Shown: in pieces, positions 1-64,000 of the stretch | How positions within the stretch are numbered: the first letter of the stretch is position 1 | Layout: every line of letters begins with the position of its first letter | Source of the DNA: Vicugna vicugna | Lineage: Eukaryota | Reading direction: 5' to 3' | NCBI GenBank assembly: GCA_013265495.1 | Contig: MU057560.1 | Location: forward strand, 2,418,909-2,482,908 | DNA: 64,000 nucleotides | Notes under the pieces: generated by a model | What the model was told of the DNA's origin: nothing | What the model saw: only the letters and a program-made list of their open reading frames with translations | Database searches by the model: none | Made by a program: the position numbers and the translations under genes

Positions 1-144
1 TCAGAGCGGCCCAGCCGACTCTCAGCCTCAGGTGGAAATGAGAGAGCGCTGTTCTCTGACTCTAGTAAACCTTGGATGGTTTGTGAGGCTGCAGTGGCTG
101 CTCCGTCACGGGGAGAAGCTGGACAGTGAGAACTGGGGGTGACA

Positions 145-255
145 GTGAGAACTGTGCATTTTATCCTAAGACCAAAGGAACGCCAGCGAAGGATTTTAGG
201 CCGGGAAGTGTTATGACTGAACTGGCGTTCTAGAGGGGTCATTTCTGAGCAGTCA
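145..255 (-). mobile_element. L2 LINE fragment (ancient)
   Basis: TTTTATCCTAAGACCAAAGGAACGCCAGCGAAGGATTTTAGGCCGGGAAGTGTTATGACTGAACTGGCGTTCTAGAGGGGTCATTTCTG resembles the antisense of the L2 3' region as I recall it. Confidence 0.6.
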
Positions 256-1609
256 GAGAGCAGCGGCAGGAGGGTCTCATCCTTTGAGTAGCACATGACG
301 TCACCAGTGCGTCTCTAGGAGACAATGCCTGACCCGTTTGTGTCAGTCAGCTGCTCAGATGTTCGTTAGCTAAATCTTATCAATCTTTCTAGATTTTAGA
401 TGCTTGAGTTCCTAGGGTCCTCTGAGTGAGAGGCTACAGATAAGGCCCCATAACCCACCAAAATGAATTACTGAACACTGTCGGTGCCGGGGAGGGGGCT
501 GCCTGGATGTTACCACAGGGCGTGAGCTCAGGGCTCTTCCGCTACTTCCCTCCTTTTGCGGAAGAGCTGAGAGGTCCAGGGGAAGCGACTGCATCTTTAC
601 TTAGCATCCGCTTTGTGCCGGGGACTAATTTAGACGTTTACAGAGATCTGGGCTTGTTGTTAAGAAAGGTGGACGCTGCTCCTCCTTAGAGCATGAGGAC
701 GCAGGTGACTCCTCCAGCCTCACGTCTTACCTGCAGAACTGGGGCTTGGAAGAGCCTCCAGCTCCTTCTGGTCTGAATCCATCTTTAGGGTCCAGGACAA
801 CTCCAGTCCCCCGCTGGCCTCCTGGCTCCTGCTCTTTCCCAAGGCTCCTCCACACTCCTCATTCAACCTGTCAGCCTCCGTGCAGATCAGCCTTGAACTG
901 CAGGATGTCAAGATGTCTGGATCTGCCAGGCCCCCGGTGGGGCTGAGGGGAGAACCACGCGGAATATTTAATTGCTTCTCTGCTGCCTCCTGCTGAGCCC
1001 TGCCCAGGTCAAGGTCAGTTCTGAGGCTGGAGGAATTCTTTCATAATCCCTGCCTCTGCCGTCTTCTCCAAGGGTTCAAAAGGAGGCTCAATTTTCGTCC
1101 CATTAATATTAATTCCTTTGCTGTGGGGGCTTGTTCTGATGACACACTTGCTTGTTAAATATTCACGGCTGGAGCTAGCGGTGCACTGCACGCTGACTAC
1201 TACAGGGAAAATTGGAGCAAATCGCCATTCGCTGCTGTTGACAATTGTCCCTGATTTGTTCCCCTGCCCTTAGAGAGACAGCCTCCTTGTCAGGGAACGC
1301 CTGGCCTGGTCCTCCCCAGTGTGCTCGGCTTCCCCTCGGATGTGCCAAAGGCGGTGGGACCACGGCGCTGCTGTGACGCGAGCGCAGGCAGCACAGATGG
1401 CCACAGCCCAGGCTCTGCTGCCCCTCGGTGCCCCTTCTTTCTGTCGGCTTTGCAAACGGCGGGCCATGAGGGCGGGAGGGGCGAGGGGTGAGACCCCGAG
1501 CATGAAGGGGTCAAAGTCACACTCCAGCCTGGGCGGGGCCGGGAGGAGCACCCCCGCCGGGTGTAGCCGGCTCCTTGGGGAAAGTCAGAGCCAGGAGTCT
1601 GCGTCCTAG

Positions 1610-1880
1610 AGGTGGCTGGCGCTGTCCTGCATGCTAGATCCCTGCAAAGACCTTTAAGGTCAGCCCGCCTGTCAGCCAGCCGTCAGTCAGCAGGACGCGG
1701 CCGGCTGCCCGCGGCGTTCCCCACGCAGGGCTGCGGAGGGGGCGCCGGGCACGGGCGGGCACGGGCAGCCACGCGGCCGCAGCGCGCGCTCAGCCAGCCC
1801 CCGGCTGCTGCTCCTGGGCCGAGCCGGACTCCGCAGTCTGCCCCCAAGGCCCCGAACTAACGCCCGGGGTCAGCGAAAAG
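1610..1880. promoter_or_regulatory. Small CpG-island-like segment
   Basis: Dense CpGs and GC boxes (GGGCGG), e.g. GGGCACGGGCGGGCACGGGCAGCCACGCGGCCGCAGCGCGCGC. No associated exon recognised, and the whole region is CpG-rich. Confidence 0.3.
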
Positions 1881-2056
1881 AACAGGAATAAATTCCCTCA
1901 GGCACAAAGCCCTTCTCGGGGATACATTGAGTGTTTTGGTGCCAAGGTCTCTCGGCCTGGGGACCCGGCCCACTGCCAGTCTTGGTTCTGGTTCAGATCA
2001 TTGTCGTTTGAGTCCACCTGACAACTCCCTCTTCCTGATGTAAAGGTACCTGTGGC

Positions 2057-2189
2057 GGGGGTGGGGGGGTGGGGCTCAGATGTAGAGCGCGTGCTCAGCA
2101 TGCATGGGGTCCTGGGTTCAGTCCCCAGTGCCGCCACTAAAATAAATGAATGAAAAATAAGTAAAAATGAGAATAGTTAACAAAAGAAA
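2057..2189 (+). mobile_element. tRNA-derived SINE, camelid Vic-1-like
   Basis: tRNA-like head GGGGCTCAGATGTAGAGCGCGTGCTCAGCATGCATGGGGTCCTGGGTTCAGTCCCCAG with A-box-like and B-box-like (GGTTCAGTCCC) motifs, followed by an A-rich tail. Degenerate TSD AAAGGTACCTGTGG (2042-2055) / AAAGGGACCTTCGG (2190-2203). Confidence 0.85.
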
Positions 2190-3169
2190 AAAGGGACCTT
2201 CGGGGCCAGGGGCCTCCTGCGCCGCGCTGGGGAAAGCCAGGCCCAGGTGCCCAGACTGAGCGCCTGTCCCCACTCTCTGTCTCTCTGCCTGTCACTGCCG
2301 CACAGGTGCAAAGACAGAGGCAGTGACATGTTGCTCTGTGACAAGCCCAGTTCCCCCCGATGTCTTCTGCCTCGTCTAGTGCTGGTGCCCAGCAAGGGGG
2401 TAGCGACCCCCCCAGCCAGAAGCACAAAGAGGTGTGAGGTCCGAGCTGGTTCTGACTGCACGCCCCTCCCTCAGGGCTCAAATTCTGTTTCTCTAGGACT
2501 CTCGTGACTCCCCTGGAAGCTCTTCTCATGGGCCTCCGGCGCTAACTGTCCACTGCGGCAAAATTCTGTCCTGCCTGTTGACCGGGGGTCTGCTATTTCG
2601 CTGTTTTATTTCTAAAAATGGGCTTCACGTACAGGGATGAATGGTTCTCTGTGCCTTTAGGGCCACGGGGCTTTAAATGCCCTCGCAGAGGAGAACCCAT
2701 CGTCTTGGTCTCTGCTTTCTCTAAGCTTCTCCCGATCACTATCCCTCAGGTCCCCCTGCTCCCTGTGCCCCTGCAGATCAGATGTCTGCACAGATTCTCT
2801 GCTCTCCACAATTGTTGGGCCAGAATATTCAAAAAATAAAAAAAAGCCCAGTGATGGGTTATCTCTAGGCTGCCCATTTCAGCTGTGGGTTTCTCTCTCC
2901 AGCCAGGAACCTCCCGGGTACCCACCTCCCAAATCAGGGCGGACTGCCTCCTGGCAGCCTCCTCCGGGTCGGGTCCGTAGCACTCAGGCTGCACCCGTTC
3001 CCTTTAACCCCTACAGGGCCCGGCCCAGCGGACTGGCTCTCTGATTATTGCGAACCACAACGCGACCATTTCTTCAGCAAGTATTATGTGGTAGGAATTT
3101 CCTGAAACGATAGCTTAGCAGGGAATTGTCTCCCCAGCCTTACGTGTGAGGGTCTCTTTCTTAACTTGC

Positions 3170-3768
3170 AGGAAAATACACAAACACACAGCTTACCGCC
3201 TTAAGCATTTCCGAGCACACAGCTGAGCCGCATTAGATACAGGGATGCTGTGCACATGGTCCCCAGAGCCTTCACATCTGCAGCACTGAACTCTGTCCCC
3301 ACCAAGCAACGTCTCCCCGCTCCCTCCCAGCCCTGGGCAACCACTCGTCTACGTCAGCGTTTCACAGACCTGACTTTCCTGAGTGCGTCATGTGAGGAGG
3401 CCATACTGCTGTTGGCTTTCTGTGACTGACTTATTCCACTTGGCATAACGTCCTCGAGGTTTGCTCAGGCCGGAGTGTGTGTCAGGATTCGATTTCCTTT
3501 TGCGGCTGAATCGTACTCCATTGTACGGACAAACCACATTTGCCGCTTCATCCACCATGGACACTTGGGTTGCTTCCACATCTTGGCTCTTGCGAATAAT
3601 GCTGCTACATACATGGGTGTGCAAATATCTATTCAAAAGCTTGTTTTTGGTTTTCAGATGCATATTCAGAAGTGAAATGGCTGGATCCCAATAATTCTGT
3701 TTTTAATTTTTTGATGTATTTTCATACTCTTTTCCACAGACTGTATGATTTTATATGTCCACCATCAT
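3170..3768 (-). mobile_element. L1 3' end (L1MA/MB-like)
   Basis: Antisense L1 3'UTR/ORF2-end motifs such as GACACTTGGGTTGCTTCCACATCTTGGCT..GAATAATGCTGCTA and GACTGACTTATTCCACTTGGCATAACGTCCTCGAGGTT. Confidence 0.85.
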
Positions 3769-3769
3769 C

Positions 3770-4292
3770 ACAGCTAGAGAACCCATGACCCAGCTCCATC
3801 CACGAGGGGGCTGGCACCAGCCCTGAGACCTGACGAGCCACGGCCCTGTCTGCCTGTGAGGGGCATCAGCCCTGGACCATGCAGGACCTGTAGCCAGCTG
3901 TGACAGGCTCTGGACCTGTCCTCCAGAGGACTGACACCAACACCAGGACTTGGGGCCCTGCAGCCAGAGACCCCAGGACCTGGCTCTGCCCATCAGTGGG
4001 CCATCACTAGCCCCCAAACCCAGCCTCACTCAGTAGTAGGCTGACACCAGCCCCAGGATGACCACGGCCGCCAGCCAACCATGTCAAGACCTGGCCCACC
4101 CACCAGCAGGCCAGCAACACCCTGAGTCACCCTGGACCCGGCCCTGACCAAGAGCAGTTGACACCAGCTCTGGGACACCTTGGGCCTTTCAGCCAGCTGC
4201 CCCAGGATCTAGACTCACTCCCCATGGGGCTGTCATCAGCTAGGACACCCTGGGCATTGCCAGCCATGCCAGGACCCAGCCCTGCCCACCAG
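3770..4292 (+). mobile_element. GC-rich degenerate monomer array, probably L1 5'UTR of a cetartiodactyl L1
   Basis: Recurring ~65-75 bp motif (CCAGC...GGAC..CC.TGGGCCCTGCAGCCAG...CCAGGACCTGGC.CTGCCCACCAG) at about 3942, 4047, 4164 and 4237. It abuts L1 ORF2 directly. Confidence 0.55.
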
Positions 4293-5759
4293 ATCATCAG
4301 TGAATTTAGTAAAGTTGCAGGATTCAAAATTAGTATATAGTAATCTGTTTCATTTCTATACACTAGCAATGAACTATCAGAAAGAGAAATTAAAGAAACA
4401 ATCCCATTTACAATCACATCAAAAAGAATAAAATACCTAGGAATAAACCTACTTAAGGAGTAAGACCTTTGGTAACTATGACACCGATGAAAGAAATTGG
4501 AGCCAGCACAAACAGATGGAAAGATATACCATGTTCATGGATTGGAAGGAGTAATATGGTTAAAAGGTCCATACTGCTCAAGGCAATCTACATGTTCGTT
4601 AGGCTCCCTATCAAAATGTCAATGAGATTTTTCACAGAAATTAAACAAATAATCCTAAAATTTGTATGGAAACACAAAAGCCCCCAAATTGCGAAAGCAA
4701 TCTTGATAAAGAGCAAAACTGGAAGTCTCACAGACTTACAACTAAACTACAAAGCTACAGTAATCAAAACAGGATGGTACTGGCACAAAAGCAGACACAC
4801 AGATCAAAGAGACAGAGTAGAGAGCCCAGGAATGAATCCACATGCCTATCACCAACTAATCTACAGAAAAGGAGGAAAGAATATACAGTGGGGAAAAGAC
4901 AGGCTCTTCAAAAAATGGTGTTGGGAAAACTGGACAGCTCCATGCAAAAGAACTCATACCATGCACAAAAATAAACTCAAAGTAGATCAAAGACTTCAAT
5001 GTAAGACCTGAAACCATAACAATTCTGGAAGAAGACATACGCAGTACGATTTTGACATCAGTCTTAGCAGTATTTTGGGGGGTACATCTCCTCAGGCAAG
5101 GAAAACAAAAGCAAAGATAAACAAATGGGATCTAATCAAACCAGATAGCTTTTGCACAGTGAAGGAAACTGTCAACAAAACAAAAAGGCAGCCTACTGAA
5201 TGGGAGAAGATATTTGCAAACAATCTATGTGATAAGGGGTGAATATCCAAAATGTACAAAGAATTCGTTCAACTCAACACCAGAAATACAAAGAATGCAA
5301 TTAAAAGATGGGCAGAGAATCTGAACAGACATTTCTTCACAGAAGACACACAGATGGCCAAAGGTGCATGAAAAGACACTCAGCATCACTGGTCATCAGG
5401 GAAATGTAAACAAAGCCACGATGAGGTACCACCTACACCTGTCAGCATGGCTGCCATCAAAATGCAACACACAACAGGCGCCGTGAGGCTGTGAGGGGAA
5501 GGGAGCCGTCCTACAGTGTTGGCGGGAGTGTAGCCTGGCGCAGCCACTGTGGGAGACAGTGTGGGGATTCCTCAAAAAATTAGAAATAGAACTTCATACA
5601 ATCCAGAAATTCTATTTCTGGGTATTTATCCAAAGAAAATAAAACTAGTTAGAAGAGATACATGCCCTCCAGTGTTCCTAGCAGCATTATTTACAGTAGC
5701 CGAGATATGGAAGCAGCCTAAGTGTCCACCAATCAGTGCACACAGAAGATGTGAGATAG

Positions 5760-5795
<36 letters not shown>

Positions 5796-6125
5796 GTGAT
5801 CTATTACTCGGCCATAAAAATTTTGAAACCTTAGCCTTTGTGACAAACGGATGGACCTAAAGGGTATTATACTTAGTGAATTAAGTCCGACAGAGAAAGA
5901 CAAATACCGTATGATTTCACGTATGTGTGGAATCTAAAAAACAAAACAAATAAACAAGCAACTAAACAGAAACAGAGCCAGAGACCCAGACAGGTGGTTG
6001 CCAGAGGGGAGGGAGGTGGGGGATGGGTGAAACAGGTGAGGGAGGTTAAGGTACGAACTTCCAGTTACAAAATAAACGAGTCACAGGGATGACATACACA
6101 GTGTGGGGAAGATAGCCAATAATTG
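4293..6125 (+). mobile_element. L1 ORF2 C-terminal half plus 3'UTR (defective)
   Basis: ORF 4469-5011 reads [22 protein letters not shown]...[26 protein letters not shown]...[14 protein letters not shown]...[21 protein letters not shown] 5549-5860 reads ..AALFTVAEIWKQPKCP. The frame is broken, and a typical 3'UTR follows. Confidence 0.97.
5762..5793. repeat. (AC)16 microsatellite inside L1
   Basis: Seen directly in the sequence. Confidence 0.98.
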
Positions 6126-6129
6126 GATG

Positions 6130-6445
6130 AAGTGGTCAAGAGGTACAAACTTGCAGCTGTAAGATAAACAAGCACTGGGGACGCAGCGTGCAACACCACA
6201 CGTAGGCTCACCACTGCCGTGCGGTGTGTGCGGCAGTTGTTAGGAGTAAATCCTAAAAGTTCTCATCAAGGGAAAGCATGTTTTTTCCTACTTCTTCGCT
6301 GCTGTGTCTGCATGAGATGCTGAGCGTTCGCTCAACTTACCGTGGCCCTCATTTCACGACGTGAGTCCAATCACAGAGCTGGCCACCTTAACCTTCAGTG
6401 GAGCCGCCCGTCAGCGGCAGCTCAATGCGACTGGAAAGGAAAACC
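6130..6445 (+). mobile_element. Second L1 3' terminus (laurasiatherian L1MA9/L1_Art-like), GC-shifted
   Basis: GGTCAAGAGGTACAAACTTGCAGCTGTAAGATAAACAAG...GAGTAAATCCTAAAAGTTCTCATCA...CTCAATGCGACTGGAAAGGAAAA follows the L1 3'-end layout. Confidence 0.8.
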
Positions 6446-7954
6446 AAGCCAGCGCCAGGCCTTGCCCTTCTGTGTGACTCTGCAGTGACCATGAGGCTTT
6501 GAACTTGTGCCTCCAGGGGGGCTGCCTTTCAAAACCTAGAGACCCGCTTCTCCCTCGGGGCGGACTGCGGACCGCGATCCGGTAATGACGCGCCGCGTGT
6601 GCTTAGAAAGCCCTGGAGCGGCAACCTGCTGTCCAGCCAAGCCGCTGCCCTGCACGCTGTGGGCTTGCTGGGCCCGGCGAGCTGGCCCCGGGGACGCCGA
6701 GCCCTCGTGCTTGGGGGGTGGGGCAGGGGGTGGGGAAGACGGACGTGGTGGCGCCGTCCGGACGGGGTTACTGCGAGGCCCGCGTGGACGCGTGGGCGCG
6801 CGGTGGCTGTGCCGTCCTGGGCGTGTGGACTGGAGCTGTTCTGGGCTTTCAGAGGAGGGGGTGGGCTCTCCGCAGGTTCGCGTTGCGCAGAGCCGGCCAG
6901 CACTCCAGGAGGACCTGGGAAAGAGACCGGCCCGCAGTGAGCCCGGCCCTCTCCTGGGTCCGGGGGGCGGAGGTGGTGGCCAAGGTGGGAGCCGTACTGG
7001 GGCTCTTGCAGAGAAGACATCCTGGCTGCAGAGCGGGCCGCTCACAGCCCACTCTGCTCTGCAGGTGTTGGGAAAGGCCCCTGGCGGGGTCCCTAGACGC
7101 ACCTGCTGTGTGGCCCTGGCACAGGGACACGGCTTCACACATCCACGAAGGGAGAGGACGCAGCCGTGCCTGGAGGCGCCTCTCGAGAATCACGTGAGGT
7201 CGTGTGTGAGCGGCGCCCAGGACGGTGCCCGGCACTCATGCCACGTGTGTGCACACGTGTGCGGCGGGTCCCAGTCACGGCCCCTCTCCAGTCCTTGTGT
7301 CTCCCGTCCATGTAGTGTGGTTTCTCTTACAACCTGACTTGGGCATGTGACTTAGCCCCTCAGGATCTGTTTCATCCGTCTAGAAACTCAGGCTAAGGGA
7401 TGGTCTGTAAGGACACGTGGTTTTATTTCATAAAAAATTTATTTGCCAAACGATCTGAATTAAATGGAGTCTTGCAATTAGCTTCTTATTGTCCCTGTGA
7501 TGAAGGAAGGGGCTGGCTTTCCCGGCATCTCTGTGGTGTCTTGCTGTCCATGGGATGAATGTCGCCACTTACTCTCAGGTAACGGCGCGGAGTGACATAA
7601 GCTAATTATGTGCTTTGTAACCTCAAATCAGCAGAATCTCACCATATATCATGATAATGCCTCTGTATTTCACGGGGGAACGGCTGGCGACAGACCAGGT
7701 TAATTATGCACGCGCTTAATAGAATCCTGGTGGGAGGCGGGGGTGGGGAGACTCCGCGGGGTCAGCGCGTTCCTCCCCCAGCACTGAGGTGACGTTGCTG
7801 TCGTCCTCTGCCTGAGAGGGGTTTAGCTGCGTTTATGTGTAGGACTGTAAAAGCCGTTACCTTGCAAAGCACTTTATACGACATGAAAAACACCTGATTC
7901 ACCAACAAACTTAGGACTGAGCAGACAAAGGAAGACGGCTTCTGTTTTTTTCTT

Positions 7955-8050
7955 GTTTTTGTTTTTTTTACAAATAAGGAAACTGAGGCTCAGAAAAGCC
8001 CAGCCTTGCCCACAGTCACGAACCTATTGTCTGGTGGAGCCTGGGTTCTT
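7955..8050 (-). mobile_element. MIR SINE fragment
   Basis: TTTTACAAATAAGGAAACTGAGGCTCAGAAA...TTGCCCACAGTCAC is the antisense MIR core. Confidence 0.75.
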
Positions 8051-9499
8051 CTCAGGACCACGAGGCCTGGGGGAAGTTCTCAAATAAGAGGGGGACAGAG
8101 GTCGAACGTCGTGCACCCCAGACCATGCAGGTCCCGGCTCCTCCGCCTGCATGGCCCGTTCCTCACTGTTTACTGCTTTAGCCGTTCTAAGTGACTTCTA
8201 AGCGTGGGCACCCCTTCCCGGCGCCTCCGATGGGGCGCGTGACTCAGGGCTCAGCGGCTTTGCCGCCCGAGGCCGTCGCTGGGAGCCTTAGTCGTCGGGA
8301 GAATCTGTGATGGTCCCTGGGCATTCGCTTGTTCAGAACTTGTTCCCAAACCGTCGGGATCCAGGTGAGTCCCCGCCCCGCCATTCCAGCCCCATTTTTT
8401 TTCCACTGCCAGGTCTTTGTCTTGCTGATGTCAGTCTGTCTGTCTGTCCACTGTTGTGTGTTGTCTTGTACAGTCTACGTGGGGACCAGGTGCGCAGTGT
8501 GTGACAGCTGCTCGGAAACCACGAGTCAGCGGGAGTTCAGGGCCGTCTCAGGCACCTCCCCACAGACAGACTGCGTAGCTTGCTCCCCTCCTCAGTGCTG
8601 AGTCCCCCTTCCTCACATTTTGGGTCTCAGCTGTGTCCTGGACAGCTGAGGTCACTGGGTGTGGACTCTGTGTGTCCTCACCACCAGACCGCGGCGACCT
8701 GCGGACAGCAGCAGCCACTTGGCGGTAACCGGTGCTGTGATGGATGGGTGTCACAAGGTGTCCCCCTACGCGATGCAGGAGGGTCCAGCGTGCGGCCTGC
8801 GGTGGCAGGAGCTCCTCGGGCGCATGCTGGTTGCTGGTGCGGACACCTTCTGCATGTTTGCACGTCATCACCAGTGCCGGGCGACCCTCTCCCCCAACAG
8901 GGAGCAGTTGTTCTGCGTCCAGGGGCTTGGTGAGTCCTCTGCGGTGCGGGTAACACAGACACACTCCCTTCTGTGGCCTCTGACCTCCTCTAAGTGCTGG
9001 TCCCTGCTTTTCCTCTATGTGCATCATTAAGAGCCTAGCCTAGCGTGGAAAGGCCACGGGACGCTGAGCGTGGGGCTGCTGGGCGTCCACAGTCGGCATG
9101 TCATCAGGCAGACAATGGGACTTGCCCACAAAGCGCAGTCTCAGCTCCCCTCAGGGTAGCAGATGCTGAGCAGGACAGAGCATCGTGTCCCAGAAAAGCA
9201 AGGCCGCGGGTCTCAGGCAGAGGACCCAGCAGTGATGCAGGATGCGGCGTCACGTCCCTGCAGGACAAGCCTGGCCCGCGGGGAGACGTGACTCCACTGG
9301 GCGTGGCGGGCGAGGTGTCGGGACAGTTTCTCCTCCATCCTGCGCTGCCCAGACTCCCCTGCCCAGGGCAGGCCCCGGACTCTGCTTTCTTCCCCTTGCT
9401 TCATCACCTGCCCCAGGTGGACCCCGTGTGGGCCTGAAGCTCATGGAAACCACACTGATTTCCGCGTCTGACGTGTCTGTGTTGGAAGCTGGACCTTCC

Positions 9500-9592
9500 C
9501 CCTTAACAGCTGTGTGATCCTGGGGAGGTCGTCACAGCTTAATGGGTCTCAGTTGCTTTGGCTGCGGAATGGAGTTAATACCTGTTCTCTGG
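9500..9592 (+). mobile_element. MIR SINE fragment
   Basis: CTTAACAGCTGTGTGATCCTGGGGAGGTC...TCTCAGTTGCTTTGGCTGCGGAATGGAGTTAATACCT resembles the MIR core. Confidence 0.55.
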
Positions 9593-10069
9593 GCTTCCCC
9601 CCGTGGTCAGGACGGGGTCAGAGTCTCTCTGATAATGTAATTAGAATTACAGGCTCTCTCCCACAGGCTGATGAACACACGACTGTAGCACCAGCCGAGG
9701 GCTCAGTCCGAGGGGATGGTTACGAGTCTCTGAGGATCAGACTGAACGGTTCGCTCAGCCACCGAAACGGTTCCAGCGCTTGCCCGGCTGGACGCTCTGC
9801 ACTCAGCCCCGCGTAGCCTTGGCTGAAGCCGTGGCCAGGGGCTCTCAGCGCACTGAGCCAGCCACTGTCCGTCCTCCTGAGCGCGGTCTCCCGACTCTGC
9901 ACTCCCCGTGCCTGTGTGGGGCCCTGCCCTGTGACGGAGGCGACCCGACAGCTCTCCTTGCTCCCTGCAGCCCAGGGCGGGCGTAGAGCGTGCCCGCCCA
10001 GCCCCCGAGGAAGAACAAGAGGCTTTCACTGAGTTAGTAGTTAGTTACACCGCATCACGTTTGCTCTTC

Positions 10070-10185
10070 ACTTGAAAAACTTGTTTAACTTCTCTAAGCC
10101 CCTCTTTCCATCTTAAAAACAAGGTAGTGACACCCATTCATAGCACTGTTGTGAGATGTGGAACGAATCCCGTTTGTAAAGCTAC
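10070..10185 (+). mobile_element. MIR SINE fragment
   Basis: TTGTTTAACTTCTCTAAGCCCCTCTTTCCATCTTAAAAACAAGG...TCATAGCACTGTTGTGAGAT. Confidence 0.6.
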
Positions 10186-10489
10186 TTGGGGTGGTGCCCA
10201 CCCGCCGCGGGAGTCGTGGTCCCCGCCTCACCCCCCGCCGGGGCTCCGAGGCGCTCACTGCCGCGGTGTTCTCTCTCTGGAGCGGGAGGGGTCCCTGGTT
10301 AAGGGTCAGAGATCCAGGTCTGGCAGGTGTCTGCAGTCCTGTGCCCGGGGCTCTTTCTGGGGCGCAGGGACACCTGTGTCTCTCTCTGTCACAGAAGTGA
10401 GGTACAGGTAAGGGCAGAATGCGCTTGGGGACTCTGGGGACCCTCTGCATGTGTGGGTGTCCATCACTGATATTCGGCGTCTGGGGTGA

Positions 10490-10600
10490 TCTTGAAATCT
10501 GCTTTCCATTAACTGCGTCTTTGCGCTTCCTTCCAGATCATTAATAAGGTGGCAAATCCAGCCTGACGTCCTGCAGCGTGTTTGCCTCCCAGCCCCTCAC
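10490..10600 (-). mobile_element. Possible CR1/L3 LINE RT remnant
   Basis: The minus strand translates ICHLINDLEGSAKTQLM, which resembles the CR1 RT stretch (F)NIFINDLEEG...LMKFADDT. The match is short and degraded. Confidence 0.35.
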
Positions 10601-13344
10601 AGCCTTGCCGTGCAGGCGTCACCACCCTGCCCGCCGAGGCCAGTCCACACTCACTGCGTTGCATTTATTTTAGATACCATTGCAGTCAGCTGCATGGAAA
10701 CCCTGGAAGGTGATGAAACGGACACTTCATTAGCGAATAAATACGTGTTATTTTTGACTGTTTGTCCCCTGCTAGTGCTGTTTGGGGACGCTCCATCTGT
10801 CCAGCCTCACGGAGCAACAAGATGCTGTAGCTAAATGAACTTTGCAGATAACTGAAGTTTACCAATTTGAGCAGCAAAACTTAGACGCACACACACACCG
10901 TTTCGAATTTTAAATGAAAACGTTCCTAAGGTGAATGACGCACTTTCTTGTGTCCAGAGCAGGAGGCACGTGACTCGACCGTTCAGCGCTGACTCCGCCC
11001 CGTAGAGCCGAGCTGCTCTGGCCGGCGGCCGTGGCGCTGCGTCGGGCTGCCTCCCGCATGGAGCGGCCCAGACCTCTCCTGACCTCCGAGTTTGCTGTGG
11101 GATCCCGCTCGCAGCCCTCGCAACGAGCTGTTGGGGTGGTAGGTGTGTGGGTGATGTCCTTTCTTTATAAATAAAAACTATGTAGTGATGCGCGTTTCTC
11201 TAGTGGGAAATATCTTAAATTAAGTAAGTGCACCGTCTGGGAAACAGGAAACACGCGGTGGCGGAGCAGAGGCTGAGGGAGCGGCGTGGTCCTGGCCTCG
11301 AAGGATGACGGCGATGCTGAGAGGTGCAGGATCCAGGGGTGAATTCCCGTCAGAAGGATGGTGTGACGGAGGCACAGGGCCGTGCTCAGAGTGGGTTTCA
11401 GAGCCTCGAAGGTTAATCTCCATCCAGACGCCCCACTTGGCCCTTGACCTTGGGTAAGTCGCACCTTCCTCCACCAAAGCCAGCGGGCTCTGCCCTGCCC
11501 TGGGGGGGCGCCGGACGGGGAGGGCCTGGTGGCTCAGAGCTCCAGGCACTGAGGCCCACTGCAGACCCGCCAAGGCGGTGAGGACAGCGAGTGTGACGGT
11601 GTTATCCACGCGCTCAAGTAATGGTGTTAAATCTCGGGAGCACAGCCGGCGCACGCAGCGCTGAAGCTGAGAAATCTTTTAGCTCTTTCCCTTGGCCTTT
11701 AAGACTTCAGCATCGTAACTTCTGTATGTTCTAGCTTCTGGTGGGTTATACGCAGTCATCTCATCCAATACTTTGTATTCCTAAGTACCGTTTTAGTTCC
11801 TTTAAAGATGCTCCCCTGCTCCCAGCAGAACTGGAACACCTCGTTGTTTCTCCCCTTTCCCTTCCTGGTCAGTCCTGGTCTTTCTTCCTGGCCCTGGCCC
11901 CCCTCACAGCTTAGCCCACTGGGTCCTCTGTCACCTGGGAGGGTCCCTGGCGAGTGTGTGACATCTTGTGCCGGTGTCACGACAGACGAGGCCCTGCCCC
12001 CTGCTGCCACGGTCACCGGGGACGTGGAATGACGCTGTAAGCATTTTGTGTCCAGGTATGTTCTTCTGTTACATAGAAAAGTTTTACTGTGTTTTAGTTT
12101 TGCTTTGGAAACTCAATCAGGAGTTTTGGATCAACAAGTAACATCTTTTTTTTTTTAATAACTTAAAACAATTGGAAACAAACTTTTGGTTAGTGTTTTT
12201 ATACGAAGCTGGTTTTCAGAGCTCCGATACTGATGCTGGGTGGGAAACGCCTCTGTCTCACTGTCCTGTGTCGTGTCCGGGGCGAGCCAGGCTCCCACTG
12301 CCGGTGGCTTCCAAAGGCGGGTGAGTCTTACGCACCCTCACGTCCACTGCAGGTCAGTGGACGGGGGGGACAGGGTCTGCTTTGTACAGCTACTCAGGCT
12401 CCCAGGCTAAAGGGCCATTTGGGGTCACTTATCTTCCAAATGGGGCGCTCTTTGGCTTTCCTACCGTGTTCAACAAACCGCTCCGTACATTCAGTGGCTT
12501 CAAGTGGTTGGGATTTCTCGTGGGTCCTCCTGGGCTGAATGGCGAGTCGACGTTCATTTCAAGGATGCCCCGAGATGGGGCAGATGTCGCGGCCTCACTA
12601 CTGTGTCCGGCTGTCAGTCCTGTGTGTTGACTGGGTGACCCGCTGCTCTTCTGTCTCGTCTGTCCCTCTGGCCTGGGCTCCTCTGTGGCGTGGAGACCCA
12701 GGGCCGCAGATCGAGAGCAGAAGCCCCAGAATCCAGAGCCCACACACACCACTGCTGCCCTTACCCTGGTCGCGCCCAGCCTGGGTTCAAGGGGAGGGAA
12801 GCAGACCCACCTCTTGGAGGAAAGAGCGCCGAGAACTGTGGTGCGCTCCCCGGGCCGCCCCCTGCACGTCCGAGGACGGTAACGCTCAGGACAGAGGCCT
12901 GAACCAGCGGGACTAGGTCGCCCTGAACCTTGGGGCACAGCCTCTGAGGTCACGCTGCAGCGGACAGGGAGGCTTCTGTCCTGACGTTTCTGTTTCAGGC
13001 CAGAAGTGGTGTGTGTCGCTTGGTGATTGGCCAGGACAGGACTCGCGTCCCCATGGAATGACAAAGAGGAGAAGAAATATGACAACGTAGGTGGGGTTGG
13101 TGAGAAATACCGTCACTGTCGCACACACCCTGAGGTCACGGGGCCGCGCCCTTCTGCCCCGCTAACTTTCCAGCAGGATCTACAAACTCCTTCAGGTAAA
13201 ATCGATTCATGGGTAAGTGTTCGCCATAGCTCTAACCCCACCCTCTGTGCGTGGGCTCCGAGCGCCCTCGGTTTAATTCTGATTTCTTCTCTAAGCGTAT
13301 TTAGCTGGCACCACGGCGCTCACGGAATCCCGGGTTAATTTGAT

Positions 13345-13510
13345 TTGGATCCACTAGTTACAAAGTATGTTACTGAGGAAATCACCCACCTCCCCTTAAC
13401 TTCAATGTTCTTATTTTAAAAATGTAGGCAACCATTTTTATTTCCCACATTTTTTGTTTTTAGTATGAAAAAGGATAAATCCCACGAAAACAGTGCAAAG
13501 TGCAGGATCC
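13345..13510 (+). mobile_element. MIR SINE fragment (degenerate)
   Basis: CTTCAATGTTCTTATTTTAAAATGTAGG...TTTTTAGTATGAAAAAGGATAAAT follows the MIR 3' layout. Confidence 0.4.
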
Positions 13511-15462
13511 GATATGCATGTTCTTTTTATTATTTTATCAAGGGGAGTCTAATCTCTCAGCCCAAAGGACAGGTAGCATTGTGGACCGCAGGCACCTTGC
13601 ACAGACCGTGACCTGGGTGGTCAGATGGAGTGAGGGCTTTTAGAAAATGGGACAGAAGCGCACAACGGTGGGCGGGGAGACAGGGCCGCCTGAGCCCAGC
13701 GTCTCAGGGGTGAAGCAGTCACCCCCGTGGTCAGGCCCGGTGATTCCCGCCGCCTCTCCTCCCAGCTCCCAGACACGGCTCCCCCCCACCTCCGCCCGAG
13801 GTCTGGGGTGTCTGGACCGTGTCCACTGTCTCGCCCTCCTGGCCGCCTGGCGGCTTCCTCTCCCTCTGGGACCCGGGGTGCTGATGCCTCCCCTCCCTGC
13901 CGCTGCCGCCAAGGGTGCCGCCCTCCATGCGGACCCCAGGGACCCCAGGGTGGCCCCGGAGCAGCAGCTGCTGGCACCCGGACATGCTTTAGGGGTCTCC
14001 CCACTTTTGTTCTTACTCAATTCTAATTTCATCCCCCGAGGTTTTAGGGTGGGTCCTAGGGGCACGGCCCTAGGACAGCTGAGAGACAGCCCTTGTCCTG
14101 AGACCCAGGCCTGCCCCGACCCTGCCCATCTCCGCCCTGGTCGTCTTCCCAGGAGGCTTCTCTGTGCCTCAGGCAGCAAGACGCCAGGAAGGACAGCCTC
14201 TGTGGGGCCCGGGGCTCCCCCGGGCCTGCCAGCTCCTTAGGGTGCCTGCCTGCTGGCCTCCACCCAGGAGGCGTGACTTGCATTCGGTCGCCGGGTAAGC
14301 GCGCCCTGAGTTCTGCCTGAGCCGGGCGACTGGCCGGCAATGAGCTACGAGGCGGAGTGTGCCTTCCAGGGGCTTCTGTCCCACTGCAGAGACAGACTCG
14401 GTGTCCCCAGGTGCGATGATCTGCAGTGACGGTCCTCCGGGCGGCTTCCAGACAGGCCCCCGGGGGCTGTGTTTCCAGGTCTCAGCAGAAAACGTAGGGG
14501 AGCAGGGAAGATGGGTACCTCTGTGAGCTGACCTTTCTGCGTGAAGCACCTCTGACCCTCGAGCACCCCTGGTCACAGAGAGGCCACGTCACTCACGCTG
14601 CTTCCACCCCAGCGTGACGGGTGTTTTCACGTCCCTCGTTCGCGGTCGCAGAACTAGGCCCGAGAGCGAGGCTGGACCCCGGCAGCGGGCAGTGGGGAGC
14701 GTGGTTTGTTTGGTCTGTAGGCTGGTTTACTGTGTGATGAGCACCCCACGTCCCTGCAGACAAAGCAGCGTCTTCCAGCCGTTGGTGACACTACAGCGAC
14801 GCAAAACCGACCACGGGGGGGAGCCCCCCGCCCCCCGCCCGGGGAGCTGAGCCGCTTCCCCACGCCCCCGTCTTCCGGCGTGGACCCCCTGCCCAGGGCG
14901 CTGGGGCGAGGCCTCGTGTGGTCCCCAGGCCGGTCCTCTCAGAGGACAAGTCCGCTCTGCCTGCAGCTCAGGTGACTGTGAGCTCCAGGGAGCCTCTGGA
15001 CCCCGCCTCAGCTCAGAGTCTCCTGAGGTCCGAGCGAGCACGGCAGAGCTGAGGGCCTGGCGTCCCCGCTCGGCCTTCACCTCCGCGTTTTCACTGAAGA
15101 GGGAGATGCTGTGGGAGCGCGGTGGCGGCTGGACCAGTGACCAGCGGCCTGAGCCCTGCCACTCGGGTCTGGTGTGTCTCCTGCTCCGTGCACCCCCGCC
15201 AGGAAGCCGGTCTGATTCTCGAGAAGCTGCAGGGTCTGGGCTGGCGTCCGGCGCCTCAGGGACGCCTCAGGGCAGGGCCGTTTCTGTTGGAAGGACGCTG
15301 GTGTCAGTGGGGCGAGGCCTGACCTCAGAAGAGGGTCGGAGTGACAGGGCAGAGACAGACGCCCCTTTCACACTGAAGCACAAAACAAAACGAGGAGGCT
15401 GGCAGGCCGGGGAAACTAGTGAAAGGACGGAGCGGTGTGTGGGCTGTGTGCCCGCCTCCCCC

Positions 15463-15893
15463 TGTCTCGGGGAGGGACAGACCCAACTCCGCATTAGATC
15501 TGCTCCTTTACCTCTGACCCTGTGCTCTGCTTCCTGCGCTGTCAGGCTGGGTCTGCACCTTTTGTAAAAGAATGCCGCCGGTAGCTGGAAATACACAGGA
15601 GAGCCCCTTCTCAAGGCTCTGACCTTGACGGGTGTAACACTTTCTCATTCGTATAAAGATAAAAAGTTGCAGATCAGAGAATAACATTTGTCTTGCTGGA
15701 GGTTTATAGGAAATCGTGACCTGCCCCCTCCCCTTTTTAGTATTAAAGGAGCCTGAATTCTGACTTGAGGAAGATGGTTCTCCAGGACGTCAGCCCCCCG
15801 TCTTCTCAGTCTGCCGGCTCTCTGAATGAAGTTGTTGTTCCTTCCCCAACATCTCGTCTCCCGGTTTACTGGCCTGTCGTGTGGACTCGCCGT
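15463..15893 (+). mobile_element. ERV (class I-type) solo LTR, degenerate GC-shifted copy
   Basis: Colinear with 61115-61620 through shared blocks CATTAGATCTG, TCTGCACCTTTTGTAAAAGAATG, CCCCTTTTTAGTAT.AAAGGAGCCT.AATTCTGACTTG and AAGATGGTTCTCCAGGAC. It starts with TG and has a possible CCCC TSD. Confidence 0.85.
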
Positions 15894-17039
15894 CCCCAGC
15901 TGGGCCCCCCAGTGGCTCCGCCGCATGTGCCCCGGGAGGCCCCCCTCCCCTCAAATCCCATTTTCTTGCTTCTCCTTATCACAGAGGTCACAGAGTGACT
16001 TCAAAAAAAACCCTTCACAAGTCCTGCAGGGACGCTGGGAGGGAAGGATTACAGGTTAAAAATAGTCAAGTTCCCAAAGTGCTGGGTTTCCCCCCGAGGG
16101 ACGTGTGCTCTGGGGGGCGCCTGCTCCTATGCTGGCCTGCCACTGCCCGCCCCCGCCAACGGCCAGTCCACCCAGACCGGGCTCTCTCCCTATGGGACCT
16201 CGTGCTGACACCCGCGTCACCCTGTGACTTCCAGATCCTCTGTAACTCCCCAGCCCCCGGCCCAGGGCTGGCCTCGCCCCGACCTCCCGCTCAGGCGCAG
16301 CACAACCAGAAGTCAGTGTTTCCCCCTAGATGGCATTTCCAGGACCTTCCCCTGGGGTCCAGTTTCCTGCCTGAGAGAAGCACCCTGGTCACAAGCGACG
16401 GCCACGGGCGGCGGCGTGACCCGTTCTCTAAACCCGCCAATTCCAGGCGGTCTCTGGGGCAATAAGAAACGGTCCAGGGGCAAGGTGGCCCCATGGCCAT
16501 CCTCCCTGCAAGGCTGCGGGATGAGGGTGCACCCCCACCCCGAGCACGCCAGGGCTGCCGGTGCCCCCTGCGGCCAAGGGGTCAACCAGGCTGCAGTGTT
16601 TGTCCATCTAGCTCCTTTCATTTGTTTTCTTTTCTGAGTTTGGTAACTCGGTTTAATCCAGGTTCTTGAGATGGCAGGACCTCAGAGGTCCAGCGCTGAC
16701 AGACGTGCGGTGTGAGGGCAGGCATGTCCGGCACGCAGCGTGCCGAGACCGCGCGCCCGGCCACCGGCCCCCAGGAGGAGCCGGCCCACCTGTCCTCAGA
16801 CCCCCCTCCTAGGGCCTCTGGCCGCGCACCGGCCCCCGCACTGGCTGCCCCCCTCTTCCCTGCGCTGGGCTCCTCCTTCTCCGGTGCTCGCAGGGGCAGG
16901 CTGGTGCTGGGCCCTCACACTGGACACTGAGGTCAGCTGCACACTGAGCCACCCCAAACTCAGTGACCAAAGGCAACGGCTCAGGGTTCACTTCCTCGTA
17001 TGTTCCTGGGAGGCTGGGCCCAGCCAGGTGTCCTCGATG

Positions 17040-17560
17040 TTCAAACGAGCAGCTACTGAGCGTTTCCCGCGAGGTTCCCGGTGCCAAGGGTCGTAAGTTT
17101 GCAAAGGTGAGGACACGGCTCCCTGCTCTTCACGCACTCACAGCGCAGGGAGAGGAGGACCAGTGAGCGTGATCTCAAGTCAGTTCTCTGGCATCGGAGA
17201 TTTTGCTTTAGGGAAATAGAGGAGGGCGGGTGGGGGGCAGCGTTTGGAAGTGCGGGGGGTCAGCTGGATCGGTGACGTGCTGGCCCGTCAGAGTGAGAAC
17301 CACTGTGATGTCCTCACCTGGGCTCCGAGGGGGATTCGGAAATGAGGGGGGGCCCCAGGGAGGAGTTGAGGAGACACCATTAGCAGGGACGGGGCATGTG
17401 GTCAAAGAGCGACCAGGAGGGGTGTTGTGGCTGGAGAGGGCAAAGTCAGAGGGCTGTCCAGGGCAGGTGATGGAGTCTGTGTCCGTTGCAAAACCTTGGT
17501 CTTGCATTCAGAGGGCAATGGGGCTCTCTGGGGGCTTGACTGCGTGGGGAGCCGTCCGTG
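17040..17560 (-). mobile_element. L2 LINE fragments (degenerate)
   Basis: CAGCTACTGAGCGTTTCC...GGACACGGCTCCCTGCTCTTCACGCACTCACAG and TTGGTCTTGCATTCAGAGGGCAATGGGG resemble antisense L2 3' motifs. Confidence 0.45.
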
Positions 17561-20500
17561 GAAGACAGAGCCTGACGGACTGACATCGGCCGGGAGCTCC
17601 GGGTGGCCATCCAGGTGTGAGGTCAGGAGATTCGGACAAGGGGTGAGGCCCAGAGGCAGTGAGCAGAGAGCTGGCTGGGTGTGTTTTAGTGGTCCGCCCC
17701 CCGTGATGTGGGTGTGGCTCGGGAGGCTTCCCGAGCAGCGGGGAAGAGGCCACCATCGGGGAAGGGGAGTGCAGAGTCCACTTGTGGAAACTTGGGGCCT
17801 GGAGTGTTTGAGATGCTGTGCGAGGAAGCTCCCAGGGCCCGGCCAGACCGGGGCACTGACTCCTGCGCGACCCTGAGTGGGGCCGGCAGCCACGTCTGCT
17901 GGGTGGGAAGAGCCGGGCTCAGAGTGCAGGCCCTGCCCCGGGGCTCCCCTCCTGGTCGGGGGAGGAGTCGTGGACACCCGGGGGCGAGGAAGGAACCGTG
18001 ACTGCCCACATTGATGGCTGACGTCCCAGCAGGATGGTGGTGGTGACACTCTCAGGTTCTCGGAAGTCAGGCGATGGCGACTGTGCGAGGAGACGGGCAG
18101 ACGCGCGCTTTCAGGATGTCCGTCAGGAGCTCATGGAGAGGATGGTTTGATGGTGCGGGGACCTCGTACATCGCGAGGTCCCCTGTCAGAAACACAGTCC
18201 TGGGGCGACTCCCAAGGGCACTCAGCTGTGTGGACAGCCCGGTCCGGGGGAAGGTCCCACCCCACGCACACCGCCCTCCTGCTGCCTGCGCCCCGAGTCT
18301 GTGACTGGGGCCCCCTCGGGGGGTTCCAGCGGGCGGCCAGGTGGCTCTTCCCGATTGTCCTGAGACAGACTCTCATCTCCCCCGAGGAGCAGGTGGCCAT
18401 TTGCTGAAAGGGAAGTCTCCTCTGATGTGGCTCCTGTTGTGGGTCCAAGGCCCGTGGGGCCTTAGGGACCCGGGCGTTCGCGTTGGCGGGGTGAGCTCGT
18501 CCCCAGTTCCCTTCCTCGGTGGCCCTGTCAGCGTCTCTGCATTAACAAAAACCACTGGACAGGCACCGTCTCTCGACAACCTCCCTCTTCTTGCTCCCAA
18601 ATTCTATTTAAATATGTCAAACAGACTCTGGGGAAACGAAACGCCGCTTCCAGCAGAGAGAGGAAATCCACGGCAAACCACGTTTTCTGTGCTTCGAGCC
18701 CGACTGGAAGCGCCAGCATAGCGAGCGAGGTCCCCCGTGAAGCGGAGGGACCAGGGGCCCCCGACACGTGCAGGCGTCTCTCTGCCGGCTCGGGGCCCTG
18801 CTCCCCCCGGGACGGGCAGGAGGGCTCAGAGGCTCCACTCAGGGGAGAGCCGTCCAGCCCCTCTAACGAAGGCAGCGGCAGGATGCAGGCTGGACGCTGC
18901 GGCTCAGTGAGCGGCAGGGGCCTGGGCCGCGAGAGCCGCCGTGAGCCCAGCCGTTAGCGGAAGGAGGGGGGAGGTGGAGTCAGGGCGCTGACCGTGCTGT
19001 CCCGGCCCAAGCAAGCCCGGGGTGGGTGCAGACACGCCTGCAAGGAGGCACAAAGATGGACGAGATGGGACGTGCTCCTGGGAAGGGGCCAAGCGGAGAG
19101 GAAGGTGACAGGCTCAGGGTTTGCGCAGGCCATGCAGGAGGCGGGGCTCCAGGCGCCGCTTCTCCTCTGACATCTGGTCGACCCCTCCGTTGCCCTCTGG
19201 GTGGCGTGGGTTCCCTGGAGGGGTGGAGTCCTTAGCATGTCCCTGGATGCCAAGGGCCCAGCTGCCTCCCTATGTCCCTCGGGGCCTATGGCAAACAGAT
19301 GACATACGACATTAAGACGGCTTAAGGCCTGTTTAACCAAGGGTCCATCTGGAAAGGTAGGGGCAGGGATACAGGCGACAATGGTTTACTGACCACAGGG
19401 CTGGTCAAGGCACTTGGTCACCACTGTCAGGCCTGGAGGGACCACGGGAGGGAGCAGGTATCAGAACCAGAGGGTCACGCAGAGAAGGTGACCGCTGGCC
19501 AGTGGGGAAGGGGAAGCGTCCATGGAGACCTTGCATGGTGAAGCTGGGGACAAAGGCCCTCTTCCCCCTCGCTCCCCACAGCCTCCTGCCAGGGCTCCCC
19601 GCTGGTCAGACCTAAGGAGGGGGTGGAGAACAAGGGAGCCCATGGCTGCCATCCATGCCGTCAGCCTCGCAGGCCGAGCGCCAGCGGGGAGGGGGCGGTG
19701 CCATGAGACCGGGGCCCGGCTCAGACCTGCTCGCACTGCCTGCGTCCGTCTGAGCGAGTCACCTCTTCTCCGCGAGCTCCACAAGCCGCACCTGCAAGAG
19801 TAGATGCTGCTGCCCTGGGGACCCTGAGGGCCGCACGGGGCCGTGCACTCCCAGTGCTGGGCACATCGGCCTGAGCTCTGTCACCCTCCCGCTGCGCTGC
19901 GGCCCCCGGCTGCACCCTGTCAAGCGGCAGCACTGTGACCCTCCGGGAGGGGGGCGTCAGGGAAGGAGAGGCCCCGGCTCCTGAGATGAAGCCCTCTAGT
20001 CCGTGCCCAGAGCACTTCCGACTCCCCGCTCCCCAGGCACTGGGGCGGGAGGGGTGCACCCCTGTGCAGCTGGGGGCATGGAGACTCAAAGTGGCCAAGC
20101 GAATGTCCCCGGGCCACACAGCTTGTGAGCAGTGACTCAGCCGTTGATCCGATTCTGCTTCTGTGAACCGTTTTTCTCCACTTGATTAAAAGTGGTAAAT
20201 AAGTTAGAATCTGAAAATGCGCAGCAAAGGAGGAAGCCAGTGCTGCAGGAGGCAGCAGCCACAGCAACGCTGTGTCAGGGTCCCAAGGCACCTGCTCCGC
20301 CAGGGACGGCAGGAGTGAGTGGCGTCCCGGGAGCACGTAACCTCAGCGCTGGCAAGGCCGAGCCTCCCTCGTGACCTGCTTTCTTCCCAGAACCGGTGTG
20401 ACTGTCCTTTGAAATATGCATCAGATTTCCAAGCATGTTCCCAGCCATCCCTCTCCTGGACGCCTGGCGCGGCTGGCAGGCAAATCAATTGGTCCAGCAT

Positions 20501-20960
20501 CTCCGCCGTCCAAGACACAGAGCTGAGCTGACATCTTCCAGTGAAGCCCCAGAGCTTCGAGCCTGGGCACCTGGGTCTGTTCAATGCAGAGCAACAGGCA
20601 GGCGTGGGGACGGCTGTCAGCCGAGCAGTGAAAAGGGACAAGCAGCTATGTCAAAAATGACACGCCAGCTTCTGCTGGTCTTGCAAAAGATATCTGCCGT
20701 GATGTGACTGCGGCTGACAGCCAGCAACAGAAGTGGCTGGTTTCTGTGCTGGATTGAAATTCATCCAGCTCCCTGCGTTCACAGCGATGACTTCCAATGC
20801 TCATTCTCAGCGAGCCAGGCATGAAATATATTCACAGGCGCTACGCGGGTAGGGCCCTTTGGAGTTATTTGAGGTACCTGTGATGGAAACATCTGTGCCA
20901 CTTGCTCCTGTGCATTTGTGTTCCCTCGGTTTCAATTATGCAGTCAAAGAATCTTTGGGC

Positions 20961-21061
20961 AAGAGAAGGGGAGAGAGGGGGGTGGCAGGAGAGAGAGAGA
21001 GAAAAGGAAAGGGAGAGAGAGAGAGAGGGAGGGAGAGGGAGGGAGAGGGAGGGAGGGAGAG
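20961..21061. repeat. GA-rich simple repeat
   Basis: Mixed (GA)n/(GGGA)n tract, seen directly. Confidence 0.9.
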
Positions 21062-22374
21062 GCCGCTGCTGTGGCTCTCTCCTCCTTGGGAGAGTGGGTG
21101 CCCGGTCAGATGTCTGAACAGGGCGGGTGGAAGCAGAGGGAGGCACACTTTCATCTTCTGCAAGGACACAGGGATGCTCTCGCTTGATGCAAATGAGGTT
21201 GATCTAAAAGCATCTCCCCGTGTCCTGCCAAGCTTCCTGGGGCCGCCTAACCGTTCTCTTGGTGTGACAAGTAAAGGGCGAGTTTGCCGAGAGCACATCT
21301 GTGAGCAGCAGTAATTGAGAGGGACGCCCGCAGCCGTGGGGTGGGGAGGGGGCCGCAGGTGGAGGAAAACACATGCTGGGGCTGGGGCCGGGGCTGTGCG
21401 TGTGCGCGTGCACGCTCGTGTGCACACGTGTGTAACTTCCCATTTCCTCACCACCCGTGTTTCTAGCTCCATAGCCTTGGGGAGGCCCATCTCCCCATTT
21501 GTTCTCTTGTGGGGAAGCACAGTGTGTGTGGGAGACAGAGAAGGGCCAAGGGTCACACCACGGGCAGAAGTGGTCCCCCAGAAACTGGCTGGAAAAGCCC
21601 GTCATCCCTCTTGCCCTCGGGGGCTGCTCCCCTCCCCCCACGCCGGCGAGCTGGTGGGTCTCAGCTCTCAGGGGTCCGGGTGCGGCTGGGGCACCGCTGG
21701 CTCCCTGTCCTCTCTCTGGGGCTGCAGAGAGCACTGTTGGCTTTGCCCATCGGCAGACACACCCGTCCACTCTCAGCTCTTGAATCTAATAGCTAATAGC
21801 TTTGCAAGAAACATCCATCAATTCCTGGAGCCGCCTTAGACGCCTGCTTGTTGTGGGAAATGTGGGAAGTCTGGTCCTGGTCGCTCCCATGGCAAGGAAG
21901 GCTGCCAGCCAGACACGGGGAGGCAGAGGCTGTCGCCCTGGGGTTCTGGACCCCTGGGTCCCCTTTCAGCCACTTCCCCGGAGGTGGGGTATCGACTTCC
22001 ACTCGGGGGGGAGGATGACGGCTGTCCCATGGATGAGGGAGGAAGGGCTGAACGTTTAGCCACACGTCCGGGAGCAGCAAGGTCCGGGCTCGGCAGGTCT
22101 CCAGGCAGGTGCTACCCGTCCCGCGGGCACCCCCACTCTGCCCTCTGAGCCGCCAGCCAGCCTCCATCTGCCCCACGCCTGCCCCCTCGTCCACCTGCCC
22201 CGCACCTTAATCTCTGCACTCCTGGCCTTCGGCTTCCGCCCACGTCCACCCGCGGGCGGCTCCAAGAGGGATCACGGCCCGGAGTGAGGTGGGGGTGTTG
22301 GCGCCTCCCTGCGGGGTTTCCACTGCCTGGCCATGTGCGTCAACCCTGGGCCCAGCTCTGGCCAGCGTCTCGTA

Positions 22375-22790
22375 GCCTCTCTTTGTTACTTCCCCGGTGG
22401 CTGTGACGTGTGACCACAAACCTGTCTTACCATCTGGAGGCCGTGGTGTGAAAGCAGTGCCTGTGGGGCTGTGTTCCTCCGGGAGGCTCGGGGAGGAGCT
22501 GTCTCCTGGCCTTTCCCAGCTCCTGGAGGCGCCCGCATTCCTCGGCTTGTGGCCCCTCCCTCCATCTTCAGATCCTTCTCCCGCTCTCTGTCTCTTTCGC
22601 CTCTGCCTCCGTCCTCACCTCCTCTGCTCTGCCTCTGATCCCCTGCTGCCCCCCCACGAGGACCTGGGGATGAGGCTGGGTCACCAGGTCATGCAGGCTC
22701 CTGTCCCATCTCGGCATCCTGCAGAGCCCCATTGGCCACATAAGGTACCACACTGCAGGTCCTGGGGATCAGGCGGGGGAGGCGTTGGGC
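22375..22790 (-). mobile_element. MaLR LTR (MLT1C/D-like)
   Basis: GGGCTGTGTTCCTCCGGGAGGCTCGGGGAGG...CCTTTCCCAGCTCCTGGAGGCGCCCGCATTCCTCGGCTTGTGGCCCCTCCCTCCATCTTCA...GCCACATAAGGTACCACACTGCAGGTCCTGGGGATCAGG is typical antisense MLT1. Confidence 0.85.
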
Positions 22791-24060
22791 CTGTCCCTGC
22801 ACTCCCGCCCCGTGGACCCGGGTGGCAGAGCAGCCCCACTACCAGCCCTGGGACCCTGACGGTTCCTCTCTCCTACTCTGCGCCCAGGCCTCAGAACTGA
22901 CCCTCCCACTAAGAGCTTCTCAAATGATCAATGTCTGCTGGTTCCATGGCTCTTCCTCCTTCCAGCCCGTCAGGACCCCCAACGGCGTGTTCTTATCTGA
23001 GCTCAGATCCAGAGCCCAGAGGTGCCTGCTCCCGTCTCTGCTTTCCTGTTCAGAACCCCCCGCACGACTGCCCCCACAGGCTGCCCACCCCCGCCGGAGC
23101 CCGCTCTGGAGGGGCTGAGGGGACACCCTGTGCTGGACACGGAAGGAAGGCGCCTGGGCTGCCCTAACCCGGCGGCACTGATGCCACGGCAGCTGCTGTC
23201 GCCCGCCGGCCCCACCAACGGGACCCCAGCACCAGCACACAGCGCCGTCGCCCACTTAGGGCCTGGCTCCTCCACGAGACCATGCGGTTCCAGGACCAGG
23301 TGCCAGGACTCACCGGTCCTCGGATGCCTGGGGTCGCACATGAGACACGAGGGTCTCCTTCCCTCCTACCCCTTTCAGCTCTCAGAGCATCTTGCTCAAG
23401 TTACATACTTAGCAGCCGCCACATTCTCTAGGCCAGAGCGCCTGGCGGTCCCCCCGAGACCCAGACCCGCGCAGGGCAGCTCTGCGGCCCAGCCTGCTGG
23501 GCGGAGGCACTAGGCGGGCGCACGAGGGCTGGTGGAATCGACCTGAAAATTGTGAAGCCCACCGGTTTCTCTCGGGTGTTTCTCCCAGTGGGGCCCTCGC
23601 CTTTCTCCCTCGGCCATCCTCATGGCCAGAGCCACTGCCGCTGCCTCGGAGGCACAGACCCAGAACGTCCTGCTGAGGTGGGAGCCGCTTGGAGCTGGGA
23701 GGCGGGTACTGCGTGCGCCTTAGAAGTCAAAGAGGGGGAAAGGAGGATTTCAGCACAAGGACCGGGCTGGGAGTGGGGTCTCAGCGCAGAGCGATGGGCT
23801 TGTCGGCACCTGGGGGTCTGTCCCGACTCCAGGCCTCCCCCTCCCCAGTTTCAGGTCTCAGTTTCGCTCAGGGGGAGCGGGTGAGTAACCTAGAGGTGGG
23901 TTCCTCACGCCGAGGAGGGAAGACCCCAGGGAGAAAAGGGGCAGGAGGAGGGGACACGTGCCCGTGCGCACAGCCAAGCCAGCTGTGCTCCTGCTGCCAG
24001 GACCCCGACCCCACCGCCAAGGCAGCCAGCCGCTGGGGGCAGCACGGCTGTTGCTGAACA

Positions 24061-24110
24061 TGTGCGTGTGAGTGTGAGAGAGAGAGAGAGACAGAGAGGA
24101 GGGGAAGGGG
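24061..24110. repeat. (GT)/(GA) compound microsatellite
   Basis: Seen directly in the sequence. Confidence 0.85.
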
Positions 24111-26682
24111 GCAGAATGGGGATTCTTTCTCCTCCTGATGGTCTCTGGATGGCCGCTGTGGCTTCCCCTCCTGTCTTAACTGCTGCTTCAGAGCACCTCA
24201 GGATCGATCCTGGCTGGTCTGAGAACCCTGGAAAGGAGCCGGTTGGAGCCAAGTTAGCTGCTGGGTCAGATGGAGGCTGACGTGCCGGGCAGATGGCCGT
24301 CTGGGAACGGACGGCCCCCAGCCCCCACGGCCCGGCCGGCGTCCCTGCGTGTCCCGCCTCCTCTCCGAGCCGGAGCCTCGGGCGGCCCTGAGCCTGTGCC
24401 TCCCCACACGTCGGCCCATTTTCTCTTCCCGGCTGCCCGGGAGGCGGGTGTTATCACCCTCACCTTCTACCTGAGGGAAGAGAGTGTGTGGACACCTGTC
24501 TCAGGGGTGGAGCCAGTGTGAGCGAGTCCCCTGACCTGGGAGTCTGGGTGGGGAGGGTTCCCATGGAGAGGCCTCCTGGGCACAGAGAGCTGCCCCCGGG
24601 AGTGAGGTGTAAGTCGCCAGAGCTGCATCCTGAGGAGGCGGATGGGTAGAGGAGTGAGGTGTGGGGTGGGGGGCTGTGCCAGTGCGTCAGCTGGGAGCCA
24701 CCCCCAATCTCCGCACCCAGAGACGCAGCCCCAGGGGCCTGCTGCTTCCTCGGCCTCTTCCCAGGACAGAGGGGCGTGGTCATCCCAGCAGCTTTGTTAC
24801 TTCCCCCAGACCCGCTGCGCTGCCAGACGCCTGGGACGGACTGTGAGTGTGGTGGGCTCAGTGCGAGAGCAGAGGCCACCTGGGAGGATCACTCCTGGGT
24901 CTTGGGGATGAGATCCTGGCCGAGTGTCTCTCACCTGTTTGGGAAGGTGCTACCCAAGCGTTGCTCCCGTCAGCCTGGTGGGTCTCTGAAGGTTAGGGAT
25001 GACATGGAATGGGGTGCGTGAGAGCCTTTGTTTTCTCGGTGGTGACGCGAGAGGTGTTCTTACCGCCCAGGCCCGTTGCGGGATGGGGGGCGGTGCTGAG
25101 ACAAGACCCTACCTCTGTGGCGCTCCTGGCCAGTTAGACCTCCCAGCAGAGCCTGCCTCCCTGGACAGGCCGGAGGTCCCCTGGGGCAGCAGGGAGGCCG
25201 GTGGAAGGACCTGCACTTCTGCACCCACCCAGGGGGAGGTGCTGTTGTTAACTCTGGTGCCCAGAAGCCCCAGAGTCACAGCGCCCGAGAAGGAAAGCCA
25301 GGATGCAGCCCGACTCGGACAGGCCCAGCGCTCCCACCCCAGGCCCAGGCCTGCTGCCCCCAGAGGGGGACCCGGCTGGGCTTGTGGGGAGGAGGGTTCC
25401 GGGCAGAGGGAGAGTGGGGAACCTGACCGGTCGCATTTCCTTGTTTTTATTTCCCCAGTAAATGCAGCACTGGATTGGGGGGAGGGGCAGCTCCGAGCTT
25501 ACAGTGGCTTTTAGTTAATTCCATTAATTGTAAGATATTTTATGTTCCTCTAAAAAGATGGCGTCAAAAACTTGAGATGCTTCTGATGTGAATCTCTGAC
25601 AAGGAGAAAGTGCATCTTGGACTTGACGAGGAACCTTTGTGCTTTTGGGGCAAACAGTTCCCTTTGGGGCTCCGTCCGCTGCGCAATGTCGGCACCTGTC
25701 AGTGGGACAGACGTTCCCCTGCTCCGCGGCCCACATCATGTGAGACGCGGTCTCCCGGGCGCCGAGACATCGGGGGTGCCTGAGACCCCTCCAAGAGCAC
25801 CGTGTGCTGGAAGAGGCCTGTGGCCGCTGTCCGGCAGGCGGACGGTGAAGGCTCCCTGAGGTCGCGAGGTCCTCCAGTGGTGCCCTGGGCTGGCGGGCAC
25901 TTGCTGCCTGGGGCAGGGCTCCCACGAGTCCCCCAGCCTGGCATCTGGGCTCGCCCGTGCGCCCAGGGAGGAGGGATCGGAGAACTCAAGAAGCGTCTAA
26001 GTCTAAGTGCGGCTGCAGGATCCGCAGTTTTGCAGCTGCTCTCTGGGCTGGGCTGTCCTTGCACTTGGGCATTTAATAATGCAGGCGAGAGCCTCTCGTC
26101 CTATTAATTATTAATCGCCCTTTTTGCATATCTGAGGGCAGCACCGAGAGGAGCTCTAAGGCGGAGAAGATCTGGACTGGGGGGAGCAGCAGAGGAAGCT
26201 GTCTGCCGCCAATGCCCCTCCCCGGCCCCTGCCGTGGGAGGCCTCTGGGCTCATCCTGGTCACGTCCTCAGAGCAGCTGGAGTGGGGGTGGGCTCCTCCA
26301 GCCTGCAAGCGTGTTTGTGCACCGTGTGTGGCGAGGCCCACATCTCCAAGGGCACCGGGTTCTCTAGCAGGAAAAGCAGGGGGGCTGGTTTCTGAAAGGA
26401 GCTCCTTCGTGACTGAGCCTGCCTGCCCCTCGCTTACCCGGGGTGACAGGCAGCCCACTGGGGCCTGAGGCGCAGTCTGCCCGCCAGCCGTGGGGGGCGC
26501 TCTCCCTGCGGATCTCGGTGCCTGGAGGCGTCTGCAGTCTGCACACTCTTCTTTCTGAGCAGCCTTTGCCCTTAGCCACCATTTCCCGGTCCCACAGGCC
26601 CAGCGGGCTGGCGGGGGACGTGCCAGGCCCGCTCCTGCAGCCCGTGAGCGCATTACAGCCGGGCGTGCCAGGGCAGGTGCAG

Positions 26683-26730
26683 CCTGGGAATCAGCATTCT
26701 CTCCCCGACCTGGGAATCAGCATTCTCTCC
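26683..26730. repeat. Tandem duplication, period 26 bp
   Basis: CCTGGGAATCAGCATTCTCTCC occurs identically at 26683 and 26709. Confidence 0.95.
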
Positions 26731-29485
26731 TGCCATCACGTGCCTGGCTCTCACCTCACTCACACGGCCCTCGGCCTCGAGAAGTAGATATTAAAAATAA
26801 CAATCGAAGGAAAAAAGGACTCTGAAATGTTCTGCATCAGTTGCACGTGGTTTTAATTGTGTCCTTTCAAAACCTGGGGTGGGGTGGGGGGGCCCTTGGT
26901 TCTCCTGAAACTTTCTCCACAAAGGGCTGGTGGCAGGAGGACCAGCGGGGACGAGGGCAGCGCTCCCCTGACTCTCCCAACGAGACCAGCTCCCTGGCCT
27001 GCTGAGAAAGGAGAGACCCACCAGCACGGCTGGGCCCGAGAAGAAAAGGGCGGCCTGGACCAGGCTCCCACGCCTGGCCCTTGGCAATGTGCCGGCTGCC
27101 GGGCCTGAGCGCGGCAGGGAAGGAGGGGTTCCTGCAGCCAGATCATAACAGATCAGGTGCCAGAATGTCAGGGTCCTGCTCCTGCAAGGGCGCTGTGTGC
27201 ACGGCACACTCCCGGGGCACTCGAGGGCCTGAGTGTTTCCCCCACAAAACGGCAGAAGACTTGGTCACTGTCCCGGAGGAATCTGGGATGCTCGCAGCTG
27301 GCGAGACAGGGTCCACTCTGGAGCAGAGCAGGACCCCGACAGGGCAGAAGCATCCGTCTGAGATGCCACCACAGTCCACACCGTAAACACAGCAGCGCAG
27401 AACCTGCAGACGTGGTTCCCAGACCACGTCCGCCCCTTGATGGGCGCGTGTGCACGCCATCAGCTCACGACCTCCTCCTGCCTCCTGGACGTGCCAGGTC
27501 CAGGCAACATTCCTGCTCAGGGTGGTCCCCCACCCCCGTGTCCTGTTCACCATTCAGACCTGGCCTGGCCGAGTTCCCCTCCTGAAACTTCCTGGCACCC
27601 TAGAGCGAGCTGCGTGTGCCCCCGATCCAATCCCGCTCGACAAGATCTCTGCTAGAACATCTTCCATTGGAGTTTACCTACCTTATCCGTCTCCTCACAA
27701 GAGTGCAAGCCCTTGCTTGAGTGTATGGTTCCCGTGTGCAAACTGGGCGGGCTTCGCCCCTTCTTCAGAGGGACCGGCCCCCCGCACTGCGAGCAGGACT
27801 TGGCGACCAGAGCCGGCCCGCCCATCAAGCTCCCCGACCGCTGGGCGGGCGCCCACCAGGGGCACCAGCTGCAAACTCTGCGTGCTTCCCTGCAGCCAGA
27901 GGGTCGGCCGGCACCTCCCGGTGCCCGGCATGGGGCGCATGGAAGAGCTGTTTGGAATGAGCGGATTTAAGGGGACTGGCCCCTCGAGGGCTTGGTGGAA
28001 ACAGTTAGAGATCTCTGAGCTGCCCTGGGTCTCCTCCCCACTGTCCCTGGCACTGTGGCCACCCCGGGAGGTGACACGGGGACAACACAGCCACACAGAC
28101 TTCCACACAAAGCCAAGGGGGCCGTGGGCACATGGGCTGGTGCACACGTGGGAGATGCCGCGTTAAACTCTTTCTCCGTTTCCCGTGCGTGTGTGTCTTC
28201 CTACCGCCTGGAGGGCGCTGTGGTCTGGGTCAAGCCCCGGAACGCACCCGGGGGTCCTGGGGATCCGGCCGCCGCTGGGCCGCCACCGTCTGCACCTCTG
28301 TCGCGGCACCAGGGACCGGCATTGAGCTCGTCGCTTCCCTGAGAGAAAAAAATGCATTTAAAAATTTATGCAGAACTTCATACCTGTGCAGGTGGGCTTC
28401 AATAACCATGGGAGACCTGGAGTCTAAGGAAGAAAATTCCCAATTAATTCTGAGTTGGAAGGAGACAGAGAGACTTAGAAACCAGACATCACGCTGGGGA
28501 AACTGTCACTCACAGATCACTTCACAATCTGGTGCTGAAGTGGGGCTTGGACCACCAGCCCCGGCCGTCACAGCTGCCCTGCCCTGTGTCCCAGACGCAC
28601 AAACGACACAGCCACACGCAGCCCTGGGGCCGGACCCGGAGACACGGGCTGCAGTCAGGGGCTCAGGAGACTGCGGGAGGCGCCTGCAGGGGGGCCGGTG
28701 CTGCCGCAGGGCTGTGCTGGGGGCGCCGGAGCAGGTGTGACACCAGCCTGTTTTCATGGGACACGCCCTCGGGGGGAGGAACAAACTCTGCGGTGAGGCA
28801 GCAGCCCTGTGAGGTGGTGATTCAAGGCAGCTGTCGCTGGGGTGGTGCAGCCTTGGGCTGGAAGACTCACACCTCATTCCAACTTCGTCCCGCCTGCGGC
28901 TGGGCATTCCAGGCAAGAACATGTCTCTACCTGCGGCGCAGATGGCTGGGATGATGGATGGTTCTGAGAACCAATGAGTTTGCACCAAGTTTCACGAAAG
29001 CTGGAAAACTGACTGACCTTGTCCAAGAGGACTTTCTGCTGCTGCAAACCCCTCGCTGTATTAGGCAGAACCACGGTGGGGAAGTAAACCGGGAGACAGC
29101 ACTTCCCCCGGACCTCCTGAAGTGGGCGAGATCAGCTTTGCTCTTCGCAGGGAGGGTAAAGCAGAGCGACTGCCTCTGCTGGGCTCCAGCACTGCTCAGC
29201 CCGCTGGGGCTGGTGCCAGGCAGCTGCATCCATGCACATGTGCGTGCGTGCAGGTGGGATGCGTTCCCATCACTAAAAGCACGTGGCTGATGAGGACAGG
29301 TTCAGGTGGGAAACTGCAACTAGTGTCTTATTTTTGGCACCACGTAGCGTCCGGTTCCCTGGAATGTATGGGCGTTTGGAAGGCATCTGGGGAGGAGGTG
29401 GGAGGACTCCAGAGGGTGGCTGCGGCGCAGGGATCTCCTGGACCAGACGGACGGGCCAGGCTGGGGAGGCTCACATGGTGGCCTG

Positions 29486-29499
29486 GTTGCCATGGCGAC
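29486..29499. promoter_or_regulatory. RFX X-box motif
   Basis: GTTGCCATGGCGAC matches the palindromic consensus GTTGCCATGGCAAC at 13/14 positions. Confidence 0.5.
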
Positions 29500-30423
29500 A
29501 CCTTGCCTGAGCAGCCCAGACCTCAGCGGGAATTTCCCAGGATGCCTCGCCTGTGTTTCCTGCTCCTGTTGGTCTCTTCCAGGTTCTCCTTTCCTCCCTG
29601 TTTCTTCCTTGTTTCGGTTACATAATCTCTCCTTCTGGGACAGAAGTGTGGGAGGCAAGTGAAGGATTCCTGCTTTAAAACTGGGAGGCCGAGCTGAAGG
29701 AAGTGTCAAGGACAGCTGCCTTGGCAGCGAAGTCTCCTGAGAGCCCGTGTCCTGGCAGAACAGTTGCTCAGTGAATATGTGCTGAACAGAGTCGGAGGCG
29801 AGTCTGGGCGTGAGGCTCCTTCCTGTGTGTTCAGCCCAGACTGGCTGCTTTCTCGGTCCCTTCCCCCACCAGCGTCCCAGGTCCAGGGGATACAGTCAGA
29901 GAAACCCAAGCCCCTCACAGCCGGGCTGTGCATAGGGCAGGGGGTCGCTGTTTTGGTCAGAACAGAAATGCCGGTCTAGCAGATGGATGTAACTTTCCCC
30001 AGGGGAGGGGCCTGCGTTTGGGGAGGAGGGCCCTGTGGCGTTTGGGGAGGGGGGGCTGAAACAAGTGAGTGCTCATCCCCAGAGCCCGAGTCATCAGCCA
30101 GCTGGGCTTCAAGTTCTGACCGTTTGTTCAGAGCGGGCTCTGAGCACTGGGGCTGGCTCACGTCCGGTGCTCTGAGGGTCTCCGTCTACCGGGCTCTCTG
30201 CGGTTTCTGTCCCCTGAGGAAGGGGGCTGATGTCAGGGCCTGTGGGGCACTGGGCCGTTCCCCCTTCTGTCGAGGAGACGTTTGCTCAGACATATCAGAA
30301 GGACTTTTGATGGACAACATGTCCGGTGGGGCTCAGGCGACTGCCACCCTAGCTCCTCCATCCTCCCGTCTGAGATCAGAGATGGAAAGGGACTCAAAAC
30401 CCACTGAGAACCACATCCTCGCT

Positions 30424-30437
30424 GTTGTCATGGCAAC
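30424..30437. promoter_or_regulatory. RFX X-box motif
   Basis: GTTGTCATGGCAAC matches the consensus GTTGCCATGGCAAC at 13/14 positions. Confidence 0.5.
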
Positions 30438-30816
30438 TCATCCCACAAACATATACTGAGCATCGAGTCCATGACAGGCACTGAGGCAGCCATGCGGGGG
30501 GCTCGCACGGCAGCTGGGTGTGAAGGCAGTGTGAGCACACAGGGTGCCCCCCAGAGACGCCGGCACTGCAGCCACGACGGGACAGAGTCAGACGTGGCCA
30601 CGTGGAGGGCAGGGCACTGTCTCTTGGATGGAGGATGAGACTCTCAGGCACCCCTGGCTGTGCACACCTGGTCCCCATGGAGCAGGTCCCCCCTGTTGGA
30701 CACAGAGAAGGCTCCTTACGACAGAGCTGCTCTGGGAGAGCACTGTGTGTTCAAGGATGGTGGAAAGAGCTGGAACTGGCCATGAGCGTGGAGACTCCTC
30801 TGACTAAAGGGGGTGA

Positions 30817-30960
30817 GTGTGTGGAGGTGCAGGTGTGCGGAGGTGCAGGTGTGCAGAGGTGCAAGTGTGTGGAGGTGCAGGTGTGTGGAGGTGGAGGTGT
30901 ATGAAGGTCCAGGTGTGTGGATGTGCAGGTGTGTGGAGGTACAGGTATGTAAAGATGTGG
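30817..30960. repeat. Minisatellite, 16-bp unit x ~9
   Basis: Consensus GTGTGTGGAGGTGCAG. Units start at 30817, 30833, 30849, 30865, 30881, 30897, 30913, 30929 and 30945. Confidence 0.95.
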
Positions 30961-32184
30961 TGCCCACAGTCACCCTGCACAGACCGCACAGGTGGAGGAG
31001 GAGGATGGACAGATCTACAGTCCGCACAACCTGATTTTGGTCCAGAACACCCTTCACTGGAGGTGATGGAGCTGGTGGCCCTGGGTGTGACAGGCAGAGC
31101 TGCTGTGTGACGAAGAGGCCTGGGCGTCTCTGTGCTCAGGACTCCGCAGGGTCACGGGAAGGGCGCTCTGGTCTTCGTGGAGCACAGGGAGCTGGGGCAG
31201 CAGTGCCAGCACCACTGCGCCCCTTCCGTCCCAGCGCTGCGTCGACTTCTGTCACCGCACAGGGACACACACGGAGGAAGCCCCGCCACGTCCTCAGAGA
31301 GGGCGTTTATCAGCATTACAAATGTGTTAGGAGCTCCGGCTCTCCCGAACCTCCAGCCCACGGGACCAGCTTCCAGGAGGAGCAGTGGAAATAAACAATA
31401 AGTACTCGCTGACGACTTGGCTGACGGTGGGACGGAGTCACATGAGCCAGCAGGTTGTGCGTGGAAGGGTGAGTGTTCACTACGCCCATGCAGGGGGTGC
31501 GGCTGGGGACGAGGGGCGCCCTGGCAGAGGGAGGTGGTTGGAATAACCAGCAGACGGGTGGTGACACCTGCCCGGCCTCCCCGGAGGGGCCTACGGCTCC
31601 CAGGACAGGGGTCTAGACGAGGCAGAGACGCACTGTGCTCCGGGAATCGCCGCCTGGCGGGGAACTGACCGTGATCTCACGCCTGCATCTCTGGGTTAAG
31701 GGCCAGGCTCCCGGGAACAGGGCGGGGGTGGGGTGACGCTGAGGGAGCCTCAGAGCTCCTCCCTCCGCCGCTGTGACCAGGACGCCTGCTTCTGTGGACC
31801 ACAGACCCCAGTCAGGACTTTATAAAGGACCTCCACCTGGTCTCTTTGAACCATCATTGCCTCCTTTGTTCTCTCAGCCGGGAGGCCCTGGGGTTCAACC
31901 TGGGTGTCGGCAGCAGGAGGCACTGTCATGGCCAACCCAGCGACCTGGCCTGAGGCAGGCCTGTCGGAAAGGCTGGGACCCTTGGCCCTGGATCAGCGCA
32001 GACACAGCGGGGGAACGACCAGGTGTCCGTCTGTGTGGAGAGGCTGCGAGAGAGACCGGGGCGCCCACCAAGTCTCCAAAACGGAGGGTGAAAGGAATTG
32101 TCCGTAACAGACTGGCAGCCGGGCCAGCCCTCCGTCTGGGGGCTGGGGTCTGGGGGGAGCAGTGTGTCTGCACATCAGGGACGC

Positions 32185-32603
32185 CGAGGGGGGGCTTCTC
32201 CAGGGAGGAGTCGTGACCGGGCCCTGGGGAGCCCAGATGTCTGCACAATCGTTACGGAGTCTGGGTGTGTCTCCATCAGTGGACCGAGGAGAGCAGGTGG
32301 CCCTCCCCAGTGAGGGGGCCTCACCCGGCCCACCGAGGCCTGAACAGAACAGGAAGGAATACGGAGGAAGGCTGCTCTGCCTGACGGTCTGGGAACGGGG
32401 CCCAGCCTCCGGGGGACCGGGACTGGGCTGACCTCCTGCGGGCTCTCCCGCATACCGGCCGCAGCCTCCGGGACCACATGGTTCGGCTCCTTACAGTCAA
32501 GCCCCAGCCCGGCCTCTCTCCCCCCTCCACCTACCTCTCTCTTTCTCTCTCTCTTTTTAATTGAAGCCTAGTTTTTGCTGTTTCTCTGGAGAACCCTGAC
32601 ACT
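32185..32603 (+). mobile_element. ERVL LTR (MLT2B/D-like), GC-shifted
   Basis: TGACCGGGCCCTGGGGAGCCCAGATGTCTG, GGCCTGAACAGAACAGGAAGG and the terminal GTTTCTCTGGAGAACCCTGAC match recalled MLT2 landmarks in order. Confidence 0.75.
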
Positions 32604-32604
32604 A

Positions 32605-33245
32605 GCGTTGTGTAACAAATCACCGTGAAGTAAGTGCTTCAAACGATAAGCGTCTACGGTCTCCGTGTCCATCGACCAGCAGTCTGGGCCACAAACCGTC
32701 GCCGGGTCTCCTGCTCAGGGTCTTGCAGAGCTGCAACCAGGGTGTGGCTGCATTTCCACCTGATGCCTGACGGTGGAAGTGTCCACTTCCATGCTCCCCT
32801 GGGGTGATGGCAGAATTCCTCCCTTGCGGTGGCAAGACCGATGGCCTGTCCTTTTGCTGGCTGTCAGCTGGAGGCCACCCTTTGCTCTCAAAGGCCATTC
32901 AAGGCTCCTTTAAGTCATCTACAGCTCCCCGCAGTCACCTGCTCCTCCCAGCGGTCACCTGCACCTCCCAGCGGTCACCTGCTCCTCCCAGCGGTCACCT
33001 GCTCCTCCCAGCGGTCACCTGCAGCTCTATGCCGTGTGAGTTTCCCCACACATCATCAAGTCGGTCAGGACAGCCTCCAGAGCACCTGCCGGCAAGAAGG
33101 AGGCTGACACCATGATGTGCTGTCATCACAGGAGCAGCCTCCCCTGACCTGTGGTGCTTCCACGGGGCAGAGTGAGGGGGTCTCCCAGGGCGTAAGCCCA
33201 GAGGGGCCGGGGCCAAGGGGCCCAATTTTGAGTCTGTCCACCAAC
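32605..33245 (-). mobile_element. MaLR LTR (MLT1F-like) interrupted by a minisatellite
   Basis: TGTGTAACAAATCACC...GGGTCTCCTGCTCAGGGTCTTGC...TTGCTGGCTGTCAGCTGGAGGCCACCCT, resuming after the array with CATCAAG...GCAAGAAGGAG and ending GAGTCTGTCCACCA. Confidence 0.75.
32921..33026. repeat. Minisatellite, 20-bp unit x ~5
   Basis: GCTCCTCCCAGCGGTCACCT occurs at 32941, 32981 and 33001, with a 1-mismatch copy at 32961 and a degenerate copy at 32921. Confidence 0.97.
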
Positions 33246-36200
33246 CACACAGACTGTCTGCCCCAGAAGGTGCAGTTCTGGGGCTCACCCTGGGTCACCC
33301 AAACCTCACGTTGACGCTTTGAGTTGCATTAATATATTTTAAGACTTCCAGTTTCTCTTGAATTTTACACCTAAAAAATTATCTTTTAGTCTAAACGGTT
33401 CATCCTGGCTGGTCTGTTGCTTCCATTTACTGACGTTTATCCCACAGAACTTTTCATTCACTCAGTTAAGAAATTTCCCTTGAGATCCTCCCGTGGGCTC
33501 TGCCCTCTAAAAGCTCCTGACCAACCGGTCGTCTGTGCAGCGTGTGCTGGGCCTGGGGATCCGGGTCGTGTCTCAGAGGAGCCGGGACAGGAGGCTTCTC
33601 TGGCGTGTGTCCAGTGGGGGTCAAGCCGTGGGCTTCACAGTCAGGGGAGCGTGAGACGGTTGCATCTGCCTGTGGGTAGCTCAGAACCCAAACTAATGAC
33701 CCCAGCAGGAATGCAGGGGAGAATGCACGGGCAGAGCGGGTTTGGAGGAGCTCCCCTGCTCCATCCTGGTCCTGGTGGGACCCCTCCCTGAGACGGGTCT
33801 CTGCACCCCCTCCTGCCTGCTCTGAGGTTGGATGCGTCCCTGCGGGTCCCGCCTCGTTCCGCAGGGGCCGCCAGCACCCTGAGCACAGAGGTCTTCTCGG
33901 GCTCCCACGTCCCCTCCCCCTGCAGCCGCCTCTGCCCCCCGCAGCCCTGTTTCCTGCAGGGACCGGCCACTCGCTCTGCTGCTCCGCTCGCGTCCAGCCC
34001 CGGCCACGCCATGGCTTCGTCCTCTGGCCCCTCGCTCCGCTGTGCTGAGCCGCCGGTGCCCTTGATGGCGGTGGGACAGCAGGGGCGCCCAGCCTCGGTT
34101 CCCGGGCCCCGCAGTGCGTCTGACCGGCGACCCTGAGACGCCCCTTCTCCGGCCGCGGCTTTCCGGCTGGGTGGGCTGGTTTTCCCGGCCACTTTGCTGC
34201 CACCTAACTCTCTGTCTGGACCGTCCTCTGTGTGTAACTCGTCTCCTCTGAGCAGATGATTCAGCCGTCCGTGGTCTTTGCTAATGTGAACATCAGATGT
34301 GAACACGTCCTTGCCCTTCTGACTGTTCCGGCAGGAGGAACCGCAGGGCTGGCAGTCTCTGTTCTCCTGCACTCGTCGGTCTGTCTCAGTTCATCTGCCC
34401 TGTGCTCCCAGCCCTGCCCCCCCGGAAGACCCCCTGCATTTCCGTGACCCTTTGTCAGACTCCCCATGGAGGGCACCCCGACCCCGACCTTGGCTGCAGT
34501 GGCCTCCACCCTCGTGAGCTCCCCAGCAGCTGCCCCAGGCTGGGCCCATCAGCCGTGTTCCCAGGTGACCCCCCGGGGCTGACCCCGCATGCTGGCTGAC
34601 CAACGCTGGGCGGTCCAACCCTTGTTCTCCTCGTGTGGAAAATGGGAGCACGACACCCTTCTTCCGGACGCACGAGCAGGTCAGAGGTGACCCGCATACA
34701 ACTGTTGGCACAATGTCTGGTTACAAAAATTCAGTAAACGGGGCAATTGCTGTGGGCATCCTTACCGTGGGTGGAGAAATGTTTGCCAAGTGAGTAACAG
34801 GAAGGAGGAATGGACGGACAGGTGGATAAGTGCGTCTGAAGGGATTCCTTACGATGGGAAACAACAAAACAGAACAAGTAAAACCCGAAAGACAGCCAGC
34901 CAGTTCTTCATTAACTTCACTTCCTTTTGCTGTAGATTTAAGCCACAGGTCGGCAACGCTTAGAGATGTCCGGGTATTACTAAAAGTGCCCTGTATCAGC
35001 CCGTGAGGGAGCCCTTCCTGAGCCTTTCTGTCGACCCTGCATCGTTTTCGCTCCCCTGAAGAAGGAGGGCGTCCAGGCTTTGGGTGGTGATGTTGGAGAT
35101 TCTGGAGCATTTAGAAATGAGAATTAGAAATGACCCCAGTCTTTTAAGTGGAGAACCGTTTGCCCCTTTGGACTCAGGTTCAAGTCTGGACCTGCAGATC
35201 GGAGGGCCAGACTCACACCTGGCATCGTTTAGGACATTCACCTCCTGTGCGCTCGGTCACACGGCTGATTTGAAAGTGCTCCCACGCGGGTCCTCACAGC
35301 CGTGGGGACTGGTCAACGCGTCGCCAGCTGACCCTGCCCTTCGTAGTCCGTGCAGATCACGTCCACCTCTGCGCCGTCCACATGTGCACCGGGGGTTCTG
35401 AGCCTGTCCCCTCCCCACTGTCACGGCCGGGGTCTGGGGGAGAAGACCGCAGGAAGGAAGTTACCCCCAGAGCAAGCCGCCGCGGTGGATGGCAGGGGAG
35501 GATGCTCCTCTCGGACTCTCCAGGTCACTGACGAGGATGTGCGAACCTCCAAGGCACGGCCTGCGCTTTACGTCCCCGGGTTTACCGCAGAGGCAGCAGC
35601 ATGCCGATGGCACGTCTCCTCGAGACCCCCAGAAATGAATTTCCTGACATTTCACTCTTAAACAAAATGTATCTGTGTTGCCTGTCAAAGGCAGGGTTAT
35701 TTATATGTCCTGAGATTCTCGGGTTCCAGCAGCTAATCTTCACGAATGTTACTTGATGGGCCATTATGGGCAAGATTTACTTGATATTTGTCCTTTTCCC
35801 AAATCTGCACATTTATGTGAAATCGTGTCCTGGGCACGCTGTTGAGGCCTGGTCTCCAGACCTCGCTGGCGTGCCAGACACAGTTGTTCCAAAGATGCTC
35901 GTGAGTGTCCGCAGAAGCCGCTTGGGGTTGGGGCGGGGGAGAGGCGCTCTGTAAGTTAAAAGTGTAAGAAGGCTGCTGGCTTCCCGCCGAGGAGAACACG
36001 GAGTAAACACAGATAAAGCACATGGAGAGCAGAAGACAGCTCAAAGAACCTTTGCGTTTCACAACATGCAGAGAAATTCCACGCGTCCATCTCTGAAATC
36101 CCCGTCTCCGTCCATCCTCTCCCGCCACTGGGGAGCAGCTGGGGCGGGTGTCGCTGGTCCGAGTGGCGGGGCAGGAAAGGGACGAGGAGGGGCTGATTCG

Positions 36201-36679
36201 GATGGTCCCAAAGTCTTGGGCCAACAGGATGTCTGAGTCTGAAGTGGTCCCTGCCCCTCAGGGAACCAGTGGGGTGAGGCTTTCTCCTCCGAGCAGCCGG
36301 CACAGCAGGAAGTGGGAAGTGGGAGCTGAGTGCGGAGGGTCCGCACATTTGAACGGTCTGGCTGGGACGTTGGGGTCCAAGCGGTGACTCGGGCAGAGGG
36401 TGGGGTCTGAGCTCCGGCTCGGCTGTTGGCTCAGCCACGTCCTTTCCTCCCTGTGACTCCGTTCTGCTCGCCGTCGGGTGAAAGGGTGAGGCTGGCTGGT
36501 GGCTGAGGTCCCCCAGCAGCAGCCTTGTGAGACTTAGTCCTCCAGCCCGTTTCCGACCCCCTCCTGGGCACTGACCTGAGCTGGGTTCTGGGAATGACTC
36601 CAGCAGGGCGTCTGCCCCACCTGCCATGTGGCCGTGACTCAGTGCGGCCCCTCGTGGACGCCCATCCTCCTGGGCACAG

Positions 36680-37760
36680 GGACCCCCCGTCCCAGGACAC
36701 AGCCTTCCCAGTTTCCCTCCTCGCTGTGCTTCTTAGTCTCCTCACTGCTTCATCCTCACCTTTAGGACTTTTTGACCTTGGGCTGGCCCCGGCTTGATCT
36801 TTGCTCCTCTGCCCCTCCGCCCTGGTTTTAAATAATGACTCTGTGACAAGGACTCCTGAGCCCTTCCTCAGCTCAGCAATTCCAAGCATCTCTTATCCTC
36901 TCTGCTCGAATAGCCCCAGCTATTGCCGAGCCCCAGACAGAGTCTGCATCCACCCTCAATCAGGCACTCCCTCCCGCCTTCCCCACCCCGGCGGACGGCG
37001 GCTGCTTCCTGCCAGATGCTCGGGTCCAAGACGGGGAGCCACCGTGACCCTTGTCTGTGTCTCACCCTGAACCCCATACAAGAGGGGATTCTGTGAGTCT
37101 GTCTTCAGAACCTGACCCCTGCTCATCACCTGCCCTGGTCCCGCCTGGTCCCAGCCACCTCGGTCTCGGGTCTCGCGGCCTCCCCTCCACTGGCCGTCAT
37201 CGGCCTGTTCTCATCACGGCATCAGAGCGCTCTCATTAAAAGGCAAGTTAGACCGTTTACTCCTCCGCCCAAAATCCTCCAGTGGCCTTGATTTCATCTG
37301 AACGAGAGCCAAACCCTTGTCACCGCCTCACTGTCCCCAGTGTTCTGGCTCCGTGTCCTTCTGGACCTCACCTCCTGTGCCTCTCTGCTGTGGAGGGCAC
37401 GCGCCCACCTCCGGGCCTTCCTCCTGTCTGTCTGTCTGTCTGCCTGGGGTCCCTGCTCCGACAGCCCTGGCTCTCCCCTTTGCCTCTCTCTGGCCTCGGG
37501 GCCAGGCTCAGCTTCTCGACAGGAATGCTCTGAAGACCCTGGCTGATGTCTCACGTCACCTCCTCGCCGCGTCCCCAGCCCTCACCGCCTTTGGCCTCCT
37601 TCGTTTTCCTGCACATGTCGCCTGTAAACATACACTGTGACGCTCGTGCCCACTCGGCTTATTGTTCACTGTCTGCACCCCCCAAGCTTTATAAACTCCA
37701 CAGGGAGGGGTTCCTGCTCTGTTCACAATGGGGCGTAAGCAGTGCCGGTGTGCTGGGCTC
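36680..37760 (+). mobile_element. L2 LINE 3' region (degenerate)
   Basis: Pyrimidine-rich, with L2 landmarks CAGAGCGCTCTCATTAAAAGGCAAGTTAGACCGTTTACTCCTCCGCCCAAAATCCTCCAGTGGC and TATAAACTCCACAGGGAGGGG..CTGTTCAC. Confidence 0.65.
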
Positions 37761-37944
37761 TAGTGCTGGAGGGACTTAGATCTGGGGGGATGGGTGAAGG
37801 CGGGGACACAGGGAGGGGACGGATCACTGACGCCTCGAGGGCACAGAGGTCGACTTGAGGCTGGTTCTGAACATCCGGGAACCTGTAAGATGGCGAGGTG
37901 GGGGGTGTGCTCAGTGCGGCGGGACGGCTGAGATGGGGGGATGG

Positions 37945-38008
37945 NNNNNNNNNNNNNNNNNNNNNNNNNNNNNNNNNNNNNNNNNNNNNNNNNNNNNNNN
38001 NNNNNNNN
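37945..38008. other. Assembly gap (64 N)
   Basis: Run of N flanked by GATGGGG-type G-runs. Confidence 1.
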
Positions 38009-41000
38009 GGGGCGGCCGTGATGGGGCGATGGAGACGCAGCCAGGCTCTCCCCATAAGGTAGCCTTCGGCGGGCTTTTGTCTTGGCAGCTGGTCGCGTGG
38101 TGTGGCTGTCACAGGAGTGAGGGGTGCAGGAGACGGGTTCAGGGCCCCGATGCCCGTTTCTGCCTGGAAGCCACTCCCTGAGGGTCTGTCCAGCGGCCCT
38201 GGGCTTCTCCACTGTGTCCACTGGCAGTCGCTCTGCACCAGCTCATACAGACTGCCTGTTGGCTGTCTCGGATTTTGTTCTGTGGGTTGGCTTGGAGCCA
38301 CAGCAGACTGCAGGTGGCAGATGGCGAGGGGAGTCCAAGGTGGGGACTGCGGCCCACACTCTCAGGGCTGGGAGTCAGGGGGACTGGAGAGCTGGAGGCC
38401 CAGCTCCTGTAAAAGCAGGTGCAGAGCCCAAGGGCAGGCGAGGTGGGCGTGTGCAGGGGTGTGTGTGGGGGGGGGCAGGGGACACCCTGATGTGTGCAGG
38501 GTCGGCGTGTGGGGACACACTGACCAGGCAGAGCAAACCCTAATCCTGGGCATATTTGTGACCTCAGGTCCTGGGCGTGGCAGCTCCTGGAGACTGAGTT
38601 GCTGAACAATTTCCTTCTAGGCTCTTTGGGGTCCTTGGGCCATTGTTTTAAGAGAAGTTTTCTATTGTCCCATTGGCCAGAGGGAGGCTCTTTGGAACAA
38701 AGGGAGATTCCTCTAAGCAAATTCCACGGTGGGCTGTGCGGTGGACGTGAGCTGGAGGCTGGTCATTGTCACTGAAGGCTGGTGGATGGCACGGTTCGTG
38801 GCAAAACCTCGGTGTGGACAGTGGTCCAGGCAGCCCCTCGGCTGCTTCTCCAGCCTCCTCACTCATGTGGCCTCTCTCCAGATGCAGTTTTAAACAGGAA
38901 CAGACATCACTCAGAGGGGGCTCAGGTTACATCTTGCAGGTGGCCTAGAATTTGGGCACTTGTCCACATATTCTGATGCATCGAGGTAGAGGCGTTAATC
39001 AAAACTTCAGTCTTCACGTCTGAGACGGTGAGCAGCCCTCGGAGCCTGAACGAGGGTGCGCACCCACTGCAGCCGCAGGGACCTGTAGAGCAACTCAGAG
39101 TGTCCCGAGTCTTGCTCCTTTAAAGTTTCTGAGCTTCCGTGAGGCTCTGGGCTGTGCCTGCGGTGGGCTGGCTCGGGAGGAGGGTGGAGCCCACACACTC
39201 ACTCGGTCACTGCACATCCAGCTTCCTGGGCTTCTGGGAGCGACGCGCCACGCGGTACCCGGACGACAGCCAGGGCCCAGGGGACGGCTGGGCCAGCTGG
39301 GCCGGCAGGGCTCCGAGCCCGCGGCATCACAGACCCACCCTGGTGCGCAGTCGGGGACGGGAGCTCTGCCGGTGGGATCCCGCCGGGCGGCCGGGTGGGT
39401 GTGCACCTGGGGGCGCTGCGAGGAGAGGGAGGCGCTGTCCCTGGGGCTCGTGCGCAGCAGCCACTCGGCCTCCCTGCAGTTCCCTCGAGGGATGGACACG
39501 AGGATGAACAAGGATGGAGCGGGAGCTTTCCTCATCGCCCACACGGAGGACGGCGGAGGCCTGGCAGGATGGAGGTCTGCAGGGAGGAGACCAAATGTGT
39601 CTCCTTTTGACCCCAAAGCTGACGTTTCTCACTGCAGTGCCGTCTTCCCACACACGGGCCACAGCGTTACAGACGAAGGGGCTAATGCGGACTGTGTAAC
39701 TGCTGCGCCAGACGGTGCTGGACGTCTGTGTCCAGGGAGGACCTGAGACCCGGGCCAACTGAGGACGTGGTGTCAGACGCCCCGGTGGTTCCGAGAGCGT
39801 GCCCTGGCCGACAGGTGCGAGGATTCGCTGGTGAAGACTGGTTTCCATGCCGTCTTCAGATACCATTTTCACATCCGCTTTCCTCAGCTTCAGTTAATTA
39901 TCCACACTTTCCTGAAGCCGGCCAGTATCAGCAAGACGCTTACCGGTTATTCCAAAGGGCAGCCGAGGTGGAAGCCGCTCAGGTCGGGGTTGGGGGGCAG
40001 CCGTGCCCCTGAGGTCAGGCCCCGGCCGGCGGGGAGCAGGCTTCCCCCTCCCGGGGTAGGGGCTGTCACAGGTCTGCGCGCTGCGTGTGGCCCGCTCCTG
40101 ACTCAGACAGCTCAGTGTGTGCTGTGAATAACCCTGCATCTGGCCTGGGGGAGAATCTGGAGCTTACGTCTTGGAAGATAAGCAGCAGGGATCTTCTTGG
40201 CTTTGCTGTGTCTGAAACACGCCCTGATCTTTTTGCCACTTGAAGATAAATTAACGGAGAAAAGGAGGGAATAAGGGAAAGGCGGCAGATGCAACTTGGG
40301 CGCGAGTGGCGCCGGGTGCGCGGCTGCCAGCACCGCCCTGTGCGGGGTCTGCGTCTGCACACGAGTCGGGGGCGGCAGCCCCCGCAGGTCCCGCCGAGGC
40401 GTTTGGGCTCAGCGCCGTCCCAGGAGTGCTGAGGGGAACCTGCCCAGGAGCTGCTTGTGGGGTCCGGCGGGATCGGGAGGGGGTCGGGGCTGCCCGGTGT
40501 GGGGGCGGCAGAGAGGGTGACCTTCGGAGTCCAAGACCCGGGAGAGAAGGGGAGACGGCCTGGTCTGCCGGGGGACCGCAGGTCGCCCGCCATCCCAGCT
40601 CGCAGGGTCGTGGGCTTAAGCTGAAGCACCGGGTGGGAGAGCAGACCGCTCCAGAGCCGTCTCGTCACACGCGGGGCCTGTCCCCAGGGAAGGCACAGCC
40701 TCTGACAGAGCTGCCCTGCCCTGTAACTGCATGACGCCAAGGACTGGAGGGAGGGCTGCGGCCGCCTTCCCTCCTCCGGGGCCGGCACTGGATCCCAAGT
40801 TGCCCGGGCCCGCACGGTCAGATGAGCTGGGTTGTGGTGGGTGGCGGGGGAAGACAGTCTGGATGCAGGTACACGAGAGCCTTCATCCCTCGCCAGGGTC
40901 CGAGGCAGGTGGTGTCTGGAGTGACCCCCTCACGCTGGTGGAGTTCGGCAGAGGCTGCAGACGGCTCACTGCGGGGCTGGAGAAACCGTTCCCCGCTTCT

Positions 41001-43789
41001 CGCGGGGCGGCCAGGGCAGCACCTAGGCCAGGCCCTGCGGTGGGTTTTCTGGGCAGTGGCGGTCAACCCTGGTGTTGCTCTAAGTCCTGGGTCAGAGAGA
41101 TTTATATGTGGGGATCTCGGGCCTCAGTGAAGGGGCAGCAAACCCGAGCTGGACCGACAGGAGGCCTGGGGGACGGGCTGCCCAGTCTGCTGGAACAAAG
41201 CAGCGTGAAGCCAGTGGCTTACAACACACGTGTTTGCTCCGCACGGTCTAGAAGACAGGAGTCCCTCGTCCAGGCGTCACTGCGCCACGGGCGGACCCCT
41301 CCTGCCTCCTCCAGCCCCAGGCCCTGCTGCTTCTCCCGCAGCTGTGCTCACAGCCCCGGGGCGAGGGCACCGGGCTTGGGCTGCGCCGTCGTGTGGCCCC
41401 TACACGCCCAGGTGGCACTTGCTGGTCGCCGTCTTCTGTCACTGACTGCCACAGCCTGGGTACTTCCTTCCAGAGTGGGGTGTGGTGGTGACCCCGGTGT
41501 AGCTGATTTTGTGTCCAGCACAAACTCTAGTCCGTTTCTGTGCTTCTACGGGCAGGACCAACGATTTTCTTTGCACAGTAGTTTATAGAATCAGTTCCTG
41601 TTCGCCTGACCTACTTTTTTACTCACCATCTTGTACTTGTGGTTCTGCTGGGGTTTGACGCAAGCCCATCTTCTCTGAGGTTGTGAAGTCTGTCTATTTT
41701 GAAATGACTCCCTGAACTTAAGCGCGTCCTAGAGGCAGTTGTCAGTCTTAACCCTCCTCCGTCTACTCCTCCCCCAGGATCCCCGACAAGCCCGCCGGGC
41801 AGTTGTCACTCTCCCCACTCCAGGGCTTTTACACCCCAGAAGCTCCAGTCTGCCCGTGCAGACAGCGCCATTGTCAGCAGCGCACAGTCGGGGAAACCGT
41901 GTCCGGAAGGAATCAGACGGCGCTCCGGCCTCTCTGGTCCAGAGCCTGGGCAGCTTTCTCCACGCTGCAGCCGCGGCATCCGGACGGAGGGCCTGGCACG
42001 GGCACAGCTGGGCGGGCCCGGGGAGTGTGCTCAGACGGGCGAGGGGAGGCCTGGAGGAGCCGGCAAGGGGCACAGACCGCCGGGCGCGGTGGTCACTCTG
42101 ACGACCACAGTGCCGGACTATTTAGGGAGGGAGGCGGCGTGGGAGGGAGGGTGCTGACCCCCGCTCCCGGGTCCTGAGTGCGAGCTGGTCCAGGCGGAGG
42201 TGATCCGGGACGCAGAGCCCGGGCTGTGGGGCGGTCCAGGCTGTGCTCAGAGCTGCGTGCCGTCCCCGGTGTGCCTCCGGGACTGGATGGGCTCCTCCAG
42301 GCATCGCAGGCAGAGAGGGAACATTTCAGAGCCAAGGGCGAGTCCTAGAAGGCACCGCAGGGGCAGCAGCGAGAGGAGCGGGGACTAAGGTGGGGAGGGA
42401 CCCGGGTGCAGCGGGGGAAGAGCTCCGCTCTATGCTGGCCCCTCTCCCCGCAAGCCTTCTGGAAGCTTCCTTGACTCTGCATTTACTTTCTCATCTCCAC
42501 AGAGGATCAGCACACTCACTTCCTTGCAGGCAGCTCCAAGTGCATTTTGCATTTCCCCTCTGGGCTCTGCAGACCAACGATCCTTTCTCCCCCGCCACCC
42601 CGAGTGTCTACAGCCAGTGTTAGGCGTCACCTCCAGCAAAGTGTTAATACCTTGCCGGGGCTGGCAGCCTTCCAGGGCACTGGGGCCAGCGTGCGGGCGG
42701 CCTCCCTGGAGAAGCTTCTGCGATCGTGGTCTGCAGATGCGCAGAATGAGAGAAGGGCCCTCTCTGGAGGCTTCCTCCCCAGCACGAGGCAGAACGCCAC
42801 CCACCTCCACGGTGTGACCTCACAGGAGCCCCGAGAGGCCTGGCCTGAAAGGTTAAAATGCCACATTCAGTCCCACAGGAAACAAGAGCACGAGGTGAAC
42901 AGCCTCCTCCGCCCGCTCTCCAGCACCAGCAGCCGGGTCCAGGGCTCCGGGATTTGTAGCCTTGCCCCGGCCATGGTGCAGGAAGTCGGGGCCCCTGGGG
43001 TAGCTGCCTCCTGCGGGACCCTTCCCTCTGTCCCTGCCCGTGGTGTCTGCAGAAGAACCCGCTGTGGCGTGCACAGGTGGGGCCAGTGGGAGCGATCGGC
43101 ACATGAAGGCGCCATCGACGCGGTGTATTCTCACGACAGGGCTGCCACCGCATGCTCGTGTTTCTTTAAAAGCTAAGCTTCTCTCATCAACACGGTTTTC
43201 ATGGTTTTGTTTCTCCACAGCCGGGGCAGGGGTGCAGAATGGCCTTTCTGGGGGAATCTTCTGATGAACCGTGGGTGAAAGCTCTTTGGCCGGGGCTGTT
43301 CTGAGCTGAGGTGGAGCCAGGTGGTCGGGGTGAAACCACAAGGACCCCCTTCCTGGACCCCCTTCCTGGACCCCGAGGTTGTGTGTGATCCCAACATCTC
43401 CTCCCACGGCTGCTGGTCCTACCAGACACCCCACATAGGTGCAGCCCGGCCCCCAATCTATGGCCACCCCAGGAGGGAGCTCCCACCCTCTGCTGGGCCT
43501 CCGAGGGGCCGCCTGCCACCCAGAGAGCTCTGTCCCGCCCGCTCCATAGAGCGGCCGAACCCCCGGCGGCGGGAGCAGGTGCACCGATGCTCCTCTCGAG
43601 AAGGCTCGTCCGCCCTGGCCTCAGCCGCGTCCCCCCGTGCTCCTCACGCACAGCACCGCGCGCATAACAAGCTCCTCGGTGGAGGCGTTGATCACAATTT
43701 GTGAAGAAACCCGAGGTCTGTTATGGGCTTACATTTCCCACTTCCTTACGAAACTTGAAACTTCCGTGTGAAATGTGAACGTATATTCT

Positions 43790-44780
43790 GAAAGAAGCAC
43801 GTGTCATTGGGAAAGCGCACAGTTGCAGAAACCTTGGGAAACACCAGAAGTCGCTTCTAGAAAGTCCCGTGTGACTCCGTCGCCCAGAGGTAACTAACCC
43901 TCTCTGGGAAGATGTCTCGCCTCCTGTCCGCAGACCTGGTTTCTGGGGTCTTTTTAGGCAATCGTAATCTTTTTTTTTTTTCTCTTTACAATATCCTTTT
44001 ATGGCTTAAACCATTGCGGGCTATTTTCTACGTCGCTATTAAACATTCTCTGTGGTGTTACTTCCGTGGCTCCCTAGTGTTTCTGCTAAAAGCCACGCTC
44101 TTCTCCCTCCACCCCTTTTCCTTTCTCCCTGTTTCTTCACCAAGTGAACCGCGAACTGTTATTTCATGGCGTATTTAGTTGTTTCTTGCCTGTGCACAGA
44201 CAACACGAGGCACGCAGTAGACGCTCAGCAATCACTTTGCTGGGCGAAGGCGTGGATTTGCTGCCGCTCCAAGTGCTCTGCGCTAAGCCTGCTTGTACAC
44301 ACATCTGTGTGTGTATTTTTGATGCTAACTTAGGGTACATTCGTCAAGGCACTGCTTCGAGGTAAAAGAGCAAGGGGATTTGTATGACTCTTGACAGCAG
44401 TTGCCAAATGGGTCGCTCAGAAATGCACCACTTTATGTTCTAACCACCACAAACCCGAGAGATTTGTGTTCACTGTTTCGCTTCTTCTGAAATACTCACT
44501 CGCGTTTATCTCCACCTCTGTCAGTCTGACGGATACAGCACACAACTTGTACCTTCGTTTGAACTGTACTTCCAATGAACCAGAATATGTTCCCATATTT
44601 ACTGACCATTTATGTTCTCAATTGCCTGTTTATTCTGTCAGCTATTTGTTATTTCTTTGTCAGATTTCTTTACATTTTAAGGATACTGGTCTGTTACCTG
44701 TAGCAGATACTGCTTCACTGGCCACTTGGCATTTAATTCCACGGTGTTTTTCGTGTCCAGTGTGGCTGCGTTCGTGCACA
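43790..44780 (-). mobile_element. Old L1 (L1ME-like) fragments, with a small L2 3' end near 44190-44250
   Basis: CCCAGAGGTAACTAACC, TTGACAGCAGTTGCCAAATGGGTCGCTCAGAAATG, ATATTTACTGACCATTTATG and TTCTTTACATTTTAAGGATACT resemble antisense L1ME. GGCACGCAGTAGACGCTCAGCAATCACTTTGCTG resembles the L2 end. Confidence 0.6.
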
Positions 44781-47700
44781 GAGGTGTGTCCCTGTCTTCC
44801 TCTGTGACTGCGGGCCCGTCACGCCCAGATGCAGGGTTCCGACCCCTGATTCCAGCCCAGCCCCGCCAGCGGGGCTCCCGCTAAATGAGGATCTCCTCCC
44901 TGAGTTAGGAGCCTGCAGGTCCTGCTGAGAGGAGGGGAAGGAGACACTCATCTCTCTCAGAGCGGACTGGAGTTCAGGCTGGGACGGGACGCAGAGCACA
45001 CCTGCAAGGGCGCGTGGGCTGCAGGGCGGGCGGGGGCTGCGCCTCGCGGTCCCCCAGGCAGCGAAGTACCAAGGGGCGCAGCACTTCCGAGGCTGAAAAG
45101 GCCACGTTGCCCTGCACACCTGTCCTCTAAAAATCTATCTTAATCCCATGTCCTGATGTTCTGCCATCTGCCGACGCGCCTCCCTCCTCGGAAATAAGTC
45201 AGGCCGTGAATTAACGTCTGCTCCCGGACTCCGTGCGCCGCTGCCTCCCGTGGGCGCCGCCGCCGTCGGCCTCTCGCCGCCCTCCCAAAGCCCTCGCTTT
45301 GTTCCTCCACCTCCGCCTGCAAACATGCTTTATTGTCCTCATTAATCCCTCTACAGACAGCACCCCAAACTCTATTCCTTTTCAGGAAAATTAGAGCAAT
45401 TTTGAAAAGCCCCATTATTTTACACACATGAAATAGAAGGAGAGATTGTCCAATGGGCCGTGTCATCACCAAATTTAGATCTTCGCCAAGTCTCACTGTG
45501 ATGAAATGTGGACGTTTTTGAAATGGCAGCTTGGGCTCTGAGTCGGTGGTAAATGGGTCTGCTGGAGGGGACCCTGTGAGGCTGCAGAGGCAGCGCTTCT
45601 GGACGGTCACGAGCGGGGACCCTGCTCAGAGCCGAGGTCCCAATCCCCGGGTCTAACGCTCCCCTGGAAGGAGGCGCCCCGGCTGCGCTTCCATTCGCGC
45701 CAAGGGAAGTGGCCTGTGGGCGTCAGGAGGCAGCCCCTCCGGCAGGGCTGGCTTGCGAGGGGCGACTGCGGATCTGGGCTCTCTCCTCGGTGCTTGCACT
45801 TCCCCTCTGCCCTGCGAGACTTCCCGGGGCTGCCTCCAGTGCCTCAAACCGAACGGGCCCTAGAGGGGATCAGGAGGAGATGTGTCTGCAGACGGGCTTC
45901 CCGGCGTCATCTGGGCCGATGGCTCCTGTTTCAGGAAACGTAGGCTGGATTCTGTATCAAATGGAGTGAACGTTGCCAGAAGAGAAGATAAAAAATAGCA
46001 ATCAGGGAATACACAGCCTAATTTATTTACTCCCTAAGATTTGAGTTAGGAAGAAGTGTCATGGCGTTTTCTCACTGAATTGAGCTCCTCAAACTGGTTT
46101 TGGAGGGAACTCTAGGCCCCAGCTCTGCAGTGAGTCACTGCAACAAATGGTGGTGGGCAGAGGGCCCGCTTCACCAAAGCCATGGGTGTTACTGGGTGAC
46201 GGGGGCTGGTCTGGACGCTGACACCTGGAGTGGGGTCCGATCTGGGTGACAGGTCTGGGTGTGTGATGGAAGCTGCAGGTCAGATGGTTGGAACGGCCCT
46301 GAGCTGTGGCCTGGCAGACGGATCCCTGGTGGCCAAGCAGCCTGAGGAAGGGGCAGGGGCCGACTGGCCTTCTCCTGGCCTTGCACCGGGAGGCCCTGGT
46401 GGAGGGCTGCGGGTCTGTGGGTCTGAACAGAACTTGCTCCCAGTCAGAGATGCCTTGGGGGCCCTCCTCCCAGCGTGGCAGCCCCGTTGTCCCCGGGAAA
46501 TTGGTGTCTGGGGCCAGATTCGCACACACAGACTCACAGAGTGCGTACTGTGTGCTGGGGATGCGGGGCGCTGGCTGGGGCCTGGGGCGGGAGCTCGGGC
46601 AGCACCTGGCTGTACTGCTGCTGGGAGCCAGCTCGACTCCGGAGCCAAGCCGTGCCCAGGCTTCTTCTGCCAGGGGCAGTGGTAGGGGCGGTGGGGGGCC
46701 CAGCATGTGGGTGGCTACCTTCCCACAAGCTCTGAAAGCCGGATTCTGCGGGTGACGTTAACGCCTGTGCCCAGGGCGGTGTCACAACCACATCTCTGTT
46801 AGAAACCTTGCTTGCTAGAGCTGGGGGGCAGTGTGAAGGGGGGAGAGGACCTGGGGGGGCTGGGGTGTCCATGCTGGGTTACGTCTGTACCAACAGCATG
46901 AGGAGATGGAAGCAGATGTGGGAATCATGTAAGAGCTGAACAGCTAGCTGGACGTGAAGTGAAGACGCAGAGAGAGCGCTCTCGGACCCCCTGTGCCGCT
47001 GTCTTTGGCTTTTGGACAGACAGGGGTCTCTTACTGAAGAGGGAAGCAGAGAGGAGGGGGTGACTCTGGGGAATCTGAGTTTGGGTTCTGAGAAGCCTTC
47101 CTGGTGCCATTGCGTCGGGAGCCGTGTGTCCGTCTGGACTGGAGGGACAGGAGAGGATGGGCAGGGGGGTGCGTGTGGTAGCAGTTGTGAACCTGAATGA
47201 GACCTTCCTGTGGACCTTCTGGAGTGAGTGTGGAAGGTTCAGGATGGACTCCGGGGAACAGCAGTGTGCATGAGACAGAAACAGAGGAGGCCCTGCAACC
47301 GAGACTGAAAAGAGGTAGGAAGTGGATCAGGAGAGCGCGGTTTCCTGGAAACCAGAAGAGGAGCGAACAGGAAGGAGCAGAGCAGCCGCTCAGAGGCGGG
47401 AGCAACACCGCGTGCAGAGGCGGGTCTGGCCAGCATCCCTGCCGTGCGGGGCTGGAAACAGCACGTGAGGAAGTGACCCCCCTGCCTGAGCAGAGGTGGG
47501 GACGGAAGGTGGTGGCAGGAAAGGGGTGTGGGCGCGAGAGAAGCGCTTGTCTCTGTTCTCGCTCCTGAGAAAGGAAGGGCTGGGCACGCGACCTCGAGCA
47601 TCTAAACTCCTGAGATCAAGGAGGAGGTGGAAGTGAAGGTCAGTGCCAGCAGGGAAAGTGAGCCAGGCAGCCTGCGGGCTGGGGACCTTCTGGGAAGCGG

Positions 47701-47949
47701 GGGCGGGGAACGGACAGCAACGCTGGACCCGTCGGGGGCACGAGAGCGGGGAGTCTTCCTTGTTTGCTCGCTTTTGGGCTGTGCGAGACCCGTGGGGAAT
47801 GCCCTCGGCGTTGAAGTCTTCACTTTGGGGGGGTTCACTCGTCTTTCACAACGTTTCCTTGGGTGCCAGCTCTGCTCAGAGCTGGATGTGCGTTGCTGAG
47901 CCAACACCAGGCCTTTCTTCCTACAAGGGGAGAGGATCAGAGTCCGTTC

Positions 47950-48430
47950 TTCTCCCCATACCCGCTTTTCCCTTCTTCCTTCGTTGTGAACCTTAAATTC
48001 TCAGCTGGACACATGGCCATCTAAATAAAGATCCTGTCTCCTGGCTTTCTTGGTATGGAGGGTGGTCTTGTGGGTGGGCTCTGACAAAGGCGTAAGCAGA
48101 ACGGTTGTGTTCAACTCCAGACGGGGCCATTTCAAGGAAGGGGCATGTCTGTTTCAGTCTCTTTTTCTTCCTGCTGGAATGTGAATACAATGGCAGGAGC
48201 TCCAGCAGCCTTCTTGAAGCTGTGAGTTATGACTCACACGTAGGGGAAGGTAGAGCAACAAAATCAAGGGAATCCAGAGTCCCTGATGTTTGGGGAACTA
48301 TCAGGTCTGCCCTAGATCATATATCTCTGAATTAACTTTATCTGAGATAAAAATAAACTCCTTTCTTCCTTAAGCCCCAGTTATTTGGGGTTTCCTTCAC
48401 TCACACAGCTGAAGTTATCCCAAATAATAC
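47950..48430 (+). mobile_element. MaLR LTR (MLT1J/K-like)
   Basis: CTTCCTGCTGGAATGTGAATACAATGGCAGGAGCTCCAGCAGCCTTCTTG...GAGTCCCTGATG...AAAATAAACTCC...TAAGCCCCAGTTATTTGGGGTTT...CAGCTGAA...AAATAATAC. Confidence 0.8.
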
Positions 48431-48830
48431 GGAGAGACAGATAACAATTGTATAAACAAATAAACAACTTGCGATAACTGATCTGATGGACGTGAATGTC
48501 ATGTAGCGATACAGACTTAGTGGGCAGGAGGAAGGGAGTCCACAGAAAAGACTGTCAGAAAAGGTTTCATTAAAAACAGATCTTAGAGGGGGAAAGGAGT
48601 GATGGCTACAGAGACAGCAGGAGAGTGTCCTGAGCAAAAAGGATGCTGTTTCATGTGGTCACACGTGAGCCGGGGCACAGATGACAGGCGTCGGGATTAC
48701 TGTTGATAAATTATAATAAAATGCACCTCTGAGGACTTACAGAACCCTTGCAGGAGACGAAAACCCACTGAAGCTCAGTTAGCCTCCAACAGGGGCTTTC
48801 GTGGCTCCCGCGACCCACCTGCAGGAAGGC

Positions 48831-48886
48831 CAGGTGAACACACGCGGGTGAACACACCCAGATGAGCACACGCAGGTGAACACATA
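48831..48886. repeat. Short minisatellite, 14-bp unit x 4
   Basis: CAGGTGAACACACG / CGGGTGAACACACC / CAGATGAGCACACG / CAGGTGAACACATA. Confidence 0.85.
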
Positions 48887-51229
48887 TGCTCTCCTGGACT
48901 TCGGGTTCCTGCTCTTGTATCAGCTTCTCCAGGAGCTGGTGCAACGGCCCTGCCACTTCCTGCTCTGAAGTCTACTACTTCATGACCTGAGAGAACTATT
49001 TCTCTCTCTGTCTAGATTTAAAAACCTCTAGAACGGCAGGTAAACTGTATCTTAATTTGAAAAGAAAAACAAATTTAAGAAAACAAGTCTCTGTGGTGGT
49101 TAATGGCACGTGTCGGTCTGGCTGGGCTGAGGGACCCCGGGAGCCGGGGAGCGCGTTTCTGGTGTGTCTGCACAGGTGCTTCTGCAGGTTAGCCCCTGCC
49201 TGACGACCCCGTGAGGAGGGTGGCCCTCCCGGTGCGGACGGGCACGCGTCTCTGTCCCAGCGCTCCCCAGCCCTGGCGCCTTGAAGAAATAAGACAACGT
49301 ATGTAAACACTTGGCACGCGGGGACAATTAATGAACGCTGACGTTCATCAACAACTCTGAAAATAGGTCCTTTCGAACTTCATTTTGCAGAGAACAGAAG
49401 TGAATCTCAAAGAAGTCCCGCAGAGTGTGTTGTAGAAAGGGGGTTGGAACCCAGTTCTCTCTAATTTCCAAGCCCCTTCGCGTCCACTTGTACCCCAACC
49501 CCGGGCTCCTGGAGACAGTGGCTGTGACAAGTGTCAGGGTCGCTGGGGCCTCCTTTCCCATGTGACCAGTGTTTCGGTCCGGCCTCCCATGGATCCCTCC
49601 TCCGGTCACCACACCTGCTTCCCAGTGGGAACACCACTGCCGAGGGCCCCCGCGGGCTGGAGGAGGACCCCCGTCTGGCCTGCCTGACCCCTGCCCTCCC
49701 CGAGTCACGTGGCCCCGTGGGGCTGACGTCGACCCCAGGAAGGTGGTCCATTCAGACTCGGACACTGTGGTGTGAACTTTCTGGACACGCTACTGACTTC
49801 CCTGGACTTCCCTGATGCCGGCAGCCAAGAAGAGGCTGGTCTGACCTCCAGGTCCCCTCCGAGGACGGGAAGGGATCAGACCAGAGCATGGCCAGTCCCC
49901 AGCACCAGAGAGCCCCGGGCAGAGGCAGCCACGCTGGGCAGACGCCCGGGGCGAGCCGGAGAGGCCGGGTGGTCCAGTGCGCTTCCTCAGACAGAAGCCA
50001 GTCTGGCCAGTGGAAATGGGGAGTTTCTCGCAGGAGGCACGGTTTGTGCAGGTCCCCAGCCAGCTCAGCTCCACCGGGACAGGCATTTCGGGTCCAGCGC
50101 CGAGGAGGTCAGGCTCGCCTGCATGGGAGCCAGTGACCCCGCCTGGAGCCCACTCCCTCTAGCCAACGGCGTTGGGCTTTGGGTCTAAGACCAGTGTCCC
50201 GTGGCCTGAGCTGCCCTGTGGCCACTGAGACACAACCTTCCCTAACCCTCTCGGGTGGCCAGTGGGGGTGAACTGGCAGCTGCACTGGGCTCTGTCCCTG
50301 GCTGCCATCCACGGCAGTGCTGTGCCTGGAAACTTCGCCCTGGGTGGGGCTGTGGCCACAGTCACTGCCGCGCTGGGGTTGGCAGGCGGCGGGGACAACT
50401 GAGAGGTGCCACGTGTCAGCGCGGGCCCAGCGGTGAGGCTGCGGGGGCTTTCACACCGCAGCCTGTTGCTTTTATTTCATGGTTTTCTGGAAATGTGCCC
50501 TGACTTTTATACGCTTCCTAATATGTTTTCCAAATTTGAGCAAAAGAAAAAATTGTTCTGAAATTTTCTTATTCCCTAGGCTCATATAAAACAATCTGCA
50601 TTTATGGGTATCTAAAGAGATAACATTCTTCCAACTATTATTACTGGCTGGGCTTAAACTGCATGTAAATTAAATTGCTGAAATGAGGATAAATATAACA
50701 TAGTCAGTAGTGAGATTTATCCTCTGTAATGTACAAAAATATTTTAATTTAGAATTTTCCTCAGTTAAACCTTGCTTTTACGGCATTACATCAGAAATTA
50801 ATACACTATAGTCTCTCTTTCTCACTGAAATACACTTTCTAACAAACCAAACTTTTTTGGTATATATTTCTAAATTTTCTAGACAGGTGACCACTTCCTG
50901 GATACTCTTGCTTAATTTGGAGACACATGCCTGTGACTTAACTCTGATACAATGTTGGCTTGCCTTAAAAGTTTAAGCTCTTTAAGTTTATTCTGGTTTT
51001 ATCCAGCCCACAGAGGTTTTCCACTGTTTGGAATGATCAGAGAGAGCATGGGGCCTTTGCAGCTAAACCAGGGAGAGGCCACATGCGGGAGTCCCCAGAG
51101 ATGCTGAAAGCAGGGACAGCACATAGGATCTTGGGGGAGAGACTTCCCTGACCGCGTGCAGCTGGGCCCAGGCTCTCCCGAGGAGCAGAGACCCAGCGCA
51201 GAGCCGCGGGCCGTCTCCCCGAGACTCAC

Positions 51230-51274
51230 CGGAACTGGATAGAAACCCTGTGCTCACATCTGAGGACATGCAGA
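51230..51274 (-). other. Candidate short cassette exon (45 nt, or 30 nt from an inner acceptor)
   Basis: Minus strand has CTAAC branch-like motif, a TC-rich tract, CAG acceptors at 51275-51277 and 51260-51262, and donor CCG|GTGAGT. No host gene identified. Confidence 0.3.
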
Positions 51275-51277
51275 CTG

Positions 51278-51342
51278 AGAGACAGAGAGACAGAGGGAGA
51301 GAGAGGGAGAGACAGAGAGACAGACAGTGTTAGAGACAGAGA
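51278..51342. repeat. GA/GACA-rich simple repeat
   Basis: Seen directly in the sequence. Confidence 0.9.
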
Positions 51343-51569
51343 GCCGGGGCTGCCCCAGCGCTCAGAGGGGACCCCAGATGACAACTCGCCATGTCGGGGG
51401 GCCGTGGGGACGCTGCCCGGGGCCTGCAGGGGAGGAGGAGACCAGCCCTGCTGGGATTCATGGGGAACCTTCACAGGGGAGAAGCGACCACAGCTGGCGC
51501 CTGGAGGGAGGCTGTCCCCTCAGAGCAAACAGCGTACCTGAACTGGAGGCTGGTGTGTGGTGACGAGTC

Positions 51570-51815
51570 GCGCTCCGCGGGTCAGCTGCCTGCAGCTGCC
51601 CACCCTCCTCGGGCGTGACCCCTCCAACCCCCTCTCCTTGTCACATCACGTCCTCTGACTCCCCACCCCCCGTGGAGACCCCGCGGTTGTAGTGGGCCCA
51701 CCAGACAGTCAGGATCATCTTCCACCTCTAGACCCTTGACTTCACCGCATCTGCAAAGTCCCCTTTGCCCGAGGGCTCCCCGGAGGGGGCGGGGTGTCTG
51801 GGGCGGACGCTCGTG
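51570..51815 (-). mobile_element. MaLR LTR fragment (MLT1C/D-like)
   Basis: GGGCCCACCAGACAGTCAGGATCATCTTCCACCTCTAGACCCTTGACTTCACCGCATCTGCAAAGTCCCCTTTGCC. Confidence 0.7.
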
Positions 51816-54424
51816 GTGGCCCTGGAGCGTGGGGTGCAGCACGTGGCTGTGCACACACACCCGGAGGACAGCGCGGGCCCCCACTTCCTTCCCAGCCTGT
51901 GGCTGGACTTACAGGGGAGTCGGGGAGGCCACGTGCCGACGACAGCAGGTCAGCGGTGTGCACCCTCTCTCTGAGAATGAGGTCAGGGGAAGCCTTCGGT
52001 GCCCCTGCTGGGGCTGGAGCCACGGTCTCCTCCAGGTGCCTTCGTGTTTCATCTACTGTGTCATTTCTGACCTGGGATCCGGGATGGCCTCTCGTCCGTG
52101 TCTACATGGGGACACTGAGATGTCTGCCCTCCAGGAATATCGCTGACAGGCTCAAGGTCGCCGAGCCCAGCATGGGGCCAGCACGAAGCCCCAGCTTTCC
52201 TGGAGGGCAGCCGGCACGTCTCACTCTCAGATTTGTAATTTTCTCTTTTTGCTGTGACGTGTGCTCGTGGAAGGCGTCCGGCCTCCGGGCCAGGAGGGAG
52301 GTCTGGGTTTCTGTCCCACGTCTTGCCAAGCGGGTCACGCCCACGTTGCTGATGGGGAGGATTAAGGCACCAAGGAGTGCAGACCCCCAGCCGCACTCTG
52401 GCTCACGGGTGGGAGTGGGGCCGCCCCCCTCCCGCCCCTTCCCTGGCCTCAGCCATTTGCAGTGTGAGGCCGGCGCTGGGGGGGAACAGTGTTTCTTCCC
52501 TGGCGTTTCATCTCCACCTGCAGAGAGCTCTGTCTCTCCCGGAATAGCTCAAGTAGGCTGTGACCTCGGCAAGCACCCCTGAGAGGCTCTTGAGGGGCCT
52601 TGAGAAACTGCACAGAAGGCGCGGTGCATCTGGCCTGGATCTATTATTCATGCGCGCATGTTTCAGAGAGCACGGTAATTTAGAGGCTCTCGGAGAGCGC
52701 TCCCTGCCGCAGCCATAAACCACGTTTCATGTGCTCCGGGGGAAAACGATCTTCCCCTTGCTCCAGCGAGGGGTCACGCGGGGGACTCGCACAGATGGAG
52801 CAGAGGGGCAGGAGGCGGCCGGAGGCGGGCCAGGGCTTCTGCCAAGGACTTCCAGACCCCGCGCTGGGGCAGGGCCACTCCAGCTGCTCCTGGGTGACCT
52901 TCCGAGCTTTGTTCTTCTCATTTGTGAGATGGGACTCCGGCTCGAGGCGTCCTGAGGACCGCAGGGTCAGTCTCCCCGCCTCCCACCCCCCGCCCCCACA
53001 GCAAGGGACTTAAAGCTCCCCCCAGGTGCCCCCAACGAGGTGACTGACGCCTGTCTTTCCTGTTTCAGAAACCAGCGTCGGTACACGCACGGCACCTGGA
53101 ATACTGAGCCAGGGCTATATTTTATCTGTGTATTTATTTCCCTCTTCACAGCCCCCACGTGGAAAAGGCAAGGCTTTCATGTCTACGGAGAATATGATAA
53201 ATACAGAAGCACAGATTTCCCCAGAAAACACAGCGCTGGGCTGGCAAGTTGACAGGCACAAACATGTACGGCTCATCCAAGTGGGTGGAGATGAAAACGG
53301 AAATCAGGCAAGAGGCTGACATCCCCTTTCAGACGCCGGTAACAGCCTGGGGGAAAAGCACAGGAATGTGGGAGGTCAGGCCAGGGCCAGTTTGCAGTTT
53401 CACGCTTTTGCTGCGATGAGGCGGGGGTCCGTGGGGTGCCCAGGCCCCTCCTGCCGCAGAGCCAGTCCTGTTGCTCCTCCCTGAAGCCCGGCTCCTCTCC
53501 AGAAAGCGAGCAGCATCGTTCTGCACCGAGCAGACGGCGCCGTGCGTCAGCGGGGCCTCCGCCCCAGCCGCCCCCGGGAACGAGGGGCCCCCGCCGGCCC
53601 AGGGCCCGGGCTCTCGCGGGCTCCAGGAACTTCCGCATCCATCCACCCAGCCTTCAGAACCTCTTCTCGCCACTCGGCCTGGAGAAGCCCTCCCTGGAGT
53701 TCCTCCTGACACTCATGGTGGTCCCCTGATTACAAGTGGGGTCCAGGTGAGCGGAAGGCGCTCCCTGCCCTGCCCCTGACCGGTGATGCTGCCCTGGAGG
53801 TGGGGGGAGGGCCCGTCTGAGCAGAAAGTACCCCAACTGGTGGCACGACAACGAGAAGGAGCAGAGGGGCTCCGAAATGTGCACCTTAAGACGGTTGACT
53901 TTGTTCAAGGATTTCACTGCCATGAAAGTAGTAACAGCCCGTCACGTGAAGCAGCCTCCGACACCTTTAGACCTTTAGAGCCACCTGCAGGCCCGCGCAG
54001 GTGACCTTCCGACGGCCCTTCCCCGCGGGAGGGTGGATGGGTGCTCACCCAGGTCAGGGTCTGGTGTGCAGCTCGGGGCGGACGCTGTCCCACTGGGCAG
54101 GCATCCTCGACCGAGGCCAGGACGGTCTCCAAGAACAGCAGGTCCCTCGACTGGCACACCCGCTCCCCTGGCAGGTTTCCAGTTTGCACTGAGACTCAAT
54201 TTCTTGGCCGTAAAATCAGGACGTGCTGCTCTGAGTGGCGGCGGTGGTGTGTGGGTGAAGTAACCTGGTGACGTCAGGAGGCTCGTGAGGAGGGTGAGCG
54301 CCAGAAGCCTCTGAGTAAATGTTAGTTTTCCTTCCCAGCCTCCATGCCCCAAATTTACCATTTTTGCTCCTGTGATGTTTATTTACATGTCACATCCATG
54401 TTGAGTGATTGCTTGTTCCATCAT

Positions 54425-55040
54425 GGACACACCCCAGGGAGACCCCCAGTGAGTCCTGCTCTTAACAGCCCCCTCCCCTCACGTGGGCGGGCTCTGTGAC
54501 ATCCTTGTAACCAACAGGCAGGTAAAGACAGTGGGACTGTGTTGCAGGCTATGGAAAAGGTGAAGGAATGTCTCAGATGTAATAAGATCCCTAATCAGGT
54601 TGACTTAGAGTGAATCGAGAAGACCACCCTGGTGGGCCTGGCCTAATCAGGAGAGCCCTTTCCAAAGGGGCGTGGACCCTCCGGGGTTCAGAGACTGGAA
54701 GCAGCAGAGTCACCTGCTGGCCTTGAGAAGCCAGCTGCCGCCTTGTGAGGAGGGAGCTGCGGGTGCCTCTGGGAGGTGAGGGCCCCCTTGGCTGACGTCA
54801 GTCCCGCAGTCACAAGGAGCTAAATTCTGACAATAACCATGTGCGCTCGCAGGAGACCCGAATCCAGAAAGGAACACACTCAGCTGAAACCGTGACTGCA
54901 GCCTGGGGGGACCCTGGGCAGAGGGCCGGCTCAGCCAGCCCAGACCCCCGACGGCTGGCACTGGGAGGTGATAAATGCGAGTTGTTTTGAGATGCTAAGT
55001 CTGTGACAATCTGTTACATGAGGGCAGATCACCAGTGACA
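54425..55040 (+). mobile_element. MaLR LTR (MLT1E-like), near full length
   Basis: CAGATGTAATAAGATCCCTAATCAGGTTGACTTAGAGTGAATC...GGTGGGCCTGGCCTAATCAGG...CACAAGGAGCTAAATTCTGACAATAACCATG...GATAAATGCGAGTTGTTTTGAGATGCTAAGTCTGTGACAATCTGTTAC. Confidence 0.85.
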
Positions 55041-55743
55041 CTGTCTAAGCACATGTCTTCTGATTCTCATTGTTCATCGTCCTAACATGCAGGGTCTTAA
55101 AAACTGCCTCCACTACTCCTTCTGGAATTTCACGGACAAACACGGTGAGGAAAAGGAGATCAACATTATCTTCTTCTCAGTCGCACCTCTAAATACAGGT
55201 CCAAGACCACAAGCTCAGACCCGCACACCTGGGACCATGCTCACGGCTGACAGAGTTCTCTTTCCGTCTCTGTGGGGTTGGAAGGACTCTGGGGGGGTGA
55301 CAGATCTGACCTACCTTCTTAAGGTTTTGAATATTAATTTTTATCGTAAAATAAATGTGACAACACTTAACAAGTCCTATTTTTTACGTTTTCTTGGGAT
55401 AGAAAGGGCTTCTCTGAAAGCAAATGTTTGGGGCCTTCTGGACAGAAGATAACAGAACATCAACAAACACTACCTTAAAAAATGCTAGGGTCAGCTGTCA
55501 CGAAGCAGACAGGAGCTGCATTTAGGACTGCAAGAGGCATTGATTACTGATAAGCAGAGAGGGAGGGGAGGATACTGGGGCGGAAGAAACAGTGGGAGGA
55601 AGGGGGTGGAGGAAAGATTGTGCCAAAGCCAGGAGATTAATTTAGAGTTGAAGGTGGCCACAGGGGAGGGGAGTGCACACTGAGAGGAACCTGGAAGAGA
55701 GGGCCAGCACAGGAGGGCGACTTTAAAGAAGAAAGGTCACGCA

Positions 55744-57003
55744 ATTTATTTTTATTTGATTTTCTTATTGAAAGACAGTTGATTCACAAGGTTGTGTTAG
55801 TTTCTGGGGTACCACACACTGATTCAGTTACACATATACAAATACATTTTCTTTTTCACATTCTTTTCCATTATAGGCTATTACAAAACACTGAATGCAA
55901 CTCCCTGTGCTGTACCGTAGGACCTTGTTGTTTATCTATTTTACATACAGTAGTTTGTATCTGCGAATCCCAAAGCGCCAATTTATCCCTTCCTCCCCCT
56001 GTCCCCTTTGGTGACAGTAAGTTTGTTTTCTCTGTCTGTGAGTCTGTTTCTGTTTGGTTTCTTTTTTTTTATGTTTGATCCTTTAATTTGTTTTTTTTTA
56101 ATTGCGGTATAGTCAGTTTACAATGCTGTGTCAGTTTCTAGTGCACAGCTTTGTGTTTCAGTCATACGTACACATACATACATTCGTTTTCATATTCTTC
56201 TTCATTATAGGTTACTGCAAGACATTGAACATAATTCCCTGTGCTGTACAGAAGAAACTTGTTGTTTATCTGGTTTTGTGAGGATTTTCTTGTATTTCCA
56301 AAGCAAGAGAGATTCTGCCACAGGTCGTTGGCTATTCCGTGTGAGCCGCTCAGTTTCAGAAGCATCTTTGATGTATTTGTGGGAGAGGGCGAGCCATGCA
56401 TCCTCCTCTGCAATCTTGGCAATCTCCCATTTCTGTTTTATAATTAAGTTCATCTGTATCATATTTTAGATTCCACATATAAGTCACATCATCTGTTTGT
56501 CTTTGTCTTTCTGACTTACTCAATTTAGAATGATAATCTTCAGGTTCATCCATGTTGCTGCAAATGGCATTATTTCATTCTTTTTTATGGCTGAGTGGTA
56601 TTTCATTGTATAACTATACCACAACTTCTTATCCAGTCATCTGTCAATGGACATTTAGGTTGTTTCCATGTCTTGGCTACCATAAATTGTGTTGCTATGA
56701 ACATTGGGGTGCAGGTGTCTTTTCGAATTAGAGTTTCCTCCAGGAGTGGGATTGCAGAGTCATAAGGTAAGTCTATTTTCAGTTTTTTAAGGAAACTCCA
56801 TACTGTTCTCCACAGTGGCTGCACCAATTTACATTCCCACCAGCAGTGCAGGAGGGTTCCCTTTTCTCCACAGCCTCTCCAGCATTTACTATTCGTAGAC
56901 TTTTGAATGATGGACACCCTCACTGGTGTGCAGTGACATCTCATTGTAGTTTTGATTTGTGTTTCTCTCATAATTAGTGACACTGAGCATCTTTTCATGT
57001 GCA
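55744..57003 (-). mobile_element. 5'-truncated L1 (ORF2 C-terminus + 3'UTR + tail), host of a nested insertion
   Basis: ORF 56603-57229 contains [26 protein letters not shown]...[35 protein letters not shown], the L1 ORF2 C-terminal Cys-rich domain. The 3'UTR runs to a T-rich tail at about 55744-55768 and is interrupted at 56056-56428. Confidence 0.95.
56056..56428 (-). mobile_element. Short bipartite L1-derived retroelement (L1 5' end fused to L1 3' end, A-tail, TSD)
   Basis: The minus strand begins GGGAGATTGCCAAGATTGCAGAGGAGG...CTCGCCCTCTCCCACAAATACATCAAAG (L1 5'-end-like), joins the L1 3'UTR at ..AAAACCAGATAAACAACAAG, and ends ATTAAAAAAAAA plus an A-rich tail. TSD GTTTCTGTTT (56046-56055) / ATTTCTGTTT (56429-56438). 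Confidence 0.8.
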
Positions 57004-58589
57004 AAGGCAACATGATAAAAGCTACACTTAAGAAAGTAAGTTGCTCAGACCTGTGGGAAGGATGGAGGGAGAAGTTAATGGCGATCAGGACGAGCTTATG
57101 AGCATCTGGGTCTGATGGTGGGGAGTGTGGTGACAAGAGATGGGAAACTTGGCTCCCTGCCGACCCCTCCTGAACTAACACTCCACACCCTGGGCAGAAG
57201 CGCACGGCTGAAGGTGAATCAGGGATCACAGTTCATCTCACTTCCCAGAAGAAGATTCTGATGGCCCAGCAGGTCCTTCCCAAGTGGTGCAGCTAATTAG
57301 TGGCCACGTCATGACCTGGTAAGGTGCAAGGTCACGGGGAACCTGAAGGTAGCCTTGCTGGAAGCCACCTTCAGAGAACGTTCTGCCACCTGTTGTCAAC
57401 ATGACTGGTGAGAATCAGGTAGATTTCTTCAGTGATTCCAAATTCTCTCCCAGAATTCTGGCTTTTCATTTGTCCCCTTTTTCTGAGTATCTCCTTCAGT
57501 TTGAGCCAGGCCTCCTTCGAGAATGTCCAGGGTCTGCTCACGGGCCTGGGGGGGTAGTGTTACCCACATGTCTTTGCTCACTGGCTGTGCTGCCCAGGAT
57601 GCTTTATCCAAACCTTGTGAACTTCCCTTTTGGCTCTTTATCAAAGGCTTAAGAAGGGGAGTCTATTTGTATGTTAAGATGAGGGAACAGAACAACCGTT
57701 TTAAAAGATAAGAGCTGGAATTTATAAGCCTTTAACAAACTGTTATTTCTTTCACGGAGAGAAAATAAAAATGGGAGGTAGTAAGGAGCGGCAGAGGGGC
57801 TGCAGATAACATCGCTCAGAGGCTCTGAAACCTGGTATCATTTATCATCATCTAAGATGCTGTGGTCTGCAAGAGCAGAAGCGTCTGACGTTATCTGTCT
57901 ACGTACAGCCAATTGAGTTGCCTCTTCAGAATCCCAGACAAACATTTCATTAGTTACCATTCATCAGTAAATTGGGATGAAACGCCAAAACACTTCTTTA
58001 AAAGAGCTGGATTGCATTTCCCACATATGGTGCTTTAAAAAATAATCATTTATATTGCACTTTTCTTTCAAGTGTTCCAACTATGCTGCTTTCCAAATAT
58101 TTGCATAGTCTTCATGACCCTCTCCTTCAGTCACGAGCAGGATTCTTTTCATTTCTGAGGACTAGGGGAGGAGACGCAAGCTCTTCCAATGCATTGAGGC
58201 AGTCTGAATTTAGCCAAGAGAACCATGATTTCATGAAAAAAGCTATTGAGTTCATTCAGGCAATGGCCGTGCCCCTTTTTGCCTGAAGTTGGCAGGTGTT
58301 TCACCGAAATGACAGAGTGGTCTCTGCCCTGAAAGTGGGTTAGGCAGGTGGGTTTGGTTTCATAGGAAGACCTAGGGCTATCCACTGAGACAGTCCTGAC
58401 CTCGCCTTGGGAATTCAAGGACCAGAGTGACGATCAGCTAGGACGACTGCCAGTGACTGGGAGCGGGCAGCCAGCCGCTGTGGACCTCAGGGCGTCCGTC
58501 CTAACAGAAATAGCTGGAGGACAGCTGCTGTCACCCTCCCAGTTGGGTCACTCATGGCTTTCCCTGAACTTCATCATCGTAAAACCAAA

Positions 58590-60410
58590 CTGAGGATTTC
58601 TGTCTGCAGCTGAGTTGGAGAAGCTAGCCACAGACCAATGCTTCATCGCAAACAAGTAGAAAAGTCAGACTTGGGGGGAAAAAAGTCATTTGGGAGACAT
58701 GAGAGAGCTGTGTGCGTGGCCAAGACCTGAGGCCTGAAGGCCTCAGGGGAGGAGGGGCCTCGGAGGTTAGACTCTGTGAACCTCGTGAGCGCGTGGGCTT
58801 ACGGAGAAGAGGCAGGTGCAGGGGACTCCATCAGAAACATGAAGGCGTTTGCCACGTGCTTAGGACGGGCAGGGCAGGGTGTTAAGCAGCAAAGCACAAG
58901 CCTTGGAGTTCTGGGCTGAAAAGAGTGCAGTTTTTGATGTAGCGGAATGGCGACTGGGATTTTACAAGGCAGATGGATGCCAGTGAATAGTTTAGGGTTT
59001 CAGCTGGACACCTGGGGGGCCTTCCCTGGAGAAAGAAAAACAAGAACAACGTGAAGCCTTACAAACCTGCAGACATACGAAAAGCAGCCCTGCATCCTGG
59101 TCATGCGGAGTCTCAGCCCAGGACAGAGTGAAGGACAGCCACCCTCTCAGCTCAGGGACCAGGAAAGAGGCCCCCTCTGAAAGAAGAACTGGTCACCCAG
59201 AGTCTCCATGGCTTTTTCCACGCAGCGTCCAGCATTTCAGGGAAGCTCAACCAGACGTAACCAAGAAAGGAACTAAGGACAAAGGGAAAACAGGAAAAGA
59301 GACGCATGTCTCACATGGACTGTAAGACAGCCCTGGTTAATATGTGGAAGCAAAGATGAGGAATGTAAGCAGAAAATCCAAATCCACAGAAAAGCATCAA
59401 TTAAAAATTTCAGCAGCGAAAGTTTCAATAATTGAAACTAAGATTCAATTAAGTAATAGTTGAGTCTAAACCATGGAAGACAGGATCGGATTAGGGGACA
59501 GTGGATTAGTGGAAAACACCCAGGCTTAGGCAGAGAGAAGCAAAGCACAGAAATTAGCACCAGAGACACATGGAACAGGGGAAGGTCCTTGGAGTACTGG
59601 GAGGAAGGGAGAGAGACTGAGGGGAAGGGGTATTTAAAGAGATCCTGCTGAGAATTTTCCCAAACTTATGATCGAACTCAAGTCATAGATACACAAGGTC
59701 TGTGGGCCCCGTACACGAGGCAAACCTGCCCGATACTTCACAACAGACCTGCTCAGATCCCAGGCCAGAGGGAAGACTCTTAGACGTGGGCAGAGCGAAA
59801 GGGGGAGCAAAAATACTAACAGCTGACATTCCCACGGAAGCAACGGACGCCAGAAGACAATGGAACGTCGCCTTTAAAGCGCTGAAAGGAAATAACCGGA
59901 AACCTGAGGTGTCTAGAGAAAATGGCCTTCACAGGCGAAGGCAAAACAAATACGTTTCCATCATGAGAAAGCTGAGCGTCTCTGTTGCCAGGAAATGTAT
60001 GTGAAAAGAAGTAGCAAGGAGAATTCTTTGGGAAGAAAGAAAACGATTCTACAGAGAAACACAGAAATCCAATAAATGCAATAAAATCAAAGGAAAGAGA
60101 AAATGGGAAATACGTAGATAAATACAAACAAATATTAACTGTACCAGAATAATACCAGCTGATGTGGCCTAAAGGATGTGGAGATTACAAAAGTGGGACA
60201 GTAACAGGGAGCCAGGTGACCTACTGTCTTCTAAGAGCATATCATTGGCTAAGAGTGGGAACAGTGTCAAGTTACATTTGACTGTGATTAATCAAGAATA
60301 CACTTCATAATCTTCAGTTTATAATCCTAACCCCTGAAGGAAGAAGGGGAGTTTATGAAATTAATATGATACAGGTAAATTAAAAAAAAATACTGGTTAA
60401 CTCAAAAGCA
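58590..60410 (+). mobile_element. Old L1M/HAL1-like 5' region with ORF1 remnant
   Basis: GCTGAGAATTTTCCCAAACTTATG (AENFPKLM) and ORF 59702-60004 LTADIPTEATDARRQWNVAFKALKGNNRKPEV resemble the L1 ORF1p C-terminal motif LTADLS.ETLQARR.W..IF..LKE.N..PRI. Confidence 0.8.
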
Positions 60411-60417
60411 GGCAAAG

Positions 60418-60813
60418 CATCGTCATACTAAGTGAAATAAGCCAGAAAGAGAAGGAAAAATATCATATGATATCACTTATATGTGAAATCTAAAAAAAAT
60501 GACACAAATGAATGTATTTACAAAACAGAAACAAACTCACAGACATAGAAAACAAACTTATGGTGCTAGGGAGGAAGGGGGTTGGAGAGATAAATTCAGA
60601 GTTTTGGATTAGCAGGTACTAACCACTGTATATAAAACAGATAAAGAACAAGGTCCTACTGCACAGCACAGGGAACTATACTCAATACCTTGTAATAACC
60701 TATTATGAAAAAGAATATGAAAAGGAATCTATATGTAGAACTGAATCCCTATGCTGTCCACCAGAAACCAACACAACATTGTAAATCCACTATACTTCAA
60801 CAAAACAAAAAAC
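60418..60813 (+). mobile_element. Younger L1 3'UTR with A-tail
   Basis: TCATACTAAGTGAAATAAGCCAGAAAGAGAAGGAAAAATATCATATGATATCACTTATATGTG...CAGCACAGGGAACTATACTCAATACCTTGTAATAACC...CACAACATTGTAAATCCACTATACTTCAACAAAACAAAAAA. Confidence 0.92.
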
Positions 60814-60889
60814 AGAACCCTCCAGAAAGCCTGCAAAAAAATTTTTTTGAACAGTAGCAACAACAAAAAGAGAAGGTAGAGCAGCGAAA

Positions 60890-61865
60890 AGGAGCAAGAC
60901 CTTTGACCTAGTGATCCCACTCCTGAGTACATGCTCCAAAGAAACGTGCACGTACATGCACCAAGGGATGCTGACAATAGTGTCCACAGCAACATTGTTC
61001 ATAACAACCCAGACCGGAAACAGCCCCACAAGAGTAGGGCCAATAAAAACAGTATGTTTATGTCATGGAATACATTAGGGCAATGAATGACAACAAACTT
61101 CTGCCACCTGCAACTGTAACAGAAAAGAACAAATCTGACTCCACATTAGATCTGTTCCTTTGGCTTTAACCCTGTGCCCTGTTTTCTAGGCTTAGTCTTG
61201 CCGGCTCTGCACCTTTTGTAAAAGAATGTTGCCTTTAGCCTGAAATAATCCTCAAGGCTCTGACAGTTTAAGGATATTACCACTTTTGCACATATATAAA
61301 GATAACAAGTTGCAGAACAGAAAATAATGTTTGTTTTGTTGGAGGTTTTGCAAGAGCACCATGCCCTGCCCCACGTGGACGACTGCAAGAACAAAAAATT
61401 CCTACACCAAGAAGTTTGCAACAACCAACCACACCCCCGCCCCTTTTTAGTATAAAAGGAGCCTAAATTCTGACTTGGATAAGATGGTTCTCCAGGACAT
61501 TAGCCTGCAATCTTCTTGGTCGGCCGGCTTTGTGAATAAAGACACTATTCTTTGCCTCAACACCTCATCTCCCGATTTATTGGCCATGGGGTGAACAGAA
61601 CGAGTTTGGACTCGGTAACACAAGGACATCACGATGCCACATGCAAGTCCATGTAAGGAAACCAGACACGAAATCCTACAAAGTGAAGGTGTGGGGACGG
61701 GTGTCAGAACAGTCCCTCCACCGACAGTGTGTGACTTGAAGGGCAGGTGGAGGTTGCCTGGATGCCAGCATTCCTTCTGACTTGAACTGGGCAGTGATTA
61801 CGTGGCTGTGTTCACTTTGTAGAAACTCATCAGGGTGTGTATTTGTAACCTGTGCACACTGTCTG
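60890..61865 (+). mobile_element. Old L1 3' region (L1MC/ME-like) split by the solo LTR
   Basis: TTTGACCTAGTGATCCCACTCCTGAGTACATGCTCCAAAGAAA...CAGCAACATTGTTCATAACAACCC before the LTR. It resumes after 61620 with GAAACCAGACACGAAA...GTGTTCACTTTGTAGAAACTCATCAGG. Confidence 0.7.
61115..61620 (+). mobile_element. ERV (class I-type) solo LTR, 506 bp
   Basis: TGTAAC...GGTAACA termini, TATAAAA at 61451-61457, AATAAA at 61535-61540, and 4-bp TSD CAAC/CAAG (3/4). No PBS or internal sequence follows. Confidence 0.92.
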
Positions 61866-64000
61866 TGTGCTCCCTCAACAGACAGCAACAGAAGCAGAGG
61901 TGCGCGTCCTCACTCGCCGTGCGCCTCAGCGCGCACCTGGCTCAGTTCCAGCCGGGAGGTAAACCAGACCTCCTGTTTTTATGTGCTCCACATCGGTGTG
62001 CCTTCCGTGCTGGACTTCATTTTAAACTTCAAGCCTAGACATTTAAAAATTTTTGGCTATTTATTTTGGTTCTCAATTCCTAAAATGTCTCTGAACATTT
62101 GACTTACAGATAAATCTTGATTTCAGATTCCATAACCCATGGACAAATCCCAATCCAATGCTACCACAGCCCCAGCTATGAGAACCCACCTTAGACGTGA
62201 CTCCCCGAGTTCCCACGTGTGCATGAGACACCCAGTCTTCCCACGAGACCCTCATTCAGAGACGTCGTGACAACAGCCAGGAGTGACTGCGGAGGGGCCA
62301 TAGCCTCCAGATCTTCTGTTCATCAGCGCCATTCAACTCAATAAGAAATCGCTGTTAACTGCTAGCAGAGAGGAGTAATTCTCTTTTCCCATCCCTGAGG
62401 ATATTACAGTCAATTCTGGACACCGACAGACAAACACATGATAAGAGTTCAATAAGGAGCTCGGAGACGAGGGAGGAGAGGCACACAGCCGGTGAGGACC
62501 TCCCCAGGACGCGACGGCTGGGCGCGGCCTCCAGGATCAGGACGCGCGGTGCAGGGAGAGTGGGAGACGGGGCACTCTGGGCAGGGAGAAGCGCCAGGGG
62601 TGAGGCACAGTTGGCACGAAGCCGGCTCATGTCTCATGGGACTTTCTGCACCTTTACTTCTGGAGGCAAGTGCCACAGCTTTGCCAAAACCAGCCAGGCA
62701 ACAACGAAGCCAGCAGAAGTGTGTCTCACCAGGGCTCCGAGGGTGATTCAGAGCATCCCGCCAGTTTGTGAGGATTCCTGCTGGCCTCAGCGTTCCCATG
62801 AGAGCGAGTGTCTTGCGTCTGTCTTGACACCCCTGCAGGACGGGAGGACTGACCCAGGGTTGGGGGTGAGGACCCGCTGCCCTACTGTGCTCGAGGGACC
62901 GGTGGTGACGGTGGTCCACGAGGGACGGTTTAGAAGCGGACCTCCACAAGAACTAATGTGTGCACATATACACATGGATACCTGGTTAAAACTATAGTGA
63001 TGTAAAGGGTATGTTACACAGTATTTACAGATAATAATAAATACACAGAAAAATGGATTCCCAAACAATGCTTTTGTTCATTTCTCCAAAACTCTGAAAT
63101 CATAGCTCAACTATGGTTTGCTATTTACAGGTGAATGTAGTTAAAACATGTACGTTGCTTGACATTTTTGTTCGTGTGATTTAAACCAAGAGAGACGAGA
63201 GCGAGACAGCAGCCCTGTGTGTTAGAACTTCCCTCCGGTCAGTGATGCGTGTGACTCCTTTGCTAAATCAGATAATAGTTTTTGGATATTAAAATACTAT
63301 TTCCGCAATGTTCCACACTTTTTACAATGCAATGGCTGCAGAAATAATTTACTTTTAAATTTAATCTGTGTTACTACTGTTTGTCACCAACTTGACAATC
63401 ATCAAAACAATATATGGAGCTCTGATTCACGAGGTGTGCCAGCTTCCATGGAGAAGTCACTCTCCCTGTGGTCGACTCCAAGTGCCCAACGTAACATCCC
63501 TGAACGAGAGGCTGGGGAGAAGTTCGCAGCAGCCCATCAGGGTACCTGTTCCCACACAGACACGGCAGATGTCAATAACCTCAAGGGAAGAGGTAATAAT
63601 AAGTTAAAATACAGTAAAATAGGAAGCAATGAGTTTGGGGAATTTATTATGTTTTCCTATTTTGTTTTAAATATAATTCATTGAATGGTAAGTCTCTGTA
63701 ATTTAATTTTTAACAATGACTGTACTTAATATGGGCTCGTGAAATTCCTCAAGATTTAAGTCCATTCTCCTGAGCCGGTGTGAACCGCCCCAGCACACTG
63801 CCGCTGAGGAGCGTGGTCAGACGCTCCGTCTCTCCCTCCCGCAACCGCCGGGCTGTCTCTTCTCACTCCTACTTTGTAGATGAACAAGGGCCCCTGGCAG
63901 AGAGGTTTGCAAAACCTCACACAGCACTTAGTCTCCCTTTAACTCTATGTTACAGACACAGCAGAAGGCGGGGCTCTAAGTGTGCCCACGGAAGGTCAAA

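Follow-up and report, generated by a model that had tools for sequence, protein, structure and literature searches.

The window, the whole stretch of 64,000 nucleotides of Vicugna vicugna contig MU057560.1 that was analysed, contains on its minus strand an L1 element whose 3'UTR is interrupted by a second retrotransposed unit. This insert occupies positions 56046-56438 (390 bp). The older host L1 is present on both sides of it, with its ORF2 end and proximal 3'UTR at 56439-57002, running on past 57002, and its distal 3'UTR and 3' end at 55761-56045. The host 3'UTR reads through once the insert is removed: aligned to the full-length L1 copy L041, it reaches L041 position 6995 at window position 56430 and restarts from L041 position 6984 at window position 56058. 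The resulting overlap of about 11 nt reflects the target site duplication (TSD) of the insert, which is 10 bp long and 9/10 identical. Its 5' copy, AAACAGAAAT, lies at 56429-56438 (minus strand) and is preceded by TTAT on the element strand, while its 3' copy, AAACAGAAAC, lies at 56046-56055 (minus strand). Between the 3' copy and the body of the insert, a degenerate A-rich tail at 56056-56099 (minus strand) derives from poly(A). A further L1 3' end, at about 60419-60800 of the window, runs in the other direction and was recovered as reverse-strand matches of the host query; an earlier note on this DNA had used it as a comparison copy.

The body of the insert consists of two parts, both read on the minus strand. 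The head, or 'exon 1' (56270-56428), opens with GGGAG at 56428 and closes with ...CACAAAACCAG at 56270. Its 159 nt correspond to the beginning of an L1 5'UTR, a segment about 165 nt long in less decayed copies; the head matches the 5' terminus of L1s of ~7 kb (L039-L049) and neither ORF2 nor the L1 3'UTR. A decayed YY1-like box, CCAAGATTGCAG, is found at 56408-56419, the family form being CCAAGATGGCGGAG. The tail, or 'exon 2' (56100-56269), comes from the end of an L1 3'UTR, of which it comprises ~170 nt, and is 78-84% identical to the 3' ends of full-length L1s. Head and tail meet at 56269..56270, where comparison with unspliced L1s places the joint CAG/ATAAAC between the end of the donor exon and the first base after an AG acceptor in the 3'UTR. 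A stop-free frame of 86 codons (window 56205-56465, minus strand) extends from the host L1 through the entire head; we take this frame in 5'UTR-derived sequence as a chance occurrence.

The origin of the head was established from 11 loci in which homology begins at the head and then runs on for at least 1.6 kb. When the sequences were extended to 8.4 kb, six of the 11 (L040, L041, L042, L044, L046 and L048) showed the head at about position 305 and an L1 3' end at about 6.8-7.4 kb, head and tail bracketing ~7 kb in these full-length L1s. Between them, L040 carries the Pfam domains Transposase_22 (ORF1), Exo_endo_phos and RVT_1 in this order, and L044 carries Tnp_22_dsRBD. The reading frames of these full-length L1s are all broken, which indicates that they are old, dead copies. 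In unspliced L1s and in the short units alike, homology starts at a G-run followed by CCAAGATGGCGGAG, an arrangement similar to the YY1 box with which human L1 opens. Such a box in human L1 is named in the legend of Figure 1 of Larson et al. 2018 (PMC5860796). About 750 nt past the L1 5' end, a 5'UTR block of ~300 bp differs among L039-L046, the alignments jumping from ~1045 to ~1350; this block is a 5'UTR length polymorphism among full-length copies.

Other origins of the head were considered. A coding exon of a cellular mRNA, to which a 52-codon open frame in the head could have pointed, was dropped since the head is L1 5'UTR. No tRNA was detected in the unit, and no Rfam family matched it at the gathering score, the lone match being CopA with an E-value of 0.77, which rules out a Pol III SINE head derived from tRNA, 7SL or 5S RNA. 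A template-switch chimera with a cellular RNA, of the U6/L1 type, was ruled out because the unit begins with the L1 5' terminus rather than with a non-L1 RNA. The earlier note, made from the sequence of the window, had proposed an insertion with TSD and A-rich tail within the 3'UTR of a host L1, composed of ~170 bp of plain L1 3'UTR distally and of ~157 bp proximally that were neither 3'UTR nor ORF2 and had the G-run and YY1-like site of an L1 5' end. The alignments to L041, to L1 3' ends and to the ~7-kb L1s bear out this description, including its coordinates. They also agree with its view that all coding sequence is missing, the 5'UTR being joined directly to the 3'UTR; the TSD and A-tail likewise uphold its proposal that the unit was retrotransposed whole, with L1 proteins needed in trans.

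We searched the 2.03-Gb assembly containing the window for other copies of this unit, hereafter called minis. A 194-nt query across the junction gave 39 non-self matches of 73-91% identity among the best 40 candidates; 30 of these matches span the junction and 9 end at it. At the genome level, the junction 24-mer was matched 224 times with at most 3 mismatches, against 4 times for a reversed control. Among the matches listed, the insert was recovered at 32 distinct loci, 29 of which are covered by a single gap-poor alignment running from about the first base of the head to just before the A-tail; the exceptions are L067, split in two, L060, which begins at query position 119, and L062, which ends at position 252. 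Most of these old-type (class-A) minis are complete at their 5' end, 27 of the 32 starting no more than ~10 nt into the head (query position ≤20). The flanks of mini copies are unrelated between loci. TSDs of at least 10 nt, anchored at the 5' boundary and allowing at most one mismatch, were found in 24/47 minis against 32/461 controls with mismatched flanks, and TSDs of at least 12 nt in 15/47 against 6/461. The mini sets leave out L060 (5'-truncated), L062 (3'-interrupted), L070 (holding N), L073 and L076 (interrupted tails) and L082 (a duplicate of L081); the loci were picked by a similarity search that scores the best 40 candidates, and the samples are accordingly non-random.

Exact words were then used to compare the numbers of minis and of unspliced L1s. 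The head of a younger subfamily, defined by a 17-mer, is carried by 53 minis, 46 unspliced copies and 1 other sequence (first 100 of the 194 matches listed, classified by eye). A 16-mer of the old head gave 39 matches in all, of which 28 are minis (the window copy included), 7 unspliced L1s and 4 unrelated sequences. A third head variant, with the donor CTG/GTAGGA, lacks both the CAG exon end and the GTAAG intron start; its 39 matches comprise 2 minis, 18-21 unspliced copies and about 16 unrelated sequences. The scarcity of minis with this variant fits a dependence on donor strength, within small numbers. Seen from the 3' side, 7 of 100 young-type 3'UTR words are mini junctions, 6 of them clear and 1 probable (first 100 of the 735 matches listed). 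Exact-word counts corrected for decay suggest, as a rough estimate, a total of several hundred to about a thousand minis. Word sampling in sequencing runs recovered 0.37-0.53 of the sampled words in runs under three organism labels, and at most 0.25 in RNA runs.

Unspliced L1s reveal what lies on either side of the joint before it is made. In those of the old subfamily, the head is followed by ...CTCACAAAACCAG/GTAGGAGAAA, i.e. CAG/GTAGGA. The GT of this old donor is kept in 5/11 unspliced copies, the other copies being single-base variants, and the donor pattern gave 1302 matches against 29 for the control. In a sample unconditioned on the donor and defined by the exact 17-mer of the young head, GT stands at the expected site in 42/46 unspliced copies (first 100 of 194 matches listed, by eye). 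On the other side, the tail is preceded in unspliced L1s by ...GATA(C/T)TAACTACTATATATAAAA(C/T)AG/ATAAACAACAAG. Here AG directly precedes ATAAAC in 70/93 ordinary L1 3'UTRs, a sample unconditioned on the acceptor (first 100 of 735 matches listed, by eye), and a branch-like (C/T)TAAC is found ~20 nt upstream of the acceptor in 7/8 unspliced L1s. The polypyrimidine tract of the acceptor, TACTATATATAAAATAG, is poor. The consensus sequences are MAG/GURAGU for the 5' splice site, yUnAy for the branch point and AG/ for the 3' splice site; the fit of the L1 sites was judged qualitatively against these sequences.

The younger subfamily provides a second, differently spelled example of the same joint. 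Its unspliced L1s read AAAATCCG/GTAAGAG (CCG/GTAAGA), with CpG-decayed exon ends CTG or CCA, and its minis read AAAATC(C/T)G/ATAAAC, with heads and tails matching their own subfamily; the young heads and young tails used here were taken from different loci (20 short pieces). A third type of junction is seen in L020, a copy with its own TSD, in which ~365 nt of 5'UTR ending in ...CAGAGG, after which unspliced L1s continue with GT, are joined to the usual ATAAAC acceptor. No second copy of this junction was detected, 0 of 39 non-self matches spanning it among the best 40 candidates of a search dominated by L1 tails. Four further internal deletions, found in L049 and L043, served as a control. 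They show microhomology and none is GT-AG; they were consequently rejected as further splice forms.

These data make it probable that the insert is a retrocopy of an L1 transcript spliced from the 5'UTR to the 3'UTR, re-made repeatedly and mobilised in trans. Three other explanations can be set against this reading. One is that a full-length L1 standing here lost its middle by a local DNA deletion, or that an L1 3' end was fused to a cellular mRNA, for which the open frame crossing the head of the window copy might speak. We consider it exceedingly improbable, since the insert sits within another L1 and is bounded by a TSD of its own, the same head-tail unit recurs at no fewer than 30 other loci and the head is L1 5'UTR. 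Alternatively, while target-primed reverse transcription of L1 RNA was under way, the L1 reverse transcriptase might repeatedly have switched at a microhomology hotspot, leaving the 3'UTR for the 5'UTR, or recombination might have had the same effect, without splicing. The earlier note had indeed read the junction as a deletion at AAAAC(C)AG microhomology. In the old subfamily this motif is present on both sides of the junction, and the old junction alone is also compatible with microhomology; the deletions of L049 and L043 attest that microhomology deletions occur in L1 copies of this genome. However, the two sides of the junction share only the terminal G in the young subfamily (ATCCG and AATAG) and the breakpoint is unchanged. 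As the exon end changes with the subfamily and has, in the young one, no more than this final G in common with the acceptor side, microhomology cannot explain a constant breakpoint. Moreover, all three junction types lie exactly before GT and after AG, L020 combines the common acceptor with a different donor, and the four control deletions do not obey GT-AG. The deletion proposed earlier is thus not supported, and a jump at microhomology appears quite improbable.

The third explanation is that one internal deletion gave rise to a founder mini-L1 with promoter and poly(A) end, which then propagated itself as a SINE-like lineage comparable to Bov-A or RIME. The hundreds of copies, most of them 5' full-length, the retention of ~165 nt of the 5' end, G-run and YY1-like box included, and a number of minis that matches or exceeds that of unspliced head-bearing L1s would all be expected of such a lineage. 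We compared the phylogenies of the two halves with this possibility. The old minis deviate from their majority-rule sequence by 12.0% on average (n=31) and the young ones by 7.9% (n=16), the two profiles being 86.8% identical; the window copy, at 15.2%, belongs to the older subfamily, and all sampled copies are old. In the head tree (75 rows), 16/16 young minis form one clade with 6 young unspliced L1s (100/98), and the old minis are interspersed among old unspliced L1s. In the tail tree (65 rows), 16/16 young minis group with 7/10 young-type L1 3' ends (91/89, not starred). Constraining the 47 minis to one clade costs 190.5 lnL units for the heads (AU test, p 2.6e-13), and a single mini clade costs 98.5 lnL units for the tails (p 5.5e-5); the hypothesis was stated before the trees were built, and the AU test was run after the head tree had been seen. 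A single mini lineage is rejected in both heads and tails. In addition, the heads and tails of minis share their subfamily with each other and with contemporaneous L1s, as does the junction variant of the young minis, and the breakpoints obey GT-AG. Terminal branches in the head tree are alike in length for minis and unspliced L1s, giving no sign of a later burst restricted to minis. A single founder is therefore unlikely, and self-propagation may come as an addition to recurrent splicing. The earlier note had regarded the insert as one copy of an L1-derived family. Its expectation of many dispersed copies with the same junction and different TSDs was confirmed in this genome, and the family does number hundreds of copies, but the single, Bov-A-like lineage it had in mind is not supported, the minis not forming one clade. 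Judged from the trees and the joints, the minis appear to have arisen at least twice from L1 RNA, each time with an identical joint.

According to the splicing model, the internal promoter of a full-length L1 (~7 kb, of which the 5'UTR takes up about 1.3 kb or more) would yield a transcript with a splice donor some 165 nt downstream of its start and an acceptor some 180 nt short of the poly(A) site. Joining the two would drop both ORFs, together with what remains of the 5'UTR and most of the 3'UTR, as a 6.7-kb 'intron'. The product would be a capped, polyadenylated, non-coding RNA of ~340 nt. ORF1p and ORF2p made from other L1 RNAs would bind this RNA, and target-primed reverse transcription at endonuclease-type nicks would yield full-length mini copies with TSDs and A-tails. 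The process would have recurred in at least two successive L1 subfamilies, the older about 12% and the younger about 8% diverged. That the spliceosome made the joint, that mobilisation occurred in trans and that most copies are first-generation is what we infer from the sequences. Seen in this way, the mini 'family' would be mainly a recurrently re-made product, an extreme, coding-free form of the spliced L1 retrocopies known in humans. Retrotransposition of spliced human L1 RNAs is described by Larson et al. (PMC5860796).

The near-complete 5' ends of the minis are in keeping with the shortness of their presumed RNA, as nearly every copy would reach the 5' end. Most copies of a 7-kb L1, in contrast, are 5'-truncated, and this difference inflates the ratio of minis to unspliced L1s. 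With no coding sequence left, minis must depend entirely on proteins supplied in trans, and trans-complementation is weak in human cell assays. The ratios of 53:46 and 28:7, together with the 7% of 3' ends, are hard to square with such weak trans-complementation. Either the spliced RNA was very abundant, or the minis may also have fired from their retained promoter; the star-like phylogeny of the 165+180 nt is compatible with both. If our reading is true, the L1 proteins served a non-coding L1 RNA in trans far above the rate that cis-preference would allow, or the minis transcribe themselves; cis-preference is described for human L1 (PMC5860796). More tentatively, splicing could time and again have given rise to a hyperparasite of L1 that is coding-free, driven by Pol II, self-transcribed and in competition for ORF2p in trans. 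Such an element would keep the 3' end and the initial ~165 nt of the promoter, and could supply at least half of the head-bearing copies of a subfamily. We regard this hyperparasite reading, like self-amplification of the minis in general, as possible and rather doubtful.

The closest known counterparts of the minis are the SpIREs, the spliced integrated retrotransposed elements of human L1, on which Belancio et al. reportedly did earlier work in 2006 and 2008. As described by Larson et al. (PMC5860796), SpIREs resemble minis in having an internal gap bounded by a 5'UTR GT donor and an AG acceptor, TSDs and A-tails, and in their repeated origin across L1 subfamilies, new splice patterns following the evolution of the 5'UTR. 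In the minis, the gap is bounded by GT and AG, TSDs, A-tails and an endonuclease-like site are present, and the joint is found at many loci and in more than one subfamily. The two differ in the position of the acceptor, which in the human elements described there lies in the 5'UTR or ORF1, so that ORF2 is kept (PMC5860796), whereas that of the minis lies in the 3'UTR ~180 nt before the 3' end and leaves no ORF. They also differ in abundance: the same source puts SpIREs at about 2% of human full-length L1s (PMC5860796), and they are regarded as dead ends, while minis make up 53/99 or 28/35 of the sampled head-bearing copies. Minis are best classed as a coding-free, high-copy kind of SpIRE, set apart from the described human classes by the placement of the acceptor.

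RIME, derived from ingi in Trypanosoma brucei, and likewise NARTc, derived from L1Tc, join two LINE ends without the central coding part, as minis do, and RIME has a copy number similar to that of its parent (PMC2323293). RIME is treated as a self-propagating deletion derivative, whereas the joint of the minis fits splice sites and is re-made from successive L1 subfamilies; the host and the LINE clade differ as well. Of the properties of a LINE deletion derivative, minis have the ends joined without coding sequence and lack a single founder clade. Bov-A, the short non-autonomous unit derived from the ruminant RTE element BovB, is LINE-derived like the minis, but belongs to the RTE clade and not to L1. 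Its copies are considered to form one lineage, which subsequently acquired tRNA heads by fusion, and we know of no splice-site origin proposed for it. HAL1 (half-L1) is a non-autonomous L1 derivative with repeated origin in mammals; it keeps ORF1, whereas the minis (~340 bp) keep no ORF. Classical SINEs are short, dispersed and reliant on L1 proteins, with an A-tail and L1-type TSDs, all as in minis, but their head is a Pol III head derived from tRNA, 7SL or 5S RNA, in contrast to the L1 Pol II 5'UTR of the minis. Our literature search found no description of L1 retrocopies spliced from 5'UTR to 3'UTR, nor of such a family in camelids or other artiodactyls. The unit may already be catalogued in Dfam or Repbase, and in standard repeat annotation minis would probably appear as two abutting L1 fragments.

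In an L1 lineage of a non-human mammal, a splice from 5'UTR to 3'UTR would thus have produced several hundred coding-free copies that rival the unspliced 5'-intact elements. If this is true, splicing gives a LINE a means, already at hand, of generating a short non-autonomous partner, and counts of 'full-length' or 5'-intact L1s based on 5'UTR matches are inflated in such genomes. Should the hyperparasite reading also hold, minis would be the mammalian counterpart of RIME/ingi, born by splicing.

Several observations on individual copies were made in the course of the searches. L049 (G000:C10921:2927200-2935720) and L043 (G000:C5010:5429600-5438100) share an ORF2 restart point, at oriented positions ~1346 and ~3198, respectively; it corresponds to L041 position ~4916-4918 (...TCACATGATCATCTCAATAG), while the upstream breakpoints differ and lack GT-AG. 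This common restart may be a recurrent breakpoint, a template-switch hotspot or a feature of the subfamily. One young mini occurs twice, ~9.5 kb apart, as L081 and L082 (G000:C2064:753834-754737 and 763379-764282), and the identical flanks indicate a segmental duplication rather than two insertions. The minis L070 (G000:C562:28430-29330) and L076 (G000:C5880:107169-108069) have near-identical downstream flanks and lie on two small contigs, one with a run of N; this pair is probably due to assembly redundancy or haplotigs. Finally, two mini junction words are found 290 bp apart (G000:C11790:6346823 and 6347113) and two unspliced donor words 377 bp apart (G000:C3401:2925283 and 2925660), which suggests local tandem duplications of a mini and of the start of an L1 5'UTR.
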